DNA from: Escherichia coli | GTDB taxonomy: Bacteria > Pseudomonadota > Gammaproteobacteria > Enterobacterales > Enterobacteriaceae | DNA length: 64,000 nt | Reading direction: 5' to 3' (one strand) | Assembly (NCBI RefSeq): GCF_003334255.1 | Contig: NZ_QOWU01000001.1 | In this document: piece by piece, positions 1-64,000 of the stretch | Layout: the number at the start of each line of letters is the position of its first letter | Numbering within the stretch: the first letter of the stretch is position 1 | The notes under the pieces: model-generated | The model's input: the letters and a program-made list of their open reading frames with translations, nothing else | Databases searched by the model: none | What the model was told of the DNA's origin: nothing | Translations under genes and position numbers: made by a program

Positions 1-12330: not shown

Positions 12331-12357
12331 AACCCGCGCCATTGCGCGGGTTTTTTT
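12331..12357 (+). terminator. leu attenuator intrinsic terminator
   Basis: AAAAACCCGCGCC ATTG CGCGGGTTTTTTT: GC-rich stem plus T7, 23 bp after the leuL stop and 44 bp before leuA. Confidence 0.88.
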
Positions 12358-12400
12358 ATGCCCGAAGCGAGGCGCTCTAAAAGAGACAAGGACCCAAACC

Positions 12401-15063
<2,663 letters not shown>

Positions 15064-15065
15064 TC

Positions 15066-17082
<2,017 letters not shown>

Positions 17083-17089
17083 TCCCCTT

Positions 17090-17117
17090 GCCCGGTCAAA
17101 TGACCGGGCTTTCCGCT
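17090..17117 (+). terminator. leu operon terminator-like hairpin between convergent leuD and setA
   Basis: GCCCGGTCA AA TGACCGGGC followed by TTTCCGCT; weak U-tract. Confidence 0.5.
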
Positions 17118-17130
17118 ATCGTCCACGTCA

Positions 17131-18309
17131 TCAAACGTCTTTAACCTTTGCGGTTAAAAATAATGCGACAACAGAAATAACCGCAATTACCCAGTAGACA
17201 GCAAAGTGCCCCCAACTTTGTGCAATTGCTCCCTGAATAACGCCAGCCAGAATTACCCCGGTAGAAATACTGTTAGTAAATAAGGTGGTAGCTGCCCCCG
17301 CTCTTCCAGGCATTAAATCCTGAAACCATAGCATCCCAATACCCGCAACAATGCCGATAAATACAGCGTTAAAAAGTTGCAGCGTCATCAACGCCATACG
17401 GCTATTAAAGAAAATCAATCCGGTGTAAAACAGTACTCCTGCCGCCACTGCTATGACCATCATTCGCCGCTTACCATAACGTTTGACATAGTAGCCAGCC
17501 AGAATCATTGCTGGTATTTCCAGTCCAGCTGCCGTCCCCATCAGGAAACCCGCCAGTTTGTCTGGCAATCCTAACTCGCTACTGATCCACAACGGCATAT
17601 CAATAATGTACATGGTGTTGCAGGTCCACATTAACGTCGAGGCGACAAATAACATCCGTACGTTACTATCCTGCCAGCCACCTTGCATTGATAAAGCATT
17701 TTCCGACGGCAGTTCTACCCGCGCCACAGACGGAAGCATAAATGCAATCAATACCAGACTGAGTGTGAATATCCCGGCGGCAATCGAAAACATCACCGTA
17801 AAGCCGTAATTCAACGCCAGCATAAAGGCCAACGGTGGACCGATAACCCATGCCAGAGAAAGCTGCGCACGCATCACCGAGCTAAACATCACCACTTCTC
17901 GCGCCGAGTTATCCGCATATTCCCGCGCCAGAGCAAATAACTGTGGCATTGCCGTATTGGCCAGAGATGCCAGAAGCACACCACAGGTGATAAGCGTCAG
18001 ATAATGACGATTAAATGCAAACAATAGCGCATTGCCGATAGCCATCAAACAGCAAAATATAATCAGTTTTCGCCGATCGCCCTGACTGTCAGAACGTTTT
18101 GCCAACCAGAGGCTTACGCCGATCCCAGCAATAGCATTCACCGTATAAAAGAGGCCGATCCAGAAAGGTTGCGCGCCAACCTCACGACTCAGAAATAAGC
18201 TCAATGTAGGAGCCTGTAGCGCCCCGGCCACCCCCATCATAAAAGCGACCAGCATAAATGCCGCGTAAACACCGTTCATACGGCGAGCCATCGTCATTAT
18301 CCAGATCAT
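17131..18309 (-). CDS. setA: Sugar efflux MFS transporter SetA
   Basis: ORF track 392 aa MIWIMTMARRMNGVYAAF..., multi-TM MFS; immediately downstream of sgrS. Confidence 0.95.
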   Translation of the reverse strand: MIWIMTMARRMNGVYAAFMLVAFMMGVAGALQAPTLSLFLSREVGAQPFWIGLFYTVNAIAGIGVSLWLAKRSDSQGDRRKLIIFCCLMAIGNALLFAFNRHYLTLITCGVLLASLANTAMPQLFALAREYADNSAREVVMFSSVMRAQLSLAWVIGPPLAFMLALNYGFTVMFSIAAGIFTLSLVLIAFMLPSVARVELPSENALSMQGGWQDSNVRMLFVASTLMWTCNTMYIIDMPLWISSELGLPDKLAGFLMGTAAGLEIPAMILAGYYVKRYGKRRMMVIAVAAGVLFYTGLIFFNSRMALMTLQLFNAVFIGIVAGIGMLWFQDLMPGRAGAATTLFTNSISTGVILAGVIQGAIAQSWGHFAVYWVIAVISVVALFLTAKVKDV

Positions 18310-18336
18310 ACGTTCCCTTTTTAGCGCGGCGAGAAT

Positions 18337-18563
18337 AAAAAAAACCAGCAGGTATAATCTGCTGGCGGGTGATTTTACACCAATACTCAGTCACACATGA
18401 TGCAGGCAAGTCAACTTTCAGAATTGCGGTCATCCCACTGCATCAGTCCTTCAAGCATGGTTAATCGTTGTGGGACGCTTAACCAACGCAACCAGCACAA
18501 CTTCGCTGTCGCGGTAAAATAGTGCTGATAAAACTGACGCATGGGGCACCCCCTTGCTTCATC
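18337..18563 (-). ncRNA. sgrS: Glucose-phosphate stress small RNA SgrS (dual-function)
   Basis: Minus strand reads GATGAAGCAAGGGGGTGCCCCATGCGTCAG... from 18563 and ends in the hairpin CCAGCAGG...CCTGCTGG plus T8 (plus-strand A8 at 18337-18344); 227 nt; divergent from sgrR. Confidence 0.9.
18411..18542 (-). CDS. sgrT: Small protein SgrT encoded within SgrS
   Basis: The last 43 codons of ORF-track ORF 18411..18710 read MRQFYQHYFTATAKLCWLRWLSVPQRLTMLEGLMQWDDRNSES; ATG at 18540-18542. Confidence 0.85.
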   Translation of the reverse strand: MRQFYQHYFTATAKLCWLRWLSVPQRLTMLEGLMQWDDRNSES

Positions 18564-18630
18564 GTTAGGAATTATTGACTTAATATAGGGAAAATAAAAT
18601 TGCTGTCTTTTGCACAGGAGTTCCCCTTTT

Positions 18631-20286
18631 ATGCCATCTGCTCGTCTGCAACAACAGTTCATCCGCCTGTGGCAATGCTGCGAGGGTAAATCGCAGGACA
18701 CAACGCTCAACGAACTGGCAGCGTTATTGAGCTGCTCGCGTCGTCATATGCGCACCCTGCTCAACACCATGCAGGATCGCGGCTGGCTGACGTGGGAAGC
18801 GGAAGTCGGGCGCGGTAAACGCTCGCGTCTGACATTCCTCTATACCGGGCTGGCGCTTCAGCAACAGCGGGCGGAAGACCTGCTGGAGCAGGATCGTATC
18901 GATCAACTGGTGCAGTTGGTTGGCGACAAAGCGACTGTGCGGCAAATGCTGGTTTCTCATCTGGGCCGCAGCTTCCGCCAGGGGCGGCACATCCTGCGCG
19001 TGCTCTACTATCGTCCGTTGCGTAATCTGCTACCTGGCAGCGCATTGCGCCGTTCCGAAACCCATATCGCCCGGCAAATCTTCAGTTCGCTAACGCGCAT
19101 AAATGAGGAAAATGGGGAACTGGAAGCAGACATCGCCCACCACTGGCAGCAAATTTCACCGCTTCACTGGCGTTTCTTTTTGCGTCCAGGAGTCCATTTT
19201 CACCATGGTCGTGAACTGGAAATGGACGATGTGATCGCCTCTTTAAAACGAATCAATACGCTGCCGCTCTATTCGCATATTGCTGACATTGTGTCGCCGA
19301 CGCCCTGGACGCTGGATATCCATCTCACGCAACCGGACCGCTGGTTACCGTTACTGCTGGGGCAAGTTCCGGCGATGATCCTGCCGCGCGAATGGGAAAC
19401 CCTCAGTAACTTTGCCAGCCATCCCATCGGCACCGGTCCGTATGCGGTGATTCGCAACAGCACCAATCAACTGAAAATTCAGGCATTCGATGACTTCTTC
19501 GGTTACCGGGCATTAATCGACGAAGTTAACGTCTGGGTTCTGCCGGAAATTGCCGACGAGCCAGCCGGAGGGCTGATGCTAAAAGGTCCACAGGGCGAGG
19601 AAAAAGAGATTGAAAGCCGCCTGGAGGAAGGTTGCTACTATTTACTGTTCGACAGCCGCACCCATCGCGGGGCGAATCAGCAAGTCAGGGACTGGGTAAG
19701 CTATGTGCTTTCTCCAACTAATCTGGTCTATTTCGCTGAGGAACAGTACCAGCAACTGTGGTTCCCGGCTTATGGACTGCTCCCCCGTTGGCACCATGCC
19801 CGCACCATAAAGAGCGAAAAACCGGCTGGCCTGGAAAGCCTCACCCTAACCTTTTATCAGGATCACAGTGAGCATCGGGTGATTGCCGGGATCATGCAGC
19901 AGATTCTGGCAAGTCACCAGGTCACGCTGAAAATCAAAGAGATCGACTACGATCAGTGGCATACAGGAGAGATCGAAAGTGATATCTGGCTAAACAGCGC
20001 CAACTTTACCCTGCCGCTGGACTTCTCTGTTTTCGCACATTTATGCGAAGTGCCACTGCTACAACATTGCATTCCCATTGACTGGCAAGCCGACGCTGCT
20101 CGCTGGCGCAATGGCGAGATGAATCTGGCGAACTGGTGCCAGCAACTGGTCGCCAGCAAAGCGATGGTGCCATTATTGCACCACTGGCTGATCATTCAGG
20201 GGCAACGCAGTATGCGCGGCCTGCGCATGAATACCCTCGGCTGGTTCGATTTTAAATCAGCGTGGTTTGCGCCACCGGATCCATGA
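18631..20286 (+). CDS. sgrR: Transcriptional activator SgrR
   Basis: ORF track ORF begins at TTG 18610; canonical ATG at 18631 ([15 protein letters not shown], 551 aa); N-terminal wHTH plus solute-binding-like C domain. Confidence 0.94.
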
Positions 20287-20317
20287 TTGCTGGTTGATAA
20301 CAAAATCACTACACTAA

Positions 20318-20414
20318 CGCCGTTCTCAACGGGGTGCCACGCGTACGCGTGCGCTGAGAAAATACCCGTCGAACCTGATCCGGATAACGCCGGCGAAGGG
20401 ATTTGAGGCTCCTT
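20318..20414 (+). promoter_or_regulatory. TPP riboswitch (thi-box) in the thiB leader
   Basis: GGGGTGCC (20331-20338) ... CTGAGA ... ACCC ... AACCTGATC ... GGATAACGCCGGCGAAGGGA: the conserved thi-box elements in the correct order, about 40 nt upstream of the thiB start. Confidence 0.85.
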
Positions 20415-20449
20415 CTCAAGTCCTTTGCCACTCTTTTTTGAGGTGCAAA

Positions 20450-21433
20450 GTGTTAAAAAAATGTCTGCCCCTGCTGTTGCTGTGCACAGCGCCCGTTTTC
20501 GCTAAACCCGTTCTGACTGTTTATACCTACGATTCCTTCGCCGCCGACTGGGGGCCTGGTCCGGTGGTTAAAAAAGCCTTTGAAGCCGACTGTAATTGCG
20601 AACTGAAACTGGTGGCGCTGGAAGATGGCGTTTCGCTTCTCAACCGTCTACGGATGGAAGGCAAAAACAGTAAAGCCGATGTGGTGCTGGGGCTGGATAA
20701 CAACCTGTTAGACGCCGCCAGTAAAACCGGACTGTTTGCCAAAAGCGGTGTGGCAGCGGATGCCGTTAACGTTCCCGGCGGCTGGAATAATGACACTTTC
20801 GTACCGTTTGATTATGGCTACTTCGCCTTCGTTTATGACAAGAACAAACTGAAAAACCCGCCACAAAGCCTGAAAGAACTGGTTGAGAGCGATCAAAACT
20901 GGCGGGTGATTTATCAGGATCCGCGCACCAGTACACCGGGGCTGGGTCTGTTGCTATGGATGCAAAAAGTCTATGGCGATGACGCCCCACAAGCCTGGCA
21001 GAAACTGGCGAAGAAAACGGTCACGGTCACCAAAGGCTGGAGCGAAGCCTACGGCCTGTTTTTAAAAGGTGAAAGCGATCTGGTACTGAGTTACACCACC
21101 TCTCCGGCTTATCACATTCTCGAAGAGAAGAAAGATAACTACGCCGCCGCGAACTTCAGCGAAGGTCACTATCTGCAAGTGGAAGTCGCCGCCCGCACCG
21201 CTGCCAGCAAGCAGCCGGAGCTGGCGCAAAAATTCCTCCAGTTTATGGTTTCTCCGGCTTTCCAGAATGCGATCCCAACCGGCAACTGGATGTATCCGGT
21301 GGCAAACGTCACGCTGCCTGCCGGTTTTGAAAAATTGACCAAACCCGCAACCACGTTGGAGTTCACGCCAGCCGAAGTGGCGGCACAACGTCAGGCATGG
21401 ATTAGCGAATGGCAACGCGCCGTCAGCCGTTAA
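20450..21433 (+). CDS. thiB: Thiamine ABC transporter periplasmic binding protein ThiB (TbpA)
   Basis: ORF track ORF begins at TTG 20438; canonical GTG at 20450 (MLKKCLPLLLLCTAPVFA signal peptide, 327 aa). Confidence 0.94.
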   Translation: MLKKCLPLLLLCTAPVFAKPVLTVYTYDSFAADWGPGPVVKKAFEADCNCELKLVALEDGVSLLNRLRMEGKNSKADVVLGLDNNLLDAASKTGLFAKSGVAADAVNVPGGWNNDTFVPFDYGYFAFVYDKNKLKNPPQSLKELVESDQNWRVIYQDPRTSTPGLGLLLWMQKVYGDDAPQAWQKLAKKTVTVTKGWSEAYGLFLKGESDLVLSYTTSPAYHILEEKKDNYAAANFSEGHYLQVEVAARTAASKQPELAQKFLQFMVSPAFQNAIPTGNWMYPVANVTLPAGFEKLTKPATTLEFTPAEVAAQRQAWISEWQRAVSR

Positions 21434-23020
21434 TTCCCGGCTGGTTAATTCCAGGTGTAAGCGCCACCACGCTGGTGGTAGCGGTTGCGCTGGCGGCGTT
21501 TCTCGCCCTGTGGTGGAACGCGCCGCAGGATGACTGGGTGGCAGTCTGGCAGGACAGCTATCTGTGGCATGTGGTGCGCTTCTCCTTCTGGCAGGCGTTT
21601 CTCTCGGCACTGCTCTCTGTCATACCCGCGATATTCCTCGCCCGCGCGCTCTATCGCAGGCGCTTTCCGGGTCGGCTGGCGCTGTTGCGTCTGTGTGCAA
21701 TGACCTTGATCCTCCCGGTGTTGGTCGCTGTTTTCGGCATTCTTAGCGTCTATGGTCGCCAGGGCTGGCTGGCAACACTCTGCCAATTCGCTCGGTCTGG
21801 AGTGGACCTTTTCGCCCTACGGCCTGCAAGGTATTTTGCTGGCCCATGTGTTTTTTAATCTGCCGATGGCGAGCCGCTTATTACTCCAGGCACTGGAAAA
21901 CATCCCCGGCGAACAGCGTCAACTTGCCGCCCAGCTTGGGATGCGTAGCTGGCATTTTTTCCGCTTCGTCGAATGGCCGTGGTTACGGCGACAAATCCCG
22001 CCGGTTGCTGCGCTTATCTTTATGCTCTGTTTCGCCAGCTTCGCCACCGTGCTATCGCTGGGGGGCGGTCCGCAGGCGACCACTATCGAGCTGGCAATCT
22101 ATCAGGCGCTGAGTTACGACTACGATCCTGCCCGCGCGGCAATGCTGGCGCTGCTCCAGATGGTGTGCTGCCTCGGGCTGGTGCTGTTGAGTCAGCGATT
22201 GAGTAAGGCCATTGCGCCCGGCACCACGCTGCTGCAAGGCTGGCGCGACCCGGACGATCGTCTGCATAGCCGCATTTGCGACACGGTGTTAATTGTGCTG
22301 GCGCTGCTGCTGTTGCTGCCACCGTTACTGGCGGTGATCGTCGATGGGGTAAATCGCCAGTTGCCGGAAGTGCTGGCACAACCGGTGCTGTGGCAGGCGC
22401 TGTGGACCTCGTTGCGTATTGCGCTGGCGGCAGGTGTATTGTGCGTAGTGCTGACCATGATGCTGCTATGGAGCAGTCGCGAACTGCGGGCGCGGCAGAA
22501 AATGCTGGCGGGTCAGGTGCTGGAGATGAGCGGCATGTTGATCCTCGCCATGCCGGGGATTGTGCTGGCTACCGGCTTCTTTTTACTGCTCAACAACACT
22601 ATCGGCCTGCCACAATCTGCTGACGGCATTGTGATTTTCACCAATGCGTTAATGGCGATCCCTTATGCGCTGAAAGTGCTGGAAAACCCGATGCGCGATA
22701 TCACCGCCCGCTACAGCATGTTATGTCAGTCGCTGGGGATTGAAGGCTGGTCACGCTTAAAAGTGGTGGAGCTGCGCGCCCTGAAACGTCCACTGGCGCA
22801 GGCGCTGGCCTTTGCATGCGTGCTGTCGATTGGTGATTTTGGCGTGGTGGCGTTGTTCGGTAACGATGATTTCCGCACCCTGCCGTTTTATCTCTACCAG
22901 CAAATTGGCTCCTATCGCAGCCAGGACGGTGCGGTCACCGCGTTAATTCTGCTGCTGCTCTGTTTTCTGCTGTTTACCGTGATTGAAAAACTACCGGGGC
23001 GAAATGTTAAAACTGACTGA
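21409..23020 (+). pseudogene. thiP: Thiamine ABC transporter permease ThiP, interrupted by a +1 frameshift at about 21787
   Basis: ORF track splits it into 21409..21858 (149 aa) and 21752..23020 (422 aa) in adjacent frames; 126 codons before plus 411 codons after the junction CAA-T-TCG restore a continuous 536-aa frame if one T is removed. Confidence 0.85.
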
Positions 23021-23702
23021 TATCACCTGGCTTTACCACCATTTGCCGATGCGTTTTAGCTTAACGGTGGAACGCGGCGAGCAGGTGGCGATCCTCGGGC
23101 CAAGCGGCGCGGGTAAAAGTACCCTGCTGAATTTGATCGCCGGTTTTCTGACGCCAGCCAGCGGTTCGCTGACTATCGATGGCGTAGATCACACAACTAT
23201 GCCGCCGTCACGCCGTCCGGTGTCGATGCTGTTTCAGGAGAACAACCTGTTCAGCCACCTGACGGTCGCACAGAACATCGGGCTGGGGCTAAATCCGGGA
23301 TTGAAACTGAACGCGGTACAGCAGGGGAAAATGCACGCTATCGCCCGCCAGATGGGGATTGATAATTTAATGGCGCGGTTACCGGGCGAGCTTTCCGGCG
23401 GTCAGCGACAGCGAGTGGCGTTAGCGCGTTGTCTGGTACGCGAACAGCCGATTTTATTGCTCGATGAACCGTTCTCTGCGCTCGATCCGGCGTTACGTCA
23501 GGAGATGTTGACGCTGGTGAGCACGAGCTGCCAGCAGCAAAAAATGACGCTATTGATGGTGTCGCACAGCGTGGAAGATGCGGCGCGGATCGCCACGCGC
23601 TCGGTAGTAGTCGCCGACGGGCGCATCGCCTGGCAGGGTATGACCAATGAGTTGTTGAGCGGTAAGGCGAGTGCTTCGGCACTATTGGGGATTACGGGTT
23701 AG
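23004..23702 (+). CDS. thiQ: Thiamine ABC transporter ATPase ThiQ
   Basis: ORF track ORF 22983..23702; canonical start [13 protein letters not shown] at 23004 (232 aa); Walker [10 protein letters not shown] and signature LSGGQRQR. Confidence 0.95.
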
Positions 23703-23709
23703 TATGCAC

Positions 23710-23800
<91 letters not shown>

Positions 23801-23815
23801 GCACAAGACTATCTC

Positions 23816-24580
23816 CTAAACCCCAACCACTTTACGCAAAATATCGATATACACCGGCATCAACGGGTGGCGAATTAACACCACCAGCGCCACCACGCCG
23901 ATGGCAGAAATCAACGGCGTCAGCCACAACAAACGACCGCGGGACAAATAATGACTCAAACGGTCAGTCGCTTTACCGCTGCGCCATAACCGCCAGCACA
24001 GCCAGCCACCAACCCACAAAAACACCGCTGTTGCCAGCAGCAACCATTTAAACTCACCGCTCTGCATTCCGGCAGGAATATCGATCGCCGCGCCCGCCAG
24101 AATCCCTGGCAGGAAGTAAAACGGCGGCCACAGCAGGCAGCCGATAATATTCGGCGTAATAAATTTAGCCACCGGCAGATCCAGCATTCCCGCCACCATT
24201 GGCACCAGCGGACGCGTCGGGCCAACAAAACGACCGACCAGAATGGTGAACATGCTGTGTTGATGCAACGCATGTTCAGTTTTATCAAGTAGTGCTTTGT
24301 TTTTCTTCAGAAATGACCAGCGATGCAACGGCTTTTTAAAACGCCAACCCAGCCAGAAAGAAATCCAGTCGCCCATCAAGCAGCCAATAATCCCTGCCAG
24401 CCAGGCGTGCCAGAAACTTAACTCGCCGCTGCCAATCAGCGCTCCCAGCCCCGCCATCAGCACCGTACCGGGTAGAATCAAACCGACCAGCGCCAGCGAC
24501 TCCAGAAAGGCCACCAACACCACCGCCATCAATGAATACACGGTGGATTGGGTAATAAAGTGTTCCAGCAATGCTTGCAT
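23816..24580 (-). CDS. yabI: DedA-family inner membrane protein YabI
   Basis: ORF track 254 aa MQALLEHFITQSTVYSLMAVVLVAFLESL..., multi-TM. Confidence 0.92.
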   Translation of the reverse strand: MQALLEHFITQSTVYSLMAVVLVAFLESLALVGLILPGTVLMAGLGALIGSGELSFWHAWLAGIIGCLMGDWISFWLGWRFKKPLHRWSFLKKNKALLDKTEHALHQHSMFTILVGRFVGPTRPLVPMVAGMLDLPVAKFITPNIIGCLLWPPFYFLPGILAGAAIDIPAGMQSGEFKWLLLATAVFLWVGGWLCWRLWRSGKATDRLSHYLSRGRLLWLTPLISAIGVVALVVLIRHPLMPVYIDILRKVVGV

Positions 24581-24665
24581 AATGTGCCTGTCAAATGGAC
24601 GAAGCAGGGATTCTGCAAACCCTATGCTACTCCGTCAAGCCGTCAATTGTCTGATTCGTTACCAA

Positions 24666-25544
24666 TTATGACAACTTGACGGCTACATCATTCACTTTTT
24701 CTTCACAACCGGCACGAAACTCGCTCGGGCTGGCCCCGGTGCATTTTTTAAATACTCGCGAGAAATAGAGTTGATCGTCAAAACCAACATTGCGACCGAC
24801 GGTGGCGATAGGCATCCGGGTAGTGCTCAAAAGCAGCTTCGCCTGACTAATGCGTTGGTCCTCGCGCCAGCTTAAGACGCTAATCCCTAACTGCTGGCGG
24901 AAAAGATGTGACAGACGCGACGGCGACAAGCAAACATGCTGTGCGACGCTGGCGATATCAAAATTGCTGTCTGCCAGGTGATCGCTGATGTACTGACAAG
25001 CCTCGCGTACCCGATTATCCATCGGTGGATGGAGCGACTCGTTAATCGCTTCCATGCGCCGCAGTAACAATTGCTCAAGCAGATTTATCGCCAGCAGCTC
25101 CGAATAGCGCCCTTCCCCTTGCCCGGCGTTAATGATTTGCCCAAACAGGTCGCTGAAATGCGGCTGGTGCGCTTCATCCGGGCGAAAGAAACCCGTATTG
25201 GCAAATATTGACGGCCAGTTAAGCCATTCATGCCAGTAGGCGCGCGGACGAAAGTAAACCCACTGGTGATACCATTCGCGAGCCTCCGGATGACGACCGT
25301 AGTGATGAATCTCTCCTGGCGGGAACAGCAAAATATCACCCGGTCGGCAGACAAATTCTCGTCCCTGATTTTTCACCACCCCCTGACCGCGAATGGTGAG
25401 ATTGAGAATATAACCTTTCATTCCCAGCGGTCGGTCGATAAAAAAATCGAGATAACCGTTGGCCTCAATCGGCGTTAAACCCGCCACCAGATGGGCGTTA
25501 AACGAGTATCCCGGCAGCAGGGGATCATTTTGCGCTTCAGCCAT
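24666..25544 (-). CDS. araC: Arabinose operon regulator AraC
   Basis: ORF track ORF 24666..25595; canonical start [22 protein letters not shown] at 25542-25544 (292 aa). Confidence 0.96.
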
Positions 25545-27583
<2,039 letters not shown>

Positions 27584-27593
27584 GGACACGATA

Positions 27594-29096
27594 ATGACGA
27601 TTTTTGATAATTATGAAGTGTGGTTTGTCATTGGCAGCCAGCATCTGTATGGCCCGGAAACCCTGCGTCAGGTCACCCAACATGCCGAGCACGTCGTTAA
27701 TGCGCTGAATACGGAAGCGAAACTGCCCTGCAAACTGGTGTTGAAACCGCTGGGCACCACGCCGGATGAAATCACCGCTATTTGCCGCGACGCGAATTAC
27801 GACGATCGTTGCGCTGGTCTGGTGGTGTGGCTGCACACCTTCTCCCCGGCCAAAATGTGGATCAACGGCCTGACCATGCTCAACAAACCGTTGCTGCAAT
27901 TCCACACCCAGTTCAACGCGGCGCTGCCGTGGGACAGTATCGATATGGACTTTATGAACCTGAACCAGACTGCACATGGCGGTCGCGAGTTCGGCTTCAT
28001 TGGCGCGCGTATGCGTCAGCAACATGCCGTGGTTACCGGTCACTGGCAGGATAAACAAGCCCATGAGCGTATCGGCTCCTGGATGCGTCAGGCGGTCTCT
28101 AAACAGGATACCCGTCATCTGAAAGTCTGCCGATTTGGCGATAACATGCGTGAAGTGGCGGTCACCGATGGCGATAAAGTTGCCGCACAGATCAAGTTCG
28201 GTTTCTCCGTCAATACCTGGGCGGTTGGCGATCTGGTGCAGGTGGTGAACTCCATCAGCGACGGCGATGTTAACGCGCTGGTCGATGAGTACGAAAGCTG
28301 CTACACCATGACGCCTGCCACACAAATCCACGGCAAAAAACGACAGAACGTGCTGGAAGCGGCGCGTATTGAGCTGGGGATGAAGCGTTTCCTGGAACAA
28401 GGTGGCTTCCACGCGTTCACCACCACCTTTGAAGATTTGCACGGTCTGAAACAGCTTCCTGGTCTGGCCGTACAGCGTCTGATGCAGCAGGGTTACGGCT
28501 TTGCGGGCGAAGGCGACTGGAAAACTGCCGCCCTGCTTCGCATCATGAAGGTGATGTCAACCGGTCTGCAGGGCGGCACCTCCTTTATGGAGGACTACAC
28601 CTATCACTTCGAGAAAGGTAATGACCTGGTGCTCGGCTCCCATATGCTGGAAGTCTGCCCGTCGATCGCCGCAGAAGAGAAACCGATCCTCGACGTTCAG
28701 CATCTCGGTATTGGTGGTAAGGACGATCCTGCCCGCCTGATCTTCAATACCCAAACCGGCCCAGCGATTGTCGCCAGCTTGATTGATCTCGGCGATCGTT
28801 ACCGTCTACTGGTTAACTGCATCGACACGGTGAAAACACCGCACTCCCTGCCGAAACTGCCGGTGGCGAATGCGCTGTGGAAAGCGCAACCGGATCTGCC
28901 AACTGCTTCCGAAGCGTGGATCCTCGCTGGTGGCGCGCACCATACCGTCTTCAGCCATGCACTGAACCTCAACGATATGCGCCAATTCGCCGAGATGCAC
29001 GACATTGAAATCACGGTGATTGATAACGACACACGCCTGCCAGCGTTTAAAGACGCGCTGCGCTGGAACGAAGTGTATTACGGGTTTCGTCGCTAA
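27594..29096 (+). CDS. araA: L-arabinose isomerase AraA
   Basis: ORF track ORF 27570..29096; canonical start [20 protein letters not shown] at 27594 (500 aa). Confidence 0.96.
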
Positions 29097-29098
29097 GT

Positions 29099-29285
29099 AG
29101 CCGCATCCGGTATGTAACGCCTGATGCGACGCTGACGCGTCTTATCTGGCCTACACGCTGCGATTTTGTAGGCCGGATAAGCAAAGCGCATCCGGCATTC
29201 AACGCCTGATGCGACGCTGGCGCGTCTTATCAGGCCTACACGCTGCGATTTTGTAGGCCGGATAAGCAAAGCGCATCCGGCACGA
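29099..29285. repeat. REP/BIME array: about 2.3 tandem copies of an 85-bp unit between araA and araD
   Basis: CGCCTGATGCGACGCTG...GTAGGCCGGATAAGCAAAGCGCATCCGGCA begins at 29118 and again at 29203 (period 85), with a partial copy at 29099-29117. Confidence 0.85.
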
Positions 29286-29295
29286 AGGAGTCAAC

Positions 29296-44270: not shown

Positions 44271-44648
44271 ATGATCAATTCGCCCCGAGTGTGTATTCAG
44301 GTTCAAAGCGTCTACATTGAGGCTCAATCTTCACCTGATAATGAACGTTACGTTTTTGCTTATACCGTAACCATACGCAATCTGGGGCGAGCGCCAGTGC
44401 AGTTGTTGGGGCGTTACTGGCTGATCACCAATGGCAATGGCCGTGAAACCGAAGTCCAGGGCGAAGGAGTGGTTGGCGTCCAGCCACTTATCGCGCCTGG
44501 CGAAGAGTACCAGTACACCAGCGGTGCAATCATTGAAACCCCGCTGGGCACCATGCAGGGTCACTACGAAATGATCGATGAAAATGGCGTCCCTTTCAGC
44601 ATCGACATTCCCGTATTCCGACTCGCCGTTCCCACACTCATTCATTAA
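44271..44648 (+). CDS. apaG: ApaG (DUF525 protein)
   Basis: ORF track ORF 44217..44648; canonical start [19 protein letters not shown] at 44271 (125 aa). Confidence 0.93.
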
Positions 44649-44654
44649 AAGAAT

Positions 44655-45497
44655 ATGGCGACATACCTTATTGGCGACGTTCATGGTTGTTACGATGAAC
44701 TGATCGCATTGCTGCATAAAGTAGAATTTACCCCTGGGAAAGATACCCTCTGGCTGACGGGCGATCTGGTCGCGCGCGGGCCGGGTTCGCTGGATGTTCT
44801 GCGCTATGTGAAATCCTTAGGCGACAGCGTACGTCTGGTGCTGGGCAATCACGATCTGCATCTGCTGGCGGTATTTGCCGGGATCAGCCGCAATAAACCG
44901 AAAGATCGCCTGACACCGCTGCTGGAAGCGCCGGATGCCGACGAGCTGCTTAACTGGCTGCGGCGCCAGCCTCTGCTGCAAATCGACGAAGAGAAAAAGC
45001 TGGTGATGGCCCACGCAGGGATCACGCCGCAGTGGGATCTGCAGACCGCCAAAGAGTGCGCACGCGATGTAGAAGCGGTGCTATCGAGTGACTCCTATCC
45101 CTTCTTTCTTGATGCCATGTACGGCGATATGCCAAATAACTGGTCACCGGAATTGCGGGGGCTGGGAAGACTGCGTTTTATCACCAACGCTTTTACCCGT
45201 ATGCGTTTTTGCTTCCCGAACGGTCAACTGGATATGTACAGCAAAGAATCGCCGGAAGAGGCCCCTGCCCCACTGAAACCGTGGTTTGCGATTCCTGGCC
45301 CTGTCGCTGAAGAATACAGCATCGCCTTTGGTCACTGGGCATCGCTGGAGGGCAAAGGTACGCCGGAAGGTATATACGCGCTGGATACCGGCTGCTGCTG
45401 GGGTGGTACATTAACCTGCCTGCGCTGGGAAGATAAACAGTATTTTGTCCAGCCGTCGAACCGGCATAAGGATTTGGGCGAAGCGGCGGCGTCTTAA
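44655..45497 (+). CDS. apaH: Diadenosine tetraphosphatase ApaH
   Basis: ORF track 280 aa [20 protein letters not shown]; metallophosphatase motifs. Confidence 0.96.
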
Positions 45498-45517
45498 ACA
45501 CAGCCTGATATAGGAAG

Positions 45518-45553
45518 GCCGGATAAGACGCGACCGGCGTCGCATCCGGCGCT
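45518..45553. repeat. REP element between convergent apaH and folA
   Basis: GGCCGGATAAGACGCGACCGGCGTCGCATCCGGCGC. Confidence 0.75.
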
Positions 45554-45574
45554 AGCCGTAAATTCTATACAAAA

Positions 45575-48100
<2,526 letters not shown>

Positions 48101-48108
<8 letters not shown>

Positions 48109-48631
48109 GATGGGCCTCCTGCCATTCCAGCGGACGTTGCTTATAGTGACGCGCCTGCCCTTCGAGGGTTTCGTCGTCACAAATAAAGGTGCAGTGCATG
48201 GCAAACGGTGGCAGCCAGTTCAGCCCGCAGTAGATTGCCGTCGCCTGTAGCGGCTGCGACAGCACATCAAAGCCCGGATGCGCACCAATTTCAAAATGGC
48301 TTTCCCCGCCGCCGGTCGTCACCGCCCACAGCAAATGTTTGCCATGCAGCGCCTTGCCGCCGTGACCGTAAGCCCAGCCGTGCGACAAAACTTTATCGAT
48401 CCAAAGTTTAAGAAGCGGAGGAATGCTGTACCACTGCATCGGATGCTGCCAGACGATCAGATCGGCGCGAGACAGCGCCTCCTGCTCGGCGGCAATATCG
48501 ATATTGAAGTCAGGATAGAGTTGATAAAGAGAGCGAATTTCGACGCCTTCCAGCGTCCTTGCCTGTTCAAGCATCCGTTTATTCGCATGGGAATGATGCG
48601 GATACGGATGCGCATAAATTATAAGAATCAT
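48101..48631 (-). CDS. kefF: KefC ancillary flavoprotein KefF (quinone oxidoreductase)
   Basis: ORF track 176 aa [20 protein letters not shown]; 8-bp overlap with kefC. Confidence 0.95.
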
Positions 48632-48738
48632 AGGTAGCCCGCGTGATTACGCCTTTGTTTTCCCACAAAGTGTAGTCATATATTCACGCGGCTTATAGTC
48701 AATAATATTGATTCAGAAAAGAGAGAAATCTGAACAAT

Positions 48739-50070
48739 TTACCCCATTCTCTGCCCGCGGATCGTCATATTGCTGGTCTGCGCCAGTGACATCCCTCGAG
48801 TCTCCGGGGCAAACGCTACGGAAATCAACAAGCCAAACAGCGAGATACCCGCCCCCATTAGCATCGTGTTACTGATACCGTAATTATTGATAAAGATCGG
48901 TAGTGCCCAGGTCGAAACAATGGTGCCAATACGACTTAAGGACATAATCACGCCCACGGCAGAGGCGCGGATATCTGTCGGGAAGAGTTCATTAGGATAG
49001 AGCCACTGCAAATTACCCGGCCCGCCAGAGAAAAAGGCATACACCGCAAAGGCCATCACTACCAGCCAGATCCCCATATCCGGGATTAGCCCCAAAACCG
49101 CCAGCGCCAGCGTCATCATGGCAAAGCTGCCAATCAACAATGGACGCCGTCCGGCAGTGTTTAACCACAGCATCGGCGGAATACAGCCGAGCATAAAGAA
49201 CAGGCTAATCACCACATTCCCTAGTGCCGCGTTTTTGCCAACCCCCAATCCCAACAAACCAACGATTTGCGGGCCAAAGGTGTAAATGGCGAACATTGGG
49301 ATCACCTGGCAGGTCCAGATGGCGGCAACAAACAGAACAAAAGGAAAATGGCGGCGATTAAACAGATCGCGAAAACGGGTTTGCTGCGGCTGCTCTTCAT
49401 CGAAAGCCACCGGTTCGCCAAACAGTTTGATCATCATCTCTTCGCACTCTTTTACTCGCCCTTTGCGTAATAACCAGCGGGGAGATTCAGGCAGTTCGAA
49501 TCGACCAATCAAAATCAACAAACAGGGGATCGCCGCGCTACCCAGCATCCAGCGCCAGCCGCCTTCCACATCATAAAGCCAGTAGCCGACCAGATCGGCA
49601 CAGGTCGCGCCGACATACCACATCGCGGCAATAAAGCTGATGGAAAACGCCCGCTGACGGGTACTGGAGAACTCGGTGATCATTGAGGTGGCGATGGGAT
49701 AATCTGCACCGATGACAATGCCGATAAGTACCCGCATCACCAACAGTTCGACGGGGGATGAAACAAACATCGTCGCCACCGATATCACGCCGATGGCGAT
49801 GATATCAATGAGGAACATTTTGCGCCGTCCGACTTTATCGGAAATATAACCAAACAGCGATGTGCCAACGAACAGCCCGGCGAGCGTTCCCGCGCCCAGC
49901 AAGCCAATCCAGTCAGCGTCCAGTTTCAGCGCCGGCGTCAGTTGCTCCAGCGCCACGCCAATCATTACCAGTACATAACCATCCAGAAACGGACCACCGC
50001 TTCCCCACAGCAAAATGCGGCGGTGAATAGAGGAGAATTTGAGATCGTCAAAGTTTCTGGACGGTTGCAT
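48739..50070 (-). CDS. yaaU: MFS-family transporter YaaU
   Basis: ORF track 443 aa MQPSRNFDDLKFSSIHRRILLWGSGG..., multi-TM. Confidence 0.92.
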   Translation of the reverse strand: MQPSRNFDDLKFSSIHRRILLWGSGGPFLDGYVLVMIGVALEQLTPALKLDADWIGLLGAGTLAGLFVGTSLFGYISDKVGRRKMFLIDIIAIGVISVATMFVSSPVELLVMRVLIGIVIGADYPIATSMITEFSSTRQRAFSISFIAAMWYVGATCADLVGYWLYDVEGGWRWMLGSAAIPCLLILIGRFELPESPRWLLRKGRVKECEEMMIKLFGEPVAFDEEQPQQTRFRDLFNRRHFPFVLFVAAIWTCQVIPMFAIYTFGPQIVGLLGLGVGKNAALGNVVISLFFMLGCIPPMLWLNTAGRRPLLIGSFAMMTLALAVLGLIPDMGIWLVVMAFAVYAFFSGGPGNLQWLYPNELFPTDIRASAVGVIMSLSRIGTIVSTWALPIFINNYGISNTMLMGAGISLFGLLISVAFAPETRGMSLAQTSNMTIRGQRMG

Positions 50071-50127
50071 GGGTTATTCCTGTTTTTTGCAATGAGAGTC
50101 AGTGCGGCGTTACGTATCAAACCAACA

Positions 50128-50415
50128 TCAGCCGTAACGGAACTCCACACCAAAGGTGCCGCGCGGGTATTCCCACTGTTCCAGCGCCGACCCCAGCCCC
50201 AGAATGCGACAGGTGCCGCACTCCAGACATCCGGCGTAATCGAAGCGCACACTGCCGTCATCCTGCTTCTTGTACAGACCTGCGGGGCACGCTTTCACCA
50301 GCAGCTCCAGCGCCTGTTTATCAGCATCGGCCTTCACAACAATGTGCGGATGCTCTTCATCGACATTGAATTTATTGACGCCCAGTTTGACGTCCACATT
50401 GACGGGAGAAGTCAT
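50128..50415 (-). CDS. fixX: Ferredoxin-like protein FixX
   Basis: ORF track 95 aa with Cys cluster (CLECGTC). Confidence 0.94.
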   Translation of the reverse strand: MTSPVNVDVKLGVNKFNVDEEHPHIVVKADADKQALELLVKACPAGLYKKQDDGSVRFDYAGCLECGTCRILGLGSALEQWEYPRGTFGVEFRYG

Positions 50416-51698
50416 AAAACGGTCACTCCTTTCATGCCATCCTTGATTAGATTGATGAAGCCCACTTTCTTGCCGTGGCGGAGGATTTTCTTGCGCATCA
50501 GTTCCGGCGCGCTGCCATCAATGGTGAACAGGTCACGCGCCACACCCACCGCCAGCTCCGGGTAGCCGCTAAACATGCGTGGGTTATCAAGGAACGCCGG
50601 TAGTTTCTGGTACATACGCATATCGCGCAGCGGACCACTCTCAAGATGCTGACGATATTCCGCCAGTTTTTGCTTACTGAAATCGTCGCTTTTCATCGCT
50701 GAAAGCACGGTTTTTGCTGCGGCTTCCCCGGCGGCAATCGCCAGATCCATACCGCGAATGGTAAAACCGAGGTTCATACACATTCCGGCGGCATCACCGG
50801 CAATCAATACGCCGTCACCAACCAACTCCGGCAGCATGTTGATGCCTGCTTCCGGCACTACGTGAGCGGAATATTCCACCAGCTTGCCGCCCGCGATCAG
50901 CGGTGCAACGGCCGGATGCTGTTTGAAATCTTCCAGCATTTGCGGCACCGATTTTTTCGCGTCATGCAGATGATGCAAACCACAAACCAGCCCCAGCGAC
51001 AGGGTGTTTTCATTGGTATAAAGGAAGCCGCCGCCCATCAGGCCATCGGTGGGTGATCCCGCAAACAGGCAAGCCGCCCCCTGATTACCCTGCAACTGAA
51101 AACGGTCTTCAATAACCGACTTCGGTAACTCGATCAGTTCCTTCACGCCAACCGCCACATCCGTCGGTTTGACGCGTTTTGCCATCCCCAATTTTTCGGC
51201 AAGGATGGAGTTCACCCCATCAGCAAGGATCACCGTTTTCGCTTCAATCACATCGCCATCGGCTTCTACACCGACGACTTTGCCATCGCGCTGTACGAGG
51301 TTATCGACGCGGATCCCGGTAATTAACTGCGCGCCCGCTTCTTCGGCCTGCTCCATCAGCCAGGCATCAAATTTACTGCGCAAAACGGAGTAAGAACGCT
51401 GGGATGGCGAGGTTTCGTCACCATTGCAGTAGTCCATAGTCATCGCTGACTTTTCCGTCATAAACGCGAGTTTTTCATGGGTGATCAGGCGTTCTACGGG
51501 GGCGGAGTCGGCGAAACCAGGAATAATGTGTTCCAGACTGTGGGCATAGAGACGCCCGCCGGTGACGTTCTTGGCACCTGCGGAATTGCCACGCTCGATA
51601 ACTAACACTTGCGCACCTTCGCGGGCGAGCACCAGTGCGGCAACCGAACCGGCAAGCCCTGCACCGACGATGATGGCGTCAAAGATATCTTCGGACAT
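50412..51698 (-). CDS. fixC: Electron-transfer flavoprotein-quinone oxidoreductase FixC
   Basis: ORF track 428 aa MSEDIFDAIIVGAGLAGSVAAL (FAD fingerprint). Confidence 0.95.
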   Translation of the reverse strand: MSEDIFDAIIVGAGLAGSVAALVLAREGAQVLVIERGNSAGAKNVTGGRLYAHSLEHIIPGFADSAPVERLITHEKLAFMTEKSAMTMDYCNGDETSPSQRSYSVLRSKFDAWLMEQAEEAGAQLITGIRVDNLVQRDGKVVGVEADGDVIEAKTVILADGVNSILAEKLGMAKRVKPTDVAVGVKELIELPKSVIEDRFQLQGNQGAACLFAGSPTDGLMGGGFLYTNENTLSLGLVCGLHHLHDAKKSVPQMLEDFKQHPAVAPLIAGGKLVEYSAHVVPEAGINMLPELVGDGVLIAGDAAGMCMNLGFTIRGMDLAIAAGEAAAKTVLSAMKSDDFSKQKLAEYRQHLESGPLRDMRMYQKLPAFLDNPRMFSGYPELAVGVARDLFTIDGSAPELMRKKILRHGKKVGFINLIKDGMKGVTVL

Positions 51699-51748
51699 AA
51701 GAGCTCCCTGTCAGCGGCAGGGCCAAAATGCAGCCCTGCCAGAGTGGA

Positions 51749-52690
51749 TCAACGCGCTAAAGCTGCGGTCAGCGCCGGAAGGATCTTCACGGCGTCGCCA
51801 ACAATGCCGTAATCCGCGTACTGGAAGATCGGCGCATTTTTATCTTTATTGATGGCGAAAATGGTTTGCGACGCGTTAGCGCCAACCATGTGCTGGATCT
51901 GCCCGGAGATCCCCACCGCCAGGTACAGTTCAGGTTTCAGCATCAGGTTGGAGATACCGACATAGCGTTCGTGCTCCATCCATTTTTCGTTTTCCGCCAC
52001 CGGACGAGAACAGGCCAACTCCGCACCTATCGCCTTGCAAAGCTGTTCTGCCAGCGCAATGTTCTCTTTGCTGCCAATACCGCGACCGACGCTGACCACC
52101 AGACGGGCTTTGTCGAGATCGACGCTGTTGCTCTGGCGCGCCTGGGTTGCCGTGCGGGTAATCGCCACAGCCGGAGCCTGCCACTCCACGGTGTGCGTTT
52201 CGCCAGTGCGTGACGCGTCTGGCTGAGCCGCATCGAACGTGCCGCTGCTGATGGTCAGTACCGCATACGGCGTGGCAATGCGTTCTTCGCCAATCGCCAG
52301 ACCACCGTAAACCATGTGTTTCACTGTCGCTTTACCGTCCTGTACGCTGACGGTGCTGGCATCGTTAGACACCGCCGCTTTAAGGCGATAACCCAGTTTT
52401 GCCGCCAGTAATTTGCCGCGACGGGTGTTTGGCAGCAGCACCAGGCCGTCTGCGCCGTGCTGGCGAATAGTGTCAGCCATGACACCGGCGTAATCTTCGA
52501 TCATCCGATCGTCCGGTTTGCCGTTTAATTTCCAGACATGATTAGCGCCGAGCTGGATTGCCTGTGCGCCGTCGGCATCATTGAGGACAAAGGTGTTGAT
52601 TTGATTAGCTAAAGCCTGCGCACCGTTCATCAGTTCCGGCAGACGAGAAGGGGTATCGCTGAATACCCAGACTTGAGAAAACGTGTTCAT
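51749..52690 (-). CDS. fixB: Electron-transfer flavoprotein alpha-subunit homologue FixB
   Basis: ORF track 313 aa [21 protein letters not shown]. Confidence 0.95.
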
Positions 52691-52704
52691 AGCATCCCCT
52701 GTAA

Positions 52705-53475
52705 TTAAATGACTTTGCGAAGATTTTCAGCAAATGCGGCGATCTGTTCTTCGCCGTCGCCTTCAATCACGATGCGCTGACGTTCGCGCTGTTTCGGCGC
52801 GGCAACCTGTTGTTCTGACCAGGCTGCCTCTGCGTTAAAACCAATATCCGCCGCCGACCATACCTGGACGGGCTTTTTCGCCGCGCCGAGAATGGCTTTC
52901 ATCGAAGGAATTTGTGGGGAGTTGATATCAGTGGAAACAGCAACAACCGCAGGCAGCGGAATGCTTAAGGTTTCGGTTTCATCTTCCAGTTCGCGCTCAA
53001 CGGTGAGGGTATCTGCCGTCAGGGAGATAATTTTGCTGACGCCGTTAACTGCCGGAATATTGAGGATTTCGCCCACCAGCAGACCAACCTGCTGGGCATA
53101 AAGGTCGGAAGAACCATCGCCACAGAGGATCAGATCAAAGCCTGCTTTCTGGGCGGCTGCAGCCAGTGCGCTCGCCGTTTGTTGCGGCAGTGCCTGCTCG
53201 AACTGGTCATCAATCACCACAATCAGTTCATCCGGGCCGCGCGATAGCACATCTTTACGCCCTTTGGCGTTGGTCAGGGCTTTACCGCCCACACTTAAGG
53301 CTGTCACCTGCGCCTCTGCTGCCTGTTGCTTTAGCTGGCAAGCCGCTTCAATAGCGTTGAGATCGTATTGGCTTATTTTGGCATCGGCTTTGCTGAAGTC
53401 TAATGAACCATCAGCATTATTGACCGCAATATCCTGTTCATCAGGCACGCACTTATAGCAAGTAATAATCTTCAT
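52705..53475 (-). CDS. fixA: Electron-transfer flavoprotein beta-subunit homologue FixA
   Basis: ORF track ORF 52705..53538; canonical start [18 protein letters not shown] at 53473-53475 (256 aa). Confidence 0.94.
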
Positions 53476-55461
<1,986 letters not shown>

Positions 55462-55491
55462 TTAACCCCCAAAATATCAAGAGGTTGAAAG

Positions 55492-56634
55492 ATGGATTTT
55501 AATTTAAATGATGAGCAGGAACTGTTTGTCGCCGGTATCCGCGAACTGATGGCCAGCGAAAACTGGGAGGCCTATTTTGCCGAGTGCGACCGTGACAGCG
55601 TCTACCCGGAACGTTTTGTCAAAGCACTGGCGGATATGGGTATCGACAGTCTGCTGATCCCTGAAGAGCACGGTGGTCTGGACGCGGGGTTTGTTACTCT
55701 CGCCGCCGTGTGGATGGAGCTGGGACGTCTGGGGGCACCAACCTATGTGCTGTACCAGTTGCCGGGCGGGTTCAACACCTTCCTGCGCGAAGGCACACAA
55801 GAGCAGATCGACAAAATTATGGCTTTCCGCGGCACCGGTAAGCAGATGTGGAACTCAGCGATTACCGAACCGGGCGCGGGCTCCGACGTGGGTAGCCTGA
55901 AAACGACTTATACCCGTAGAAATGGTAAGATTTATCTTAATGGTAGTAAGTGTTTTATTACCAGCAGCGCCTACACCCCGTACATCGTGGTGATGGCGCG
56001 CGACGGGGCTTCTCCGGACAAACCTGTCTACACCGAATGGTTTGTTGATATGAGCAAACCGGGCATCAAAGTGACCAAACTTGAAAAGCTCGGTCTGCGT
56101 ATGGATAGCTGCTGTGAAATCACCTTTGACGACGTGGAACTGGACGAGAAAGACATGTTCGGTCGGGAAGGTAACGGCTTTAACCGCGTCAAAGAAGAGT
56201 TCGACCATGAACGTTTCCTGGTAGCCCTCACCAACTACGGTACGGCGATGTGCGCCTTTGAAGATGCGGCGCGCTACGCCAATCAGCGCGTGCAGTTTGG
56301 CGAGGCTATTGGTCGTTTCCAGTTGATTCAGGAAAAATTCGCCCACATGGCGATCAAATTAAACTCCATGAAAAACATGCTGTATGAAGCAGCGTGGAAA
56401 GCAGACAACGGCACCATCACCTCTGGCGATGCAGCGATGTGCAAATACTTCTGCGCCAATGCGGCATTTGAAGTTGTGGATAGCGCAATGCAGGTGCTGG
56501 GCGGTGTCGGGATTGCGGGCAACCACCGCATCAGCCGCTTCTGGCGTGATCTGCGTGTAGACCGCGTCTCCGGGGGATCTGACGAAATGCAGATCCTGAC
56601 GCTGGGTCGTGCGGTGCTGAAGCAATACCGCTAA
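55492..56634 (+). CDS. caiA: Crotonobetainyl-CoA reductase CaiA (acyl-CoA dehydrogenase family)
   Basis: ORF track 380 aa [20 protein letters not shown]. Confidence 0.96.
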
Positions 56635-56644
56635 GTCCGTGCGC

Positions 56645-56730
56645 TGCCTGATGCGACGCTGATGCGTCTTATCAGGCCTACGGGAGCACGAATGTAGGCC
56701 GGATAAAGCGTTTACGCCGCATCCGGCAGT
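56645..56730. repeat. REP elements between caiA and caiB
   Basis: GCCTGATGCGACGCTGATGCGTCTTATCAGGCCTAC...GTAGGCCGGATAAAGCGTTTACGCCGCATCCGGCA. Confidence 0.8.
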
Positions 56731-56744
56731 CATGCGCTACATAA

Positions 56745-57980
<1,236 letters not shown>

Positions 57981-58053
57981 ACGCGTGGCGTCAGTCGGCT
58001 TGCCTGACTAGCGCCCGCCCAATAACAAACGAACAAAAATGGATAGAGGTGCA

Positions 58054-59607
58054 ATGGATATCATTGGCGGACAACATCTACGTCAAATGTGGGACGATCT
58101 TGCGGACGTTTACGGTCATAAAACGGCGCTGATTTGTGAATCCAGCGGCGGAGTCGTTAACCGGTATAGTTATCTTGAGTTAAATCAGGAGATTAACCGC
58201 ACGGCAAACCTGTTTTATACGCTGGGGATTCGCAAAGGCGACAAGGTTGCACTACATCTCGACAACTGCCCGGAATTTATCTTTTGCTGGTTCGGGCTGG
58301 CAAAAATTGGCGCGATTATGGTGCCGATTAACGCCCGCCTGTTGTGCGAGGAAAGCGCGTGGATCCTGCAAAATAGCCAGGCGTGCCTGCTGGTGACCAG
58401 TGCGCAATTCTATCCTATGTATCAACAGATTCAGCAGGAAGATGCCACTCAATTGCGGCACATTTGCCTGACAGATGTGGCACTTCCCGCTGATGATGGC
58501 GTGAGTTCGTTTACTCAACTGAAAAATCAACAACCTGCCACCTTGTGCTATGCACCGCCGCTATCGACTGACGATACGGCGGAAATTCTCTTCACCTCCG
58601 GCACCACCTCCCGACCGAAAGGTGTGGTGATTACCCATTACAACCTGCGCTTCGCTGGATATTACTCCGCCTGGCAGTGTGCACTGCGTGACGATGACGT
58701 CTACCTGACGGTAATGCCTGCGTTTCATATCGATTGCCAGTGTACTGCGGCGATGGCGGCGTTTTCTGCCGGGGCCACCTTTGTGCTGGTCGAGAAATAC
58801 AGCGCCCGCGCCTTCTGGGGACAGGTACAGAAGTACCGCGCCACCGTTACCGAATGTATTCCGATGATGATCCGTACGTTGATGGTACAGCCGCCTTCAG
58901 CGAACGATCAGCAACACCGCCTGCGGGAAGTGATGTTTTATCTCAACTTGTCGGAGCAGGAAAAAGATGCGTTTTGTGAACGCTTCGGCGTTCGCTTGCT
59001 GACGTCTTATGGGATGACGGAAACCATTGTGGGCATTATCGGCGATCGTCCTGGCGATAAACGACGCTGGCCGTCGATTGGTCGGGTGGGGTTTTGCTAC
59101 GAAGCGGAGATCCGCGACGATCACAATCGCCCGCTCCCGGCTGGTGAGATCGGTGAAATCTGCATTAAAGGCATACCTGGGAAAACCATCTTCAAAGAGT
59201 ACTTTCTCAACCCACAAGCCACTGCGAAAGTGCTGGAAGCCGATGGCTGGCTGCATACCGGCGATACCGGATACCGCGACGAAGAGGGCTTTTTTTATTT
59301 CGTCGATCGCCGCTGCAATATGATTAAACGTGGCGGCGAGAATGTCTCCTGCGTGGAGCTGGAAAATATTATCGCCGCGCACCCGAAAATTCAGGACATC
59401 GTGGTTGTGGGTATTAAAGATTCGATTCGCGATGAAGCCATCAAAGCATTTGTGGTGCTGAATGAAGGTGAAACATTGAGCGAAGAGGAATTTTTCCGCT
59501 TCTGCGAACAAAATATGGCGAAATTTAAAGTGCCCTCTTATCTGGAGATCAGAAAAGATCTGCCACGTAATTGCTCGGGGAAAATAATTAGAAAGAATCT
59601 GAAATAA
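58054..59607 (+). CDS. caiC: Crotonobetaine/carnitine-CoA ligase CaiC
   Basis: ORF track ORF 58039..59607 (522 aa); the usual annotation starts at [11 protein letters not shown] (58054, 517 aa); AMP-binding motif [10 protein letters not shown]. Confidence 0.92.
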
Positions 59608-59715
59608 ATGAAACAGCAGGGAACTACCCTGCCAGCTAATAATCACACTCTAAAACAATATGCATTTTTTGCAGGGATGTTGTCGTCCCTGAAAAAGCAA
59701 AAATGGAGAAAAGGA

Positions 59716-60501
59716 ATGAGTGAATCATTACATCTGACCCGCAATGGATCAATTCTGGAAATTACCCTTGATCGTCCAAAAGCGAATGCTATTGATGCAA
59801 AAACCAGCTTTGAAATGGGCGAAGTATTTCTAAATTTCCGTGACGATCCGCAATTACGTGTCGCCATTATTACCGGTGCCGGAGAGAAGTTCTTTTCCGC
59901 GGGCTGGGATTTAAAAGCGGCAGCAGAAGGCGAAGCACCGGATGCTGACTTTGGTCCGGGTGGTTTTGCGGGATTAACCGAAATTTTCAATCTCGACAAA
60001 CCGGTTATCGCAGCTGTGAACGGCTATGCCTTTGGCGGCGGCTTTGAACTGGCGCTGGCGGCAGATTTTATTGTTTGTGCCGATAACGCCAGCTTCGCCC
60101 TGCCGGAAGCCAAACTGGGCATCGTTCCTGACAGCGGCGGTGTGCTGCGTCTGCCGAAGATCCTGCCGCCTGCCATCGTCAATGAAATGGTGATGACCGG
60201 CAGACGAATGGGCGCAGAAGAGGCGCTGCGTTGGGGGATAGTCAACCGCGTGGTTAGCCAGGCGGAACTGATGGATAACGCCCGCGAACTGGCTCAGCAG
60301 CTGGTTAACAGCGCCCCGCTGGCGATTGCGGCGCTGAAAGAGATCTACCGCACCACCAGCGAAATGCCGGTAGAAGAAGCGTATCGCTATATTCGCAGCG
60401 GCGTGTTGAAACACTATCCATCGGTTCTGCATTCGGAAGATGCCATTGAAGGGCCGCTGGCGTTTGCCGAGAAGCGCGATCCGGTGTGGAAAGGACGTTA
60501 A
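59716..60501 (+). CDS. caiD: Carnitinyl-CoA dehydratase CaiD (crotonase family)
   Basis: ORF track ORF 59608..60501 (297 aa); canonical start [21 protein letters not shown] at 59716 (261 aa). Confidence 0.92.
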
Positions 60502-60506
60502 CAACC

Positions 60507-61097
60507 GTGAGCTATTACGCCTTTGAGGGGTTAATTCCGGTGGTTCACCCGACGGCGTTTGTCCATCCCAGTGCCGTCTTGATTGGCGATGTGATTGTGG
60601 GAGCCGGTGTCTACATCGGCCCACTCGCCTCACTGCGTGGTGACTACGGGCGGTTGATCGTGCAAGCGGGAGCCAATATTCAGGATGGCTGCATTATGCA
60701 TGGCTACTGCGACACTGACACTATCGTTGGGGAAAACGGCCATATCGGGCACGGAGCGATCCTGCATGGTTGTTTGATTGGTCGCGATGCATTGGTCGGG
60801 ATGAACAGCGTGATTATGGATGGCGCGGTCATTGGCGAAGAGAGCATTGTTGCCGCCATGAGCTTTGTCAAAGCGGGCTTTCGCGGCGAGAAACGCCAGT
60901 TGTTGATGGGTACGCCAGCCCGCGCTGTACGCAATGTTAGTGACGACGAGTTACACTGGAAACGGTTGAATACCAAAGAGTATCAGGATCTTGTCGGGCG
61001 CTGTCATGTATCGTTACATGAAACGCAGCCACTGAGGCAAATGGAGGAAAATCGCCCCCGTTTGCAGGGGACGACGGATGTGACGCCTAAACGGTGA
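60507..61097 (+). CDS. caiE: CaiE (hexapeptide-repeat, gamma-carbonic-anhydrase-like)
   Basis: ORF track ORF 60486..61097; canonical GTG start at 60507 ([15 protein letters not shown], 196 aa). Confidence 0.92.
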
Positions 61098-61182
61098 TCT
61101 TGCCGGATGCGACCTGGTTGCTGGATAAGATGCTACAACATCGCATCTGGCAAGCAGGACGCCCGGTATCAACGAGATAAAA

Positions 61183-61578
61183 TTAACGACGCATACTCTT
61201 TGACAACATCATCTGCCACTTCTGCTCGCGGTTAAGTTCCGTGAGCGGAACGGCAGGAATACGCGGCGTCTTTCTTACACCGACTAATTTTTCCCGACTG
61301 TTATTGCGCAGGCGCGCGTAAATTTGCTCATCGATATCGACCACTTTAACCAGTCGCTGACACTGGCATCCCCGCCCTTCCAGCTTATTAGGGATCATCT
61401 TAACTTCGCAGCTTATTTCTGTGACTTCCGACAGAATATAAGTCAGGGTATTAACCGCCTTGCTGTGTTCAATATCGAAATGAATAGAGATCTCTCTTGC
61501 TATCACCCACCGATTTTCAGCCATCATCCATTCGGCGATTAACAAGTAGAGTGGTTTTTCAACATATCCTTCACACAT
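61183..61578 (-). CDS. caiF: Carnitine operon transcriptional activator CaiF
   Basis: ORF track ORF 61183..61683; canonical start MCEGYVEKPLYLLIAEWMM at 61576-61578 (131 aa). Confidence 0.93.
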   Translation of the reverse strand: MCEGYVEKPLYLLIAEWMMAENRWVIAREISIHFDIEHSKAVNTLTYILSEVTEISCEVKMIPNKLEGRGCQCQRLVKVVDIDEQIYARLRNNSREKLVGVRKTPRIPAVPLTELNREQKWQMMLSKSMRR

Positions 61579-61747
61579 ACGAACTCCAGTTTCACAAATT
61601 AAAAGTCTGGCTATGACTCGTTTTGAAGCAATTAAACAAGGCCATATTAAAATTGTGGATATATCGATAGTATGCAACTTCACCGTCGATAAGTGTGAGC
61701 TAAATCCTGCTTATGTCATCAAAAATATCGATTCCCCAAAAGATTTA

Positions 61748-61776
61748 CTTAATGGGCAAAAAAAAACGGTCCTCAT
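61748..61776 (-). terminator. carAB intrinsic terminator
   Basis: Minus strand reads CGGUUCUC UGAU GAGGACCG (8-bp stem with one G-U) followed by U9 (plus-strand A9 at 61748-61756); 64 bp past the carB stop. Confidence 0.8.
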
Positions 61777-61839
61777 CAGAGAACCGTATTAGTTATTCGA
61801 TCAAATTAGCGGATGAAAAATATCTGCCATGACACGCTA

Positions 61840-64000: not shown

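Follow-up and report, generated by a model that had tools for sequence, protein, structure and literature searches.

The sgrS locus in the stretch of Escherichia coli DNA analysed here (64,000 nucleotides, hereafter the window; GCF_003334255.1, NZ_QOWU01000001.1) is, judged by its sequence, the ordinary K-12 sugar-phosphate-stress module. It is a textbook arrangement, base-for-base identical to that of K-12, and is for this reason already explained. Positions 17100-20300 of the window match E. coli K-12 MG1655, C600, J53 and many other strains at all 3201 bases (100% identity), and the RefSeq gene order is leuD, setA, sgrT, sgrR, TPP riboswitch, thiB. Set against SgrS/SgrT of MG1655, the locus shows no difference: the 227-nt length of the RNA, the sgrT peptide, the seed, the U8 run and the gaps of 27 bp and 67 bp are all the same. 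A reading made beforehand from the bare DNA (the sequence-only reading) had described the module as known biology that is intact throughout, and this is borne out by the identity to MG1655 and by the RefSeq annotation of sgrT, setA and sgrR. For annotation purposes, the window can be labelled as K-12-type E. coli DNA with an intact, well-understood stress module.

The small RNA SgrS occupies 18337..18563 on the minus strand (227 nt, +1 at 18563). It matches Rfam family RF00534 (228.8 bits; gathering score 37; E 4e-65), untruncated over model positions 1-232 of 232, and these are the coordinates that the sequence-only reading had assigned to it. Its fold as a whole has a z-score of -3.4. The covariance model E-value, the full-length identity to K-12 and the fold z-scores together rule out a chance origin. 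On the same strand, setA (17131..18309) encodes an MFS sugar efflux transporter of 392 aa, identified by its ORF, its translation, 100% RefSeq identity and a match to NCBIfam TIGR00899 (602.6 bits, cut-off 522.3, residues 17-391); its score of 446.7 against the SetB equivalog is under the cut-off of 693, as expected of a paralogue. Divergently oriented from sgrS is sgrR (18631..20286, plus strand), which encodes the 551-aa transcriptional activator of sgrS, as indicated by the ORF list, RefSeq and the NCBIfam equivalog NF010149 (1126.8 bits, cut-off 476, residues 1-550). A TPP riboswitch (RF00059, 65.9 bits, 20320-20419, plus strand) lies between sgrR and thiB and corresponds to the known thiBPQ leader (sroA region). 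In O157:H7, sgrR and the riboswitch are separated by an inserted T3SS effector gene, espY2.

The glucose-phosphate-stress module of E. coli K-12 almost certainly explains the locus, and no sequence contradicting this model was found there. SgrR is known to induce SgrS under glucose-phosphate stress, and SgrS to repress ptsG and manXYZ, activate yigL and encode SgrT, which inhibits PtsG activity (PMC4021124). In the proposed mechanism, accumulating sugar phosphates would cause SgrR to bind the conserved 67-bp control region and activate the divergent sgrS promoter. Most transcripts would then be stopped at the hairpin-U8 terminator, giving the 227-nt Hfq-binding sRNA SgrS, whose conserved 3′ seed (nt 167-188) would base-pair with ptsG mRNA at its ribosome-binding site, as well as with further targets, such that synthesis of the glucose transporter stops. 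SgrS would also serve as the mRNA for the 43-aa SgrT, an inhibitor of PtsG activity, the translation of which would be damped in K-12 by a 5′ hairpin over the sgrT ribosome-binding site. Some polymerases would pass the terminator and produce a bicistronic sgrS-setA RNA with an internal U-run; this RNA would yield no functional sRNA and would instead be translated into the efflux transporter SetA, starting from an ATG 27 nt past the U-run. The element identities, their coordinates and conservation, the coding selection on sgrT and the seed-ptsG complementarity come from the present analysis. The literature supplies the dependence on SgrR, the binding of Hfq, co-transcription, the function of SgrT and the enhancement of termination by stress; the SgrR binding site is credited by later papers to Vanderpool and Gottesman (2007).

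The seed (SgrS nt 167-188; 18376..18397, minus strand) is located in an unstructured stretch between the sgrT stop codon and the terminator and is predicted to pair with positions -29..-8 of the MG1655 ptsG leader. Computed on the single-stranded 36-nt SgrS stretch, the duplex covers the AGGAG ribosome-binding site and has an energy of -27.8 kcal/mol, which was equalled by 3 of 2000 shuffles. The 21-nt seed core occurs once in the window, with 0 occurrences expected. Pairing of the whole SgrS with the ptsG leader (RNAduplex) was discarded as meaningless and replaced by the 36-nt stretch, as it returned long duplexes that were no better than those of shuffled sequences.

SgrS ends, as the sequence-only reading had noted, in a hairpin followed by U8, which both the terminator scan and the fold confirm. 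The Rho-independent terminator (18337..18366, minus strand; also the Hfq-binding module according to the literature) consists of a stem of 8 pairs, G18366-CCAGCAG with CTGCTGG-U18344, around the 7-nt loop ATTATAC. The stem is closed by a G-U pair, the U8 run takes up 18344..18337, and the fold of -13.2 kcal/mol (z = -5.7) was matched by 0 of 200 shuffles. The gap between the U-run and the setA start codon (18310..18336) measures 27 nt, exactly as first read, and contains a Shine-Dalgarno-like AAGGGA at 18314..18319. In later papers, Sun and Vanderpool are said to have described a bicistronic sgrS-setA transcript in K-12 in 2011. The 27-bp distance is also stated elsewhere (PMC9765468), and the sgrS promoter, activated by SgrR, drives co-transcription of sgrS and setA, with the read-through RNA being the setA mRNA (PMC4509938; PMC9765468). 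Read-through RNAs do not act as sRNAs because their U-run is internal, and Hfq binding needs a long T stretch with at least 7 U (PMC4509938). Termination at the chromosomal sgrS terminator is more efficient under stress, and a few percent of transcripts continue (PMC4509938). The SgrS terminator is only a partial block. The earlier claim that setA is probably expressed through terminator read-through thus agrees with published experiments on co-transcription; both this interpretation and the 27-bp figure were already known (Sun & Vanderpool 2011; Morita 2015; Morita 2022). What SetA transports and what part it plays in the stress response are unsettled in the literature (PMC4021124).

SgrS is a paradigm of the bacterial dual-function RNA and of the sRNA gene whose terminator chooses between an sRNA and an mRNA outcome. 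The ryhB-yhhX read-through unit is similar in the second respect, being an Hfq-binding sRNA gene with a leaky terminator, a downstream gene that is apparently co-transcribed and termination that is enhanced under the inducing stress. It differs in having another sRNA and another regulator (Fur), and co-transcription of yhhX is so far apparent rather than experimental. Spot 42/SpfP of E. coli, VcdRP of Vibrio cholerae and SR1/SR1P of Bacillus are likewise described as transcripts that both base-pair and encode a small regulatory protein. Their sequences, regulators and targets are unrelated to those of SgrS, and none of them is known as the first cistron of an operon with a transporter gene reached by terminator read-through.

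For comparison, one genome per species was scanned with the seed pattern ATGTGNNNCTGAGTANTGGTG. This returned 108 loci, made up of ~96 from Enterobacteriaceae and 12 unrelated chance matches; E. fergusonii and E. marmotae were not retrieved by the pattern. Scanned with Rfam, representatives of eleven lineages were confirmed to encode SgrS. All ~96 enterobacterial loci share an identical seed core, but it was this pattern that had served to retrieve them. Wherever a genus other than Escherichia offered sufficient flanking sequence, as did Citrobacter, Salmonella, Enterobacter, Klebsiella, Raoultella, Cedecea, Siccibacter and Trabulsiella, setA is directly downstream of sgrS on the same strand. 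As measured with a hairpin finder, the terminator is separated from the setA ATG by 24-61 nt in 87 of the 87 measurable Enterobacteriaceae loci, including the Enterobacter-type stems with spacers of 46-49 nt; a regular-expression recount covered 66 loci and missed 22 of these stems. The stem GCCAGCAG/CTGCTGGC is kept across genera. The U-run of the 66 setA-linked loci reads C-U6-C in 57 and U7 in 7, with U8 present only in K-12 and Escherichia sp. MOD1-EC7003, and CUUUUUUC is the version frequent in other genera.

SgrS of Salmonella, Citrobacter, Enterobacter and Klebsiella resembles that of K-12 in its divergence from sgrR, its sgrT-like ORF, its identical seed core and its GCCAGCAG/CTGCTGGC terminator with setA 24-61 nt downstream. 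It differs in encoding an SgrT of 40-60 aa with other ends, in lacking the K-12 5′ hairpin and in a U-run that is mostly U6. Extra sequence is also found between seed and terminator. Such insertions, ranging from 12 to ~290 nt, were seen in Salmonella (12 nt), Klebsiella, Raoultella, Pluralibacter and some Citrobacter, reaching ~126-290 nt in Klebsiella, Raoultella and some Citrobacter. None was found between the terminator and setA among the measured loci. This asymmetry fits a unit in which setA is reachable solely through the terminator. The published model is strengthened and not changed by these comparative data, which comprise the 24-61-nt spacing, the evidence of coding selection in sgrT and the almost invariant control region.

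The inserts of 60-290 nt between seed and terminator in Klebsiella, Raoultella, Pluralibacter and some Citrobacter carry short inverted repeats at their flanks (tatactc…gagtata). The Pluralibacter insert presumably resembles the ERIC repeat primers. The extra Klebsiella sequence was described as "of unknown role" in a 2009 paper. Between setA and leuD, Rfam "sok antitoxin" elements (hok/sok-type module) are present in Enterobacter cloacae (L007, 8293-8441) and Siccibacter colletis (L023, 6760-6911), and they account for the longer setA-leuD distance in these two species.

The divergent control region (18564..18630) spans the 67 bp between the SgrS +1 and the sgrR ATG at 18631 on the plus strand. 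Nearly every position is at least 90% conserved among 81 distinct sequences from 86 loci, and the literature likewise describes the region important for sgrS activation as highly conserved. Read on the sgrS strand, the consensus begins after CAT with AAAAGGGGAACTCC…AAAA.tCAGCAATTT..T.aTcCctATATTA.GcCAATAaT…… and runs into GATGAA. The near-invariant box AAAAGGGGAACTCC (18617..18630; -67..-54 on the sgrS strand) overlaps the Shine-Dalgarno sequence of sgrR and, from its position beside the sgrR ATG and its conservation, is the best candidate for the SgrR operator. The hexamer AATAAT at 18571..18576 (minus strand, positions -13..-8) is the probable -10 element of sgrS on the same two grounds, and it is preferred because it fits the SgrS +1. 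The -35 region is poor (TTTTAT), which fits an activator-dependent promoter. The promoter-like site that the promoter scan returned at 18609..18582 (minus strand) was rejected as the sgrS promoter since transcription from it would begin ~12 nt ahead of the 5′ end given by mapping and by Rfam. A transcription start for sgrR was not found in a literature search that included papers on transcription start sites and evolution; part of its promoter could reach into the opening bases of sgrS. Two elements of the model are our own inference, namely which bases exactly form the operator and where the sgrR promoter lies. The sequence-only reading had stated that both promoters and the SgrR operator must be accommodated in the 67-bp spacer; the length and the conservation stand, while "must" is too strong for what is a plausible deduction. 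When the spacer was compared with the alaC promoter, the other SgrR-activated one, the best motif pair (TAAAAGGGGAACTC versus TAAATGAGGAACTC, 12/14) was within the range of shuffled controls. A direct repeat, TTGC-N6-TTGC, is present in the spacer at 18600-18613.

The sgrT coding sequence (18411..18542, minus strand) consists of 43 codons and a stop and is contained within SgrS. Its ATG at 18542 and its stop codon ending at 18411 verify the 43-codon ORF read earlier from the sequence. The 43-residue peptide, MRQFYQHYFTATAKLCWLRWLSVPQRLTMLEGLMQWDDRNSES, is identical to RefSeq WP_001248770.1 ("glucose uptake inhibitor SgrT"), and an NCBIfam search with it returned 0 families. SgrT-like ORFs are present in 78 of 86 loci, and the 43-aa ORF aligns with 75 other distinct SgrT-like ORFs sharing the core F-x-x-YF-x-AT…WL…L-x-x-LMQW. 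A 35-codon core taken from 71 distinct sequences gives a pN/pS of 0.33 when read as sgrT and of 1.13 and 1.14 in the other two frames, and diversity is 0.377 at the third codon position versus 0.228 and 0.204 at positions 1 and 2. The pattern shows purifying selection on the sgrT frame across genera. Codon conservation against other enterics had been proposed as a check on SgrT, and the ORF passes it with the in-frame value of 0.33. The dual function claimed for sgrS/sgrT is likewise upheld, as both functions have been demonstrated in K-12 for a gene of identical sequence and the codon test supports coding selection on sgrT. A second ORF overlaps sgrT, with its ATG at SgrS nt 2-4 (window 18482-18562, minus strand); its K-12 version has 27 aa (MKQGGAPCVSFISTILPRQRSCAGCVG), and lengths of up to 63 aa are reached in other genera. 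It was rejected as coding on a pN/pS of ~1.13 in both alternative frames, and the alternative frames are interrupted by a stop in the core in 71 of 71 sequences in one case and 21 of 71 in the other.

Directly 5′ of the sgrT ATG is a K-12-specific inverted repeat, GGGGGUGCCCC (18543..18553, minus strand; SgrS nt 11-21), which overlaps the sgrT ribosome-binding site. Its local fold of -10.2 kcal/mol is unexceptional (z = -1.7, with 15 of 200 shuffles as good). Inhibition of sgrT translation by the K-12 5′ hairpin has been shown genetically (PMC2760806), which implies that K-12 makes little SgrT. Given this poor translation from the K-12 allele, the physiological weight of SgrT in this strain is uncertain.

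Several natural disruptions of sgrT were observed in relatives. In O157:H7 (L002 ~4205, ATCC 43888) the start codon is ATT rather than ATG, as published, and HS-02 (L003 4073-4203) has a 1-base deletion in sgrT that RefSeq labels "frameshifted"; both have GGAGG before the sgrT start in place of the hairpin-forming GGGGG of K-12. A short SgrS without sgrT was found in six lineages: 'Escherichia' sp. ESNIH1, Phytobacter massiliensis, Enterobacter sp. ENT03, LSJC7, Enterobacter sp. kpr-6 and Yokenella regensburgei. In these six, the sgrR ATG and the end of the seed lie 117-157 nt apart, versus ~253-275 nt elsewhere, and the two that were scanned are still recognised by Rfam with 51-60 bits. They are similar to the truncated Yersinia SgrS described in 2009.

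Poor translation and natural losses could mean that K-12 sgrT is effectively a relic, with an intact ORF that contributes little and an RNA that acts through base pairing. Base-pairing-deficient K-12 SgrS fails to rescue growth (PMC4021124; PMC2760806), and the ATT start of O157:H7, the HS-02 frameshift and the six sgrT-less lineages point in the same direction. We consider this improbable, because the ORF is intact at this locus, pN/pS is 0.33 in frame over the 71 distinct sequences versus ~1.13 elsewhere, and ectopically expressed SgrT rescues growth and blocks glucose uptake (PMC4021124; PMC2760806). A dual-function SgrS with coding selection on sgrT is the reading that we retain. For setA, the corresponding alternative is that the gene is mainly expressed from a promoter of its own, located either towards the 3′ end of sgrS or within the 27-bp spacer, with read-through being incidental. 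Deletion of the terminator raises setA-lacZ expression from a constitutive promoter just 1.6-1.8-fold (PMC9765468), a gain so small that a basal setA signal independent of termination efficiency is conceivable. A 27-bp spacer, however, cannot fit a sigma-70 promoter and a leader, and the 24-61-nt spacing holds at all 87 measured loci. The promoter scan returned no minus-strand promoter-like site between 18310 and 18563, its sole minus-strand match being upstream of sgrS. Published Northern blots show the sgrS-setA read-through RNA with both probes, and induction of setA is SgrR-dependent in the literature. We therefore give a separate setA promoter hardly any credence and keep read-through of the terminator as the route to setA.

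A further possibility, complementary to the main model, is that the 67-bp spacer also holds an NtrC-dependent sigma-54 promoter serving sgrST-setA and sgrR under nitrogen limitation. Genomic SELEX in 2021 placed a peak of RpoN holoenzyme and NtrC at the sgrR/sgrS spacer, and RT-qPCR showed sgrS and setA to be up 8-11-fold on nitrogen depletion, a response lost in rpoN and ntrC mutants; the same paper reports induction of sgrR by nitrogen limitation (PMC8743547). The spacer itself argues the other way, as it has no recognisable TGGCAC-N5-TTGCW element and its only match (18610..18625) has 3 mismatches, with 297 matches found in the whole window versus 351 expected in shuffles. Such an additional promoter seems unlikely on balance.

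The linkage of sgrS to setA varies within Escherichia. Of 5426 complete E. coli genomes, 3241 carry setA and ~40% lack it, which was weighed as a point against the model. In 2158 genomes (O157:H7, 042, HS-02 and others), homology to K-12 starts at window position 18338, within the SgrS T-run, with 90-95% identity, and in the setA-less genomes sgrS directly abuts leuD. A divergent block extends from SgrS nt ~136, in the last sgrT codons, to the 3′ end of leuD (window 17083-18430); K-12 and O157 are 63-74% identical in this block versus 96-99% in its flanks. Along sgrS itself, the first 135 nt are 95.6% identical between the two, whereas identity is 63% from nt 136 to the seed and 74% from the seed to the T-run. 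The O157-type block and junction are common to E. albertii, E. whittamii and Escherichia sp. E1V33, with 95-97% identity. SgrS of the O157:H7/CFT073 type, of E. albertii and of E. whittamii resembles K-12 SgrS in lying between sgrR and leuD, in its identical 21-nt seed core and in its full-length Rfam match. It differs in having no setA, in that K-12 homology ends at the terminator T-run, in a U6 rather than a U8 run, in an SgrT C-terminus ending …MQWEGSHSDY and in a GGAGG sgrT ribosome-binding site instead of the K-12 hairpin. An earlier comparison gave 88% identity between SgrS of K-12 and of CFT073/O157, included setA in its synteny figure and reported the replacement of ATG by ATT in O157 (PMC2760817). 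With this precedent, the setA dimorphism extends published work and is not new.

As setA is kept in all other genera, the sgrS-setA order is the ancestral arrangement of the family. A joint reading of these data would be that the terminator and the setA start have been kept as one unit across Enterobacteriaceae, forming a regulated switch between sRNA and setA mRNA, that the setA-less haplotype goes back to one ancient event ending at the U-run, and that the K-12-type block (SgrS nt ~136, setA and on to the leuD 3′ end) was separately inherited or imported. We put this forward tentatively, rating it somewhat short of an even chance. Conservation as one unit is suggested by the insertions, which reach 290 nt immediately before the terminator yet never separate it from setA, and a single ancient event by the junction that ~40% of E. 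coli share with E. albertii, E. whittamii and Escherichia sp. E1V33. If this reading is true, natural "sRNA-only" and "sRNA plus transporter" alleles would coexist within one species. The dimorphism within E. coli could serve as a natural experiment on the contribution of SetA.

Follow-up and report, generated by a model that had tools for sequence, protein, structure and literature searches.

The thiBPQ operon and the reading frame of thiP

The window (i.e., the whole 64-kb stretch of DNA analysed here) is a segment of the Escherichia coli chromosome that runs from murF through leu, sgrR, thiBPQ and ara to carB. On its plus strand, the thiB leader carries an intact TPP (THI-box) riboswitch at 20320..20419, which matches the full Rfam model RF00059 with 65.9 bits against a gathering score of 54.3. 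The riboswitch is annotated in the same place in strain G1/2 and in K-12 MG1655, and its sequence is the same as in G1/2. It is followed by thiB (20450..21433, plus strand), which encodes the periplasmic thiamine-binding subunit and forms an open ORF; its annotation was transferred from G1/2 (locus positions 20736-21719, minus 286). The thiP gene, which encodes the ABC permease subunit, occupies 21409..23020 on the plus strand, and its start shares 25 nt with the 3' end of thiB. The gene for the ATPase subunit, thiQ (23004..23702, plus strand), was likewise annotated by transfer from G1/2, and its start overlaps the native stop of thiP by 17 nt. Both thiB and thiQ are intact, as the first-pass annotation of this DNA had said, since their DNA is the same as that of the annotated intact G1/2 genes. 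The order of TPP riboswitch, thiB, thiP and thiQ is the operon context of ThiP, and gene order and gene overlaps are the same as in the thi operon of K-12 MG1655. Just 5' of the operon and divergent from sgrR, the small RNA SgrS is encoded together with sgrT at 18337-18563 on the minus strand (Rfam RF00534, 228.8 bits) and is intact, as expected.

Within thiP, positions 21784-21790 read CAATTCG. Codons 1-126 end with CAA at 21784-21786, and the TT that follows (21787..21788, plus strand) takes the place of a T that is single in every reference; in the alignment to G1/2 and K-12 MG1655, CCAATCG is replaced by CCAATTCG after codon 126. The gene has 1612 nt instead of 1611, a +1 frameshift, and falls into two ORFs in adjacent frames, 21409..21858 (149 aa) and 21752..23020 (422 aa), which overlap at 21752-21858. 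As written, thiP encodes 126 native residues followed by 23 out-of-frame residues (FARSGVDLFALRPARYFAGPCVF) and ends with a TAA at 21856..21858 (plus strand), which is the first frame-0 stop; its T is the last base of a T6 run (21851-21856), the codons being GTT TTT TAA. When one T is deleted, a 1611-nt ORF of 536 codons plus stop is obtained, with the junction LATLCQ-SLGLEWTFSPYGLQ, and its product is identical at 536 of 536 residues to the ThiP of K-12 MG1655 and G1/2 (WP_000235721.1). In comparison with MG1655 ThiP (YabK, the ThiBPQ permease), the window gene differs by the extra T after codon 126, which cuts its product to 149 aa. A compensating indel was sought across thiP and none was found; the native frame is open to the normal stop at 23018-23020. 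A single indel relative to both G1/2 and MG1655, a premature stop and the lack of compensation together characterize a frameshift pseudogene. The first-pass annotation had already placed the break at this TT, listed the two ORFs with exactly these limits, proposed the 536-aa protein upon deletion of one T and located the stop after 23 out-of-frame residues, and all of these statements stand. Its count of 126 upstream codons is also correct, but the 411 downstream codons that it gave are 410 amino acids plus the stop, a small counting point.

In the native frame, the downstream remnant (21836..23020, plus strand) is started by gene callers at TTG 21836, giving 394 aa, whereas the longest ORF begins at ATG 21752 (422 aa). 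The 422-aa ORF was not found in a collection of 15 billion proteins; callers prefer TTG 21836. If expressed, this remnant would supply the remaining part of permease domain 1 and the whole of domain 2. Intact ThiP has about twelve hydrophobic segments and, according to Pfam, two BPD_transp_1 domains (residues 74-267 and 369-523). Of these, the 149-aa product retains three hydrophobic segments, the first ones, and approximately 53 of the 194 residues of domain 1 (residues 74-126), i.e., about a quarter; the remainder of domain 1 and all of domain 2 are missing. The product read from the thiP start codon does not contain two BPD_transp_1 domains in one chain, and the earlier statement that most of the membrane domain is lost holds.

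The same picture emerges from the ThiP equivalog family, NCBIfam NF006953 (TIGR01253), whose cutoff is 970 bits. Over profile positions 1-127, the 149-aa fragment reaches 257 bits; the 422-aa fragment, which aligns to positions 116-536, reaches 921 bits, and the intact (T-deleted) protein obtains 1189 bits over positions 1-536. Since both encoded fragments fall below the cutoff and neither is a full-length, single-polypeptide ThiP, the locus is thiP by descent, yet it encodes no ThiP family member as written.

Origin and distribution of the inserted base

We searched complete E. coli genomes with a 101-base query centred on the TT site and obtained matches in 5,398 of 5,426. All 5,398 complete RefSeq genomes having this segment carry a single T, and TT was found in none of them, the best identity being 99.0%, with 100 bases of the record aligned to the 101 of the query. 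Accordingly, none of these genomes holds an intact homologue sharing the TT string in frame, which had been named in advance as the observation that would invalidate the reconstructed junction. A TT-bearing 40-mer had no match in JGI metagenome contigs. Because it is absent from the complete RefSeq genomes and from the JGI metagenome contigs, the TT allele is rare.

Over 24 kb, the closest complete genomes are G1/2, G6/7 and G8, all isolated in Germany from human faeces. In a base-by-base comparison over the entire 64 kb, the window differs from G1/2 by four SNPs (15819, leuC G252S; 22087, thiP I226I; 35431, rapA L950L; 38230, djlA N95T), by the copy number of a 15-bp tandem repeat and by the inserted T, which is the sole single-base indel. 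Between 10737 and 29282, the window differs from K-12 MG1655 by two SNPs and the inserted T, and by nothing else. Given that the nearest genomes are separated from the window by a handful of SNPs and do not have TT, the single T is the ancestral state and the insertion is young.

The allele itself is already in public databases. In the 15-billion-protein collection, the exact 149-aa product occurs as CUJ85844.1 and CAM2963093.1 and in Logan assemblies, and nine contigs encode it. Among these nine are CYUC01000003.1 (GCA_001299315.1) and Logan contigs from runs SRR3825894, SRR3951471 and SRR8529115, which are 100% identical to the window, TT included, over 20,450, 12,330, 1,050 and 2,052 bases, respectively. 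CYUC01000003.1 corresponds to window positions 11409-31858, and no difference exists in the overlap. As assembly in the Logan pipeline is done run by run, TT is backed by several separate read sets, and the lesion is present in independent sequence data as judged on assemblies. These copies support the base call whether several isolates were sequenced or a single culture-collection strain more than once, in the latter case for that strain only.

The first-pass annotation had left it open whether the extra T is an assembly error or a genuine mutation. An error, with thiP intact in the organism, would agree with the absence of TT from the complete RefSeq genomes and the JGI metagenome contigs described above, and no assembly error is commoner than the single-base indel; moreover, another public thiP frameshift (GHK09998.1) lies at a G-run, the typical error context. 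However, a separately submitted NCBI draft assembly has the identical TT, as do three or more sequencing runs, each assembled independently; the change is from T to TT outside any homopolymer, and there is no further single-base indel in 64 kb relative to G1/2. Nor is the assembly indel-ridden, since its comparison with MG1655 at 10737-29282 yielded only the T and two SNPs. We consider an error improbable. The comparisons point instead to the mutation side of the alternative, and the extra T is very probably a genuine single-base insertion (a duplicated T) in one E. coli lineage. In sum, thiP in the window is an ordinary, recent and lineage-specific frameshifted pseudogene, and in this lineage it should be marked as one frameshifted pseudogene and not as two genes.

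The assembly GCA_001299315.1 was deposited as "Achromobacter sp. ATCC35328" and is really E. coli, and the mislabelling of CYUC01 has been noted (PMC5597208; PMC5405338). Literature searches by accession number returned such mislabelling notes only, and we found no paper describing this thiP allele. The lineage includes this assembly, whose strain is probably ECOR-9. This assignment presumes that the ATCC numbers of the ECOR strains run consecutively, in which case ATCC 35328 would be ECOR-9. On that premise, the count can be anchored on ECOR2, which is ATCC 35321 (PMC7657587).

Products of the split gene and thiamine uptake

Ribosomes that start at ATG 21409 translate the 126 native codons and 23 wrong ones before terminating at TAA 21856-21858. 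With no functional permease, the ThiB-ThiP-ThiQ importer would be unable to assemble, and high-affinity uptake of thiamine, TMP and TPP would be lost. It is probable that thiQ is also expressed at a lower level, as its start, which normally overlaps the thiP stop, is now approximately 1.1 kb past the premature stop; translational coupling would be lost, and Rho-dependent polarity over some 1.1 kb of untranslated mRNA may contribute. Overall, loss of high-affinity thiamine salvage is likely in this strain. Given that E. coli synthesizes its own thiamine, a prototroph should tolerate the loss, unless the de novo pathway is also defective. This pathway involves thiCEFSGH and thiMD. According to one source (bioRxiv 10.1101/2021.09.29.462401), no thiamin transporter other than ThiBPQ is known in E. 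coli, an organism that also has de novo synthesis; in a citation of Webb et al. 1998 (in PMC5749112), ThiBPQ is an experimentally defined periplasmic-binding-protein ABC importer of thiamine and TPP.

Two readings would leave the cell with some permease. The frameshift could be bypassed, either by a +1 slip of tRNA-Phe at GUU-UUU-UAA (21850-21858) or by slippage of RNA polymerase on the T6 run, in which case some full-length ThiP with residues 127-149 replaced would be made and coupling to thiQ would be kept. The sequence has one feature of a programmed +1 frameshift site, i.e., a P-site codon capable of re-pairing next to a stop: UUU lies directly 5' of the shifted-frame stop, and after a +1 shift the tRNA re-pairs on UUU and the native frame continues with AAU CUG. 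We take this site to be formally similar to the CUU-UGA of prfB. The likeness to the +1 site of prfB (RF2) resides in the re-pairable P-site codon before a stop (CUU UGA there, UUU UAA here). Unlike prfB, the thiP site is not preceded by a Shine-Dalgarno-like stimulator, the upstream sequence being GCCCATGTG, and it is not conserved: the arrangement is found in 0 of the 5,398 complete genomes and is an accident of a recent insertion. Because the insertion is confined to a single lineage, recoding cannot be what the site evolved for. A rescued protein would, in addition, have 23 wrong residues, several of them charged and with R, D, R and R among them, just before the first conserved cytoplasmic loop and would probably be inactive. 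As for transcription, six T's are fewer than the run length usually needed for efficient slippage, which makes T6 short for this route. Bypass by either route is, in our judgement, extremely unlikely.

Similarly, the 149-aa N-terminal fragment and a C-terminal fragment reinitiated at ATG 21752, TTG 21836 or ATG 21866 could be active together as a split permease. The overlap of the two ORFs at 21752-21858, an in-frame ATG 8 nt past the premature stop and the 394-aa downstream product predicted by gene callers are compatible with this possibility. However, the break falls inside the first BPD_transp_1 domain (74-267) and not between domains, the candidate restarts lack an obvious ribosome-binding site, both fragments are under the ThiP family cutoff, and the single-T sequence is kept in all 5,398 complete genomes. 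We regard joint activity of two fragments as hardly credible. Both readings were set aside on account of the missing stimulator, the lack of conservation and the unfavourable break point, leaving an inactivated thiP as the preferred explanation.

The main import of this inactivated thiP is for annotation and strain bookkeeping; it raises no new biological question. The transporter gene is well known and dispensable. If the strain is ATCC 35328 (probably ECOR-9), the lesion is relevant to those who use it in studies of vitamin cross-feeding, auxotrophy or TPP riboswitches.

Other thiP disruptions and variation elsewhere in the window

A look-up of the 394-aa downstream remnant returned 21 contigs, which at first suggested many independent disruptions of thiP. 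This idea was abandoned, as only three real other lesions were present among the matches listed. Six of the ten matches listed for the remnant come from ENA metagenome scaffolds in which thiP is interrupted by 100-N gaps, in some cases with duplicated flanks, so that gene callers predict the same 394-aa product on them; such gapped scaffolds mimic disruptions and are scaffolding artefacts. In a look-up of the 119-aa fragment, most matches were contigs ending at this point and not stops.

The other lesions are W120* (G to A at window position 21768, SRR20073096), W132* (window position 21804, SRR14160942) and a GGCA duplication near window position 21740 (SRR24416275). These isolates resemble the window in that thiP is broken within codons ~110-132 in a phylogroup-A-like background, but they carry other mutations, and their backgrounds are related to that of the window without being identical. 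The truncated ThiP GHK09998.1 goes out of frame near the G-run at about window position 22062. Of two contigs with other lesions, compared with the window over approximately 12 kb, L018 has 3 further substitutions and L024 has 19, together with one further single-base indel; both lack the leuC SNP that is private to the window lineage. We found no sign of one strain having been disrupted repeatedly, the L018 and L024 lesions being in backgrounds other than that of the window.

Loss-of-function alleles of thiP arise sporadically. Because the remnant look-up detects only lesions in this short region, and in a collection that holds very many E. coli assemblies, the other lesions are no evidence of a hotspot or of selection. 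Loss of ThiP could be adaptive, e.g., by blocking the entry of a toxic thiamine analogue or another agent through ThiBPQ, and several independent disruptions of codons ~110-132 (+T, W120*, W132* and +GGCA) in near-identical allele backgrounds would fit such a role. Sporadic neutral loss explains them equally well, and we hold adaptation to be quite unlikely.

Several further differences were seen in the window. Besides the thiP lesion, the window has a second private change 6 kb away, the leuC SNP at 15819 (codon 252, G to A), which is non-synonymous and results in LeuC G252S. The base is G in G1/2, in K-12 MG1655 and in two other isolates compared, and a 101-mer with the SNP had no 100% match among 5,336 complete RefSeq E. 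coli genomes (best identity 99.0%). Contigs with the TT in thiP also have this SNP wherever they cover the position. The djlA change at 38230 (codon 95, N95T relative to G1/2) is the second non-synonymous one among the four SNPs in 64 kb. In the yabP/yabQ region, positions 36711-36837 hold the 15-bp tandem repeat, with consensus GGTAGCACCGTCCGG and 8.5 copies; here the window is approximately 60 bp longer than G1/2 and has several repeat-internal substitutions. In G1/2, yabP is annotated as frameshifted.

Finally, the relatedness of the window to other genomes is mosaic. Its araD-polB segment (29102-32752) has 45 mismatches to K-12 MG1655 and matches G1/2. The boundary between MG1655-like and G1/2-like sequence lies at a repeated sequence between araA and araD, at about 29100-29280, which suggests a recombination breakpoint at this position.

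Follow-up and report, generated by a model that had tools for sequence, protein, structure and literature searches.

A two-unit BIME-2 array between araA and araD in a wild relative of Escherichia coli K-12, and the length polymorphism of this spacer across the species

Does the spacer between araA and araD carry fewer repeat units in this Escherichia coli than in K-12, and if it does, in which direction did the number change, and is the araBAD transcript likely to be affected? We addressed these questions in the window, the 64-kb stretch of DNA analysed here, starting from a preliminary description that had reported an 85-bp tandem REP array in the spacer. Our reading of the locus as a whole, which we hold with high confidence, is that the spacer is a BIME-2 in which the window corresponds to MG1655 minus its middle unit, likely through in-register loss, at a site that is a four-allele polymorphism and where the difference is probably near-neutral.

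Architecture and predicted folding of the spacer

The genes araB, araA, araD and polB follow one another on the + strand of the window, and its araA and araD match the annotated genes of complete E. coli genomes. The start of araA was placed from the annotated length of 1503 bp (annotation in MG1655, GM4792 and G1/2). The intervening spacer is 199 bp long (araA stop ending at 29096, araD start at 29296), and nearly all of it is taken up by a single TRF array (29102-29282; period 85, 2.1 copies, 94% matches, no indels, score 327), which is by far the strongest tandem repeat within the 64-kb window and is wholly extragenic. The array reported in the preliminary description is therefore real, and both Z2 and Y REPs were found in it. 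A repeat search placed the 85-nt copies at 29102-29186 and 29187-29271 with 94% identity and five mismatches between them, at unit positions 10, 13, 14, 34 and 46. The two unit differences quoted earlier (GCTGACGCG versus GCTGGCGCG, and TCTGG versus TCAGG) are both present, alongside three more among the unit's first 14 nt. The phase proposed for the two units, 29118-29202 and 29203-29287, is acceptable as a choice of register, except that the periodicity ends at 29282 and the second unit accordingly comprises 80 of 85 nt; what had been called a partial unit can be identified as the closing arm of the last Y REP together with the degenerate remnant that follows the araA stop.

Each 85-bp unit consists of a 36-nt Z2-type REP (GCCTGATGCGACGCTGRCGCGTCTTATCWGGCCTAC) and a 29-nt Y-type REP in the opposite orientation (Table 1). 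Orientation alternates along the spacer, the Z2 elements lying on the + strand and ending in CTAC, and the Y elements lying on the - strand, with GTAG first on the + strand. The linkers are short, at 13 nt tail-to-tail and 7 nt head-to-head, and leave no room for an L motif, the long IHF-binding linker of BIME-1. With consensus strings that we take to be those of the Z2 and Y types, a pattern search returned three Z2 and two Y matches in the window, as against none in 100 shuffles. An isolated Z2-type REP is located outside the array, at 56646-56681, with two mismatches to the consensus.

Table 1 Features of the araA-araD region in window coordinates
Feature	Position	Strand	Basis or remark
araA (L-arabinose isomerase) CDS	27594..29096	+	stop TAA 29094-29096; ORF end 29096
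Degenerate REP remnant (GTAGCC..GCATCCGG) and head linker	29097..29118	+	directly 3' of the araA stop
Z2-type REP no. 1 (GCCTGATGCGACGCTGACGCGTCTTATCTGGCCTAC), CTAC end 3'	29119..29154	+	pattern match, 2 mismatches
Tail-to-tail linker no. 1 (ACGCTGCGATTTT), Z2 to Y	29155..29167	+	sequence
Y-type REP no. 1, inverted (GTAGGCCGGATAAGCAAAGCGCATCCGGC on + strand)	29168..29196	+	exact - strand match to GCCGGATGCG..CTTATCCGGCCTAC
Head-to-head linker ATTCAAC, unit 1 to unit 2	29197..29203	+	sequence
Z2-type REP no. 2	29204..29239	+	exact consensus match, 0 mismatches
Tail-to-tail linker no. 2 (ACGCTGCGATTTT)	29240..29252	+	extra middle unit of MG1655: GCGCTGCGATTTT
Y-type REP no. 2	29253..29281	+	exact pattern match; 3 nt before the araD Shine-Dalgarno
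araD Shine-Dalgarno AAGGAG	29285..29290	+	5 nt upstream of ATG
araD (L-ribulose-5-phosphate 4-epimerase) CDS	29296..29991	+	ORF, 231 aa; annotated in matching genomes

Folded as RNA in the araBAD sense, the four REPs give predicted hairpins of -17.1, -14.3, -21.7 and -14.3 kcal/mol, each of which beats 200 of 200 shuffles (z-scores of -5.3 for Z2 no. 1 and -5.2 for Z2 no. 2), and the entire spacer folds at -97.7 kcal/mol (z -5.3). The remnant at 29097-29118 forms a weak hairpin (-3.8 kcal/mol, z -0.86), which does not amount to significant folding. A scan of the araA-araD spacer revealed no promoter-like or terminator-like sites. REP hairpins in mRNA are barriers to 3'-to-5' exonucleases and favour the upstream segment; by analogy, those on the polycistronic araBAD mRNA would shield upstream araB-araA from 3' exonucleases. 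Translation of an upstream gene can also be lowered when a REP lies no more than about 15 nt from its stop codon, an effect that is doubtful for araA because the first stable hairpin begins 22 nt past its stop. On DNA, again by analogy, the element would be a preferred gyrase site, gyrase cleavage sites being over-represented in BIME-2 in vivo (PMC6379681). Literature searches turned up nothing specific to ara on mRNA stability, gyrase binding or expression. If unit number did affect araBAD mRNA decay, the locus would provide a small natural case of expression tuning by REP copy number.

Comparison with MG1655 and the nearest strains

Alignment with the reference genome, the check that had been proposed, revealed three units in MG1655 (NC_000913.3) and not the window's two. 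With araD at 65855-66550 and araA at 66835-68337, the MG1655 spacer measures 284 bp, exactly 85 bp more than that of the window, which bears out the earlier statement that the K-12 spacer is about one unit longer. The two spacers are separated by one clean 85-bp gap between flanks that are 100% identical. Unit 1 of the window is identical to MG1655 U1 and unit 2 to MG1655 U3, the middle unit being the one that is missing. Since MG1655 U2 and U3 are distinguished by a single base (CCTACG versus CCTACA), we looked at the in-register deletions individually: all 85 that take out the G of U2 reproduce the window allele.

The most likely route to the window allele is that a K-12-like allele of three units lost one of them in register, in a wild phylogroup-A lineage otherwise near-identical to K-12 here. 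Such a loss may have occurred through slippage during replication, through unequal recombination between direct repeats of 85 bp that are nearly identical or, alternatively, through the REP-associated transposase TnpA_REP (RAYT), which would cleave the DNA and transfer strands; these mechanisms are indistinguishable because the breakpoints fall within identical repeats.

The first 29 kb of the window are 99.98% identical to K-12, and positions 1-29282 differ from MG1655 by four bases and one 1-bp indel. We nevertheless rejected the possibility that the window is K-12 (MG1655 or GM4792), given approximately 45 polB SNPs (31382-32983) and a different yabP repeat. The window comes from a wild phylogroup-A relative of K-12, whose nearest genomes are G6/7, G8 and G1/2, and this result confirms a K-12-like wild strain as its source, not K-12 itself. 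Among RefSeq complete genomes, none matched positions 28500-38500 at 100%, the best being G6/7 and G8 at 99.8%, while G1/2, isolated from the faeces of a healthy person, shows about 10 differences from the window in 64 kb outside the yabP repeat. When ranked by similarity to the window over 10 kb, the approximately 25 nearest genomes all have two units, contained in a single aligned piece. The window's own 801-bp allele with two units was recovered at 100% identity from 26 complete genomes among the matches listed, originating from pigs, humans, cattle, frogs and wastewater.

Two other differences from K-12 were observed within the window. In polB, some 45 substitutions are packed into 1.6 kb, with tens of kilobases around them near-identical; this patch is common to G1/2 and looks like a short imported recombination tract. 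In yabP (36711-36837), a 15-bp (45-bp) tandem repeat of 8.5 copies constitutes the second variable-number repeat of the window, in a coding or pseudogene region, and its copy number differs from that of MG1655 (the window being about 30 bp longer), G1/2, G6/7 and G8.

Length alleles in E. coli and related genera

To describe the alleles across the species, we built a query in which the 3' end of araA directly abuts the 5' end of araD, so that the spacer length could be read from the stretch covered by the match in a given record; full-spacer BLAST statistics were dropped for allele counts, as alignment pieces of the repeat were joined inconsistently. Two samples of 59 genomes each, taken at even intervals from different rankings and with two genomes in both, agreed with one another. 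The percentages that follow are rough, because the samples were spaced down a similarity ranking and are neither random nor a full census. A spacer of 284 bp (three units) was found in 40 of the 118 genomes (34%), 168 bp (one unit plus a BoxC-like element) in 37 (31%), 199 bp (two units) in 25 (21%) and 114 bp (one unit) in 16 (14%), and none of the 118 sampled genomes exceeded 284 bp. Sequences of ten representatives confirmed the unit counts of the 114-, 199- and 284-bp classes. The 168-bp allele, as seen in 2014C-4135, PV0838 and 21AH004, comprises one unit and then a G+C-tract element, GTTTTCCCCCTCGCCCCTTTGGGGAGAGGGCCGGGGTGAGGGGAAACGACC, a dispersed repeat present at a median of 12 places per genome; by comparison with PMC4666352 it looks like an element of the BoxC or potential intrastrand triplex (PIT) type, and it is absent from the window.

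Across E. coli, the araA-araD locus shows a length polymorphism with four alleles. With 21% of sampled genomes carrying the 199-bp spacer, the two-unit state is a common allele and not the marker of one strain. In O157:H7, moreover, the unit variants of the two-unit allele are ordered otherwise than in the window, so that at least two unrelated two-unit haplotypes exist. The proposal that the array could be used as a strain marker holds in that its length differs among strains and can be sized simply by PCR; as a marker it is weak, with four common alleles, homoplasy across unrelated haplotypes including O157:H7, low resolution and possible short-read collapse.

The sequences of the units also bear on age. 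The bases that set unit 1 apart from the units that follow had been taken to indicate recent duplication or contraction, which overstates the case: they are common to BL21 and UPEC-type strains, and the architecture of the array is therefore old. Similarly, the CCTACG linker variant (CCTACGCGTTCCG) is found in the middle unit of the three-unit alleles of BL21(DE3), UPEC-774U and Z0117EC0054 (in the last of these, in the first unit as well), and MG1655 U2 has its G. Three units are likewise present in Escherichia sp. MOD1-EC7003, a separate species representative. As the linker variant is common to several strains and MOD1-EC7003 has three units, an array of three units in which the middle one is distinct appears to be old.

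Among species representatives of other genera, Enterobacter, Leclercia and Lelliottia have a lone palindrome in a spacer of about 47-51 bp, and Citrobacter and Salmonella arizonae a spacer of about 95-100 bp that holds one REP pair, while representatives of Escherichia species have one to three Z2/Y units, E. albertii having one. The spacer thus lengthens stepwise by genus, from a single palindrome to one REP pair and then to one to three Z2/Y units. The presence of a REP-type hairpin here is old, given that it extends across genera; no tandem Z2/Y amplification was seen outside Escherichia among the loci examined. In Kluyvera ascorbata, a BoxC-like element adjoins a Y REP at the same site, echoing the 168-bp allele of E. 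coli.

Alternative readings and known systems

The absence of a unit from the window could in principle be an assembly artefact, the source strain having three units of which two near-identical 85-bp copies were collapsed into one. A precedent may be found in GM4792, a K-12 derivative and the sole K-12 record among the 26 exact matches listed, which has a two-unit array (NZ_CP011343.2, 66551-66749) and was assembled with ALLPATHS-LG from 100-bp Illumina reads (PMC4675052). Because such reads cannot span two units, a collapse is possible in GM4792, and its array therefore offers no evidence of laboratory contraction. The same record has araC annotated as a pseudogene with an internal stop. For the window, however, the identical allele recurs in 26 listed RefSeq 'complete genome' records that originate in many different laboratories and hosts, its nearest relatives all share it in a single aligned piece, and discrete 114-, 199- and 284-bp classes recur across phylogroups. 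With the allele common to these listed genomes and to the nearest relatives, we regard an artefact in the window as exceedingly unlikely; the locus should nonetheless be flagged as one where short-read assemblies may miscount repeat units. Alternatively, the two-unit array might be the ancestral state, K-12 and its close wild relatives having duplicated the second unit and then undergone one A-to-G change. A unit duplicated not long ago within the K-12 lineage would account for the single base between MG1655 U2 and U3. In the outgroup E. albertii there is just one unit, about 35% of sampled genomes have a one- or two-unit allele, and amplification models based on TnpA_REP exist (PMC3333891). 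The G of U2 is not private to MG1655, however, but belongs to the CCTACGCGTTCCG linker type of BL21(DE3), UPEC-774U and Z0117EC0054; MOD1-EC7003 has three units; and a fresh duplication followed by a mutation recreating the same base is less parsimonious. We consider this reversed polarity fairly unlikely. Parsimony favours contraction from an ancestor with three units, and the earlier term 'contracted array' is apt to that extent; such a contraction is not proven, since E. albertii has one unit and MG1655 U2 and U3 differ by one base.

Two further readings would assign the array a function of its own. The Rfam model naRNA4 (RF02564) has a marginal match at 29171..29236 (+), scoring 60.2 bits where the gathering score is 59.5 (E 9e-10) and covering Y no. 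1 and Z2 no. 2, with the remaining matches sub-threshold at 31-42 bits. naRNA4 derives from the REP-pair cluster REP325, most REPs are reported to be transcribed, and REP325 RNA is reported to act with HU (PMC4550694). The array is transcribed within the araBAD mRNA when arabinose is present, and one could posit that it is a functional nucleoid-associated ncRNA locus and not a passive intergenic repeat. Yet the model is built from a Y/Z2 pair, such that any BIME-2 unit scores well, arabinose-dependent transcription is ill-suited to a housekeeping nucleoid role, and unit number ranges freely from one to three, with the array mostly replaced in 31% of sampled genomes. We judge an ncRNA locus very unlikely and, given the derivation of naRNA4 from REP325, attribute the match to REP-pair family resemblance instead of a separate RNA gene. 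Alternatively, unit number might not be neutral: hairpin count and the length of the untranslated gap would set the ratio of AraB/AraA to AraD, and hence the level of toxic L-ribulose-5-phosphate, with selection keeping four alleles across lineages. This appears highly improbable to us. The one-, two- and three-unit alleles begin alike after the araA stop, point differences aside, and the 114-, 199- and 284-bp alleles all meet the araD ribosome-binding site in an identical way; because both junctions are unchanged, unit number is expected to be nearly neutral, and gaining or losing one unit probably makes little difference.

Both this element and the variation in its copy number, the araA-araD locus included, are already known. 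In PMC3333891, BIME-2 are defined as tandem Z2+Y REPs with short linkers whose number at a locus differs among strains, and the same Z2+Y make-up is given in PMC1187871, where a passage citing Bachellier et al. 1997 reports BIME-2 length polymorphism in 51 isolates. The window array has Z2+Y REPs in alternating orientation, strain-variable tandem copies and an extragenic site, and a difference of two versus three units is an ordinary, documented kind of strain variation. PMC3333891 further describes how TnpA_REP cleaves and recombines oligonucleotides of the MG1655 'araD-A' BIME in vitro; oligonucleotides B315/B316 of Ton-Hoang et al. 2012 are from 'araD-A', the same locus.

The closest counterpart is the araD-araA BIME of MG1655 itself, a bacterial interspersed mosaic element of type 2 in the Gilson/Bachellier classification, which shares the Z2/Y alternation, short linkers, 85-bp units and extragenic site within the operon, and differs from the window only in unit number, three against two. 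The polycistronic malE-malF operon, with its REP mRNA stabiliser, is likewise a case of REPs between two cistrons of one transcript, and by analogy the window hairpins, at -14 to -22 kcal/mol, are predicted to block exonucleases. naRNA4/REP325 has Y/Z2 REP-pair sequence and structure in common with the window array, which lies at another locus, has two units and not six, and is transcribed in an arabinose-dependent manner, association with HU and a role in nucleoid condensation having been shown only for REP325. Finally, as in MLVA VNTR loci, the alleles are discrete, step by whole units and can be sized by PCR; in contrast to those loci, the araA-araD array has few alleles (one to three units and one replacement), and its length classes occur on unrelated haplotypes, resulting in low resolution.
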